Source: a virus. Taken from it: a stretch of 39,207 nt of DNA. This document shows positions 1 to 39,207 of this stretch, in pieces. The DNA lies in the UHGV virus genome UHGV-1357020; one strand, given 5' to 3'. Position 1 is the stretch's first letter. The number at the start of each line of letters is the position of its first letter. A program made the translations under genes and the position numbers. The notes beneath the pieces are model-generated. The model was not told the origin of the DNA. It was given only the letters and a program-made list of their open reading frames with translations, and did no database searches.

Positions 1-122
1 ATGGACAGAACGTCACGCAACGTTCACGTGGATTACAGATGATTGATTAAAGGAGCGAATATGGAGATTAGAGCAAGACCGTGATGGTCTTATTTTTATA
101 CTTAAAAAACCGGAGGGAAAAC

Positions 123-404
123 ATGACAGAAAATGAAGTAGAAGTGAAACTTGCAGAGCACGGAAAAGAAATCGGCTCATTAAAGCATCGAATGAAAGAA
201 GCAGAGGACGTTGTGAGCGTGGTACATCAATTAGCACAGGAAATGGTGGGGTTGACCAAAGAGGTCGGCTTTATGAACCAGACGCTGGTGCAGTTAACCG
301 CAAAAGTGACGCATCTGGAGCAGACACCAGCCAAACGGTGGGATGGGGTCGTGACAGCACTGATCGGAGCCGTGATCGGGGCTGTAGTAGCAATGTATTT
401 GTAA
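123..404 (+). CDS. XhlA-like phage membrane protein (coiled coil plus C-terminal TM helix WDGVVTALIGAVIGAVVAMYL). The upstream in-frame ATG at 81 lacks an RBS.
   Basis: ORF with GGAGGG RBS 5 nt upstream of ATG 123. N-terminal coiled coil and a single C-terminal TM. Sits directly before holin and endolysin, as XhlA does in PBSX-like lysis cassettes. Confidence 0.5.
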   Translation: MTENEVEVKLAEHGKEIGSLKHRMKEAEDVVSVVHQLAQEMVGLTKEVGFMNQTLVQLTAKVTHLEQTPAKRWDGVVTALIGAVIGAVVAMYL

Positions 405-419
405 AAAGGAGAATGAAAA

Positions 420-668
420 ATGAAGAAGATTAACTGGATTGTAAGAATTAAAAACAAGGCTTTCTGGGTAGCGCTGATCCCGGCAATCTTACTGTTGATA
501 CAGGCAATTGCGGCAGTGTTTGGTCTTACCATCGACCTTGGAGACCTTGGAGATAAGTTATTGACTGTAATCAATGCACTCTTTGCGATTCTGGCGATCC
601 TTGGTGTAGTGGTAGACCCAACAACACCTGGAACAAGAGATTCAGAGAGGGCACTTACATATAAGTAG
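420..668 (+). CDS. phage holin (82 aa, two hydrophobic helices, charged C-terminus)
   Basis: AAGGAG RBS 8 nt upstream of ATG 420. Two TM segments (ALIPAILLLIQAIAAVFGL and ALFAILAILGVVV). Located between the XhlA-like gene and the endolysin. Confidence 0.6.
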   Translation: MKKINWIVRIKNKAFWVALIPAILLLIQAIAAVFGLTIDLGDLGDKLLTVINALFAILAILGVVVDPTTPGTRDSERALTYK

Positions 669-676
669 GTAATTTC

Positions 677-706
677 AGAGAGCTTGGAAACAGGCTCTCT
701 TTTATT
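677..706 (+). terminator. intrinsic terminator-like hairpin between holin and endolysin (AGAGAGC-N10-GCTCTCT then TTTATT)
   Basis: 7-bp stem, 10-nt loop and T-rich tail read directly from the sequence. Followed by the 14-bp GC palindrome GTGCGACGTCGCAC (707..720). Confidence 0.45.
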
Positions 707-734
707 GTGCGACGTCGCACAAGGAGGTGAGAAC

Positions 735-824
735 ATGAGCGAACAGAACGAATTTGGCAGAGTATCCGCAGAGGAACTGGAAAAAGCATTTGAAACAGAA
801 GAGCAGGAGGAAGAGAAAGAATGA
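735..824 (+). CDS. 29-aa acidic micro-ORF (MSEQNEFGRVSAEELEKAFETEEQEEEKE) overlapping the endolysin start (ATGA)
   Basis: Strong AAGGAGGTGA RBS at 721..730, 5 nt before the ATG. The stop overlaps endolysin ATG 821. May act only as a translational-coupling leader. Confidence 0.25.
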   Translation: MSEQNEFGRVSAEELEKAFETEEQEEEKE

Positions 825-1624
825 AAATTGGCTTAAGGGGAGGGCATTCCCCGAATTGTAAAGGTGCAATAGGTCTGATCGATGAGCAGGCAGAAGCGCG
901 GAAGATCTACAATGAGCTTGCACCAATGTTGCAGGCTGTCGGTCATACTGTGGTTGATTGTAATTCCAATGCATCCAATGTGTCTGGCGAGCTATCTGAC
1001 GGCACAAATAAGGCGAATGGAGCAGGATGCGATATTTATGTCACCTTGCACATGAACGCCGCAGGAGCGACATCAGCAGGGGGCACAGAGGTGTGGTTAT
1101 ATGATGCATCTAACCAGACCATGAACACGATCGCAAGCAACATCTGTAATAATTTTGCAGGAAAAGGATTTACTAACCGTGGTGTAAAGTACAGTTCGGG
1201 ATACCATGATCTGAATGCATCCAATATGCCCGGTATGATCGTAGAGACATTATTTTGCACCGGCGCAGATGATGTAGCAAGGTATCGGAATTTAGGCACA
1301 AAAGGAATTGCTGGGCTGATTGCAAAGGCAATCGACAGTAGAGCGTCTGCATGCAGCGAACAAAAAAAACAGAATACAGGAATCGAACAGGAAGGAGAAG
1401 AAGAGATGAAATGTTTATTTACAGTAGAGGGAAAAGGTGCAGTGTATTATTTTGACGGTCAAAAAGTAATAACATTGGGTCATCCAGACGAATTAAAAAT
1501 CATCCAGCAGATTTACAAGGACAACAATGGTAAGGACATGCCGTGTTACAAGTGGAGTCCTAAAGCGCCATGGTATGCAAGGCTCATGTCGGTAATTTAC
1601 AGTAAAGAGACCACATCTATCTAA
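821..1624 (+). CDS. endolysin: N-acetylmuramoyl-L-alanine amidase (Amidase_3 / CwlA-type catalytic domain), acidic linker and a ~70-aa C-terminal putative wall-binding domain
   Basis: The N-terminal 170 aa match the Amidase_3 pattern (GGHSPN...DIYVTLHMNA...NRGV...ETLFC). Final gene of the holin-endolysin cassette. Confidence 0.85.
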   Translation: MKIGLRGGHSPNCKGAIGLIDEQAEARKIYNELAPMLQAVGHTVVDCNSNASNVSGELSDGTNKANGAGCDIYVTLHMNAAGATSAGGTEVWLYDASNQTMNTIASNICNNFAGKGFTNRGVKYSSGYHDLNASNMPGMIVETLFCTGADDVARYRNLGTKGIAGLIAKAIDSRASACSEQKKQNTGIEQEGEEEMKCLFTVEGKGAVYYFDGQKVITLGHPDELKIIQQIYKDNNGKDMPCYKWSPKAPWYARLMSVIYSKETTSI

Positions 1625-1630
1625 TAAAAT

Positions 1631-1657
1631 CCCCTCGGAGATCAGCTCTCTGAGGGG
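1631..1657. terminator. bidirectional intrinsic terminator (CCCCTCGGAG-N7-CTCTGAGGGG) shared by the convergent endolysin and integrase genes
   Basis: 10-bp GC-rich stem with one mismatch. A/T-rich flanks on both sides (TAATAAAAT upstream, ATTTTATTA on the minus strand). Confidence 0.6.
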
Positions 1658-1779
1658 TGAATATTGTACCATTTTTACTTCTTTATAATAGGTAGAAAAA
1701 TAATTGTACGCTCTTGAGAAAAGGTTGACCTTTTTGCAACAACCGACAAAAGTCCAACAAACCCAGCAAAATCAAGGGT

Positions 1780-3255
1780 TTACGGCATGTGGTAGTAGTA
1801 TACTTTAAGTTCGTCTTCTTCTCGATCATAGACAATTTTCTCCACAACGCTTCTAAGCACCTCATTCTTGGTCGTCGCATCTACGGAATCGGATGAGAGA
1901 ATATCGTACACATTTTTTACTCTCATCAACATATCATTGTCCTCATTTTTGGTGCTTATTTTCTCTTCTTTAAGCTCAGACAGTTGTTTTTCTAGACTGT
2001 CTTTCTCTCCCTGCACAATCCGTTTATTTTCCTTGTATTCTTCCATAGTATCAATTCCATTCATGTATGCCTCTTTGATTCTCTGCAGCTTCACGTCGAT
2101 TTTCTTTATCTGATCTTCCAGTATGGTTTTCAAGTCCGCAGTATCTTCCGTTTTAGCCTCAATCTTCCGGTAGGTTATTTTTCCAGTATCCAATACAGAC
2201 TTAATTGATTCCAATACCGCAGGCTCAAGCTTTAGAGAGCTTATGGAGTTCTTCGCCGCACATTTTCCCTTGGAGTATCCGTAACAGCGAAAATAGCAGT
2301 ATGTCTGCTTATTGTTTTCAATCTTACAGGCAGTCATCGTCCTTCCACACGCTGGGCATTTAACGATCCCAGATAGCCAGTGCTTGTACGTGCTTGCCGG
2401 TCTCGCTCCACGTGGGCGGTATTCTCTCTTGTATCGCTCCTGTGCCTTATCAAACAATTCCTTACTAATGATTGCAGGTTGTTCTCCCTCAGCGATAATC
2501 CACTCGCTTTCTGGCCGGATCTCTTTCGATTCATTAATCGTCCGATTCCACCGCACCATCCCGCAGTAAGTGGGGTTCTGTAGGATATATTCGATAGACC
2601 TTCGTTCAAATTCTTTCCCATGTGATGTTTTAAAGTTATGGCTATTCAAGAGCCGTGCGATCTCAAACAGTCCCATGCCGTCATGCACATACTTTTCAAA
2701 AATCAGCTTCACGATTTCAGCCTCTTCCGGTACGATCACTGGCGGTTCTTTATGTGATACAATCTTGTACCCAAGTGGTGGGCGTGCTTGGTATCCACCT
2801 CGTTCCGCTTTTTCTCTCATTCCTCTTGTTACTTCTCCGGATAGACGGACAGAGTAATATTCATCCATCCACTCAATAATTCGTTCGATCAGAGAGCCGA
2901 ATGGACCATCTACCAGTGGTTCAGAGATGCTTATTACGTCCACGTTATGCTTTTTCTTGAGCAAGGACTTGTATACAATACTTTCCTCTTGGTTTCGTGC
3001 AAATCGGCTGAATTTCCATACCAGTATGGCATCTGCCGGATGATCGGATGATTTCGCAAGACCGATCATTTTTTGAAACTCTGGGCGTTTGTCTGCTTTT
3101 CTTCCGGATATTCCGAGTTCAAAAAAGATTTTCGATACTACATATCCGTGACTTTTCGCGTAATCTTTCAATAGCTTCGCTTGAGAATCCGGGGATAATT
3201 CATCCTGTTTTCCTGTGGATACACGGACGTATCCAAAAGCGTATTTCGTTTCCAT
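1780..3255 (-). CDS. int: large serine recombinase (phage integrase)
   Basis: 491 aa. The N-terminal resolvase catalytic motif YVRVSTGKQ contains the catalytic Ser. Followed by a recombinase domain, a Cys-rich zinc ribbon (CPACGRT...CYFRCYGYSKGKC) and a C-terminal coiled coil. AAGGAG RBS on the minus strand. Confidence 0.9.
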   Translation of the reverse strand: METKYAFGYVRVSTGKQDELSPDSQAKLLKDYAKSHGYVVSKIFFELGISGRKADKRPEFQKMIGLAKSSDHPADAILVWKFSRFARNQEESIVYKSLLKKKHNVDVISISEPLVDGPFGSLIERIIEWMDEYYSVRLSGEVTRGMREKAERGGYQARPPLGYKIVSHKEPPVIVPEEAEIVKLIFEKYVHDGMGLFEIARLLNSHNFKTSHGKEFERRSIEYILQNPTYCGMVRWNRTINESKEIRPESEWIIAEGEQPAIISKELFDKAQERYKREYRPRGARPASTYKHWLSGIVKCPACGRTMTACKIENNKQTYCYFRCYGYSKGKCAAKNSISSLKLEPAVLESIKSVLDTGKITYRKIEAKTEDTADLKTILEDQIKKIDVKLQRIKEAYMNGIDTMEEYKENKRIVQGEKDSLEKQLSELKEEKISTKNEDNDMLMRVKNVYDILSSDSVDATTKNEVLRSVVEKIVYDREEDELKVYYYHMP

Positions 3256-3435
3256 GTCGTCATCTCCTTATTTAATTTTATGCAAAAACGAGTACAAAAA
3301 TAACAGCCAGCACATGAACGAATGTTCTGGATTGCAAGCTGTTTCCGAAGATGATACAATATTCTTGGATTTCAATCGCATATCTTCGGATATGTAGACC
3401 GTCTCAGTGTTGGTAGCGCTGGGGCGGTTTTTATT

Positions 3436-3810
3436 TTATAAAACGTGTGACGCTATAAGTCTGTTTATAGATTGCACATCTGAGTTCGAGGTGAAATCAA
3501 ATTTTACTGTTCCTAATCCACTAAAACAAACAGTGAGTTCTGAGTCCATATCGAAAGTGCCAGAAGTTTCAACCGAAAATGCTTGCATTTTTGAATACGG
3601 CAACGATGTATAATCTTTTTTAGTTCCTGCAATACCTTGCACGTTGCATGCAATAATTCTTTTGTTTGTAAAAACAACGAAGTCTCTCATCGAAGAGTAA
3701 TACCCGGCCACTTCTTCATCAGTTACAAGCAAGCTGAAAACTTCTCTCGGAATGTTCTTTTCTTTTCCTTTGCTTAATTTGAATACTTTTTTGTTCTGAA
3801 AATCAATCAA
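3436..3810 (-). CDS. hypothetical protein with a possible bacterial PH-like (YokE/bPH-type) fold, a moron in the lysogeny operon
   Basis: 124-aa ORF co-oriented with int, the lipoprotein gene and immA/immR. The fold assignment is a pattern-based guess only. Confidence 0.45.
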   Translation of the reverse strand: MIDFQNKKVFKLSKGKEKNIPREVFSLLVTDEEVAGYYSSMRDFVVFTNKRIIACNVQGIAGTKKDYTSLPYSKMQAFSVETSGTFDMDSELTVCFSGLGTVKFDFTSNSDVQSINRLIASHVL

Positions 3811-3840
3811 TGTATGTTCCTTCTTTCTTAATTCAATGCT

Positions 3841-4305
3841 TTATTTTTTGGTTAACTCGACCTTTTTTGTAGTTCCCATAGCGGACGCTTCATAACTAAT
3901 CACACCGTCTTTGTATGTAAATTCTTTTGTATCGTCACTTGATGCTAGTAACGCCATCCCTGTTTTTTCTTTATCGTTTTCCGATGTCCATGCGTAATCG
4001 TTAGTTGGCTCGGTTGGCGCAACGTAAGTGCCAGCCCAGTAAAGTGATTTTGTATTTCCTCCATCAGACACCCAATTTATTTCTATTACATCATCAGAAA
4101 TCGTAGCTTCTTGATATGACCCTTCGACTTCTTCTGATTTCCATGTTCCAGTTAAATCCAAAGGCTCTTTCTTCTCTTCTTTCTGGTCTGTTGTTTCTTC
4201 TGTCTTTGTTTCGGTGTCTTTGGATGGTTCGGCATCCCCACCACATGCTGTAATTGATAATGCCATAATTCCCGCTAATAGCATTGCTACAATTTTCTTT
4301 TTCAT
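3841..4305 (-). CDS. prophage lipoprotein (signal peptide plus lipobox LSITAC, Glu/Lys/Thr-rich spacer, ~100-aa beta-rich domain)
   Basis: N-terminal MKKKIVAMLLAGIMALSITACGG is a textbook lipoprotein signal. Located between int and the repressor, like the Ltp/Sie lipoproteins of dairy streptococcal phages. Confidence 0.7.
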   Translation of the reverse strand: MKKKIVAMLLAGIMALSITACGGDAEPSKDTETKTEETTDQKEEKKEPLDLTGTWKSEEVEGSYQEATISDDVIEINWVSDGGNTKSLYWAGTYVAPTEPTNDYAWTSENDKEKTGMALLASSDDTKEFTYKDGVISYEASAMGTTKKVELTKK

Positions 4306-4365
4306 AGTTTCCTCACTTTCTTATGTACCTTAACACCACTTTACTCTATATAAACGCTGTAGCGA

Positions 4366-4851
4366 TTATATCATTTCCATAACTGCTAAATTAGGAATAA
4401 AATAAATAACATAATTATCTACAGTAATATACTCACCGTATTTTCCTTTGTAGCAGTCAATAGCTTCTTGCAAATATTCTTCTGTGACATGCAGATGTTC
4501 TGCAACTTCATATCTATTCTGGCAACCAGCATTAAAAGCTGATATGATGCCTCGCAATCCGATCATCCGGTTATATCCGCGTAATCGACCTTTTTGTTCT
4601 TGCTTTAGATTTTCAATATTCATTTGGTCAATGATATTTCCAACAGCAGTGAAATGATGTCCCATTTCTTCTGCGAGTACACACGCTTTTTCTGTTGATG
4701 TTCTTAACCTATCAGATATTGCAATTCTATTTCTGAATATTCGTCCATCACTCCCGGACAGAGGCTTCTCACGGACTACGAGTCCGCTATTTTTCGCCTC
4801 TTCTAAAAGTTCCTCATAAATTGTCATCGTATCACTCCCATTCAGAGTCAT
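4366..4851 (-). CDS. ImmA/IrrE-family (DUF955-like) metallopeptidase paired with the repressor. The zinc motif reads AEEMGHH, not canonical HEXXH.
   Basis: 161 aa. Overlaps the upstream XRE repressor gene by 20 nt. Motif position is comparable to ImmA. Confidence 0.6.
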   Translation of the reverse strand: MTLNGSDTMTIYEELLEEAKNSGLVVREKPLSGSDGRIFRNRIAISDRLRTSTEKACVLAEEMGHHFTAVGNIIDQMNIENLKQEQKGRLRGYNRMIGLRGIISAFNAGCQNRYEVAEHLHVTEEYLQEAIDCYKGKYGEYITVDNYVIYFIPNLAVMEMI

Positions 4852-5323
4852 CCATCATGATGTCATCATCATGTTTTCTCATTTCATTGGTTACTTTAAT
4901 ATCGGTACGTTCGTGAGCCGCCATTACTGATAGATCATCATCCATTTGTTGTATAGATAGCAATTGTTCAATGTAATTATCGGCTTTTCTTCTATTCATC
5001 TCAATCAACTGCAAATACTTTTTAAAATGAGTCTTTTCTCTCGAAGATAATGCGCCAATGTTATCAATTATATTTTCGAGATTATCATTTGTAAATACGT
5101 TTTCAATGTATTTATCGGTAGCTGAATCTAAATCCATGAGATAGGTAGGTGAGCAATCAAAAATTTCTGACATTTTCGCAATAGTAGAACGTTTTATATT
5201 CTTAACTCGCCCATTCTCATATTTTGCTATCGCAGATTTTTGAAGCCCCAACTTCTGTGCAAGCTCTTCTTGGGTGAGCCCAACTTCTTTTCTTTTGCTC
5301 TTTATTCTATCTGACATTGCCAT
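4832..5323 (-). CDS. XRE-family HTH transcriptional repressor (ImmR/CI-like). There is no S24 autopeptidase domain.
   Basis: N-terminal HTH KRKEVGLTQEELAQKLGLQKSAIAKYENGR. GGAGAA RBS. Divergent from the Cro-like gene across an operator-rich intergenic region. Confidence 0.85.
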   Translation of the reverse strand: MAMSDRIKSKRKEVGLTQEELAQKLGLQKSAIAKYENGRVKNIKRSTIAKMSEIFDCSPTYLMDLDSATDKYIENVFTNDNLENIIDNIGALSSREKTHFKKYLQLIEMNRRKADNYIEQLLSIQQMDDDLSVMAAHERTDIKVTNEMRKHDDDIMMDDSEWE

Positions 5324-5339
5324 GTTTCTGTTCTCCTTT

Positions 5340-5490
5340 CGATGTGTCTTAATTTTACTACATTAAATACGAGATTGCAAGCTTTTTGCGAAAAAGTGTC
5401 TTAAAAATATAAAAAAGTTGTTGACAATAAAGACACCCAGTGCTATTCTGTAAGTGTCTTAAACAGACACAAATAAATTAAAGGAGGTTT
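5340..5490. promoter_or_regulatory. divergent promoter/operator region of the genetic switch
   Basis: Plus-strand promoter: TTGACA (5421..5426), 17 bp spacer, TATTCT (5444..5449), then AAGGAGG RBS. Minus-strand promoter for the repressor: TTGCAA (5375..5380), 17 bp spacer, TAAAAT (complement of 5352..5357). Operator half-site GTGTCT/AGACAC occurs at 5344, 5396, 5431, 5454 and 5465. Confidence 0.6.
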
Positions 5491-5496
5491 GGTAGG

Positions 5497-5703
5497 ATGA
5501 ATAAAAACATGCTAGAGTCGGTCATGAAGCTAAATGGTGACACGGGAACTTCCCTTGCTTCTTATTTAGGGATTGCACGAGGTACGTTTTCCGCAAAAAT
5601 CAACGAAACAAACGGTGCGGAATTTACTCAAGGAGAAATTTCTAGAATTAAGCAGAAGTATTCTTTGTGTGGGGAAGATATTGAAAAAATTTTTTTTAAT
5701 TAA
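5497..5703 (+). CDS. Cro-like small DNA-binding regulator (68 aa, probable HTH TSLASYLGIARGTFSAKI)
   Basis: First gene of the rightward early operon. AAGGAGG RBS. Small size and divergent position relative to the repressor. Confidence 0.5.
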   Translation: MNKNMLESVMKLNGDTGTSLASYLGIARGTFSAKINETNGAEFTQGEISRIKQKYSLCGEDIEKIFFN

Positions 5704-5736
5704 AAAGTGTCTAAAAAAGACACAGAAAGAGGAAGT

Positions 5737-6513
5737 ATGAACAATTTAACAGTATTCGAACAAAATGGGCAGCTACTCACCGACAGTAGAGAAGTAGCAA
5801 TGATGGTAGAGCTTGAGCATTACAATCTTATCAAAAAGATAAAGTCTTATGCAAAGCATCTTACTGACGTAAATTTTGACGTGAGTGAATATTTCATCGA
5901 ATCAGAGTACAAAGACAGCACAGGAAGAACACTTCCATGTTACCTCTGTACAAAGAAAGGATGCGACATGATCGCCAACAAAATGACCGGAAAGAAAGGT
6001 GTCATTTTCACAGCTACATATATTGAAGCATTCGAGAAGATGAAAGATTTCATCGAAAAGGGAACACAGTACGTTGGCATTCCATTAAAAGAACAGGTGG
6101 AATCACTGGAAGTGGTAGCAAGCATGTTAAGAATGAACGATGCAAGCAAATTGCTGATGCTGAAAGGGTTCTATGATTCTTACCATATTCCGACAGGATT
6201 CTTACCGAATTATGAGTTCAACGGCAATAGGGAAATGAAGTCACTCACAGCACTACTGAAAGAAAATAATCTCGGAATCAGTGCAGTGCAGTTCAATAAG
6301 AAGCTTCTATCTGCCGGAATCTTGGAAGAAAAGGAACGCAAGTCCAGTAAGGGAATGGTGAAGAAGTTCAAATCACTGACGGAGAAAGGTTTGAAATACG
6401 GCGAGAATGCAGTCAGTCCTCATAATCAGAAAGAAGTGCAGCCGTTGTATTACAGTGACACGTTTAATGAACTGTTTGATATGGTGATGACTGCTGACTT
6501 ATCGGAATGGTAG
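5737..6513 (+). CDS. phage antirepressor/regulatory protein, Rha-type N-terminal domain
   Basis: N-terminus MNNLTVFEQNGQLLTDSREVAMMVELEHYNLIKKIK follows the Rha-family pattern. AGAGGAAG RBS. An alternative GTG start at 5707 lies inside the operator palindrome. Confidence 0.65.
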   Translation: MNNLTVFEQNGQLLTDSREVAMMVELEHYNLIKKIKSYAKHLTDVNFDVSEYFIESEYKDSTGRTLPCYLCTKKGCDMIANKMTGKKGVIFTATYIEAFEKMKDFIEKGTQYVGIPLKEQVESLEVVASMLRMNDASKLLMLKGFYDSYHIPTGFLPNYEFNGNREMKSLTALLKENNLGISAVQFNKKLLSAGILEEKERKSSKGMVKKFKSLTEKGLKYGENAVSPHNQKEVQPLYYSDTFNELFDMVMTADLSEW

Positions 6514-6545
6514 AGGGCAGAGTAGTAGGAAATGTGGTGATAAAA

Positions 6546-6752
6546 ATGGGAGCTACAAAGAGTTTAGCAAGGTATGTGCAAGAGAACTCAGTCAATCTTT
6601 CGGCAATGTCAAGAGAAACTGGTATTCCGTACATGGCGTTGTATGACAGCCTTGCAAATAAAAAAAGAGCTCGTCTGCTATCGTTTGATGAAGCACTTGT
6701 TATATGCAGATTTCTTGGAGTAAACCCGATGGATTTTGCGGAGGAAAAGTGA
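6546..6752 (+). CDS. small HTH (XRE-like) protein
   Basis: HTH-like segment LSAMSRETGIPYMALYDSL. Start is uncertain (ATG 6546 or 6507). Confidence 0.45.
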   Translation: MGATKSLARYVQENSVNLSAMSRETGIPYMALYDSLANKKRARLLSFDEALVICRFLGVNPMDFAEEK

Positions 6753-6755
6753 AAA

Positions 6756-6935
6756 ATGAAGATAGGCGTAGATACAGAAAACAGAGAAGAATATTTATTA
6801 AAAATTCTAAAAGAAGATATTCCGGTCAAGGAGATGGAAGAGCGTATTTTTAAAGAAATTGGAGAAAGACCTATTATAGATATGAACTGTGGGATGGAAC
6901 CAGGAGTTTCAGGAAAGCCAGAATCTACTTTATAG
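6756..6935 (+). CDS. hypothetical 59-aa protein
   Basis: GGAGGA RBS 9 nt upstream. ATG overlaps the stop of the preceding gene. The 3' end overlaps the convergent minus-strand gene by 11 nt. Confidence 0.3.
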   Translation: MKIGVDTENREEYLLKILKEDIPVKEMEERIFKEIGERPIIDMNCGMEPGVSGKPESTL

Positions 6936-7680
6936 ATTCTGACAAACCGAAAATATTTGAAATTTCGATTAATGCGCTACGACATTCTGCAGCGGAAATG
7001 GATATCCATTCCAGTAAAGCATCCGACAAAGAACTTGTATCACTTATATTGCAGAGAAGTGGAACAGCACTCCAAGTATTCGGATGCGATTGAAAAATAG
7101 GAAGCAATCGGTTAGCTATATACGAATTCATATCTCGCAGATATGGATCAGAATCTAATTTTTTTGCAAGCTGTGTTTTTGGTGTTTTACAAAGCTGCGA
7201 TATTTCAAATGGAATTGCTTTTTGCACATCATTTTCAACATAAGTTTTAAAACAAGGATAGTACAATTGTCCGTCTGCAGTCATTAGGTTAATGGCGGTA
7301 TTTTGCCAATATTCGGAAAGTTTTGGTAAAAAATAGTATGACGAAAGTTCACAAATGGACTCTTCAAGCCATCGTAAATTCTGTTGTACTTTTCCATGAA
7401 TGACTGTGTGACACATTTCATGAGCAAGCTGATATGCAAGTCGTGACCACGAGGATGGATTTGAGTTCAAGATAATCAAATCTGACTCTTTAAAACAAGC
7501 GGGGCATTCCCGTTCCTTCTGAATAGTTATTGTGGTTGAAACGCTTTGTATAGGGAGAACTTCGTTCATTACTCGAAGAAGCGTATCTATTACAAGCAAC
7601 ATATTTTCATCTGCTGTATCCGATTTACCGCAATTGAAATGAATTTGAGGAAAAGAATTAATAGAAATAAGCTTTCCCAT
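6925..7680 (-). CDS. orphan HEXXH zinc-metallopeptidase-like protein (motif AYQLAHEMCHTVIHG, downstream Glu-rich WLEESICE), opposite strand within the early lytic region
   Basis: 251-aa ORF. GGAGG RBS 8 nt before ATG (complement of 7678..7680). Intact HEXXH motif. No signal peptide or TM. Has its own upstream palindromic operator. Confidence 0.6.
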   Translation of the reverse strand: MGKLISINSFPQIHFNCGKSDTADENMLLVIDTLLRVMNEVLPIQSVSTTITIQKERECPACFKESDLIILNSNPSSWSRLAYQLAHEMCHTVIHGKVQQNLRWLEESICELSSYYFLPKLSEYWQNTAINLMTADGQLYYPCFKTYVENDVQKAIPFEISQLCKTPKTQLAKKLDSDPYLRDMNSYIANRLLPIFQSHPNTWSAVPLLCNISDTSSLSDALLEWISISAAECRSALIEISNIFGLSESIK

Positions 7681-7708
7681 TTTAAAAACCTCCACATTAA
7701 ATGATTAT

Positions 7709-7741
7709 GAAAATATTTTAACATGAAGTTAAAATATTTTC
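7709..7741. promoter_or_regulatory. perfect 14-bp inverted repeat GAAAATATTTTAAC-N5-GTTAAAATATTTTC, a putative operator in the promoter region of the HEXXH gene
   Basis: Read directly from the sequence. Too AT-rich to be a terminator. Lies 29 bp upstream of the minus-strand gene start. Confidence 0.4.
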
Positions 7742-8128
7742 AAGTTTCAAAGGGAAACAAACCGATTTTAGAAAGGAGAAAAAATGAAAACAAGAAAAGA
7801 TTTTTTAACAGATGAACAGGTAGAACAGGAAATTGAAAGATTGAATCAATCTGATGCCGCACAGCTTTTTATATAGGAACAGCGCATTAAATATAAGAGG
7901 AGACAGTACCTGTATCAACTCAGATGCCATGAGAAGAGAGGAAAGCAGTTAATCCGTGACGGAGTGAAGATGGAACAGCTTGAGTTGATGGAAAAGGAGA
8001 TGGAAGAGTGATGTTGGAAGTACTTGGAAGTATCGCTACTATTGCAGCAACAATAGTACAAGCTGTAAGCGTAGTGCGTCTTATGAAGATTGAAAAGGAA
8101 CTGAATAAAATGTACAAAAGGAGATCAA

Positions 8129-8890
8129 ATGAACGAATTAAAAGTAATTGAAAATGAACTTGTCCCAGTATACGAGACAAGTACAGGAGAAAAAGTAGTA
8201 TACGGTTCAGAACTGCATGAGGTTCTTGGAGTTAAAAGCAGATTTAACGATTGGGTTAAAAATAGACTTGGAGACGTAGATGCTTGCGAGAAAGAAGATT
8301 TTGATACGCTTACTAAAAATTTAGTAAACGGCGGAACGCAGAAGGAATACATAATCAAACTGGATACTGCCAAAGAAATGGCAATGCTTGAGCGGAACGA
8401 AAAAGGAAAGCAAGTACGCAGATATTTCATTCGGGTAGAAAAGAAATACAAAGCGGCATCTCTTGCCACACAAGAACTCTCACCGCAGTTACAGGTCATG
8501 ATCAACTTGGAAATCGAGCAGAAGCGTCAGGCAGAGAAGCTTGAGCACGTGGAAGAACGGATTGAAAGCATCCGTGAGGTTGTTGCAATCGATACAACAT
8601 CACGGAGAGAAGATACCGGAAGAATCTTGAGAAAAATTGGTATGGAGTGCGGAGACAGCAAGTCTTATCAAGATGTAAGAGGGGAATCCTATCAGTTGTT
8701 AGAAAAACGCATGGGAGTGAATGTGAAGCAGAGACTCACAAACAAGCGTAGGAGAATGGCAGATGAGGGTGTTTGCAAATCTAGAAGAGACAAATTGAAT
8801 TATCTTGATGTGATTGCTGATGATAAGAAACTGATTGAGGGATATACGGCTATTGTAAAAGAACTGGCTATTAAGTATGGAGTTGCATAG
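8129..8890 (+). CDS. phage antirepressor, AntA/Bro-N-type N-terminal domain with KilA-C/ORF6C-type C-terminal domain
   Basis: N-terminal region VVYGSELHEVLGVKSRFNDWVKNRL is typical of AntA/AntB antirepressors. 253 aa. GGAG RBS. Confidence 0.65.
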   Translation: MNELKVIENELVPVYETSTGEKVVYGSELHEVLGVKSRFNDWVKNRLGDVDACEKEDFDTLTKNLVNGGTQKEYIIKLDTAKEMAMLERNEKGKQVRRYFIRVEKKYKAASLATQELSPQLQVMINLEIEQKRQAEKLEHVEERIESIREVVAIDTTSRREDTGRILRKIGMECGDSKSYQDVRGESYQLLEKRMGVNVKQRLTNKRRRMADEGVCKSRRDKLNYLDVIADDKKLIEGYTAIVKELAIKYGVA

Positions 8891-8911
8891 AAGAAAAGGA
8901 GGAAGAAGAGA

Positions 8912-9274
8912 ATGTGTTGGAGTGGCAGTCCGGGGACACCGGGAGTGGATTCCGTTCAAGAAGCAGAAAAACGTACAGGAAAGATGTTTAATGCTCAATC
9001 GCAGAGGATGGATCGAATTGAGTTTAATTCGTTAAAAACAGAAGTAGAAGAACTTAAAACAGAAGTAGAGAGCTTAAAATGCAAGACCCTCTGCCTGCTT
9101 GTAACATTTGTTGTCTTTGTGATTTTTGCTTCATTTTCAGTTGTGAATATATCAAGACAGTACTCAACTATTCATGACTATTACATGGATTCTCGGAGTA
9201 CTGATCAGGAGATAAGTCAATCTCTGAAAGAACTGATTCCGAAGATAGAAGTACTTCAGTCAGAATTTAAATAA
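8912..9274 (+). CDS. hypothetical coiled-coil/membrane protein (one TM: LCLLVTFVVFVIFASFSVV)
   Basis: AAGGAGG RBS 9 nt upstream of ATG 8912. An internal ATG at 8984 is an alternative start. Confidence 0.4.
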   Translation: MCWSGSPGTPGVDSVQEAEKRTGKMFNAQSQRMDRIEFNSLKTEVEELKTEVESLKCKTLCLLVTFVVFVIFASFSVVNISRQYSTIHDYYMDSRSTDQEISQSLKELIPKIEVLQSEFK

Positions 9275-9288
9275 GGAGGAAAAAGACA

Positions 9289-9684
9289 ATGTTTAGCAAC
9301 GTAAAAATCGACAATGGATTATTTTTAGACGGAAAGAAGCTCAACTGCGTGAAATCATACAGATTAGAGGAGAAAGAGGGAGATTGCGTCGCTGATCTTA
9401 CAGTAAATATGGATGTCCAGATTTTTGACGGCATCATTAAGACACCAGGTATTGTAGCCGGCAGTATTAAAGCTGAAAAACTGTCTGGATTGAGATTGTC
9501 AGACTTGGCAAATTTAATTGCCGACGATGTACTCGTGAAAGTTGTATATCAAAAAGAAATGGGTACGGCAGTAAATATATATGAACCTGGAAGCATTTCC
9601 GGAGAAGACCCAAAATTTTTGGAAAAACCTGTGAAAACAATAAGAACCCTTATTGACACGCTGGTTATAGAATTGGAGGACTAA
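9289..9684 (+). CDS. hypothetical protein (131 aa)
   Basis: AAGGAGG RBS. Compact spacing in the early operon. Confidence 0.5.
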   Translation: MFSNVKIDNGLFLDGKKLNCVKSYRLEEKEGDCVADLTVNMDVQIFDGIIKTPGIVAGSIKAEKLSGLRLSDLANLIADDVLVKVVYQKEMGTAVNIYEPGSISGEDPKFLEKPVKTIRTLIDTLVIELED

Positions 9685-9685
9685 C

Positions 9686-9826
9686 ATGGAAATTGTAATA
9701 GCAAGCGTTATCTGCTCGATCATAACATCAATCGTTACAAGTCTTGTAGTGACACGGGAATCTATGAGCATTATCCAAAAAGCTGTTGATCATTTACTTG
9801 ATGTCAACATGGACTTTGTTACCTAG
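9686..9826 (+). CDS. hypothetical 46-aa membrane peptide
   Basis: ATG 1 nt after the preceding stop. Hydrophobic N-terminus IVIASVICSIITSIVTSLVV. Confidence 0.3.
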   Translation: MEIVIASVICSIITSIVTSLVVTRESMSIIQKAVDHLLDVNMDFVT

Positions 9827-10656
9827 GTGGCAGACTTGATAATTGATAGGTTTGGAACTAAGCGCAAATAGGATTGAATGGACAACATATCTCGGACAAT
9901 CCATCCGTCATACATATTAGAGAGGTGGTGCAAGTGACTATAAAAAACATCGTAGTAATTAACGGTAAAGAGGTGGAGATCAGAGACCTGCCGGACGCTG
10001 AACTGTTTGCAGAAAAGCTAAACCGGAAAGTTCTGACCGAAAGAAACTATGAGGAAGATAGGTGATGACATGAAACCAGATATGGAAAAAATCATACAAG
10101 TGTTGATATCTCTTATCGAAGAACAGGAACATGTGAAAATTGATTACACACTCGAAAAGAGGACAGAAGAGGAAACCGCCTAGGCGGTAGAAGGGAGGAC
10201 AAGCTGTGAAAAGGCTGACAATCAATCATATTGAGAAATTCATCCAGACGCTGGAATCCACAGAAAGGGTTGGTTGGTATTCTGAGGAGCAAAAGTTGCA
10301 CGCAATCGCCTGTTTAAACAATTACTGCAGGGAACTGGAGTATCAAGGAAGAAAATCCGTGAAATTAAAGGAGGAAGAACATGGAAATTAAAGGAACCTA
10401 CCACTGCCAGACCACTCAGCAACCCAACACTTTAAATAGCTGGGATATCCGGTCAGTATCGGTAGATCTGCCGGAAGAAGAGGACAAGCCTTATTGGATC
10501 AGAGCTGGTGCGATGGTGATCGGGTTTATCTTGGTGCTACTGGCGTGGTATCTGGTGTTTGGGTATTAAAAATGAGCACCTACAAAAAGGCTGGGGAGCC
10601 GTAGGTACTCTGACAAAAAATCAAGAATATAGTAACAGATTTTAGGAGGATAAGCA

Positions 10657-10923
10657 ATGGATAGAGAAAAAATACATAAACTTTTAGACTTAATTCTTGA
10701 GATTCAAGAGCGTGGAGAAGGTAGGAATGGGTATCCGTACGTAAACATTGAATTTTCGAACTACGGTAGCAGAATATTTTTAACCGCACAAGAAAACGGA
10801 TTTGTTACTGATGGAGATTACGATTTGTTTGACGGTATTGCAACAGATAAGCAACTAGATGATGCAATTATTTTAGTTGGGGTATTGCTGGAAATGGCAG
10901 TGGACAAGACGGAGGACGAATGA
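10657..10923 (+). CDS. hypothetical protein (88 aa)
   Basis: AGGAGGA RBS. The stop overlaps the next start (ATGATG). Confidence 0.5.
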   Translation: MDREKIHKLLDLILEIQERGEGRNGYPYVNIEFSNYGSRIFLTAQENGFVTDGDYDLFDGIATDKQLDDAIILVGVLLEMAVDKTEDE

Positions 10924-11135
10924 TGTATGTAGGTATCGGACCAGAGAAAGGAAAGAAAGTGCATGACGAAGATGCCTTTTCTTACGCCTGCGAACGAATA
11001 AACAATGGTACGGAAAGAGAACAGGAAACATTTATGCAGATCATGAAAGAAGCTGAGAGTTTTTACATGGCGGTGGTCACAGTTGTGCTGTGGTATTTTT
11101 CCGGAAATTGGGTGTACGAGGAGGTGGCTCTATGA
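10920..11135 (+). CDS. hypothetical protein (71 aa)
   Basis: Translationally coupled to the upstream ORF. Confidence 0.4.
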   Translation: MMYVGIGPEKGKKVHDEDAFSYACERINNGTEREQETFMQIMKEAESFYMAVVTVVLWYFSGNWVYEEVAL

Positions 11136-11293
11136 TTACGATGCAGCAGCGCAAGGAGAGAATTGAAGATCTATTGGATGAGCGTCTCGGGATGATTGAG
11201 AATGGGGAGGTGAATACATATTACCAGACAAGGGATATAGCAAATCTGACGCAGGCACTTTTAAATATTACAAGGATCATGAAGGAGGAATGA
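11132..11293 (+). CDS. hypothetical protein (53 aa; MITMQQRKERIEDLL...)
   Basis: GGAGG RBS upstream of ATG 11132. Ends at the ATGA overlap with the erf gene. Confidence 0.4.
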   Translation: MITMQQRKERIEDLLDERLGMIENGEVNTYYQTRDIANLTQALLNITRIMKEE

Positions 11294-11295
11294 AT

Positions 11296-12021
11296 ATGAA
11301 TATATATCAAAAAATGAGTGCAATTACAGCAGAAATCACAGCTGTTGCGAAAAATCTGAATGTAGGTTGGGGGCAAAATTCTTACAAGGCCGTAGGCGAA
11401 GCAGATGTTCTGGCCGCTGTAAAACCAATCGAAGAAAAACACGGTGTTTACAGTTATCCTGTCAACCGACATATTATGGACACATCCGTTTTAACTTCAG
11501 TCAATTCAAAGGGCAACGAAGTTAGACAGTTATTTATGAGAATCGAAACTACATATAGATTCGTTAATGCTGAAATGCCAGAAGAGTACATTGACATCAA
11601 AACGTATGGTGATGGAGTAGATTCACAGGATAAGGCACCGGGGAAAGCGATGACATATGCGGATAAATACGCATTGTTGAAAGCTTATAAGATTATCACT
11701 GGTGATGATCCAGATCAGGAATGCAGCAAAGAACTGAAAGGAAAAGCAGCCAAACCTGCAAAATCATGTAAATCAGAAGCGACAGTAAGGCAATTAGAAT
11801 CAAAAGAGTCCGGCGAGCAGTCAAAAAACACGAGTAATGAGCTATTAAGCAGCGCAGAACGCTCTGCTATTGAGAGTCGATGTAAGGAAGATGGGGTTGA
11901 TGCAGATAAGTTATTATCTTTGTACAGCCTTAGCTCATTCGAAGGAATGAAATATAAACATTACGATAATATTTTGAAAAACTGGGAAAAAGTAAAAGAA
12001 AAATGCGGAGGTGCAAAATAA
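11296..12021 (+). CDS. erf: ERF-family single-strand annealing protein (recombinase)
   Basis: Motif KAMTYADKYALLKAYKIITGDDPD matches the ERF-superfamily core. AAGGAGG RBS 7 nt before ATG 11296. Followed by ssb with a TAATG overlap. Confidence 0.75.
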   Translation: MNIYQKMSAITAEITAVAKNLNVGWGQNSYKAVGEADVLAAVKPIEEKHGVYSYPVNRHIMDTSVLTSVNSKGNEVRQLFMRIETTYRFVNAEMPEEYIDIKTYGDGVDSQDKAPGKAMTYADKYALLKAYKIITGDDPDQECSKELKGKAAKPAKSCKSEATVRQLESKESGEQSKNTSNELLSSAERSAIESRCKEDGVDADKLLSLYSLSSFEGMKYKHYDNILKNWEKVKEKCGGAK

Positions 12022-12434
12022 TGAACAGCGTAAATTTAACAGGTAGATTAACCAGAGATCCAGAAATCAGATATACAGATGCAGGGCTTTCGATTGCAAG
12101 ATTTTCCATTGCTGTAGACAGGAGATTTTATAAGGACGGTGAGCAATCAGCGGATTTTATAAACATCGTATCATTCGGAAAAACAGCAGAATTCATTGAA
12201 AAGTGGTTTAAGAAAGGGACGAAAATTGAAGTATCCGGAAGAATTCAGACAGGATCATATGCAAACAATGACGGGGTAAAGGTTTATACAACAGACGTTG
12301 TTGCGGAGCAAGTCGGTTTCGCAGAGAGTAAGAACTCGCAAAATTCAGGAGCTAACAGAGTATCAGAATCACATGATGATGGGTTCGTAAATATTCCGGA
12401 CGGAGTAATCGACGAAGAAATGCCGTTTAATTAG
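12021..12434 (+). CDS. ssb: single-stranded DNA-binding protein (OB fold, acidic C-terminal tail DEEMPF)
   Basis: N-terminus MNSVNLTGRLTRDPEIRYT, internal pattern ...VSGRIQTGSY and C-terminal DEEMPFN are classic SSB features. Confidence 0.85.
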   Translation: MNSVNLTGRLTRDPEIRYTDAGLSIARFSIAVDRRFYKDGEQSADFINIVSFGKTAEFIEKWFKKGTKIEVSGRIQTGSYANNDGVKVYTTDVVAEQVGFAESKNSQNSGANRVSESHDDGFVNIPDGVIDEEMPFN

Positions 12435-12436
12435 GA

Positions 12437-12949
12437 GTGATTTTATTGGTTATACAAATAGACAGTAGGGAAAAATCGAGAGCGATTAAAAAAATCATAA
12501 AAACATTTGATGAGAAAGGCGTGAAGCATCCAGTATCTAAGTTAATGGTCGGAGATTATATGAACTATGACAACCCACGTCTTGTCGTTGACAGAAAACA
12601 GAATTTAACAGAGGTGTGCTGCAATGTTTGTCAAGACCACGAAAGATTCAGAAGAGAACTGGTGAAAGCAAATGAAAATGGAATTAAAATCATATTTCTT
12701 GTTGAGCACGGAAAAGATATTGAAACTTTGGAAGATGTTATCTGGTGGGAAAATCCGAGGGGTGCGAAGCGGCAACGGAACAAAGAAACAGGGAAATGGG
12801 AAACTGTTAAGACGAAAGCAATGACCGGAAGAACTCTGTACAAAGTCCTATGTACCATCCAGAGGAAGTATGAATGCGAATTCTTGTTTTGCGAGAAAAA
12901 CGATACCGGAAAGAAGATTATTGAGTTATTGGACGAAAGACATGAATAA
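12437..12949 (+). CDS. ERCC4/XPF-Mus81-type PD-(D/E)xK nuclease (putative branched-DNA/Holliday-junction resolvase). TTG at 12446 is the more likely start.
   Basis: Motif series IDSREK ... VGDY ... VVDRKQNLTE ... FLVEHG matches the ERCC4 signature (D-x-RE, GDY, ERK-like, LxE). Sits where RusA/RuvC-like resolvases sit in ERF-SSB modules. Confidence 0.55.
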   Translation: MILLVIQIDSREKSRAIKKIIKTFDEKGVKHPVSKLMVGDYMNYDNPRLVVDRKQNLTEVCCNVCQDHERFRRELVKANENGIKIIFLVEHGKDIETLEDVIWWENPRGAKRQRNKETGKWETVKTKAMTGRTLYKVLCTIQRKYECEFLFCEKNDTGKKIIELLDERHE

Positions 12950-13433
12950 AGAAGAGATTAAACATTCACACAGCATGAGAGAGATTGTGGAAAGATATGG
13001 GTTCCATGTAAATCGGGCGGGGTTTATTCACTGCCCGTTCCACAAAGGAGACAAGGGAGCATCATTAAAAATCTACCCAGACAGCTTCCATTGTTTCGGA
13101 TGCGGAACAAATGGAGATATCTTTACATTCGTACAGCTAATTGACCACGTTGATTTCAAAGAAGCGTTCCAGAGTCTTGGTGGAACTTATGAAAAGCCGA
13201 CATTCCAGTCGAAATTGGCGATATACAGGAGCCGGAAGAAGGCAGAACAGAGAAAGCGAGAAGAGGAAAAGCTTCGGAAAAAAAGAGAGCTGAATAATGT
13301 TCTGATTGATGTGTACCGCGATTATATGAATAAATCAGAACCGTTCAGCGAGGTATGGTGCGATTGCTGCAATGCGTTGCAGTACCAGTTATATTTGCAT
13401 GAAATATTAAACAGAGAAGAGGTGAGGAAATGA
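12942..13433 (+). CDS. stand-alone DnaG-type CHC2 zinc-finger protein (primase zinc-binding domain only)
   Basis: CPFHKGDKGASLKIYPDSFHCFGCGTNGDIFTFV is a canonical zf-CHC2 motif. ATG overlaps the previous stop (ATGAATAA). No TOPRIM domain within its 163 aa. Confidence 0.7.
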   Translation: MNKEEIKHSHSMREIVERYGFHVNRAGFIHCPFHKGDKGASLKIYPDSFHCFGCGTNGDIFTFVQLIDHVDFKEAFQSLGGTYEKPTFQSKLAIYRSRKKAEQRKREEEKLRKKRELNNVLIDVYRDYMNKSEPFSEVWCDCCNALQYQLYLHEILNREEVRK

Positions 13434-15298
13434 GGGAAATGAACGAATTCGATGCAGACAGCATATTGGATGATGAAGTTTTCATCGAATTATTTGAAAT
13501 GGAAGATCCGATTCTCCGGTCAAAAACAAAAGTGCAGCTCATCAGAAGAGCGAAGCAGCTGGGAGTCAAGTCGGATTTTGAAGAGATTTTGAAAGGATAC
13601 AATCAGGCTGACCGAGAAATGAAGAGACAGGAACGGGAAAACAGAACTGTTTGCACAGTAGATAACTATACGAATTTCACAGGACCTCACGATCGTATGT
13701 ATTGCGGCGCCTGGATTGCGGATGATCGCGGCGTGTTCGCACAGAATTCCGGAAGGGTTGATGAAGTGGCTTGCTATCACCCAATCCTACCAGTAGAGCG
13801 GCTGCGAAACTTAGAGACCGGGGAAGAGCAAATAAAACTGTCGTACAGGCGAAATAATCAGTGGCACGATATTGTGGTCCCAAAAACGATGATCACATCG
13901 GCGAATAAGATCGTGGCATTATCCGGAAGAGGGATTGCAGTTACGTCAGAAAATGCAAAATTGCTAGTCAAGTATCTGGCTGACGTAGAAAATGGAAACG
14001 ATGATTACATAGATGTGCAGTATTCCACTAGTAAACTTGGGTGGATCAAGGATCAGTTTATCCCCTATGATACAGACATCATTTTTGACGGGGATAATCG
14101 ATTTAAGCAGACCTTTGAAAGCGTGTCGGAGCATGGAAGTTTCGATGTGTGGTTAAATCATGTTCGAGAGTTAAGGGTGTCAGGAAGAATGGAAGTGAAA
14201 TTCCTATTGGCCGCATCATTCGCAAGTGTACTGGTTCATGTCTTGGGCGGACTTCCATTTTTTGTCGATCTGTGGGGAGAGACAGAGGGAGGAAAGACGG
14301 TATCTTTAATGGTCGCAGCTTCCGTGTGGGCGAATCCAGACGAAAGTAGATATATTGGAGACTTCAAAACAACGGATGTTGCACTGGAAGCGAAAGCGGA
14401 TATGTTGAATCATCTTCCGATGTTTCTGGACGATACGAGTAAAACATCCGCAAGGATTAGGGATAACTTCGAGGGAATTGTTTACGATCTGTGTTCCGGA
14501 AAAGGAAAGAGCCGGTCAAACAAAGACCTCGGAATCAATCGAGAGAATCGGTGGCGGAATGTAATGATCTGTAATGGAGAGAGACCGCTTAGCAGCTATG
14601 TCAGTCAGGGCGGTGCAATAAACAGAATCTTAGAGGTTGAGTGTGGCGAGAAAATCTATCAGGATCCGCAGAAGACAGCGGAAACGGTAAAACGGAATTG
14701 CGGTCACGCAGGTAGGAAATTTGTGGAGATTATCAAAGAAATGGGAGGAGATGAAATTCGTTCTATCCAGAAAGAGTTTCAGAAGGAGTTATTTGGCACG
14801 GACAAGATGCAGAAGCAGAGTATTTCGCTTTCCATCGTCCTGACAGCCGATAAAATAGCCACAGATCTCATTTTCAAAGATGGGCAGTATATTTCGATAG
14901 ACGAAGCGAAACAGGTGCTTATAGACCGAAATGAGCTGTCTGACAATGAGCGATGCTACCAATATATCCTTGATAAAATCGCAATGAACAGCCAGAGATT
15001 TGATGTGTCTTCAAATTGTGAAAAATGGGGAATTATTGAGGATGGGTACGCAGTAATTTACGGGCAGGCACTTAAGGAAATCTGCGAATCTGGGAAATTC
15101 TCAAAAAAGTCCTTCCTGTCATGGGCTGCAAAGAAAGGCGTTATTCAGCAGGACAGCAGGGGAAACCCAACAAAGCTGAAAAAGATAGACGGAAGAGCGG
15201 CGAGATGCGTGTTTTTGCAACTTGAATCGAAAGGAAATACGGATAATGATGGGTTTGAAAGCATCGATGAAACACAAGAAAAGCTACCTTTTAGTTAA
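13430..15298 (+). CDS. replication primase-helicase, DUF927/VirE-like P-loop NTPase (Walker A GETEGGKT)
   Basis: 622 aa. P-loop WGETEGGKTVSL. ATGA overlap with the zf-CHC2 gene. Followed by an iteron array. Confidence 0.7.
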   Translation: MREMNEFDADSILDDEVFIELFEMEDPILRSKTKVQLIRRAKQLGVKSDFEEILKGYNQADREMKRQERENRTVCTVDNYTNFTGPHDRMYCGAWIADDRGVFAQNSGRVDEVACYHPILPVERLRNLETGEEQIKLSYRRNNQWHDIVVPKTMITSANKIVALSGRGIAVTSENAKLLVKYLADVENGNDDYIDVQYSTSKLGWIKDQFIPYDTDIIFDGDNRFKQTFESVSEHGSFDVWLNHVRELRVSGRMEVKFLLAASFASVLVHVLGGLPFFVDLWGETEGGKTVSLMVAASVWANPDESRYIGDFKTTDVALEAKADMLNHLPMFLDDTSKTSARIRDNFEGIVYDLCSGKGKSRSNKDLGINRENRWRNVMICNGERPLSSYVSQGGAINRILEVECGEKIYQDPQKTAETVKRNCGHAGRKFVEIIKEMGGDEIRSIQKEFQKELFGTDKMQKQSISLSIVLTADKIATDLIFKDGQYISIDEAKQVLIDRNELSDNERCYQYILDKIAMNSQRFDVSSNCEKWGIIEDGYAVIYGQALKEICESGKFSKKSFLSWAAKKGVIQQDSRGNPTKLKKIDGRAARCVFLQLESKGNTDNDGFESIDETQEKLPFS

Positions 15299-15312
15299 GA
15301 GGAGGAAATACA

Positions 15313-15489
15313 ATGTCAAAAGTTGTGAGGATTAGTAATGAAAACTATGATTTTATTGAATGCATGGCGTTCAGGAATGGAGTTCCGATAAATGCAATAT
15401 TAAATGAGGTGCTGGAAAAATTCAAAAATTCGTCGCCGAATGATGTGATTTCAGTGGAACACCGGGGCAGAAAAGTTGCGATAAGGTAA
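15313..15489 (+). CDS. 58-aa putative ribbon-helix-helix (CopG/Arc-like) DNA-binding protein
   Basis: GAGGAGG RBS. Beta-strand-like KVVRIS followed by helical segments. The stop overlaps the first iteron. Confidence 0.35.
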   Translation: MSKVVRISNENYDFIECMAFRNGVPINAILNEVLEKFKNSSPNDVISVEHRGRKVAIR

Positions 15490-15690
15490 CAAGTAACAAA
15501 AGTAACAACAGGAAATCGCGCTATATATACGGAATAAAAATGTGAGAAATTCAAAAATATGAAGTCCCTATATAGGGTAAAAATCATTGTTACTTTTGTT
15601 ACCAACCTCAAAAACCTGTCAACCATGCTGGTTTGATAGGGTAACAGACTTTTGTTACCGGAAGAAAAATTTTGTTGCTTTGTTACGAAG
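15486..15690. repeat. iteron array (heptamer GTAACAA / TTGTTAC, at least 7 copies in both orientations) flanking an AT-rich core with the perfect palindrome CCCTATATAGGG. Putative origin of replication.
   Basis: Direct copies at 15486, 15493 and 15502. Inverted copies at 15587, 15597 and 15682. Inverted pair GGTAACA-N7-GTTACC at 15640..15659. Palindrome at 15566..15577. Lies immediately downstream of the primase-helicase. Confidence 0.6.
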
Positions 15691-15700
15691 AGGGTAGTGT

Positions 15701-15904
15701 ATGCACGAAAAAATAACAGATATCCAGAATTTGTTCTGGAAAGCGTATAAAAATTATAAAGGTACCGGCTCAATGAGTCAATACAATGCAGATGTCGATG
15801 GGATTATTGAGAAGTACAGGGATGATCATGCTATGTTGAATTTCTGCAAAAACTTGGCAATATCATGGGCGCCGGTTATTAACGAAATGAAAGAAGAGGG
15901 TTAA
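15701..15904 (+). CDS. hypothetical protein (67 aa)
   Basis: ORF directly after the iteron region; GGGTAG RBS-like sequence. Confidence 0.4.
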   Translation: MHEKITDIQNLFWKAYKNYKGTGSMSQYNADVDGIIEKYRDDHAMLNFCKNLAISWAPVINEMKEEG

Positions 15905-16222
15905 ATGAATAAAAGAAAGCTATATAAGCCGTACATAAAGACCATTCAACGCATGATTGAAAATGGATTTACAATCCAGAACATCTATGCAGCAATAAGC
16001 GAAGAGAGCGGAATCGATGCAAGTATTGAAACGTTCAAAAACTTTTTAAAAGACAATGATATGCTGCCTGAGTCAAAGAAACAAGAAACTTCGGTTAAGG
16101 ATATCTTTGGAACAATCGCAAATTACATGGAGTTTCACGAAGGCTGGGTACGGACCAGTTGCCGACTCAACAGGGCGATGTCGAATCCAAACCGGATATT
16201 AATGCGGAGGTATTTACAGTAG
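15905..16222 (+). CDS. hypothetical protein (105 aa)
   Basis: ATG overlaps the stop of the previous gene (TAAATG). Confidence 0.45.
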   Translation: MNKRKLYKPYIKTIQRMIENGFTIQNIYAAISEESGIDASIETFKNFLKDNDMLPESKKQETSVKDIFGTIANYMEFHEGWVRTSCRLNRAMSNPNRILMRRYLQ

Positions 16223-16368
16223 GCTATGAAAAAAAAAGAAAGAGAATCCGAAGAAAAATGAAGTACATATCTGTTCTTCCTGTGGACGGGAAATCATCGG
16301 AGATTTTGAGTATGTAAAGACAAAGAGAGGGACGGAATTGTATTTTTGTAAAGATATGAGGTGTAGAC

Positions 16369-16752
16369 ATGGGAAAAGTTGATGATTATACAGCCGGTAG
16401 ATCACAGGGATTGATTCTGGCAAGGGAGATTGTAAAAAAAGACGGTATCGAGGGACTGGAGAAAGAAATCCAGTTCCGGAATATCACGGGAGTCAATACG
16501 GCGCTGACCAGAAAAGAATTAAATATAGCCTGCGAGAAGATTAAAAACATGACACTGGACACAATGATGGTGATTGCAGTCGCAACGCTGCATGATGAAT
16601 TCGGTTTTGCTGGGAAACGGTGCAAGAGATTTATTGACCGAATGAACCTGAAAGCAGAGTGTCTGGTGGACGATATGGCAACATGGGATGAATATACGAG
16701 GATGATAAAAGATGAGATTGGAATCGAGATGACGATTAGGAGGAATGACTAA
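16369..16752 (+). CDS. hypothetical protein (127 aa)
   Basis: GAGGTG RBS. The stop overlaps the next start. Confidence 0.5.
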   Translation: MGKVDDYTAGRSQGLILAREIVKKDGIEGLEKEIQFRNITGVNTALTRKELNIACEKIKNMTLDTMMVIAVATLHDEFGFAGKRCKRFIDRMNLKAECLVDDMATWDEYTRMIKDEIGIEMTIRRND

Positions 16753-16934
16753 TGCCAAAAGTGAAAGAAACACGCTTGCGAAAAGGCGACACGATCAAAT
16801 GCGCTGATGCAGAGGATTGCGTGAGGACAATGAATGAGTTGGCATCCTGCTGTATAGAGACAGATTTTCTCCACGAAAAAGATGGAGAGAGTGGTTTATG
16901 GTTGGAAATAACGGGAGGAAAATTAGATGGATGA
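16752..16934 (+). CDS. hypothetical protein (60 aa, 4 Cys)
   Basis: Translationally coupled (TAATG). Confidence 0.4.
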   Translation: MPKVKETRLRKGDTIKCADAEDCVRTMNELASCCIETDFLHEKDGESGLWLEITGGKLDG

Positions 16935-17220
16935 GAAGAAAGTTAGAGAAGCGATAGAGTATTTTAAAATAATGTTATTCGATATGGAAGGAATGGGATT
17001 TAAGCATATTCCTAAATATTATGAAACTGCAATTGAAGCACTGGAAAAGCAGTTGCCGAAGAGACCTAGGGAAAATGGAATGAGTGATGGCTTAATTAAG
17101 AAAACAAAATATTACACTTGTCAGACTTGCGGTAACTGTCTGTTGACAGAAATGATGAATGAAAGACAGAACACAAACTATTGTTGGGATTGCGGACAGA
17201 GATTAGATTGGAGTGAGTAG
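16927..17220 (+). CDS. hypothetical zinc-ribbon protein (CQTCGNC ... CWDCGQ)
   Basis: Two CxxC pairs near the C-terminus. GGAGG RBS. Confidence 0.45.
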   Translation: MDEKKVREAIEYFKIMLFDMEGMGFKHIPKYYETAIEALEKQLPKRPRENGMSDGLIKKTKYYTCQTCGNCLLTEMMNERQNTNYCWDCGQRLDWSE

Positions 17221-17221
17221 C

Positions 17222-17401
17222 ATGGAGGAATTAAAGAAATGCCCGTTTTGTGGCGGAGAAGCAATGCTGAAAATCCATTATGGATTTGACGAAAAAGTTA
17301 TATCAGCTTTCGTGTACTGCGAAGAATGCGGAGTCGCAACGCGAAGATGTGCTTTAGAAACAACTGCTATGGGGAAATGGAATAGGAGAGTGGAAGAATG
17401 A
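17222..17401 (+). CDS. Lar-family restriction-alleviation-like zinc-ribbon protein (MEELKKCPFCGGEAML...)
   Basis: The N-terminal LKKCPFCGG motif plus downstream CEECG is the signature of the Lar family (Rac prophage Lar). About 60 aa. Confidence 0.55.
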   Translation: MEELKKCPFCGGEAMLKIHYGFDEKVISAFVYCEECGVATRRCALETTAMGKWNRRVEE

Positions 17402-17555
17402 TTAAAGTAAAAGCGGAGGCAAATTATGGTTTTGCTGGAACAAATATGACATTTGAAGAAGAGTTTGGTGATGATGTAACTGATGAGGAAATCGAAGAAG
17501 CTATGAGAGATATGGTTATGGAACAGGTTAATTGGTCATGGGAGCGGGTTTAATT

Positions 17556-17930
17556 ATGAATAGAGAAATCCTTTTTAAAGCGAAGAGAATAGATAATGGT
17601 GAATGGGTGGAAGGGGATTTAGAGCGTACGAAATATGATGATGTAATCTGGATTGTAGATGTGCGTGGAGAAAAGTGTTATAGATGCGATTCAGACACCA
17701 TATGCCAGTACATCGGACTTACCGACAAGAACGACAAGAAAATCTGGGAGAATGATATTGTAGAACTTCCAGATGAAGAAGGTTATTTTACATGTAAATG
17801 GGAAGAAGACGCCGCAAGATTTGTTATGAATGGGGATGGATTAACTGTTGATTTTGATAACTATTGGAGTTACCAGACGGAAGTGGCAGGAAACATTTTT
17901 GACAATCCAGAGCTGTTGGAGGTGGAGTGA
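17556..17930 (+). CDS. YopX-family phage protein
   Basis: N-terminus ILFKAKRIDNGEWVEG and C-terminus GNIFDNPELLEVE match the YopX pattern. Confidence 0.65.
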   Translation: MNREILFKAKRIDNGEWVEGDLERTKYDDVIWIVDVRGEKCYRCDSDTICQYIGLTDKNDKKIWENDIVELPDEEGYFTCKWEEDAARFVMNGDGLTVDFDNYWSYQTEVAGNIFDNPELLEVE

Positions 17931-17935
17931 ATAAC

Positions 17936-18145
17936 ATGGGAGAATTAAAGAAATGCCCATTTTGCGATTCCGACAGAGGATATTATATGCTGGAAAGAGT
18001 ACATAGAGCTTTATTGTTTAATTTTGACGGTGAACCGATCGGAGGAACAGAAGATATGACAGACTATGCGGGGCGTAGAAAACAATGTATCAACTGTCAT
18101 AAGATACTCCCCAAAAAAATGTTTGAGGAAGTGATGGAAAAGTAA
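17936..18145 (+). CDS. second Lar-like zinc-ribbon protein (MGELKKCPFCDSD ... CINCH)
   Basis: Same ELKKCPFC N-terminal motif as the gene at 17222. GGAGGTGGAG RBS. Confidence 0.45.
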   Translation: MGELKKCPFCDSDRGYYMLERVHRALLFNFDGEPIGGTEDMTDYAGRRKQCINCHKILPKKMFEEVMEK

Positions 18146-18208
18146 ATTATTATTCCAAATTTCAGAAGAGCATTTGGAAAAATATTTTGAACTGTTGGAG
18201 GTGGAGTG

Positions 18209-18361
18209 ATGAAAAAATATGATATTTTAATTGCAAAATTGTATGCGTGCTGTGGAAATCAGGAAGAGTTTCCGCGTGAGCCGATTACCATTGATACTAA
18301 TAAAATGAGTGAGTTATTAGAAGGTGTATTTATAGAAGCGGGATTGTTGGAGGTAGAGTGA
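18209..18361 (+). CDS. hypothetical 50-aa protein ending in ...GLLEVE
   Basis: Preceded and followed by copies of the repeated junction sequence TGTTGGAGGTRGAGTGA. Confidence 0.35.
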   Translation: MKKYDILIAKLYACCGNQEEFPREPITIDTNKMSELLEGVFIEAGLLEVE

Positions 18362-18552
18362 TGAAAATAATGATAACTATATTGCGCAAAAATGGAGAAT
18401 GCAGAACTTGGACAAATGCAAGTGCGGAAGAACACTTAGTAATGAGTCTTACAGCTTACGCGGAAGGTGTAAAAAGATGTGCGGAATCATGGGGAAAAGA
18501 AACGGAAGAAGTGGAAAGAGTGCTGAAAGAAGCGCTGGAAAACGAGAAATAA
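18358..18552 (+). CDS. hypothetical protein (64 aa)
   Basis: ATG within the junction repeat (GTGATG). Confidence 0.4.
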   Translation: MMKIMITILRKNGECRTWTNASAEEHLVMSLTAYAEGVKRCAESWGKETEEVERVLKEALENEK

Positions 18553-18555
18553 AGT

Positions 18556-18744
18556 ATGAACGTATTAGAGAAAATCGTGGAAGAAATCGAATCCATGAAA
18601 AATGACGCCTACGAAACACTGAAGGAAGAAAAGAAAAGACATGGAGCGAGCAAAACAGCAGAAGAGCTGGAAAGCTATATGTATGGGCTGACTCGCGCAG
18701 TAGATATTGTGGAGAAGTATGTGGATAAGGAGAATGTGGAATGA
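18556..18744 (+). CDS. hypothetical protein (62 aa; N-terminus MNVLEKIVEEIE)
   Basis: Paralogous N-terminus to the next gene. Confidence 0.4.
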   Translation: MNVLEKIVEEIESMKNDAYETLKEEKKRHGASKTAEELESYMYGLTRAVDIVEKYVDKENVE

Positions 18745-19205
18745 ACGTATTAGAAAAGATTTTGGAAGAGATAGGAAATGCATCAATTAAAGTGTCTACT
18801 GTAGGATTACCGCATAAATACTTTAAAGCGATCGGAACTAAAAAGATCGAGGAAATCATCCGTTCTCACATGGACGATATTCCAAATTGCGGAGATTGCA
18901 GTCGAAGAAAGCAGTATCAGATCGGATATGAAGACGGGAAGAAAGATAAAGACTGGATTTCAGTAGAAGATAGATTGCCAGAAGATGATGATATGAGATT
19001 CTATATGTGTATTGTCGAAAATCACGAAGAGGATTTGCCGATGTTCTGCCAGTATGATAGAGAATATGGATTTGGATTTTGGCGTGATATTTACGATTCG
19101 GCAACCTTAGGATTTGTTGATACGGAGTTTAGTACAAATGATGAATTGGGGTATGAAAAGGTTGTAGCATGGCAGCCACTTCCAGAACCATACAAGGAGG
19201 AATAA
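18741..19205 (+). CDS. DUF551-like phage protein (C-terminal WQPLPEPYK)
   Basis: The C-terminal W-x-PLPEPY motif is characteristic of DUF551. The N-terminus MNVLEKILEEIG duplicates the previous gene's start. Confidence 0.5.
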   Translation: MNVLEKILEEIGNASIKVSTVGLPHKYFKAIGTKKIEEIIRSHMDDIPNCGDCSRRKQYQIGYEDGKKDKDWISVEDRLPEDDDMRFYMCIVENHEEDLPMFCQYDREYGFGFWRDIYDSATLGFVDTEFSTNDELGYEKVVAWQPLPEPYKEE

Positions 19206-19206
19206 C

Positions 19207-19398
19207 ATGGACATTTTAATCACAATCGTATTTCTGACCCTTTACTACATATTGGGACCGGGAACCGTGATTACTTTAAAGACAGGATTGGAAGAGGATG
19301 TAAAACTAGAAGGTGCGGATTACCTGATGGCTGCGGGATTCCCGATACTGCTATTTGTGGTGTTTTTGGATTGGATTGTGCGAAAGATAGTGAGGTAG
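19207..19398 (+). CDS. hypothetical 2-TM membrane protein (63 aa)
   Basis: Two hydrophobic helices. TAACATG coupling. Confidence 0.4.
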   Translation: MDILITIVFLTLYYILGPGTVITLKTGLEEDVKLEGADYLMAAGFPILLFVVFLDWIVRKIVR

Positions 19399-19402
19399 GA
19401 AG

Positions 19403-20002
19403 ATGAAAAAATTTAATTGGAACGAATTTAAAAATAAAGACAATAAGATTGCGGTGTACTGTAAGACCGAGGAAGAAGCGAAAGATTTTTGCAAGAGAAT
19501 GCATGAGCATGGGATGAAGTGGAGAGATGGAGAGAGTTATTTAGAATGTACAGAATATGGAAAACATCTCAGTGAAACATGCTATACAGGATATGGTGTA
19601 TTCGCAAGTTACGATTTTTACAAAGAACGCGAATACAAAATTTTAGAATGGAGTGATTACATGGACAAAGAATTTACCAAGGCAGATCTGAGAGATGGGA
19701 TGGTAGTTGAGCAAAGAAATGGTGAAATGTATCTTGTATTGGCCGGGATGGTAGTGAGAAGAGGCGGACGCAATCATATAGGCGGTTATGATGATGACTT
19801 GAAATGGGAAGGTTATACAGGAGGAGACATCGTTAAAGTCTATAGGATTACTCCGGAATCACTCGGATGCATAAAAGATGTGTTTATTAAAGGCAACCTC
19901 GAACTCATCTGGGAACGCACCGAATCGAAGAAAATGACTGTGGAAGAAATGAAACAGAAGCTGGAAGAGCTGACAGGAGAGGAAATTGAGGTAACGGAAT
20001 GA
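19403..20002 (+). CDS. hypothetical protein (199 aa)
   Basis: GGAAG RBS. No recognisable motif. Confidence 0.5.
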   Translation: MKKFNWNEFKNKDNKIAVYCKTEEEAKDFCKRMHEHGMKWRDGESYLECTEYGKHLSETCYTGYGVFASYDFYKEREYKILEWSDYMDKEFTKADLRDGMVVEQRNGEMYLVLAGMVVRRGGRNHIGGYDDDLKWEGYTGGDIVKVYRITPESLGCIKDVFIKGNLELIWERTESKKMTVEEMKQKLEELTGEEIEVTE

Positions 20003-20039
20003 ACAGGGAAACCATGAGACGCAGGAAGGAGAAGAGAAA

Positions 20040-20483
20040 ATGCTAATTGAAGATAAAGTGCAGATAGAAGCAGTGAAAACAAGATCGTATATGATGGGCG
20101 AGATAGACGGAAAAGTGATGATTACGCAAGGTAGATATATTGTATTTGTGAAGAAAGAAGATTTCTTGCTCGACATAGATAAGCAGAAGAAATTGCCAGA
20201 AGATGGGGTGAAACATTTTTCCACAGAAAATATTCAGAGCCAAATGAGGGCGGCCAAGTTGTCAAACAGAATGCTTACAACTGGCAAAAGCATTCTGAGA
20301 GCAATAAGAGACGAGACAACAGGGGAATACGCTTGGTTTGATAATAAATATTTGAAAATGTTTGACGGATGCACGCCAAATCTTATTAAATACCAAGGAA
20401 ACTCTGAATACTACGATGCCGTGTTTACACGCTACGGAGAAATAATAGGCATCATACTTCCTGTGAGGGTGAGTGAATGGTGA
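20040..20483 (+). CDS. hypothetical protein (147 aa)
   Basis: GAAGGAG RBS. Confidence 0.5.
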   Translation: MLIEDKVQIEAVKTRSYMMGEIDGKVMITQGRYIVFVKKEDFLLDIDKQKKLPEDGVKHFSTENIQSQMRAAKLSNRMLTTGKSILRAIRDETTGEYAWFDNKYLKMFDGCTPNLIKYQGNSEYYDAVFTRYGEIIGIILPVRVSEW

Positions 20484-20519
20484 TAATAAGCTAGATGCAG
20501 AAAGGAGACAGCGGACATC

Positions 20520-20729
20520 ATGAAGAAAATAGAAGCATACACTATGGCAACGAGAAAGCCCTGTGAGACCGCTTTAAAGCAACAGGAGCATAAAGCCTTT
20601 GCCTGTGATTTTAAAAGCCGTGAGAGGACGAATAAGGACGCTGTGGAGTACATAGCAGAGAAATACAACATAAAAGATCCTGTTCCGGGAGGTGATAGAG
20701 TTGGACAAGAAAACACTGAAAAAGTATAG
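20520..20729 (+). CDS. hypothetical protein (69 aa)
   Basis: AAAGGAG RBS 9 nt upstream. Confidence 0.4.
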   Translation: MKKIEAYTMATRKPCETALKQQEHKAFACDFKSRERTNKDAVEYIAEKYNIKDPVPGGDRVGQENTEKV

Positions 20730-21114
20730 ACCGAACAAAGATAGACTTATCCGGATTGAGAACCAGATACAAGAACTCAGTGAACGGGAATCGACTGTTG
20801 TCATGGGGAAGGTAACGGGATCCAGTGCAGATTTTCCGTACACCGAAGTGAGAACGTCTGTACAAATGTATGATCCTTACGAGGAAGAGAATATAAGACG
20901 TCAGATCAGAAGAAAAGAAGCGGACAGGCTGCGGATTCTGAAAGAGCAAAAAGAAGTCGAGGACTACATAAATGGGATTGATGATCCGGAGATTAAGGAG
21001 ATATTCGAGTTGCACTATCTTGAGGGGAAAACCCAGCAAAAAGTCGCAGATGAAATTGGATATACCCAGGCGCGAGTATCGCAGATTATAAGCGCACAGC
21101 TTAAAGATTTATAG
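20692..21114 (+). CDS. ArpU/sigma-70 region-4-like late-gene transcriptional activator. TTG at 20701 is the likely start.
   Basis: C-terminal HTH LEGKTQQKVADEIGYTQARVSQII resembles sigma-70 region 4 and ArpU-family phage late regulators. Last gene before the packaging module. Confidence 0.6.
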   Translation: MIELDKKTLKKYRPNKDRLIRIENQIQELSERESTVVMGKVTGSSADFPYTEVRTSVQMYDPYEEENIRRQIRRKEADRLRILKEQKEVEDYINGIDDPEIKEIFELHYLEGKTQQKVADEIGYTQARVSQIISAQLKDL

Positions 21115-21131
21115 CATTTATATTTTACTTA

Positions 21132-21140
21132 TGCTATAAT
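21132..21140 (+). promoter_or_regulatory. extended -10 promoter element TGcTATAAT, followed by interleaved inverted repeats (AGAAC/GTTCT and GATTGT/ACAATC, 21145..21175)
   Basis: Read from the sequence. Candidate late promoter or operator upstream of the structured RNA region and tRNA. Confidence 0.3.
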
Positions 21141-21191
21141 TATTCTAGAACGATTGTATATTGTTCTAAAACAATCTTTCCAAACATTCAG

Positions 21192-21236
21192 AACACCGCC
21201 GGACTTTTACCCTTTCTTGTCTGGCGGTGTTTTTAT
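21192..21236 (+). terminator. terminator-like hairpin AACACCGCC-loop-GGCGGTGTT followed by TTTTAT
   Basis: 9-bp GC-rich stem and T-tract. The loop is unusually large (22 nt). Confidence 0.4.
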
Positions 21237-21283
21237 GCCGTGGTCAGTTGGGACAAGCAGGTTCGATCCCTGCACACGGTTTT
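21237..21283 (+). ncRNA. degenerate tRNA-like element (acceptor-like stem, D-loop-like GTCAGTTGGGAC, perfect T-arm GCAGG-TTCGATC-CCTGC, no anticodon arm)
   Basis: The T-arm sequence is a textbook tRNA T-stem-loop. The flanks GCCGTG / CACGGT can pair as an acceptor stem. It is not a duplicate of the downstream tRNA-Asn. Confidence 0.35.
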
Positions 21284-21474
21284 GTGATGTAAGGTTTGCG
21301 GCTTACCAGCTGGGGGTTGCTGTGGGAGTGCACACCGGCTTTACATCACAAATGGTACCAAAACGCAGATATCCGCAGATTTGCAAAACAAACAAAAATA
21401 GATTCAGCAATCTATATTTAGTGTCAGTACCTGAGTGCGGATAGGGTAAAGGATGTCAATAAAAGGCATCCTAC

Positions 21475-21547
21475 GGGTGTATAGCTCAGTAGGTAGAGCA
21501 ATCGGCTGTTAACCGATGTGTCGCAGGTTCGAGTCCTGCTATACCCG
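21475..21547 (+). tRNA. tRNA-Asn (anticodon GTT), no encoded CCA
   Basis: Manual fold. Acceptor GGGTGTA/TATACCC with one G-U pair. D-arm GCTC-AGTAGGTA-GAGC. Anticodon stem ATCGG/CCGAT with loop CTGTTAA (GTT at 21508..21510). T-arm GCAGG-TTCGAGT-CCTGC. Discriminator G. Confidence 0.85.
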
Positions 21548-21740
21548 TTGTGGACTACTGCAAGTTACTCCTTTTTTTATAAAATGATCACTCAAGATTC
21601 CGAGAGATCATATAGATTTTGATTGTGTACTTGGTTATTTTGGTTTTGTTGCTGTTATAATTCTTTCATTTTGCAGTAGTCCTAAATTCTTAGCATCCAG
21701 AAATGGGTGCTTTTATTATGTTTTAAAGGTGGTGAGTCGG

Positions 21741-22208
21741 ATGGCAAAAGGTAAATATCAGGAATGGCTAGAGCCGGAAGGCTTGCTAAAGATAGAGGGA
21801 TGGGCGAGAGATGGTCTGACAGACGAGCAGATAGCAAATAACATAGGGATATCGGTATCTTGCTTGAATAACTGGAAAAACAAGTATGTGGAGATTTTGG
21901 AGTCCCTAAAAAAGGGAAAAGAAGTTGTTGATCGTCAAGTTGAGAACGCTCTGCTAAAACGTGCGCTTGGATATGAGTACACGGAAACAACCAGGGAATA
22001 CATACCGGAACTTGATGAAATGAAAACTACAAAAAAGGTCACAAAGCAAGTAGCACCGGACACGACAGCCCAGATCTTTTGGTTGAAGAACCGGAAACCG
22101 GACAAATGGAGGGATAAGCAGGAATACGAGGACAGAACAGCAATTGAGAAGCTGGATGAAATCTTGAAAGGATTGCATGACAATGCAGCTAAGCAAAAAA
22201 CAGAATGA
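21741..22208 (+). CDS. terS: terminase small subunit (HTH-containing)
   Basis: Immediately upstream of, and overlapping, the large terminase gene. Predicted HTH region LTDEQIANNIGISVSCLNNWKNKY. Confidence 0.6.
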   Translation: MAKGKYQEWLEPEGLLKIEGWARDGLTDEQIANNIGISVSCLNNWKNKYVEILESLKKGKEVVDRQVENALLKRALGYEYTETTREYIPELDEMKTTKKVTKQVAPDTTAQIFWLKNRKPDKWRDKQEYEDRTAIEKLDEILKGLHDNAAKQKTE

Positions 22209-23424
22209 ATACATCATAAACGCAACTCATAGATGGAATATCAAGTCCGGAGCGGTTCGTTCTGGAAAGTCCTTTGTAGACACTGCTTATATTGTCCCAA
22301 AAAGAATCAGAGATAGAGCTGGACTCCCCGGCTTGAATGTAATCATGGGTGTCTCCAAAGAATCCATAGAGCGAAACGTACTCCAACCGATGAGGGAAAT
22401 CTATACCAGTGATCTAATCGGGAACATTAACAACCGGAATGTGGCAAGAGTATGCGGAGAGGATGTCTATTGTCTCGGAGCAGAAAAGGTCAGTCAGGTT
22501 GCGAAGATACAGGGAGCGTCCATTAAGTACTGTTACGGCGATGAGATAGCAAAATGGAACAAAGAGGTGTTCCAGATGCTTAAATCCCGTCTCGATAAGA
22601 CGTATTCCTGTTTTGATGGAGCTTGCAACCCGGAGAATCCGACACATTGGCTAAAAGAATTTCTCGACAATAAAAAATTAGATATCTATTTGCAGAGATA
22701 CACGATTTTCGACAATCCGTTTCTAGACCCAGATTTTGTAGAAAAGCTATGTATAGAATATGACGGTACGGTTTACTATGACCGGTTGATTCTCGGTCTC
22801 TGGAAACGAGCAGAGGGAGCGATTTACCGCAAATTTGCAGATCATCCGAAAGATTTTGTCAAAGAGCCGACTGCATCCGATCTGACAGAGATTGTCATTG
22901 GCGTGGACTTTGGTGGTAATAAGTCTGGTCATTCTTTCGTGGCAAGAGGGTATGACCGAGACAATAATGTATACGGATTGAAGAGTATCCGATACATGAA
23001 TACGGACACGAAAAGGTTTAAAGAGGGAATTGATTCAAACATTCTGAATGATCTTCTTATTCAATTTGTTGATGAGGTGCAAGAAAAGTATAGAAAGGTT
23101 GATTTTATTTACTGGGATAACGCGGAGACTACGCTCGGCCAGAGTATACGGAATGCCATGATGAAAGCGCATTCGAATGTAATTGTGAGACCGGCTAAGA
23201 AAATTAGGATAAAAGACCGGATTGAGTGCGTCTTAAAGCTCATGGGAGCTGGGCGCTTTTTTATTACAGAGGATTGCGAAACATTATCGACAGCATTACA
23301 AGAAGCGGTGTGGGATGAAAAAGCATTAAAAGACGATCGTCTGGATGACGGAAGTAGTGATATTGATACACTGGATGCATTTGAGTACACGATAGAACGC
23401 GACATTAAAATGCTGACAGAGTGA
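22177..23424 (+). CDS. terL: terminase large subunit (PBSX/XtmB-like)
   Basis: Walker A GAVRSGKS near the N-terminus. 415 aa. Position after terS. C-terminal nuclease-type acidic residues. Confidence 0.9.
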   Translation: MTMQLSKKQNEYIINATHRWNIKSGAVRSGKSFVDTAYIVPKRIRDRAGLPGLNVIMGVSKESIERNVLQPMREIYTSDLIGNINNRNVARVCGEDVYCLGAEKVSQVAKIQGASIKYCYGDEIAKWNKEVFQMLKSRLDKTYSCFDGACNPENPTHWLKEFLDNKKLDIYLQRYTIFDNPFLDPDFVEKLCIEYDGTVYYDRLILGLWKRAEGAIYRKFADHPKDFVKEPTASDLTEIVIGVDFGGNKSGHSFVARGYDRDNNVYGLKSIRYMNTDTKRFKEGIDSNILNDLLIQFVDEVQEKYRKVDFIYWDNAETTLGQSIRNAMMKAHSNVIVRPAKKIRIKDRIECVLKLMGAGRFFITEDCETLSTALQEAVWDEKALKDDRLDDGSSDIDTLDAFEYTIERDIKMLTE

Positions 23425-23432
23425 GGTGCAAG

Positions 23433-24767
23433 ATGTTTAAGTTTATTAACAAGGTTATTACAGGAGTGTTTAACATGATAAGCAGAACCACGATGAAGCA
23501 GGTGTTGAGAGAATCTCCTGCAATTACAAGCACAATGGTGCAGAAAATAAATGAATGGAACAGCATGCTCTCTGGGAATGCAGACTGGTGCAAGGATTAT
23601 GTGAAGTCCCTGAGGATTGAACAGGGGATATGTAGAGAGTTTGCAGATGTTGTGCTGTCGGAAATGGAAATAAAAATATCGAACGATAAGCTCTTAAAAC
23701 TGTTTGAGAAAACCACAGAGAGCCTGAATGAGAATCTACAGGACGGTCTTGGACTTGGTTCGTTCTGCCTAAAACCCCTTGGAAATGGACAGGCAGAGTT
23801 CGTGACAGCAGATAAGTTCATCCCGGTGAGCTTTGGAAATGATGAGAAGCCGAACGATATAGTCTTTCTGGACTTCCGAAGCATAGACGATGCAAAGTAT
23901 TATGTTCGCCTGGAGCGGCACAGTATCAAAAACGGATTCCTCGAGATCACAAACGAAGCCTATTGCTCATCCACAAGATATGGATTTGACCGGAAAATCT
24001 CTCTGGAAAGCTTAGAAGCATGGGCTGGATTGCCGGAGCATGTAGCGTATCCGGGAGTTAAAGAGATGGATTTTGGGTACTACAGAAATCCGATAAAAAA
24101 CAGGGTTGACGACACGCCATGCGGTGTGTCTATTTTTGATTCCGCGATCAACCTTATTGAGAGAGCTGATGTGCAGGGAGCAAGGATAGACTGGGAATTT
24201 GAATCCGGAGAGAGGGCAATCCACGTGGACGCTGCAGCCATGAAGAGAGAGCCAGATGGACGGAATGGAGTATCTAAGCTAAACAAGCGCTTATATGTTG
24301 GAATCGACAGCGAGGAAGGGTTTTACAAAGAGTTCTCGCCGGAATTCCGGGAAGAGAATCTAATAAACGGTCTAGATAACTACCTCAGACAGATCGAGCT
24401 TGTAGTCGGACTTGCATTCGGAGATTTAAGCAATCCGCAGAGCATCGACAAGACAGCCACAGAAGTAAAAGCATCCAAAAACCGGAAGTACAACCGAGTA
24501 AAGGCGATTCAAGATAATTTAAGGGACTGCTTAGAGGATTTTGTAAGAGGTATGGCGTTCCACGAGGGGATGCTTCATTCCGGATATGAGTTTATCTGCA
24601 GTTTTAAAGATTCGATCCTGACAGACGAAGAAACGGACAGACAACTGATGCTAAATGAGATAGCAGCCGGAATCAGATCACACTGGGAGTACAGGGTTCG
24701 ATTCCTCGGGGAGGATGAAGAAACTGCAAAAGCGAATGTGCCGGATCAAGGTGGAGTAATGGAGTGA
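23433..24767 (+). CDS. portal protein (SPP1 gp6-like)
   Basis: About 445 aa, directly after terL and followed by the MuF-like gene, which is the canonical order. GTG at 23421 is an alternative start. Confidence 0.7.
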   Translation: MFKFINKVITGVFNMISRTTMKQVLRESPAITSTMVQKINEWNSMLSGNADWCKDYVKSLRIEQGICREFADVVLSEMEIKISNDKLLKLFEKTTESLNENLQDGLGLGSFCLKPLGNGQAEFVTADKFIPVSFGNDEKPNDIVFLDFRSIDDAKYYVRLERHSIKNGFLEITNEAYCSSTRYGFDRKISLESLEAWAGLPEHVAYPGVKEMDFGYYRNPIKNRVDDTPCGVSIFDSAINLIERADVQGARIDWEFESGERAIHVDAAAMKREPDGRNGVSKLNKRLYVGIDSEEGFYKEFSPEFREENLINGLDNYLRQIELVVGLAFGDLSNPQSIDKTATEVKASKNRKYNRVKAIQDNLRDCLEDFVRGMAFHEGMLHSGYEFICSFKDSILTDEETDRQLMLNEIAAGIRSHWEYRVRFLGEDEETAKANVPDQGGVME

Positions 24768-24773
24768 TAGGTA

Positions 24774-25931
24774 ATGGATAAGCCAGATGTCGAAAAAATG
24801 TCTCTCAGAATGGAATCTATCTGGATGGATGCTGAGAACCGGATCATACAGGATATCGTTCGCAGGATACGCAAGACTGGAAAGATCACATCCGCTGCAG
24901 ATTACCAGATTAACAGACTGGTAGAGATGGGGAAGAGCGCCGAAGAGGTGGAAAAAATCCTAAAAGATGCTCTGAAAGCTACGTACCTGGAGATGTTTAA
25001 ACTTTATGACGATATAGCAGAGTGGCAGTACGTGCGAGATAAAAGCATATATGAGCAGGTTAATAGAGAATTTATACCAGCAGAGGAAAATGAACAGCTC
25101 AAGCAGGTGTCACAGGCTGTCAGAAAGCAGACACAGGACGAGTTGCATAACCTTGCAAGGTCTTATGGATTCTCGGTCTTAATGGGTAATCGTCGCGTAT
25201 TTATGCCGTTTTCGGAGTACTACCAGCGATATGTCGATATGGCAATCACAGACGTGATAAGCGGCGCGTTTGATTACAACACGGTCATACGCAGAGTTGT
25301 TGCACAGATGACGAACAGTGGGTTAAGAACCGTGGACTACGCTACAGGATACAGCAACAGAGTACATGTGGCAGTGCGAAGAAGCGTATTGACTGGAGTA
25401 TCGCAGATCACAGGAGAAATGAACAGGATCAATGCTGACAAGCTTGGCACGAATTATTACGAGGTAGACTGGCATCCAGGAGCCAGACCGGAACACCGCA
25501 AGTGGCAAGGAAAAGTGTACAGCAAAGAAGAACTGGTGTCTGTATGCGGTCTTGGAACTGCTACTGGCCTACAAGGAGCTAACTGCTACCATGACTATTA
25601 CCCTTTTGTAAAAGGTGCGTCTGAGCGGCAGTGGTCGGACGAATGGCTAAGAAAGCAGAATGCCATAGAAAGCAAGATAAAGCGGTGGCAAGGAAAAGAG
25701 CTGGATGTCTATGGAATCACACAGCAACAGCGAAGAATGGAAACCGCAATGAGAGCGCAGCGGTCTAAAATCGTGGCACTAAAGACTGCCAGAGCGGATG
25801 CGGATCAGATCTTGAACATGCGAGTAAAATACAGAGCACAGCTGTACGAGTACACCAAATTCTGCCGGCAAATGGGCGTAGAGCAACAAAGAGAACGGAT
25901 ATACATGGATATGTTAGGGAGAGTCGCATAG
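24774..25931 (+). CDS. minor head protein, SPP1 gp7 / Mu F-like head morphogenesis domain
   Basis: Size and position after the portal gene. C-terminal region GYSNRVHVAVRRSVLTG...HPGARPEHRKWQGKVYS resembles the Phage_Mu_F domain. Confidence 0.65.
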   Translation: MDKPDVEKMSLRMESIWMDAENRIIQDIVRRIRKTGKITSAADYQINRLVEMGKSAEEVEKILKDALKATYLEMFKLYDDIAEWQYVRDKSIYEQVNREFIPAEENEQLKQVSQAVRKQTQDELHNLARSYGFSVLMGNRRVFMPFSEYYQRYVDMAITDVISGAFDYNTVIRRVVAQMTNSGLRTVDYATGYSNRVHVAVRRSVLTGVSQITGEMNRINADKLGTNYYEVDWHPGARPEHRKWQGKVYSKEELVSVCGLGTATGLQGANCYHDYYPFVKGASERQWSDEWLRKQNAIESKIKRWQGKELDVYGITQQQRRMETAMRAQRSKIVALKTARADADQILNMRVKYRAQLYEYTKFCRQMGVEQQRERIYMDMLGRVA

Positions 25932-26033
25932 GCGGCTCTTTTATTTTGTCCTGCCAAATGACGAGAAACTGGGTACTTACTTGAGACATGTGGTGCGACC
26001 ACGAGAAAAAGCGAAGCGAAAGGAAGATGAAGC

Positions 26034-26582
26034 ATGAAAAGAGAGTTTTTAGAAGAAATGGGATTGGAAAAAGAACAGATTGACAAGATTCTGGATGCCA
26101 ATTCCGCAGATGTCGGAAAAGCAAGAAGAGATTACGACAACATCAAATCTGAGCTTGATACGACAAAACAGCAGCTTGCAGACGCAAACACGGCTATCGA
26201 GGGGTTCGGAGATTACGAAGAAATTAAAGGACAGGTGGCTGATTACAAGCAGAAGTATGAAGCATCAGAGGCGGAGAAAGTGCAGATCAAACAGGATTAT
26301 GAGTTTAATGGAAAACTTGAATCCGCAGCGAAAAAGCATGGTGCGAGAGCGTTAAAAGCAGTGCTCCCGTTTCTGAAAACAGATGATTTAAAAGCGTCTA
26401 AAAATCAAGATGCAGACATCGAGAACGCTTTTAAAGAACTGAAAGAGAACGAAGAAAGCAAGTTTCTGTTTGCAGACGATGAACCAATTAAGAATCCGGT
26501 TCTTGGCGGCGGAGCAGAGAAACCGGGTGCTTTTGATGCGGTAGCAGTTGCTATGGGACTCACAGAAAAAGATTTTAAATGA
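26034..26582 (+). CDS. scaffolding protein (coiled-coil, acidic)
   Basis: Helical, charged 182-aa protein immediately before the major capsid gene. Confidence 0.6.
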   Translation: MKREFLEEMGLEKEQIDKILDANSADVGKARRDYDNIKSELDTTKQQLADANTAIEGFGDYEEIKGQVADYKQKYEASEAEKVQIKQDYEFNGKLESAAKKHGARALKAVLPFLKTDDLKASKNQDADIENAFKELKENEESKFLFADDEPIKNPVLGGGAEKPGAFDAVAVAMGLTEKDFK

Positions 26583-26596
26583 TAAGGAGATAAGAT

Positions 26597-27454
26597 ATGG
26601 CAAATTCAATTACGCTTAGAAAACAGTATTCCACAATGCTCGACCTCGTGTACAAGAAAAGCTCACTCACATCCGTTTTGGATGGTCCGAGTGATCTGAT
26701 CCGCGAGGGAGCAAACGCGAATGAGATTTTAATTCCAAAAATGTCCATGCAGGGACTTGCAAATTATGACAAGTCTGCTGGATATGTAAATGGTGATGTA
26801 ACTCTCGATTACGAGACTGTTAAATGTACCTATGACAGAGGACGTAAATTTAACGTTGATGCTATGGATAACATCGAGAGTGCTGGTGTTGCATTCGGAC
26901 GTCTGGCTGGAGAATTTATCCGTACACAGGTAGTTCCAGAGCTGGACGCATGGAGATTTTCACAGTACGCACAGATTTCCGGTATTACATCTGCAAACGG
27001 CACACTTGCAGATGGCAAAGCCACTCTCGCAGCATTAAGAGCAGCGAGAAACGCGATCGAAGATGCAGAGGGAGATGTATCTACATGCTATCTGTTTATT
27101 AACCCGGCTCTTGTAGGCATGGTTGAAGATCTGGATACGACAGCATCTAAGAGAGCACTGGATGGATGGGCTGGCATTATTAGAGTTCCATCCGCAAGAT
27201 TCTACACAAAAATCGATCTGACCGCAAACGGTGCCGGTGGTTTTGCGAAGAACACACAGGGTAAAGCGATTAACTTTATGGCGATTGACAGAAACGCTGC
27301 TATCCAGTACCAGAAACACACTGTTCCGAAGATTATTTCTCCGGATCAGAACCAGTCTGCTGATGCTTATATGTACGCATACAGAACGGTTGGAATGTGC
27401 GATGCATACGAAAACAAGCTGAAAGGAATCTACTGCCACCACGCGGGGGAATAA
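26597..27454 (+). CDS. major capsid protein (HK97 fold)
   Basis: 285 aa with AAGGAG RBS. Follows the scaffold gene. Composition and length typical of siphovirus capsid proteins. Confidence 0.75.
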   Translation: MANSITLRKQYSTMLDLVYKKSSLTSVLDGPSDLIREGANANEILIPKMSMQGLANYDKSAGYVNGDVTLDYETVKCTYDRGRKFNVDAMDNIESAGVAFGRLAGEFIRTQVVPELDAWRFSQYAQISGITSANGTLADGKATLAALRAARNAIEDAEGDVSTCYLFINPALVGMVEDLDTTASKRALDGWAGIIRVPSARFYTKIDLTANGAGGFAKNTQGKAINFMAIDRNAAIQYQKHTVPKIISPDQNQSADAYMYAYRTVGMCDAYENKLKGIYCHHAGE

Positions 27455-27543
27455 CACCCTCTGACGATGTAGCCTTAGTTGGCAGAGGAAAAGTAGGTAA
27501 GGCAAAAGTAGGTAAGGCAAAATAAGAGACAGAGGTAATAGAT

Positions 27544-27921
27544 ATGGCGTATTCTAAAAAAGATTGGGTAGATGGAGAGACAATCACGGAAGCATCAATG
27601 GATAACATCGAGAATGGTGTAGCTGCAAATGACGCGAAAAATACACAGCAGGACGGAAAGATCACTGAATTAGAAGGGAAAATAGTGAAAGCAGTTGCCG
27701 GATCTAAAGATGGTTTGATGTCTAAGGAAGATAAAGCGAAACTGGACGGAATTGCAGAGCAGGCGAATAAATACAATCTTCCTGCGGCGAACAAAACAAC
27801 GCTGGGTGGTGTGAAACAGGCTGCACTTGTAGCAGAGGCGGCTAGGGAGAATGTAACAAAGGCGGAATTCAAAGCTCTTCTTGATGCATTAAAGGCAGCC
27901 GGACAGATGGCAGGAGAGTAA
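27544..27921 (+). CDS. hypothetical head-associated protein (125 aa)
   Basis: Position between the capsid gene and the connector genes. Confidence 0.4.
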   Translation: MAYSKKDWVDGETITEASMDNIENGVAANDAKNTQQDGKITELEGKIVKAVAGSKDGLMSKEDKAKLDGIAEQANKYNLPAANKTTLGGVKQAALVAEAARENVTKAEFKALLDALKAAGQMAGE

Positions 27922-27932
27922 AAGGAGCACAT

Positions 27933-28307
27933 ATGTTAGTAGACTACAGTTACTACATTGAGGATTTCGGGGGAGAGAAAATCTCCTCTGAGTCCGATTT
28001 TAAAAGAATCAGAAATTTGGCAGAAACGCATCTTTGCAACTTTACGTTTGACAGAATTAAAAATGATGTAGAGAATGAGCATTTGATTAAATCGTGTATT
28101 TGTGAAATGTGCGATACAATCTATGACATGACCTTAAAAGACGGCGGAAAAGTTAAAAAGTCCGAAAATACAGACGGGTACTCTGTGTCTTATGTAACAG
28201 AGCGTATTGACGGACAGGACACAGAAAAAGCGCTTGAGAATAAGCTGTACCGGATTGCGAAAGTCTATCTCGGTAATACTGGCTTACTGTATCGCGGAGT
28301 ATGCTAA
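27933..28307 (+). CDS. head-tail connector (gp6-like adaptor) protein
   Basis: Position and size (124 aa) in the conserved connector block. Confidence 0.5.
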   Translation: MLVDYSYYIEDFGGEKISSESDFKRIRNLAETHLCNFTFDRIKNDVENEHLIKSCICEMCDTIYDMTLKDGGKVKKSENTDGYSVSYVTERIDGQDTEKALENKLYRIAKVYLGNTGLLYRGVC

Positions 28308-28636
28308 TAAATTCAGACGCCACCCTGTACAGCCGGAAGTATAACCCGTCTACTCGGCTGGATGAGTGGGAACGAACCTACATCCCGGAAGTGTGGTGGT
28401 ACAAAAACGAAAAGTCGCAGATCACGACAGATGGATTAAAGCAAGCAGACACCTACACCGTCAGAATCCCGGACACGAGCGTGGCTGTCAAAAAAGATGA
28501 TTATCTTGTAAAAGGAGATTGTAAGGTTGACATGCAGACCATCAAGGATTTGGATGGGCTGGATAAGACCAGAGTCACATCTGCAAACTACAATACTTTT
28601 GGCGGCAATCCGCATATTAAGGTGGTGGGAATATAA
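28301..28636 (+). CDS. head closure / head-tail joining protein
   Basis: 111 aa. Overlapping start. Synteny. Confidence 0.45.
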   Translation: MLINSDATLYSRKYNPSTRLDEWERTYIPEVWWYKNEKSQITTDGLKQADTYTVRIPDTSVAVKKDDYLVKGDCKVDMQTIKDLDGLDKTRVTSANYNTFGGNPHIKVVGI

Positions 28637-29037
28637 TGGCAAAAGGAAAGAAAAAATTCCAGATTGAGACGCCGAGAGGTAAGATATCAACTTACACGAT
28701 TTCCAAGGGAAATTTGAAAGGAAGGACAATAGCGAGACTCGACTGGAATCCGAACTTTAGACCGAATATGGAATCCGGTTTCGCAAACGCACAGGAGTTT
28801 GTTGATTCTGAGTGCATCCGGCGCATGAAACCGGAGACTCCAAGACGGACAGGTGCACTGGTTAAGTCAGCGACTCTTGGCAGCGTGATCGGCAGTGGTG
28901 AGATCAACCAGATTGCGCCTTATGCACGTAGACAGTATTACGAGCATAAGGAAAAATCACGATGGTTTGAGCGCATGAAGAACCGACACAAAGACTCTAT
29001 TCTGAAAGGAGCGGCTAAGTATGTCAAATCTCATTGA
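28636..29037 (+). CDS. HK97 gp10-like tail-component / neck protein
   Basis: 133 aa. ATGA overlap. Synteny with siphovirus neck genes. Confidence 0.5.
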   Translation: MAKGKKKFQIETPRGKISTYTISKGNLKGRTIARLDWNPNFRPNMESGFANAQEFVDSECIRRMKPETPRRTGALVKSATLGSVIGSGEINQIAPYARRQYYEHKEKSRWFERMKNRHKDSILKGAAKYVKSH

Positions 29038-29440
29038 CAGCGTCAGATCATACATTCTCACATGTCCATTTCTTAGTGATGGGCGTGTAAATGTGGACTA
29101 TATTGGCACGGATATGGGGTATTCTGTTGATCCTATTCCGTGCGATCCGATTATCCAGAGATACATGGACGGTGGGTCAAAGAAACAGTTCCAGTTTGCG
29201 TTTACGAGCCAAGAGGAATACGATCAGGACGCAAGAATCAATATCGAAAACAGTGGATTCTTCCAGAGCTTCGAAGAGTGGTTGGAACAGCAGAGTTTTA
29301 ACGACAACCTCCCGAAACTCGGAGAAAAGAAAAGCCCAATATCAATTGAAACTTTAAACAGTGGTTACTTGTACGATATCAACGAGGAAAAAGCTAAGTA
29401 TCGTATTGAGTGCCGTTTAATTTATACACAGGAGGTATAA
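29021..29440 (+). CDS. tail completion / tail terminator-like protein
   Basis: 139 aa, immediately before the major tail protein. Confidence 0.45.
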   Translation: MSNLIDSVRSYILTCPFLSDGRVNVDYIGTDMGYSVDPIPCDPIIQRYMDGGSKKQFQFAFTSQEEYDQDARINIENSGFFQSFEEWLEQQSFNDNLPKLGEKKSPISIETLNSGYLYDINEEKAKYRIECRLIYTQEV

Positions 29441-29442
29441 GT

Positions 29443-29967
29443 ATGTCAGGAATAGTACCAAAATTAGTAGGTAGACACCTGCGAGTGGCGTTTTTAAACA
29501 CGGATGCAACAGGTAGTTCACCAAAATTCGAGAGAATGACCAATTTTACAAATATGACAAACGGGAAAAACCCGAAAGAGTATTCCAGACAGTACGTGGA
29601 TGAAAGCACGGAGAGATCAGATGTAGTTGGATATGCTCCGGCTACAGAATACTCATTCGATATGTACGCGGGCAATCCAGTACATGAACGCATTGCGGCA
29701 ATCCATGACGGAGAGAAAGTAGCCGATGATGCGCACGTGGAAGTTGTCACGGTGGATTTTTACAAGAAAAATACGAAAGGCGATAAGTGCTTTGCGACAA
29801 AGAGAACTTACGCAGTTATCCCAGATTCCGACGGAGATGGAACGGATGCAATGGTTTACAGCGGATCACTGAAAGCTGTATCCGACATCGAGGAAGGATA
29901 TGTTACAGAGACTGATATTACATCCAAGACGGTCACTTACACTAAGGGTGATTACATGGGGGAGTAG
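29443..29967 (+). CDS. major tail protein
   Basis: GGAGGT RBS 6 nt before ATG 29443. 174 aa. Precedes the chaperone and tape measure genes. Confidence 0.6.
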   Translation: MSGIVPKLVGRHLRVAFLNTDATGSSPKFERMTNFTNMTNGKNPKEYSRQYVDESTERSDVVGYAPATEYSFDMYAGNPVHERIAAIHDGEKVADDAHVEVVTVDFYKKNTKGDKCFATKRTYAVIPDSDGDGTDAMVYSGSLKAVSDIEEGYVTETDITSKTVTYTKGDYMGE

Positions 29968-30021
29968 CTTCCACCGATTTTAAGGTGGCAAAAACACAGG
30001 AAAGAATAGGAGAGTGAGCCA

Positions 30022-30387
30022 ATGAGCCAGTGGAAATGGAATAATGTAGAGCTTGAAATCGATATGGACGATGTGGAGTTTTTGGAAAAGTATGAAAAAG
30101 TATTTGAAAACATCGAGCCGAGGGAGAAGAAGCTTGAAAAGGTTGGAAAAATATCTGAAATAACCAGAGAATATTGTTTGTTGTTTTATGATATTTTTGA
30201 CGGAATTTTCGGGGAAGGTACTTCTGAAAAACTTTTTGACGGGAAAATGAATCTGAGAGTTTGCGAAGAGTGCTATGATTCGTTCATTGCTGTATGTGAA
30301 AAAGAAATCAATGCCGTAAACAAGAGAAGGAACTCTGTTGTTAGCAAGTACACTCCGAATAGAGCGCAGAGACGAGCGAAGAAATAA
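30022..30387 (+). CDS. tail assembly chaperone (G-like)
   Basis: 121-aa acidic protein located between the major tail and tape measure genes. Confidence 0.55.
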   Translation: MSQWKWNNVELEIDMDDVEFLEKYEKVFENIEPREKKLEKVGKISEITREYCLLFYDIFDGIFGEGTSEKLFDGKMNLRVCEECYDSFIAVCEKEINAVNKRRNSVVSKYTPNRAQRRAKK

Positions 30388-30388
30388 C

Positions 30389-30961
30389 ATGAATTTTTTT
30401 TATGAAGAGTTGCCAAACACAGTAAATGTGAAGGGTGAAAATATCAAGGTCATTACGGATTTCCGTGAATACATCAGGCTTTTGGACATGTTAAAAGACC
30501 AAGAGCTTGATGCTCTTCAAAAATTCGCGATCATACAGCAGTATTTTCTTGATGACGTAGTCGCAGACGAAGAAGCTATAAGCGCATTGTCCCGCTTTAT
30601 AACGATGGATACAAATTGTGTAGAGGTTGCGGAGACAGGTGATTGTGGGAGACCACAAGAAAAGCCGAAGAAAAATTTGTTCTCGTACTCCATTGATTAT
30701 CCGTATATATTATCCGGCTTTCTCAGGGATTATGGGATTGATTTAATCGACATTAAATATATGCACTGGTGGAAATTCCGGATGCTTTTCGACGGTTTGT
30801 CTGATGATACAGAAATCAAGCAGCGAATAATGTACCGCAGCGTTGATTTATCGGAAATCAAAGACAAAGAAGAGAGGAAACGAATTAAAAAGATCCAGAA
30901 ATCAATTCAATTGCCATCTGAGAGCCTGACTGATTATGATATCGGAAATGCTTTTATGTGA
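30389..30961 (+). CDS. second tail assembly chaperone ORF (T-like part). Starts 1 nt after the stop of the previous ORF with ATGAATTTTTTTTATG.
   Basis: 191 aa in the +1 frame relative to the upstream chaperone. T8 homopolymer at codons 2..4. Confidence 0.45.
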   Translation: MNFFYEELPNTVNVKGENIKVITDFREYIRLLDMLKDQELDALQKFAIIQQYFLDDVVADEEAISALSRFITMDTNCVEVAETGDCGRPQEKPKKNLFSYSIDYPYILSGFLRDYGIDLIDIKYMHWWKFRMLFDGLSDDTEIKQRIMYRSVDLSEIKDKEERKRIKKIQKSIQLPSESLTDYDIGNAFM

Positions 30962-30969
30962 GGTGACAG

Positions 30970-31125
30970 ATGAGTTGTAAAATTAAAAAACCATCACTTG
31001 AGAGAAAGTGGTATAAGTGTCCTTTTTGCGGGTGCAAGCTATTGATTTATAACAACAATTCCGTTTGCACCAATGCATTTATCAAGTGCCGGACGTGCAA
31101 AAAAGAAGTAGAGATTAAGATTTAA
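30970..31125 (+). CDS. 51-aa zinc-ribbon protein (CPFCG ... CRTC) inserted between the chaperone and tape measure genes
   Basis: GAGGTG RBS. Two CxxC pairs. Confidence 0.35.
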   Translation: MSCKIKKPSLERKWYKCPFCGCKLLIYNNNSVCTNAFIKCRTCKKEVEIKI

Positions 31126-31176
31126 GCACTTTAAATTGAGCCATTGAGCCTGTGCTATCCATAAAGGAGGGATAGT

Positions 31177-33507
31177 ATGGGTTACGATGGCTCATTAAAA
31201 TTCGATACAAAAATAATCGAGTCTGGTTTTAATAAAGGGGTATCCAAATTAGGCGACATCGCAAGCGGAGGACTAAAAGTGATTGCCGGATCAGTGGCTG
31301 GCGTTGCTGCAGCATTTGGGGCAGTGTCTAAAATGTCTCTTGATTCCGTTGCAAGCTTGGAACAGAACATAGGCGGTGTTGAGACGCTGTTTAAAGATAG
31401 CGCGCAGACAGTGATCGATAACGCGAACAATGCGTATAAGACAGCTGGTGTATCCGCAAATAAGTACATGGAGACTGTAACAAGCTTTTCCGCATCGCTT
31501 TTACAGGGGCTTGGAAACAATACCGCAGAAGCCGCCAGAATAGCAGACATGGCAATGGTAGACATGTCAGACAATGCAAATAAATTTGGTTCCAACATGA
31601 CGGATATCCAAAACGCTTATCAGGGATTTGCGAAGCAGAACTACACAATGTTGGATAACCTGAAACTTGGATATGGTGGAACGCAGGCTGAAATGATCCG
31701 CTTGATTAACGACAGCGGCGTTCTCAACGAAAAAATAGAGAATCTTGACAATGTGTCGTTCGACCAGATCATTCAGGCAATCCACAAGATTCAAGAAAAT
31801 ATGGGTATTGCCGGAACGACAAGCGCAGAAGCATTGACTACCATAGAGGGTTCTGTGCAATCCGCAAAAGCGGCGTTTGATAACTTTTTGAATGGTTCAA
31901 GTTCACCTCAGGAGTTGGCAGATGCTGTAAAGGCGGCTGCTGAAAACATAACGAATAATTTAATGCAGATTGTTCCAAGACTTGCAAAAGAACTCCCGGA
32001 AGTTGGAAACCTGTTGATGGACAGTCTTTCGCAGTCACTTAATTCCGGAAAACTCGGAGAAATGATGCAGATAGGCGGGCAAGTCGTTTCGAACATCACA
32101 ACTGGAATCATACAGGCGTTACCTGGAATCGTAACTGCGTCAGCGCAGATCATAAGTTCGTTTGCGGAAAATATCAGCACAAGTATACCGCAACTGTTGT
32201 CGTCTGGGATCCAGATCATACAGGCAATAATAAACGGGATGATGCAGGTATTACCGTCTGTTGGCTTGCTTATAACTCAACTTATTACAACTCTATACGA
32301 GCAGATAACATCTCAGGGGCCAAGTTTGTTGCAGCAAGGCTACGATTTGTTAAGCAATCTGATTGATGGATTCGTAAAGGCAATTCCAGAAGCGTTGCCG
32401 AAAGTGCTTGATTTCATACAGGGCATTGGAGAAAAGCTCGCAGAAGCTGCACCTGTAATGATTCAAAAAGGTTTTGAGCTGCTACAGAAATTGGTCGAGG
32501 GAATCGTGACCGCAATACCAATATTGATTGAGCGAGTCCCGGAGATTATTTCTACATTCGCAAACATTATTAACGACAATTTCCCGACGATTTTAATGAA
32601 GGGCGCGGAGTTGCTTGGGCAGTTGGCACTCGGGCTTATTCAGGCAATACCAACTCTGATTGCAAACATTCCCCAGATCATAGCAGCTATTGTTGACGTA
32701 CTGATGGCGTTTCAATGGTTAAACCTCGGCAAGAGTATAATTAAGTTCTTGGGTGATGGCATTACATCTATGGTCGGGTTTGTTAAAACAGCCGGTACTA
32801 ATATATTAAACGGAATTAAAGGTTCTATTCAGAATCTACCTTCAACGCTTGCTGATATAGGGAAGTCCGCTATTCACAATCTCGGGAGCACAATAAGCGG
32901 TATGGTGTCTTATGTAAAAACTGCAGCTCTAAAAATCGCGTCTGGAATTGAATCAGCAATACTGACACTGCCTGGTAAGATGGCATCAATCGGAAGCAAT
33001 ATTGTGCAGGGGTTGTGGAACGGAATATCCAACATGACTGGTTGGATTATTGACAAGATTGGAGGATTCGCAAGCAGTGTTGTTTCGTCCATCAAAGATT
33101 TCTTTGGTATACATTCCCCGTCCAGAGTTATGAGGGACCAAGTCGGGAAATACCTTGCAATGGGCGTAGGTGTTGGATATGAAAAGTATATGCCGTACAA
33201 AGAGATAAAAAAAGTATCCGGTAAGGTAGTGTCGCAGTTGTCTGCATCTGTGAGTGGTATAACGTTATCAGTGCCGGAAAGTGCTGGAAGTCAAACTTAC
33301 CAGAAAAGCGTTGGAATCCGGAAGTCTGAAAGTAATAACGAGCTACTATACGCAGTAGATCGTCTATCCAGACTTGCCAACAGACCACTTGAGATCATCA
33401 ATAAGATTGACTCTGTAGAGACATCCAGAGTACTTGCAACACCAATGGAAAAACAAATAGAAAAGAATTCAAGTTTTCGGAAGATGTTAGGAGGGGATAG
33501 AAATTGA
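31177..33507 (+). CDS. tail tape measure protein
   Basis: 776 aa. Long Ala/Ile/Gln-rich helical repeats. Canonical position. Confidence 0.85.
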   Translation: MGYDGSLKFDTKIIESGFNKGVSKLGDIASGGLKVIAGSVAGVAAAFGAVSKMSLDSVASLEQNIGGVETLFKDSAQTVIDNANNAYKTAGVSANKYMETVTSFSASLLQGLGNNTAEAARIADMAMVDMSDNANKFGSNMTDIQNAYQGFAKQNYTMLDNLKLGYGGTQAEMIRLINDSGVLNEKIENLDNVSFDQIIQAIHKIQENMGIAGTTSAEALTTIEGSVQSAKAAFDNFLNGSSSPQELADAVKAAAENITNNLMQIVPRLAKELPEVGNLLMDSLSQSLNSGKLGEMMQIGGQVVSNITTGIIQALPGIVTASAQIISSFAENISTSIPQLLSSGIQIIQAIINGMMQVLPSVGLLITQLITTLYEQITSQGPSLLQQGYDLLSNLIDGFVKAIPEALPKVLDFIQGIGEKLAEAAPVMIQKGFELLQKLVEGIVTAIPILIERVPEIISTFANIINDNFPTILMKGAELLGQLALGLIQAIPTLIANIPQIIAAIVDVLMAFQWLNLGKSIIKFLGDGITSMVGFVKTAGTNILNGIKGSIQNLPSTLADIGKSAIHNLGSTISGMVSYVKTAALKIASGIESAILTLPGKMASIGSNIVQGLWNGISNMTGWIIDKIGGFASSVVSSIKDFFGIHSPSRVMRDQVGKYLAMGVGVGYEKYMPYKEIKKVSGKVVSQLSASVSGITLSVPESAGSQTYQKSVGIRKSESNNELLYAVDRLSRLANRPLEIINKIDSVETSRVLATPMEKQIEKNSSFRKMLGGDRN

Positions 33508-34967
33508 GCCTATCAGTAAAATTTGACAATCAGGAACTCGGGCGATACTTAAGTGTATTGTCCGGGTTCTCTCCATTTAGTGGAGTAAATAGAGAGTCAG
33601 AACTGCTTGACGGAGCAGAAAGTGCAAAAGGAGAGGATTTTGGCTATATAACATATAAATCAAAGACACTTGAAATGCCATTTGAAATTAAAGGCGATAT
33701 CTTAGAAAGCTATGATGCGATTCAGAAAATCCTAAACGTCACAGAGCCGAAAAGGCTTGTGTTTGGGAATTATCCGGATCGCTATTTTTATGCTGTCCCT
33801 GACGGCAATTTTGATATAACACAGGTTGCGATTTTTGGGAAAGGCACAATCACATGGCTTATCCCGGATGGGGTAGCATACTCTACCGCAGAATTCTCCT
33901 TTGACGGAGTCCAACAGAACGGCTACCAGACCATTACCATACAAAACAACGGTACCGAATGGGCAGACGTGGACTATGAGATCACACACCAGCACGAAAA
34001 CGGGTTTATTGGATTGGTCAGCCAGTATGGAACGATCCAGCTTGGAAAAGTAGAAGAGACCGACACAGAGGAGTACGAAGCATCAGAAATCCTCGTAAAT
34101 GATAAGTTTTCCCCAAGTACCAGCGGTTGGGTGTTAAACAATGCTACCACCGTCCATGTCGTAAGTGAGCATAAGCAAACCGGAAAACTTGCGATCACAA
34201 ATGGAACCGGCGGGTATGCCCTACGAGTCACGAACTACGGAACAGGAGAGCAGTGGCACGGCCCAAGTTGGACAAAACAAGTACCAATGGACAGCAACGG
34301 ACATACCGGAGCTAAGAACTGCACGCTGTCTTGGCATCATTACTTTACGACATCGACATACAACAATCGAGGTGTTATCCAATTTTTGATGACGGACAGA
34401 AACAAGCGCAATGTAGCAGCTATGACCGTATTTAAAAATGAGCTTGGAAATAATAGAGGGTATGCGGAGTTTTTCGTAAACGGAATCAACAGAGGGAAGA
34501 TCGAGTTTGACTGTAGCTGGGATAACCCAAGAACCGGACAAAATGCCGGACGATCCAGCATCTCCAAGTTCGGGGAACGATTTGAATTCAGCGTTAACGG
34601 AGAAGCGAAACCATTTACCGTGCCGGAAATGAAAGATATTGAAGTGACAGAGATCAGCACCTTTATTGGTGTCTGGGGATCTGGGGAAGGAATTGGAGAG
34701 AATCACGTGTACTCCATGGAATTTATAAGTCACAGTGTAGACGCAAAGAGGGATGTTCCGAACCGGTTCCAAGCCGGAAATGTGGTACAGATTGACGGGG
34801 AAAGTACGAAAGTCTATGTGGATGGAGTGGCATCCGCAGGACATGAGGTAACCGGAACGGATTATTTTAAAGTGCCACCTGGAGCTACGGAAGTCCAGTT
34901 TTATTACTCGGATTTTAGCAGCCCTCCTCCAATAATCAAAGCAAAAATACGGGAGGTATATTTGTAA
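33504..34967 (+). CDS. distal tail protein (Dit), long form with a C-terminal extension
   Basis: TTG start overlapping the tape measure stop. 487 aa, about twice the size of a minimal Dit. Directly upstream of the tail-associated lysin/fibre gene. Confidence 0.65.
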   Translation: MSLSVKFDNQELGRYLSVLSGFSPFSGVNRESELLDGAESAKGEDFGYITYKSKTLEMPFEIKGDILESYDAIQKILNVTEPKRLVFGNYPDRYFYAVPDGNFDITQVAIFGKGTITWLIPDGVAYSTAEFSFDGVQQNGYQTITIQNNGTEWADVDYEITHQHENGFIGLVSQYGTIQLGKVEETDTEEYEASEILVNDKFSPSTSGWVLNNATTVHVVSEHKQTGKLAITNGTGGYALRVTNYGTGEQWHGPSWTKQVPMDSNGHTGAKNCTLSWHHYFTTSTYNNRGVIQFLMTDRNKRNVAAMTVFKNELGNNRGYAEFFVNGINRGKIEFDCSWDNPRTGQNAGRSSISKFGERFEFSVNGEAKPFTVPEMKDIEVTEISTFIGVWGSGEGIGENHVYSMEFISHSVDAKRDVPNRFQAGNVVQIDGESTKVYVDGVASAGHEVTGTDYFKVPPGATEVQFYYSDFSSPPPIIKAKIREVYL

Positions 34968-37900
34968 TGGATAACATCAGAATTGCGATTCTAAGCACAA
35001 ATAACACGCCAGTAGCGTACATGGACAACGGGCATAAAAAGTCCATGCACTACTGGAATGATGATCTACACGAATACTTACAGGGTACGGCGAATGCTTA
35101 CACTTTTACGGTAAATGCAAAGCATCCAGACGCACAGCATATCAAAGCTGGGAATAAGGTGGCATTTACTTGCAAGGGGAAATCATACTACTTAAACATT
35201 GTAAATACAGACCAAACAGAGCAGACGATTACTGCCACGGCATGGTCACTGTCGTTTGAGCTTATTAACGAGGATGCTGGAGAATACAAAGCTGGAAAGG
35301 CCATGAGTTTTGAAGAGTACCTCGCCGTCTTTGATGCTGAGAGAACGCTTAAATTGGGACTCAATGAGGTGTCGGACAAACGGATCACCAACGAATGGAC
35401 AGGTACAACGTCCGTATTAAAGAGATTATTCTCCCTGGCTAATGTCTTTTCTGCGGAGATCGAATTTGAGACAGTACTGAACAGAGACTACTCTTTAAAA
35501 GAGATTGTCCTAAATGTATATCGGAAACACTCCGATACAGACAGCGGAGTCGGAGAACACCGGAATGACATTGTACTGCGGTACGGGAAAGGAATTACCG
35601 GAATTCGAAAAACCACAGATGCCGAGAAGCTTTACACCTGCATCCAGCCGACCGGAAAGGACGGTCTGACAATCAATGGTCTTGACAAGAAAGAATACGA
35701 TGAAAACGGCAATATCGAGTACTTTACAGACGGTGCGATCATCCGCGCACCACAGGCAAGGGACCGGTTCCCATCCAACATCGTAAATAAGGCTGATGCT
35801 TATATCCTGATGCGTAAAGAGTACGATACAGACAGCAAGGACAAGCTCTATAGCATGGCTCTGTCTGATCTTAAAACAGCATCTGAACCGGTGGTGACTT
35901 ACGAGGTGGACGGATATTTTGACACCAACATCGGGGATACGGTAAGGATGCAGGATCAGGAGTGGACACCAGTCCTTTATCTACAGGCAAGAGTATCAGA
36001 ACAGATCAGGAGTCTTACCAATCCCAAAACTGCAAAGACGGTATTTACAAACTACAAAGAGCTGACATCGGAAATTTCGGACAGCTTATTACAGAGGATG
36101 CAAGACCTTATTAATAAAAATAAGGTTTATACTTGCTCTATCTCAACAAACAACGGCGTTATCTTTAAAAATGGCATCGGTAGCACTACTCTGACCGCTT
36201 ACGCTTACGATAACGGCGTGGATGTGGCAGACAAGCTACAATTCCGATGGAGCAAGGATGGACATGAGTTTCATGTTGGTAAGAGCGTTACGGTAAATGC
36301 TACGGACGTGGATACAAAGGCGGTGTACTCGTTTGAGGCTATGGAAAATGGGATAAAACGTGGGTATTACGAGGTTACGATTACAGATGTAATGGATGGA
36401 GAGGATGGAAAAGACGGAGAACAGGGTCCGCAAGGTGAGAAAGGAGAGCAAGGCGAACAGGGACCTCCGGGTCCACAAGGCGCTCCGGGATTGGATGGTA
36501 TACAGGGTCCAAAAGGGGATCAGGGAATCCCGGGAAAAGATGGGAAGGACGGAAAAACACAGTACACCCACATTGCTTATGCAAACAGCGCAGATGGGTC
36601 TAAAGATTTTTCTGTATCCGACAGTAATCGGGAATATATCGGAATGTATGTCGATTTTATTCCGAACGACAGCACAGACCCAACAAAATACGCATGGAGC
36701 AAGATCAAAGGCGCAAACGGGGAAAACGGAACACCCGGAAAGCCGGGAGCTGATGGAAAGACCCCGTATCTACATATCGCCTACGCAAACAGTGCAGATG
36801 GCAAGACGGGATTTTCCACCACGGATGGTACAAATAAGCTCTATATCGGGCAGTACACGGATTATACACAGGCAGATAGTACAGATGCTACGAAGTATAC
36901 ATGGACAAAAATAAAAGGCGAACAGGGGGAACGTGGTCCTCAGGGAGTCCCGGGTTTGCAGGGAATACAAGGTCCTAAAGGTGAACAGGGGATACAGGGT
37001 CCCAAAGGAGATACTGGAGCTGCAGGTGTAAACTACTGGAGATCATCAGCAACGATAGACTTATCTGATGCCAAAACTTACGATGTAAATAAATGGTATC
37101 CCGTTGTGGGGAGTCAGCTTCCAACGAGTGTTTATAATCGTATTTTGGTTAATGTGTCTTTAAATAGTGGAACAAAACCATCCTGGAGTACACATGTTAG
37201 CGGATTCTCGGTGAATTTAGATCTGGCTTCCATTGGATCTGGGTGGGGAACTACTTCTGGCGAATGTATTATTTATGCAGACACGTATTCATTTTGTTTA
37301 GTGTCGCCTGCCAGCTATACACAACTGACTTATGGATCAATCCCTGTATTATATTTAAGAGGTGGCGGTAAATACTTTGTAAAGACTGATTTTGTGGTCA
37401 ACTGGACACCTAAGCCAACAGGATATACATGGCAGAATGGAAATTATAAGCAGACAGCACCTGTCTTAGATAGCAGACCTGTACCAAGCGGAACCAATAT
37501 TAAAGGGAAGAGCACCTATTTTCACATCAAGTATTCCGCAGTATCGAATCCAACCACCTCTAACCAGATGACAGAGATACCTAACACATATATTGGTACT
37601 TACGTAGACTTCACACAGGAAGATAGCACGGATCCAAAGAAATATACCTGGTCACGCTTCCAGGGAGTGCAAGGACCACAGGGAACGCAGGGGATTCCGG
37701 GGACAAATGGCGCAAACGGCAAGACAAGCTATCTTCACATTAAATATTCTAATGATGGAGGAAAAACGTTTACCGGAAACAGCGGAGAAGATGTGGGAAC
37801 GTATATCGGTACTTGTGTGGATTACAATCAGTCCGATCCTACAAGTGTTGGATCTTATAAGTGGGCGAAGATTAAAGGAGAACAAGGTGCGACAGGACCA

Positions 37901-39207
37901 CAAGGGCCTGCGGGGGCATCTGGAAGAGGGATAAAAACTATTACGGAATATTATTTGATTTCTTCCGCAAAAACAGGAATTACAACGGCGTTAAGCGGTT
38001 GGAGTACATCAATTCCTACGATGACAGCAACAAATAAATACTTGTGGAACTATGAAAAATTTACGTTTACAGATAATACGACAGCGACCACTACGCCAAA
38101 AATAATCGGGATATACGGAGACAAAGGAACAACAGGGGCTACCGGTCCACAAGGACCGCAGGGGGCAACTGGTGCAACGGGACCGCAAGGGGCAACTGGA
38201 AACGGAATAAAGTCTATCACGAATTATTATCTTGCAACGGCAAGCGGAAGCGGTGTGTCGGCGTCCACATCAGGATGGACTACAACTGTACAAGCAATAA
38301 CGGCGTCAAAAAAATATCTGTGGAATTATGAAGTTGTTACCTATACAAATGGTAGCACGTATCAATCAGCACCATGTATCATCGGAGTATATGGTGATAA
38401 GGGAGCGACCGGTGCTACAGGAGCAACAGGACCAAGTGGCATAATTGTATCTTCTACGGCTCCGTCAAATCCTAAAGTTGGCCAGTTATGGCAGACAGCA
38501 TCCGGTCAGCCGATCAAGCGGTGGGATGGAAGTAGGTGGGTGATCCATTATATTTCTGTTGATAACTTAAACGCACAGACTTTAAGTGCGATAGCGGCAG
38601 ATCTTGGAACTGTAACTGCCGGACTTATTAAGGATAAGAATGGAACAATGCTTATCGATGTTACATCCGGAAAGATTATTAGCAAGAAAATCGTGCAAGG
38701 AGCAGTGGAAAATGTTGCGTCATTGAGTAATGCGTATTTGGCTTTCTCTGGTAAGGCTCCGACAACAGATCGAGCTACTATGAGCGTGAACTTGCAAAAC
38801 ATCATGTTTACAAATGAAAATACGAGAAAAGCAACGACAATCCAGTTTGAGGATGAAATGATATATGCAAGAAATTCTGCATCCCCACGTATAAGCATAT
38901 ATGCGTATCGCAATTACGATTCCGGTACCGTGAAAGGTCCATATACAAGTGCAAACTCCGCTAATAACATCCGTATAGAACTAAAAAGAAGAGGATGTAT
39001 GGTAACATGCAAGATCACAATGATTGCACAATTTCCGGGAAGTGGCGAATACGGGCCATTCAACGAAGTGAAAATTCCAGTAGGATATCGACCGGTTATG
39101 GATTTCTTTGCTCCCTATAGTGAAGTTTCAGGACCTAACATATTTGGAACGGGAAGATACGGTATAGGAAAAGATGGGGGGATCAAGATTTATGTGGAGA
39201 ATGCCGG
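34967..39207 (+). CDS. tail-associated lysin / tail fibre (Tal-like N-terminus, repeated ~50-aa modules, seven collagen-like Gly-X-Y blocks). Partial; continues beyond the window.
   Basis: Open reading frame from ATG 34967 (TAATG overlap with dit) to the window end with no stop, verified codon by codon. The ORF track omits it only because no stop lies in the window. Confidence 0.8.
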   Translation, partial: MDNIRIAILSTNNTPVAYMDNGHKKSMHYWNDDLHEYLQGTANAYTFTVNAKHPDAQHIKAGNKVAFTCKGKSYYLNIVNTDQTEQTITATAWSLSFELINEDAGEYKAGKAMSFEEYLAVFDAERTLKLGLNEVSDKRITNEWTGTTSVLKRLFSLANVFSAEIEFETVLNRDYSLKEIVLNVYRKHSDTDSGVGEHRNDIVLRYGKGITGIRKTTDAEKLYTCIQPTGKDGLTINGLDKKEYDENGNIEYFTDGAIIRAPQARDRFPSNIVNKADAYILMRKEYDTDSKDKLYSMALSDLKTASEPVVTYEVDGYFDTNIGDTVRMQDQEWTPVLYLQARVSEQIRSLTNPKTAKTVFTNYKELTSEISDSLLQRMQDLINKNKVYTCSISTNNGVIFKNGIGSTTLTAYAYDNGVDVADKLQFRWSKDGHEFHVGKSVTVNATDVDTKAVYSFEAMENGIKRGYYEVTITDVMDGEDGKDGEQGPQGEKGEQGEQGPPGPQGAPGLDGIQGPKGDQGIPGKDGKDGKTQYTHIAYANSADGSKDFSVSDSNREYIGMYVDFIPNDSTDPTKYAWSKIKGANGENGTPGKPGADGKTPYLHIAYANSADGKTGFSTTDGTNKLYIGQYTDYTQADSTDATKYTWTKIKGEQGERGPQGVPGLQGIQGPKGEQGIQGPKGDTGAAGVNYWRSSATIDLSDAKTYDVNKWYPVVGSQLPTSVYNRILVNVSLNSGTKPSWSTHVSGFSVNLDLASIGSGWGTTSGECIIYADTYSFCLVSPASYTQLTYGSIPVLYLRGGGKYFVKTDFVVNWTPKPTGYTWQNGNYKQTAPVLDSRPVPSGTNIKGKSTYFHIKYSAVSNPTTSNQMTEIPNTYIGTYVDFTQEDSTDPKKYTWSRFQGVQGPQGTQGIPGTNGANGKTSYLHIKYSNDGGKTFTGNSGEDVGTYIGTCVDYNQSDPTSVGSYKWAKIKGEQGATGPQGPAGASGRGIKTITEYYLISSAKTGITTALSGWSTSIPTMTATNKYLWNYEKFTFTDNTTATTTPKIIGIYGDKGTTGATGPQGPQGATGATGPQGATGNGIKSITNYYLATASGSGVSASTSGWTTTVQAITASKKYLWNYEVVTYTNGSTYQSAPCIIGVYGDKGATGATGATGPSGIIVSSTAPSNPKVGQLWQTASGQPIKRWDGSRWVIHYISVDNLNAQTLSAIAADLGTVTAGLIKDKNGTMLIDVTSGKIISKKIVQGAVENVASLSNAYLAFSGKAPTTDRATMSVNLQNIMFTNENTRKATTIQFEDEMIYARNSASPRISIYAYRNYDSGTVKGPYTSANSANNIRIELKRRGCMVTCKITMIAQFPGSGEYGPFNEVKIPVGYRPVMDFFAPYSEVSGPNIFGTGRYGIGKDGGIKIYVENA

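Follow-up and report, generated by a model that had tools for sequence, protein, structure and literature searches.

The segment at positions 12942-15700 of the DNA analyzed here (39,207 nucleotides of the virus genome UHGV-1357020, hereafter the window) is, with a probability of roughly 0.78 judged from sequence comparison, a lytic replication module built on the plan of SaPIbov1 and Cch, with a DUF927, MCM-like helicase. A Rep-ori module of this type is already known; what is unusual here is the primase remnant that it carries.

Genomic Context

The source phage is an integrating temperate siphophage of Ruminococcus (Mediterraneibacter) gnavus, and the window is ∼97% identical to phiRg507T2_2. 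Lysogeny-type genes among the window ORFs scanned encode a large serine recombinase (1780-3255, minus strand), a CI-like repressor with an ImmA-like partner, Rha, and AntA, while no ParA/ParB, other partition function, or plasmid Rep was found among these ORFs. Related R. gnavus phages are known to integrate, and the report describing them makes no reference to a primase, a helicase, or an origin (PMC10072058). The original prediction had raised the idea of a phage-plasmid with episomal maintenance, which this gene content does not support. Under that idea the module would be a plasmid-type maintenance replicon, its iterons serving copy control or partition. Small plasmids do carry other DUF927 genes, and a relative with the same module, E. 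callanderi p1_EUCAMar (39.8 kb), was deposited as a circular plasmid; however, a recombinase is also present on this element and no partition genes are listed for it, so it may be an excised prophage. Given also the lysogeny genes of the window and the integration of its relatives, a plasmid role is highly improbable.

The Initiator-Helicase

The 622-aa protein (13430-15298, plus strand) comprises an N-terminal helical region (residues 1-104), a DUF927/MCM-like AAA+ core (residues 105-369, nt 13742-14536, plus strand; Pfam DUF927, 1.5e-40), and a C-terminal winged helix of the Cch type (residues 506-600, nt 14945-15229, plus strand; Pfam HTH_56, 3.1e-18). It matches phrog_8841 along its full length and the “Pathogenicity island protein” of PDB 8tch over residues 106-551 (1.8e-30), and a tblastn search with the helicase returned the Rep of PT1028, a SaPI-like element. 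Cch (PDB 5dgk) is matched over residues 233-427 with low sequence similarity (1.8e-7). By homology, the protein is a DUF927/MCM-like initiator-helicase related to SaPI Rep, and it is expected to be self-loading. The P-loop of the “P-loop primase-helicase” proposed earlier is present (GETEGGKT), but no primase domain is detectable in the protein by Pfam or profile-profile comparison.

The SaPIbov1/SaPI2-type Rep-ori of Staphylococcus aureus resembles the window in its homologous helicase core (PT1028 Rep is likewise a DUF927 protein), its C-terminal DNA-binding domain, and an origin directly 3′ of rep with two opposed sets of short iterons and an AT-rich center. The two systems differ in the element (a complete integrating Lachnospiraceae phage here, a satellite in SaPI), in the partner gene (a DnaG-type zinc finger without catalytic domain, as opposed to an AEP/PriCT_1 primase), and in the iterons (GTAACAA heptamers, as opposed to the GTTCCC type); in the window, an RHH-like gene also parts rep from ori. 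The Cch helicase of SCCmec shares the DUF927 core and the HTH_56 (“Cch helix-turn-helix”) C-terminal domain. To our knowledge, no origin has so far been defined for Cch. It has been described as related to SaPIbov1 Rep, and the same work defines an origin only for Cch2, which is unrelated to Cch (PMC7581432).

Structure of the Putative Origin

The heptamer GTAACAA occurs 13 times in the window, as compared with 5.6 expected, and seven exact copies fall within 15486-15686 (201 bp). The maximum in 1000 first-order Markov simulations was three heptamers per 201-bp span, and a Poisson estimate, corrected for all positions, puts the chance of such a cluster at about 1e-10. The left iteron array (15486..15508, plus strand) has three direct copies starting at 15486, 15493, and 15502 (start-to-start 7 and 9 nt). 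It is opposed by a right array (15587..15602, minus strand) of two inverted copies (TTGTTAC) at 15587 and 15596, with 9-nt spacing. A distal cluster (15641..15686) follows, consisting of GGTAACAg (15641, plus strand, one mismatch), TTGTTACC (15652, minus strand), TTGTTGC (15672, minus strand, one mismatch), and TTGTTAC (15680, minus strand), and ends 14 nt upstream of the next gene, which starts at 15701. The inverted arms at 15493-15508 and 15587-15602 are 16 nt long, 100% complementary, and 78 nt apart. Between the arrays lies the presumed unwinding region, a 78-bp AT-rich core (15509..15586) that contains a TATATATA stretch (15523-15530) and a perfect 12-bp palindrome, CCCTATATAGGG (15566-15577); its AT-richness is moderate (GC 0.31, as compared with 0.417 for the window, at the 5th percentile of 78-nt windows). 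All parts of the arrangement predicted from the sequence (at least seven GTAACAA heptamers, direct then inverted, around an AT-rich core with a 12-bp palindrome) are thus in place. Neither a promoter-like or terminator-like site on the plus strand nor an Rfam match was found in the region.

SaPI origins consist of 6-12 iterons directly 3′ of rep, with an AT-rich center and at least two oppositely oriented iterons on each side (PMC9371898), and these iterons are read by the C-terminal winged-helix domain (PMC9371898; PMC7581432). The window fits this definition, with seven exact and two degenerate iterons arranged as three direct copies, the core, two inverted copies, and four more. Its first iteron is 187 nt from the helicase stop codon because a 58-aa gene (15313-15489) intervenes. 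The corresponding distance is 0-6 nt in most relatives and 26 nt in Jekyll; the first iteron follows the rep stop by at most ∼30 nt in 35 of 49 close loci and in all distant relatives, and PT1028 has three AGTTCCC copies, the first 3 nt past its DUF927 rep gene.

The origin layout is kept in ∼50 related loci, with three iteron types. It occurs 3′ of the helicase gene in Jekyll, AC844P1, THSA-485A, FP_Epona, 46 IMG/VR loci, three more divergent loci (L052, L056, and L059), and the E. callanderi element. While the iteron sequence differs among relatives, the left and right arms always change together; the position, number, and spacing of the left array are identical in relatives with GTTACA or GTTACC iterons, and an equivalent distal cluster is built from each lineage's own iteron. 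The predicted resemblance to iteron/AT-rich/iteron origins 3′ of rep genes is borne out by the helicase homology, the SaPI ori definition, the ∼50 relatives, and the co-exchange described below, and sequence evidence of these kinds makes it very likely that the region is the replication origin.

A CTATATAG-like element is conserved with every iteron type in the relatives compared. The SaPI model offers no explanation for this palindrome common to all lineages, at which some other factor might act.

Co-exchange of the Helicase C-Terminal Domain and the Origin

The helicase C-terminal domain and the origin have been exchanged as one recombination cassette (14982..15700, plus strand) between otherwise near-identical phages. 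When the window is compared with two of the related loci (L016 and L020), the nucleotide sequences are 85-100% identical up to ∼14980, 42-68% within 14982-15700, and 97-100% from 15702; conserved sequence flanks the cassette on both sides, the helicase core on one and the downstream gene on the other. At the protein level, residues 1-480 of the helicase are 97-99% identical and residues 500-622 are 60-62% identical, and the iterons differ. The C-terminal domain is the sole coding segment that changes with the iterons, the downstream gene remaining 97-100% identical.

Within this domain, a wing segment (VIQQDSRGNPTKLKKIDG; residues 571-588, nt 15140..15193, plus strand), with N579 as the key residue, is the candidate determinant of iteron specificity. 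The motif G-R-x-TK occurs with GTTACC iterons, G-Q-x-TK with GTTACA, and (R/K)GN(P/H)TK or GQYTK with GTAACA, such that in several independent lineages (a handful) a single wing residue tracks iteron position 6, with Arg accompanying C and Gln or Asn accompanying A. The natural cassette swaps hint at a simple wing code in which Arg would read C/G, and Gln or Asn would read A/T, at that position. Taken together, the covariation and the cassette exchange point to the C-terminal winged helix of the helicase as most likely the iteron reader.

A Primase Remnant Upstream of the Helicase

The gene upstream of the helicase (12942..13433, plus strand) encodes a 163-aa protein whose sole Pfam match is Zn_ribbon_DnaG (zf-CHC2; PF01807, 4.3e-14). 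It also matches phrog_11992 along its full length and the DnaG zinc-binding domain of PDB 1d0q (2e-9). The zinc ligands C31, H34, C51, and C54 are invariant across the family, and the C-terminal half is helical and conserved, with the motif EPFSEVWCDC. At least 1177 homologs exist, the best 120 of the 1177 all being 143-167 aa long, and the zinc-finger and helicase genes are directly adjacent in 46 of 46 loci. As in T7 gp4 and bacterial DnaG, the zinc-binding domain is a CHC2 ribbon with all four ligands; it differs from these in standing alone with a novel helical tail and in having as its partner a helicase that, by analogy, would be 3′→5′ and MCM-like instead of a member of the DnaB family.

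As predicted, this zinc finger lacks a TOPRIM domain: neither Pfam nor hhalign detected an RNA-polymerase/TOPRIM domain with its acidic residues (E...DxD) in the 163-aa protein, and residues 14-86 alone align with the family of complete primases in hhalign. The latter are represented by fused DnaG-primase/DUF927 helicases in Thermoanaerobacterium THSA-485A (830 aa) and Faecalibacterium FP_Epona (918 aa), which resemble the window in their helicase and HTH_56 domains, N-terminal zinc finger, and iteron origin 3′ of the gene. A single polypeptide of these relatives holds the full primase, with both its zinc-binding and its RNA-polymerase/TOPRIM parts; the window lineage has a split gene and no longer carries the catalytic domain. 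AF2 predicts a DnaG/T7 primase fold for this domain in the fused relatives, and Foldseek matches it to the Aquifex primase at 1.7e-15.

The split primase of the original prediction is not borne out, since a scan of 29 window ORFs revealed no primase catalytic domain, and the arrangement is better described as an initiator-helicase accompanied by a primase remnant. A functional, highly divergent split primase formed by the zinc-finger protein and the helicase N-terminus would be in keeping with the conservation and constant adjacency of the two proteins, and with a MAFFT alignment that sets the helicase start (NEFDADSIL) against the TOPRIM motif VEGESDxQTL of the fused relatives. However, profile-profile comparison of the primase catalytic domain with the helicase N-terminus gave a probability of 0.09%, i.e., no similarity, and found no similarity to this domain in the zinc-finger protein beyond residue 86. 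Furthermore, neither window protein has a counterpart of the residues that are invariant among complete primases (E182-G-E-S-D186 and E225-x-D227-x-G-G), and both segments appear by inspection of their sequences to be helical instead of alpha/beta. A true split primase is therefore very unlikely, and by these sequence comparisons the 163-aa protein is a conserved primase remnant that has lost its RNA-polymerase/TOPRIM domain.

Priming is probably carried out by the host primase. The SaPI primase is reported to be non-essential (PMC7581432), so the lack of an active primase upstream of rep is no argument against the mechanism proposed here. In AC844P1 the zinc finger has been lost as well and the module is kept, so at least one lineage can do without the finger. 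A more speculative function for it, which we consider rather doubtful, is that of an in-trans adaptor for the catalytic domain of host DnaG, forming a hybrid virus-host primase. In DnaG, the zinc-binding domain is able to serve the catalytic domain of a second primase molecule in trans (PMC2978363). As such an adaptor, the viral zinc finger would provide template recognition and tether the host primase to the viral 3′→5′ MCM-like helicase, which is without the DnaB-type docking site for DnaG; given the size of the family, such a mechanism would be widespread in phages of gut Firmicutes.

The RHH-Like Gene Between rep and ori

The 58-aa gene (15313-15489, plus strand) does overlap the first iteron, as had been proposed, its TAA stop codon (15487-15489) lying within the first heptamer. 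The encoded protein is plausibly RHH-like on the basis of its AF2 monomer model (pLDDT 81), which has an extended segment (residues 1-8), helices at 9-22 and 26-39, and a C-terminal hairpin. Foldseek searches with this model placed mostly RHH proteins on top (AvtR, CopG, Arc, CdbA, and MatP), with a non-significant best E-value of 0.7. The protein has no Pfam match at E<0.1 and no PHROG match, and only 12 matches among 1.8 billion representatives.

The gene is present in 14 of the 49 close loci and is missing from others, including L018 and L015, the helicase of which is 96% identical. Most relatives with an otherwise identical origin are without it, and origin function therefore does not depend on it. 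Given this absence, and given an N-terminal strand that stays conserved whether the locus is of GTAACA or GTTACA type, the protein is also unlikely to be the iteron reader. Homologs nevertheless occupy the slot between the DUF927 rep and ori in L052, L056, and L059 (69-76% identical, plus one more distant; two iteron types), and the gene recurs in this slot in four divergent lineages. This recurrence and the RHH-like predicted fold make it possible, if less probable than not, that the protein is an origin-linked regulator, one that acts, perhaps at the conserved palindrome or at the first iteron, to time or limit initiation or to autoregulate read-through transcription. Such a role would be compatible with Rep-driven initiation; the absence of the gene where the origin is otherwise identical, the lack of an identified RHH-specific repeat, and the non-significant Foldseek E-values count against it.

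RHH proteins, omega and CopG among them, bind to arrays of short repeats in direct or inverted orientation. By extension, the heptamer arrays could be operators, and not an origin, through which the RHH-like protein or a downstream DNA-binding protein controls the genes from 15701; their intergenic position just 5′ of the next gene and their overlap with the RHH stop codon would suit this role. However, the same array layout is found without the RHH gene in the other 35 of the 49 close loci, Jekyll, THSA-485A, Epona, and E. callanderi. Additionally, iteron switches accompany the helicase C-terminal domain alone and leave the downstream gene unchanged, the RHH N-terminal strand is the same with both iteron types, and the plus strand of the region has no promoter-like site that could be found. 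An operator function in place of an origin is accordingly quite unlikely.

Proposed Mechanism and Implications

Under the Rep-ori reading, the 622-aa protein would act as a self-loading initiator-helicase, and its C-terminal winged helix would bind the GTAACA(A) iterons. By analogy with SaPI Rep, the opposed arrays would place two hexamers about the 78-bp core, which would be melted, and the helicase would translocate in the 3′→5′ direction. With the catalytic RNA-polymerase/TOPRIM domain apparently lost, primers would come from the host primase, in line with the published dispensability of the SaPI primase. The zinc-binding domain appears to be kept under selection, and our guess is that it is a helicase-associated accessory for template recognition or primase recruitment. 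The RHH-like protein would be an optional, putative accessory regulator linked to the origin.

The module provides a specific candidate origin and initiator for a family of temperate phages that infect R. gnavus and other Lachnospiraceae. These bacteria are abundant in the gut and have been linked to inflammatory bowel disease, and the ori and rep pair could seed shuttle vectors for those Lachnospiraceae that are genetically intractable. Through the module, the Rep-ori design of SaPI and SCCmec reaches beyond satellites and cassettes to complete phages of Clostridia. The natural swaps of C-terminal domain and origin, with three iteron types, offer a ready system for studying how self-loading helicases read their origins. 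Furthermore, with a primase zinc finger retained but no catalytic domain, one may ask how, in bacteria, the priming of the lagging strand is linked to a helicase that moves 3′→5′.

Probable Replication Origin Downstream of the Helicase Gene

The region immediately 3' of the helicase gene (rep) has the layout of an iteron-based replication origin, and every coordinate of the originally predicted features was checked and holds. The window contains 13 copies of the heptamer GTAACAA (5.6 expected), seven of them inside 15486-15686; the maximum per 201-bp span in 1000 Markov simulations was three. Three direct copies (15486, 15493, and 15502), the first of which contains the stop codon of a 58-aa open reading frame (ORF), are separated from two inverted copies (15587 and 15596) by a 78-bp core with a GC content of 0.31, compared with 0.417 for the window. 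A distal cluster of four copies, two with one mismatch, occupies 15641-15686, and a perfect palindrome, CCCTATATAGGG, lies inside the core (15566-15577). SaPI-type origins are located immediately downstream of rep and comprise 6-12 iterons with an AT-rich center, at least two iterons lying to either side of it and the two sets being oppositely oriented (PMC9371898; PMC7581432). Each of these features can be recognized, at the level of sequence, in the window. A search of 15200-15900 against Rfam gave zero matches.

The adjacent 622-aa protein (13430-15298) contains a DUF927 domain (residues 105-369) and a Cch-type helix-turn-helix, HTH_56 (residues 506-600). Among solved structures, the closest is a staphylococcal "Pathogenicity island protein" (PDB 8tch; 1.8e-30, residues 106-551), and the SCCmec helicase Cch (5dgk) ranks next; a literature search with the entry code 8tch returned no relevant paper naming its SaPI of origin. 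Members of this class are self-loading initiator-helicases, in which a C-terminal winged helix reads the iterons (PMC9371898; PMC7581432).

The layout 3' of the helicase gene is the same in every relative examined, while the iteron differs by relative: GTAACA in Roseburia phage Jekyll (helicase 62% identical to that of the window), GGTAACC in Anaerostipes AC844P1 (39%), GGTAACCGA in Thermoanaerobacterium THSA-485A (32%), AGGTGAAAC in Faecalibacterium FP_Epona (28%), and GTTCCC in a circular element of Eubacterium callanderi (42%). Three iteron types (GTAACA, GTTACA, and GTTACC) were found among 46 IMG/VR loci (61-100% identical). In all 46, the rep stop codon, three direct copies, ∼80 bp of AT-rich DNA, and two inverted copies come in that order, and a switch of iteron in one arm is always matched in the other. 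The SaPI-like element PT1028 presents the same picture, with a DUF927 Rep, 3 nt, and three copies of AGTTCCC. The E. callanderi hexamer is identical to that of staphylococcal PT1028 (4100-4400 in the locus compared). A CTATATAG-like palindrome, ∼10 nt ahead of the inverted iterons, is kept whichever of the three iteron types is present and whether or not the locus has the ribbon-helix-helix (RHH)-like gene; it may mark a melting site or a host-factor site.

A promoter/operator function for the heptamers is a weak alternative, given that no sigma-70-like site was found on the + strand of 15300-15700 in any lineage, that the heptamer region has no terminator-like site on that strand, and that the iteron arrays persist in loci without the RHH-like gene. 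A strong promoter-like site (TTGACT-17-TATAAT; 11/12) is located on the - strand at 15781->15753, inside the downstream gene, and reads left into the origin. Because only loci sharing that gene at the nucleotide level have the site, it may be incidental. The original reading of the region as a replication origin is instead well supported by the comparative evidence, which points to a Rep-ori module of the SaPI/Cch kind in phages of gut Clostridia.

Exchange of the Helicase C-Terminal Domain With the Iterons

In two related loci (L016 and L020, with GTTACA and GTTACC iterons, respectively), helicase residues 1-480 are 97-99% identical to those of the window, but residues 500-622 are only 60-62% identical. 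Nucleotide identity is 85-100% up to ∼14980, only 42-68% for 14982-15700, and again 97-100% from the very start of the next gene. Because the drop is confined to this interval, the exchanged unit is exactly the helicase C-terminal domain plus the origin; in the same comparison, no coding sequence other than this domain co-varied with the iterons.

The C-terminal domain contains a helix, FSKKSFLSWA, that hardly varies, followed by a hairpin that does. Hairpins of the form G-R-x-TK co-occur with GTTACC iterons (three lineages), G-Q-x-TK with GTTACA iterons (three lineages, including the divergent locus L059), and (R/K)GN(P/H)TK or GQYTK with GTAACA iterons. Arginine commonly prefers G:C pairs, and glutamine or asparagine A:T pairs. 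The association of Arg with G:C and of Gln/Asn with A:T at iteron position 6 would fit these preferences, and we infer the whole hairpin-iteron link.

The RHH-Like Gene

The 58-aa protein (15313-15489) had zero matches in Pfam and PHROG and has five close clusters only. An RHH profile search of 1.8 billion representative proteins gave only 12 matches, and the protein could not be placed in any larger named family. In its AF2 model (pLDDT 81), two helices lie between an extended N-terminus and a C-terminal hairpin; Foldseek returned no significant match to the model, and the top of the non-significant list consists mostly of RHH proteins (AvtR, CopG, Arc, CdbA, MatP, and PutA). On this modeling, an RHH-like fold is plausible.

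Of 49 close loci, 14 carry the gene. One of those lacking it is L015, which has the same origin and a helicase 96% identical to that of the window; the gene is therefore dispensable for origin function. In L052, L056, and L059 (which differs in iteron type), divergent homologs occupy the identical slot between rep and the origin, and the positional tie to the replicon is therefore real. The N-terminal strand, KV[VI]R[IV]S, is unchanged across iteron types, which argues against iteron reading by this protein. Of the proposed role as an origin or partition regulator, the link to the replicon stands; the gene is an optional accessory.

Lifestyle of the Phage

Over 12000-16367, the window DNA shares ∼97% identity with Ruminococcus phage phiRg507T2_2, a temperate siphophage of R. 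gnavus. The integrase of the window is a large serine recombinase (1780-3255, - strand) with Resolvase, Recombinase, and Zn_ribbon_recom domains. On the same strand are a CI-like HTH repressor (4832-5323), its partner, an ImmA/IrrE-like peptidase (4366-4851), and an adjoining bacterial PH-domain (bPH) gene (3436-3810); together (3436-5323) these form a typical protease-repressor switch with a bPH neighbor. Rha, AntA, an ERF recombinase, SSB, an ERCC4 nuclease, a sigma-like late regulator, and terminase are also encoded. The phage is integrating and temperate. Six published R. gnavus phages have a tyrosine integrase in common, according to the paper describing them, and the lysogeny module of the window therefore differs from that of phiRg507T2_2 and its relatives.

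The suggestion that the phage is a phage-plasmid, or the region a partition locus, is contradicted by this integration module and by the failure to detect partition genes among the ORFs scanned. These ORFs also yielded neither a DNA polymerase nor a second primase. The 39.8-kb E. callanderi element (p1_EUCAMar) was deposited as a plasmid and is a complete siphophage genome with a recombinase; it may be an excised prophage.

Primase Remnant and the Upstream Nuclease

The zinc-finger protein (163 aa; 12942-13433) has a DnaG CHC2 zinc ribbon as its sole match (4.3e-14; PDB 1d0q, 2e-9). The same zinc finger is found at the N-terminus of fused relatives in THSA-485A (830 aa) and FP_Epona (918 aa), where it is followed by ∼220 residues unnamed by Pfam. 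Sequence searches with this linker (E<=10) gave no matches for THSA-485A residues 86-315 (Pfam and PDB) or Epona residues 91-335 (Pfam only). Its homologs form one family in which the motifs VEGESD and E-x-D-x-GG never vary, and the primase domain was recognized only via the family alignment, then an AF2 model, then Foldseek. The model of one family member (pLDDT 84.5) matches the zinc-binding and RNA-polymerase domains of Aquifex DnaG (1.7e-15), as well as T4 gp61, Twinkle, and T7 gp4 primase. By this DnaG-like match, the ancestral arrangement was a complete primase-helicase-initiator.

In the lineage of the window, this gene has become two and has lost its catalytic domain: by hhalign, the 163-aa family could be aligned with complete primases over residues 14-86 only, and nothing was found between the helicase N-terminus and the complete-primase family. 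A relic TOPRIM domain at the helicase N-terminus, suggested by MAFFT, was rejected (hhalign probability 0.09%). The split primase of the original prediction is better read as a primase remnant beside an initiator-helicase.

The remnant is nevertheless conserved. The 163-aa protein has 1177 homologs, the best 120 of which are 143-167 aa long. The zinc ligands of the family are invariant, and in all 46 of 46 loci the zinc-finger and helicase genes directly adjoin each other. In AC844P1 (2634-2894), the slot is occupied by an 86-aa protein without a zinc finger, whose alignment with the 163-aa protein is confined to the C-terminal, helical half of the latter; since the tail is kept there, it may be what counts for the helicase. 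A triad of ERCC4-type nuclease, zinc-finger, and DUF927 helicase genes extends over 12437-15298 and is also present in L002, AC844P1, L052, L056, and p1_EUCAMar (NZ_CP132156.1, 10183-12952). The nuclease gene is always directly upstream of the other two (triad helicases 39-100% identical), and may belong to the replication module.

Because the primase of SaPIs is reportedly non-essential (PMC7581432), priming is presumably performed by host DnaG. The zinc-binding domain of DnaG can work in trans on the catalytic domain of another molecule (PMC2978363), and on this analogy we propose, as an unlikely arrangement, a virus-host hybrid primase composed of the phage zinc finger and host DnaG. The swappable C-terminal-domain/iteron cassette and the orphan zinc-binding domain are the features of this phage that merit experiments.

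Follow-up and report, generated by a model that had tools for sequence, protein, structure and literature searches.

In the 39,207-nt stretch of DNA analysed here (UHGV virus genome UHGV-1357020; hereafter the window), positions 21115–21475 make up the 5′ part of a leader that lies on the + strand between a late-regulator gene and terS. From 5′ to 3′, the leader consists of a putative promoter, a predicted terminator hairpin, a tRNA-shaped element (slot 1), a variable hairpin with a 12-bp stem, a nearly invariant block of about 120 nt, a canonical tRNA (slot 2), a long-range stem and a second terminator-like hairpin, followed by terS, with its ATG at 21741. Judged from its sequence, the part at 21115–21475 is a conserved, modular, structured RNA, the transcription of which we infer. 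The features are as follows.

20692–21114, + strand: RinA-like late regulator gene, the upstream boundary (Pfam Sigma70_r4, 7.7e-08; weak DUF1492)
21104–21158, + strand: putative promoter, with an extended −10 element, TGCTATAAT (21131–21139), and overlapping inverted repeats
21146–21168, + strand: small 5′ leader hairpin, with a 9-bp stem in the minimum-energy fold
21190–21236, + strand: T1, a terminator-like GC hairpin and U tract, ending 1–2 nt before the mini element
21237–21280, + strand: mini tRNA-like element in slot 1, 44 nt (fold, covariation, RNAalifold, covariance model)
21281–21352, + strand: hairpin M, with a perfect 12-bp basal stem (16 bp with G·U) and a branched interior
21353–21473, + strand: block C, nearly invariant in the family
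21475–21547, + strand: canonical tRNA-Asn (GTT) in slot 2 (ARAGORN, as 21474–21548; Rfam, 72.6 bits)
21552–21682, + strand: long-range stem GGACTACTGCAA/TTGCAGTAGTCC, a perfect 12-bp inverted repeat
21692–21721, + strand: T2, a second terminator-like hairpin and T tract (terminator scan), kept in most relatives

In GenBank relatives, the protein encoded at the position of the upstream gene is annotated 'RinA family transcriptional activator'. The original prediction had described an extended −10 element with interleaved inverted repeats, and this arrangement is present, with repeats at 21104–21117/21131–21144 and 21135–21158 overlapping the −10 element. The promoter stretch is specific to the window; relatives carry three direct repeats spaced by about 10 nt together with a −10-like TATAGTATAAC, and a different hairpin (GGAGT..ACTCC) at the position of the small 5′ leader hairpin. 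Also recovered were the GC hairpin with its T tract, the perfect T arm with an acceptor-like stem and a D-loop-like hairpin and no anticodon arm, to which we can now give the exact coordinates 21237–21280, and the 12-bp perfect stem at 21281–21352. The open reading frame at 21154–21444 had been dismissed as spurious, and we agree: it has no Pfam match and its frame is not conserved. Among the 95 related segments, a single one, presumably that of the window itself, is free of stop codons across the whole 290-nt interval, which is the maximum; the median stop-free stretch is 186 nt. 'gp15' of RG-TP1, drawn over the same RNA, is likewise unsupported as coding. Open-reading-frame callers place hypothetical proteins over these leader RNAs, which is a problem for annotation. 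A search within the phage for antisense targets of the leader RNA returned, at 12 nt, the local stems only, and scattered 11-mers.

A tRNA-like element without an anticodon arm

The element in slot 1 has three helices only. Its 6-bp acceptor stem (GCCGTG, 21237–21242, paired with CACGGT, 21275–21280) encloses a D-like hairpin (GTC-AGTTGG-GAC, 21243–21254), with a 2–3-bp stem and GG in the loop, and a T arm (GCAGG-TTCGATC-CCTGC, 21257–21273). The T arm has the canonical tRNA form, that is, a 5-bp stem (21257–21261/21269–21273) and a 7-nt loop (TTCGATC, 21262–21268) with T54-T55-C56-R57-A58. The remainder departs from a canonical tRNA: the acceptor stem has 6 rather than 7 bp and the acceptor/T stack 11 rather than 12 bp, G7 is paired within the D-like stem, an unpaired A follows the T stem, and 2 nt link the D-like stem to the T stem. 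As the anticodon arm is absent, the mini cannot decode. The elements of slots 1 and 2 alike are followed by a trailer of the TTGTG type, and no CCA is encoded in either of them. The sequence GGTTCGANNCC occurs three times in the window, against 0.23 expected.

In the search for a second tRNA, ARAGORN called tRNA-Asn only and passed over 21237–21280, and Rfam left the mini unmatched both at the gathering threshold across the whole window (29 bits for the tRNA family RF00005) and at E ≤ 10 across 20900–21800. This silence is expected, because the anticodon arm is absent. Across the window and related loci, Rfam returned canonical tRNAs only, with no credible T-box, C4, YrlA, GOLLD or ROOL. A covariance model built for the mini finds a single copy in the window (66.2 bits). 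Folded alone, the 44-mer does only modestly better than shuffled sequences (z = −1.6), and its significance therefore rests on comparative data. We also considered the tRNA-like domain of a tmRNA, in which the acceptor is formed by the two ends of an RNA of about 300–400 nt, with a tag reading frame and G3:U70. This was rejected: ARAGORN reported no tmRNA, the acceptor encloses only 32 nt and position 3–70 is C–G.

Conservation and covariation in related phages

We compared 95 distinct related Ruminococcus gnavus phage segments, 94 of them genuine family members, and slot 1 is tRNA-shaped but non-canonical in all 94. It holds a mini of 44–45 nt in 57 segments, in 18 distinct variants. Covariation across related phages had been set beforehand as one check on this element, and it came out positive. 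Among the 18 variants, 233 of 234 pair cells (99.6%) are paired, 5 of the 13 pairs have changed on both sides, and compensatory changes occur in all three helices; the covariation score was reached by no shuffle, and RNAalifold independently predicted the same helices. The one-sided changes (18 cells) are all G·U and would be C·A mismatches if the other strand were the RNA. The G·U-only variation therefore points to a + strand RNA, and it is from this that transcription of the element is deduced. The T loop reads TTCGANN, with TTCGA invariant in 21 sequences and only positions 59–60 variable, and the D-like loop keeps its GG. Two subtypes have different connectors, with the D-like stem kept by covariation, and the acceptor is variable within the family (GCUGUG, GUCGUG/CACGAC). 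On this comparative evidence, the structure of the mini is clearly under selection.

These data bear on two other accounts of the element. One is that the mini is a functionless, decaying tRNA gene with its anticodon arm deleted, conserved through close kinship; a degenerate second tRNA had been among the three options originally put forward, the last of which was a small RNA made along with the late operon. The region is a tRNA slot in which some related phages carry a full-length tRNA-like gene, and neither ARAGORN nor Rfam calls the mini. However, the relaxed constraint of a tRNA pseudogene was not found: the 18 variants, with their compensatory and G·U-only changes, contain one unpaired cell, the D-like stem is kept by covariation in both connector subtypes, and similar elements occur in phages of other phyla. 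We regard decay as very improbable. The compensatory conservation argues against a simple decaying tRNA and for a selected tRNA-like element; of the second option, a tRNA-like regulatory or processing element, it is this part that stands, processing aside.

The other account places conservation at the level of DNA and makes the RNA fold incidental: the stretch would bind a protein, serve in packaging or anchor the recombination by which tRNA cassettes are swapped. It is situated a short way upstream of terS, its conserved blocks are interspersed with exchanged cassettes, and short palindromes (TGGTACCA and GTGATATCAC) are found at the junction of hairpin M and block C. But G·U-only variation is strand-specific and meaningless for duplex DNA, and the variation obeys the T-loop rule of tRNAs, with positions 54–58 fixed and 59–60 free. 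A packaging site in particular is disfavoured because the block is common to phages with different terS/terL modules. Selection on the DNA is, in our judgement, barely credible.

Slot 1 is occupied in 37 segments by a 70–72-nt cloverleaf annotated "tRNA-Ala(CGC)". This cloverleaf has an 8-bp acceptor stem, a 13-bp acceptor/T stack and no G3:U70. Within the Rfam clan it scores highest against tRNA-Sec, but the 28.3 bits are below the cut-offs of 47 (tRNA-Sec) and 29 (tRNA). In a subgroup, the anticodon arm is remodelled and the ARAGORN call is lost. The ARAGORN-based "tRNA-Ala" annotation is probably wrong. The mini and the cloverleaf have no common acceptor or T-stem sequence, indicating that the slot needs the top-half shape of a tRNA and not an anticodon; because these sequences differ, we also rejected the mini as a deletion derivative of the 72-nt form.

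Modular organization of the leader

The region 21190–21720 is kept as one unit while the flanking genes are swapped among relatives, and in 6 of 8 GenBank relatives the terS/terL module is different with the conserved leader block unchanged. Within the unit, slot 1, hairpin M and slot 2 behave as separate cassettes that are reassorted independently.

T1 has a 15-bp stem (21190–21204/21219–21233) with a GC-rich core (21194–21204/21219–21229) and a 14-nt loop, with TTTTTAT after the stem; the hairpin has an energy of −34.7 kcal/mol (z = −7.8 relative to shuffled sequences). With a GC-rich hairpin running directly into a U tract (UUUUUAU), it has the form of an intrinsic terminator and is predicted to act as one, and it was missed by a simple terminator scan because the loop limit of that scan is 8 nt. 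In nine phages, the 3′ strand and the 3′ part of the loop are invariant and the changes in the 5′ strand all preserve pairing (G·U, A–U). The motif is present in family segments, with its U tract abutting slot 1.

Hairpin M (stem 21281–21292/21341–21352, with 48 nt between) occupies a position that holds 38 distinct cassettes of 4–5 unrelated sequence types. The basal helix is found in all 38 and is contiguous over 7–16 bp in 36, and many of its G·U pairs are compatible with the + strand only; M is a cassette-variable hairpin that always abuts slot 1. Block C contains hairpins at 21394–21419 and, just before the tRNA, at 21451–21471, and a possible stem at 21370–21377/21436–21443. In the 3′-terminal hairpin, the stem is kept with A–U to G·U changes and the loop is variable (AATAAAAG, GATAAAGG, ACTG, AGAC). 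Block C is a promising candidate for a new non-coding RNA of phages. Slot 2 carries tRNA-Asn, Lys(TTT), Ile(TAT) or Trp(CCA) in relatives. The long-range stem beyond it encloses about 107 nt with a pyrimidine tract (ACTCCTTTTTTT); it persists across the family although the inner cassettes differ, and shows one compensatory pair, several G·U changes and some mismatches. T2 lies just upstream of the terS ribosome-binding site.

The retention of 21190–21720 amid exchanged flanking genes, and the near invariance of block C, could mean that the mini stays uncut, either as a structural domain of a larger leader RNA in which the mini works jointly with hairpin M, block C and the tRNA, as GOLLD and ROOL might beside or around tRNAs, or as a fold that protects the 5′ end, from RNase J for instance. 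The phage RNAs GOLLD and ROOL occur near tRNA islands, and GOLLD sometimes has tRNAs inside it (PMC12286853); the non-standard stacks of 11 bp in the mini or 13 bp in the cloverleaf might escape cleavage. Nevertheless, the canonical tRNA in slot 2 would almost certainly be excised, breaking up the RNA in any case; the cassettes of slot 1, M and slot 2 reassort independently of one another, minis elsewhere stand alone between genes, and Rfam gives no GOLLD or ROOL match even at E ≤ 10. We consider an uncut mini quite unlikely.

A possible mark for RNA processing

Of the tRNA shape, the mini keeps just the helix of acceptor and T arm and the elbow formed by the D and T loops, which is the part recognised by RNase P, RNase Z and the CCA-adding enzyme. 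It may mark a site of processing by RNase P and RNase Z, as t-elements do in plant mitochondria, and so serve the phage as punctuation and not as a decoder. We favour this reading over the others and give it an even chance. Transcripts would start at the promoter near 21131–21139, and some would pass T1. Host RNase P would then cut 5′ of G21237 and RNase Z after about 21280/21281, with processing of tRNA-Asn supplying a second pair of cuts. The expected products are a T1-bearing leader, a mini RNA of about 44 nt, an RNA of about 193 nt (21281–21473), tRNA-Asn and the late mRNA. The 193-nt RNA would be protected at both ends, because it starts with the M hairpin and ends with another hairpin, and the new 5′ end of the late mRNA would be the base of the 21552/21682 stem.

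The geometry of the locus fits such processing. The U tract of T1 ends 1–2 nt before G1 and M starts with the base directly after the acceptor; the last hairpin of block C ends 3 nt before the tRNA and the long-range stem starts 4 nt after it. Like elements of the t-element and mascRNA type, the mini combines a non-canonical tRNA-like fold and a T-arm motif with a position at a boundary in a predicted longer transcript, here between T1 and hairpin M; related minis occupy gaps that separate a stop codon from the ribosome-binding site after it. Plant-mitochondrial t-elements carry GGTTCRANYCC, share with the mini the non-canonical fold, the T-arm motif and a place at the borders of coding regions in polycistronic transcripts, and have ends that match mRNA ends mapped by experiment; they are presumed to direct the RNase P/RNase Z cuts from which mRNA ends arise, and an excised element can gain non-templated C/A (PMC1920247). 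They differ in being organellar and unrelated in sequence, with ends that have been mapped, whereas the phage mini is known from its sequence and is a compact three-helix form of 41–48 nt that lacks an anticodon arm.

Some observations sit less easily with a processing mark. An ordinary tRNA is never found in slot 1 and always in slot 2, a strong terminator-like hairpin (T1) stands between the promoter and the mini, and punctuation seems needless inside the tRNA array of a jumbo phage that carries a mini (see below). Moreover, with stacks of 11 bp (mini) or 13 bp (cloverleaf) against 12 bp in tRNA, the slot-1 elements may be poor or shifted substrates for RNase P and RNase Z. The identical acceptor of minis in distant phages is partly a product of the search (see below), but it could also point to sequence-specific recognition.

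Discussion of phage tRNA genes usually centres on codon usage or on the evasion of anticodon nucleases. The mini is a non-decoding tRNA shape under clear purifying selection, as judged from the family alignment, in a fixed slot heading the late operon of a phage family that is abundant in the human gut. If it is a cut mark, phages would use tRNA punctuation of mRNAs as mitochondria do, and the reading of late-gene expression, RNA stability and small-RNA production in these genomes would change. We found no Rfam family and, in the literature searched, no published description of the mini; the paper on the R. gnavus phages counts 'one or two tRNA genes' only.

Related elements in other phages

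Minis outside the family were sought by IUPAC patterns, and the acceptor that some of them share with the window, GCCGUG/CACGGY, partly reflects that search. In Furfurilactobacillus prophages, a mini is at the same position: a regulator-like gene of 140 aa and repeat boxes come before it with no other element between, and it is directly followed by a hairpin and then by tRNA-like elements, HNH, terS and terL. BLASTP of the window's regulator against the regulator upstream of this mini gave no match, the weak DUF1492 alone being common to the two. In contig L197, each of three successive gaps between genes contains a mini, placed a few nucleotides after the stop codon and about 30 nt before the ribosome-binding site. 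Minis are placed in much the same way in contigs L202, L204 and L209, some with different acceptor sequences, and in L204 a hairpin comes directly after a mini, as hairpin M does here. One further mini lies inside the tRNA array of a jumbo phage. PHROG searches with the genes around the minis of L204 and L209 gave nothing informative. Most pattern matches in GC-rich genomes, and 36-nt matches in metagenomes, were rejected as chance or coding matches that have no full T stem.

Minis thus recur between genes in other phages. Somewhat short of an even chance, in our view, is the broader proposal that several unrelated phage groups use undescribed anticodon-armless tRNA mimics of 41–48 nt, composed of an acceptor stem, a tiny D-like hairpin with GG and a T arm, as RNase P/RNase Z punctuation, and that in the R. 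gnavus family the mini and the tRNA together excise a nearly invariant late-leader RNA of about 190 nt.

Alternatively, the released mini RNA might itself be what functions. It would act in trans as a tRNA mimic, perhaps with a CCA tail or an attached amino acid, and would bind a host factor that recognises the acceptor/T arm or draw it away from its targets. Such a factor could be EF-Tu, a synthetase, a modification enzyme, or a nuclease or toxin of a defence system that targets tRNA. A G-1:C73 pair is the identity rule of tRNA-His, and the 72-nt form in slot 1 has G-1:C73 and an 8-bp acceptor like that tRNA. The same 6-bp acceptor occurs in phages of very different GC content and hosts, one copy sits in a jumbo-phage tRNA array where an extra cut site would be needless, slot 1 never holds an ordinary tRNA, and defence systems directed at tRNA 3′ tails exist (PMC12851939). 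Against this, the common acceptor is in part an artefact of the search and varies within the family, further minis on the same contigs (L197, L202 and L204) carry acceptors that are unrelated, and the discriminator base is not constant (U, A, C). A partner gene is not visible in one fully annotated relative, and three minis in three consecutive gaps of L197 resemble punctuation and not the dosage of a decoy. A trans-acting role is therefore unlikely, although we take it more seriously than decay of a tRNA gene.

Comparison with known RNAs

The stable RNAs of the T4 tRNA cluster, the C4 RNA of P1/P7 and the CI RNA of P4 are phage small RNAs that RNase P excises from longer transcripts through mimicry of the acceptor/T-arm helix, and some RNAs of this kind act in a leader on transcription termination or translation. 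They differ from the mini in their Proteobacteria hosts, folds and sequences, and the Rfam C4 model finds no match here. In the mitochondria of nematodes and mites, armless tRNAs are likewise miniature derivatives of tRNA, 40–50 nt long; unlike the mini, they have lost the D and/or T arm but retain the anticodon arm and still decode, which is the opposite reduction.

YrlA and bacterial Y RNAs resemble the mini in having a non-decoding tRNA-like domain with T and D arms, and one YrlA member is cleaved by RNase P and CCA-tailed (PMC4201824). However, their acceptor-like stem is closed by a loop and the domain opens at the anticodon-stem site into the Ro60-binding stem, so that the topology of the mini is the reverse. 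YrlA genes adjoin rsr, whereas the annotated genes of one close relative include no rsr, and Rfam shows no YrlA at E ≤ 10. GOLLD and ROOL are, like the leader, structured non-coding RNAs of Firmicutes phages and prophages that lie beside tRNA genes and are probably co-transcribed with them (PMC12286853, PMC5737381), and GOLLD resembles it further in that the 5′ part varies and the 3′ part is conserved. They are 580 to more than 800 nt long, against about 190 nt between the two tRNA-shaped elements here, and their models (RF01998 and RF03087, respectively) have no match in the window or the related loci scanned.

An embedded tRNA-like module also serves as a handle for RNase P or tRNase Z in mascRNA, at the 3′ end of MALAT1, and in the TMERs of murine gammaherpesvirus 68 (MHV68), which are units of tRNA-like parts and hairpins (PMC8457004, PMC4337559). 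These are eukaryotic and keep an anticodon-like arm, and the TMER hairpins give rise to microRNAs, which have no bacterial equivalent. In TMERs, the hairpins come directly after the tRNA-like part, as hairpin M follows the mini in the window and as hairpins follow the minis of Furfurilactobacillus prophages and L204.

Organization of the late leader

The window is the genome of a temperate siphophage and carries the following genes:

1780-3255, minus strand: serine recombinase
20692-21114: RinA-like regulator with a sigma-70 region 4 match
from about 21741: terS/terL

About 625 non-coding bases separate the regulator gene from terS. The sole gene called in this gap by ARAGORN and Rfam is a tRNA-Asn(GTT) at 21475-21547, and a permissive Rfam scan of 20900-21800 returned nothing credible beyond it. 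The structures that the original prediction placed upstream of this tRNA were all recovered: an extended -10 element among inverted repeats (TGCTATAAT, 21131-21139), a GC hairpin with T-tract, which is a 15-bp hairpin (21190-21233; -34.7 kcal/mol, z = -7.8) that leads into a U tract, and a perfect 12-bp stem in which 21281-21292 pairs with 21341-21352. The long ORF at 21154-21444, dismissed there as spurious, has no Pfam match and a frame that is not kept open among relatives. The predicted tRNA-like element without an anticodon arm (hereafter, the mini) spans 44 nt (21237-21280). Its acceptor stem is 6 bp long, the GUC/GAC hairpin has AGUUGG as its loop, and the T arm reads GCAGG-UUCGAUC-CCUGC. 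The core of this T arm, GGTTCGANNCC, is present three times in the window, where 0.23 copies would be expected; the third GGTTCGATTCC motif, at 24695-24705 within ORF 23421-24767, is probably a chance occurrence, because the covariance model flags no tRNA-like fold there.

Eight GenBank phages, seven of them from Ruminococcus (Mediterraneibacter) gnavus, are 76-95% identical to the window from 21173 onward. Homology ends at the terS start in six of the eight, so the non-coding block moves together with the regulatory side, independently of the packaging module. Exact matches to a 19-mer in the best-conserved part identified 120 IMG/VR contigs, which yielded 95 distinct 670-nt segments. Their modules follow a constant order: a promoter-like region with direct repeats of the regulator type, a small hairpin, the terminator-like hairpin T1, slot 1, hairpin M, block C, slot 2, a long-range stem, the terminator-like hairpin T2, and the RBS followed by terS. 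The occupant of slot 2 is in every case a canonical tRNA (about 70 bits; Asn, Lys, Ile or Trp). In the record of phage RG-TP1 (PQ571303.1), a 'hypothetical protein', gp15, is annotated at 577-720 across the leader hairpins and mini, and the tRNA-Asn (907-981) is left unannotated.

Two unrelated occupants of slot 1

No segment has a canonical tRNA in slot 1. The mini fills it in 57 of the 95 segments (18 distinct sequences, in two subtypes differing in their connectors) and a 70-72 nt cloverleaf, called tRNA-Ala(CGC) by ARAGORN and in GenBank records, in 37; the remaining segment is a spurious anchor match. In the cloverleaf the acceptor stem is 8 bp long (G-1:C73), the variable loop has 3 nt, nucleotide 26 is missing, and G3-C70 takes the place of the alanine identity pair G3:U70. 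G-1:C73 is characteristic of a histidine-type acceptor. The cloverleaf's best match in the Rfam clan, tRNA-Sec at 28.3 bits, lies below the cut-offs for both tRNA-Sec (47) and tRNA (29). One IMG/VR subgroup has a rebuilt anticodon arm (CGCGG-GGUAUCG-CCGCG, loop GGUAUCG) and is no longer called by ARAGORN. Four published R. gnavus phages (MT980836-MT980838 and MT980840) carry the cloverleaf annotated as 'tRNA-Ala(CGC)' (L004 667-739, L006 665-737, L007 667-739 and L008 668-740); with its 8-bp acceptor, G3-C70, missing nucleotide 26 and sub-threshold Rfam score, it is not a normal tRNA.

Because the mini and the cloverleaf have neither acceptor nor T-stem sequence in common, neither derives from the other by deletion. 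The slot takes one or the other, and the only thing they have in common is a tRNA-like upper half.

Covariation in the mini

The comparative covariation analysis suggested in the original prediction revealed conserved paired positions with compensatory changes among the 18 mini variants. Standard pairs occupy 99.6% of the 234 pair cells (13 pairs), and five of the 13 pairs change on both sides: acceptor 2-71, where C-G becomes U-A and the intermediate U.G also occurs, the two D-like pairs, and 49-65 and 51-63 in the T stem. Sliding partners by one to three columns reduced pairing to 24-56%, no shuffle reached the observed covariation score, and unguided RNAalifold returned the identical three helices. 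Set beside these data, a decaying pseudogene is poorly supported. All one-sided changes are G.U, which work on the plus strand only; the constraint is therefore on RNA read in the late-gene direction, and a site acting purely at the DNA level is likewise poorly supported. The T loop varies at positions 59-60 only, as in real tRNAs, and GG is kept in the D-like loop, a combination that would fit a D-loop/T-loop elbow.

Hairpin M and block C

The stretch separating slot 1 from block C occurs as 38 distinct sequences of four or five unrelated types. In all 38, the basal stem of hairpin M begins at the end of the slot-1 element or one base past it; it is contiguous over 7-16 bp in 36, with many G.U pairs. 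Block C (21353-21473) is almost invariant across 63 distinct versions and ends in a hairpin (21451-21471) whose stem is kept and whose loop varies. Support for its stem 21370-21377/21436-21443 consists of G.U changes only, and this stem competes with a local GCAGAU/AUYUGC hairpin. Folding energy alone gives no strand preference (z = -3.1 on plus versus -2.9 on minus). Block C matches nothing in Rfam and may represent a new phage non-coding RNA or a switch. It has an A/C-rich single-stranded tract, CAAAACAAACAAAAA, and, around 21365-21384 and 21436-21443, two pairings that exclude each other. At the junction with hairpin M (21353-21360 and equivalents in relatives) lie differing short palindromes (most cassettes have TGGTACCA, another has GTGATATCAC), which could be a protein-binding or dimerisation site.

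Minis outside the R. gnavus phage family

We searched for the same acceptor and a T loop spaced too close for a real tRNA, so that the acceptor common to distant minis partly reflects search design. Furfurilactobacillus prophages carry a 42-nt mini with a different T stem (GGUGG/CCACC), the first element past a 140-aa regulator-like gene and direct-repeat boxes; a hairpin follows at once, then aberrant tRNA-likes, HNH, terS and terL. A weak DUF1492 match is all that their regulator shares with that of the window. The aberrant tRNA-likes (L138 2057-2142 and about 2240-2345; L155 from 7040) include one whose normal CAU anticodon arm is separated from the D arm by about 11 additional nt (Rfam 35.5 bits, no ARAGORN call) and another with a large insertion in the anticodon region.

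Scans of IMG/VR and JGI metagenomes added one mini within the tRNA array of a 412-kb jumbo phage and about nine more distinct elements with complete T stems. An any-acceptor scan of 1.7 Mb found three additional minis with unrelated acceptors, against a chance expectation of about 0.5; all lie in contigs already holding one, which make up 1.5% of that sequence. Contig L197 has a mini in each of three consecutive intergenic gaps, a few bases past the preceding stop codon, with the following RBS about 30 nt farther on. A similar arrangement is seen in L202, in L209 and in L204, where the order is ORF, mini, terminator.

L197, 250-295: mini
L197, 587-631: mini
L197, 1334-1381: mini
L202, 2460-2500, reverse strand: mini
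L202, 3485-3527, reverse strand: mini

L197 and L202 encode phage clamp-like proteins. In these GC-rich contigs the mini arrays, one per intergenic gap and with differing acceptors, flank the clamp-like gene (phrog_947).

A putative processing mark

The part of a tRNA kept in the mini is that read by RNase P, RNase Z and the CCA-adding enzyme. The mini cannot decode, and its position is precisely where cleavage would divide one functional unit from the next. Among described elements, its nearest counterpart is the plant-mitochondrial t-element, which has the same GGTTCRANYCC motif; t-elements were discovered through this motif and their borders coincide with mapped mRNA ends (PMC1920247). Further analogues are mascRNA and the herpesvirus TMERs. 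Given the conserved enzyme-read part, the position at unit boundaries, the lack of decoding and the t-element analogy, we favour a processing mark. Together with tRNA-Asn, the mini would release an RNA of about 193 nt (21281-21473) with a hairpin at each end, and the late mRNA, once processed, would carry a stem at the 5′ end so created.

Four points argue against a processing mark: the acceptor/T stacks measure 11 and 13 bp instead of 12, slot 1 lacks ordinary tRNAs, T1 is located upstream of the element, and one mini lies inside a tRNA array, where an extra cut site is unneeded. These points keep alive two other readings, in which the mini is a trans-acting tRNA mimic or forms one domain within a larger RNA. 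Both tRNA mimics and tRNA-like processing handles belong to known kinds; for the compact mini form, we found no Rfam family and, in a full-text literature search, no description of it or of its use in phages.

Terminator-like hairpins and the long-range stem

The whole 3′ strand of T1 and the 3′ part of its loop (21205-21233, CCCTTTCTTGTCTGGCGGTGTTT) are invariant across nine phages and the 5′ strand varies; T1 carries more constraint than a plain terminator would need. T2 (21692-21721, AGCATCCAGAAATGGGTGCT plus a T tract) lies directly 5′ of the terS RBS and is kept in most relatives, so late transcripts would need to get past two terminator-like hairpins. The perfect 12-bp long-range stem (21552-21563/21671-21682) starts 4 nt past tRNA-Asn, and the family retains it with differing cassettes between its arms. 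Inside it, a pyrimidine tract (21564-21580; CCTCCTTTTT in most relatives, ACTCCTTTTTTT in the window) resembles the anti-Shine-Dalgarno end of 16S rRNA and could base-pair with the RBS of terS. Specific to the window is an insertion of about 32 nt (about 21584-21615), 3′ of tRNA-Asn, that has its own inverted repeat (TGATCACTC..GAGAGATCA), and the arm starts of the long-range stem are 124 nt apart in the window versus 92-95 nt in most relatives.
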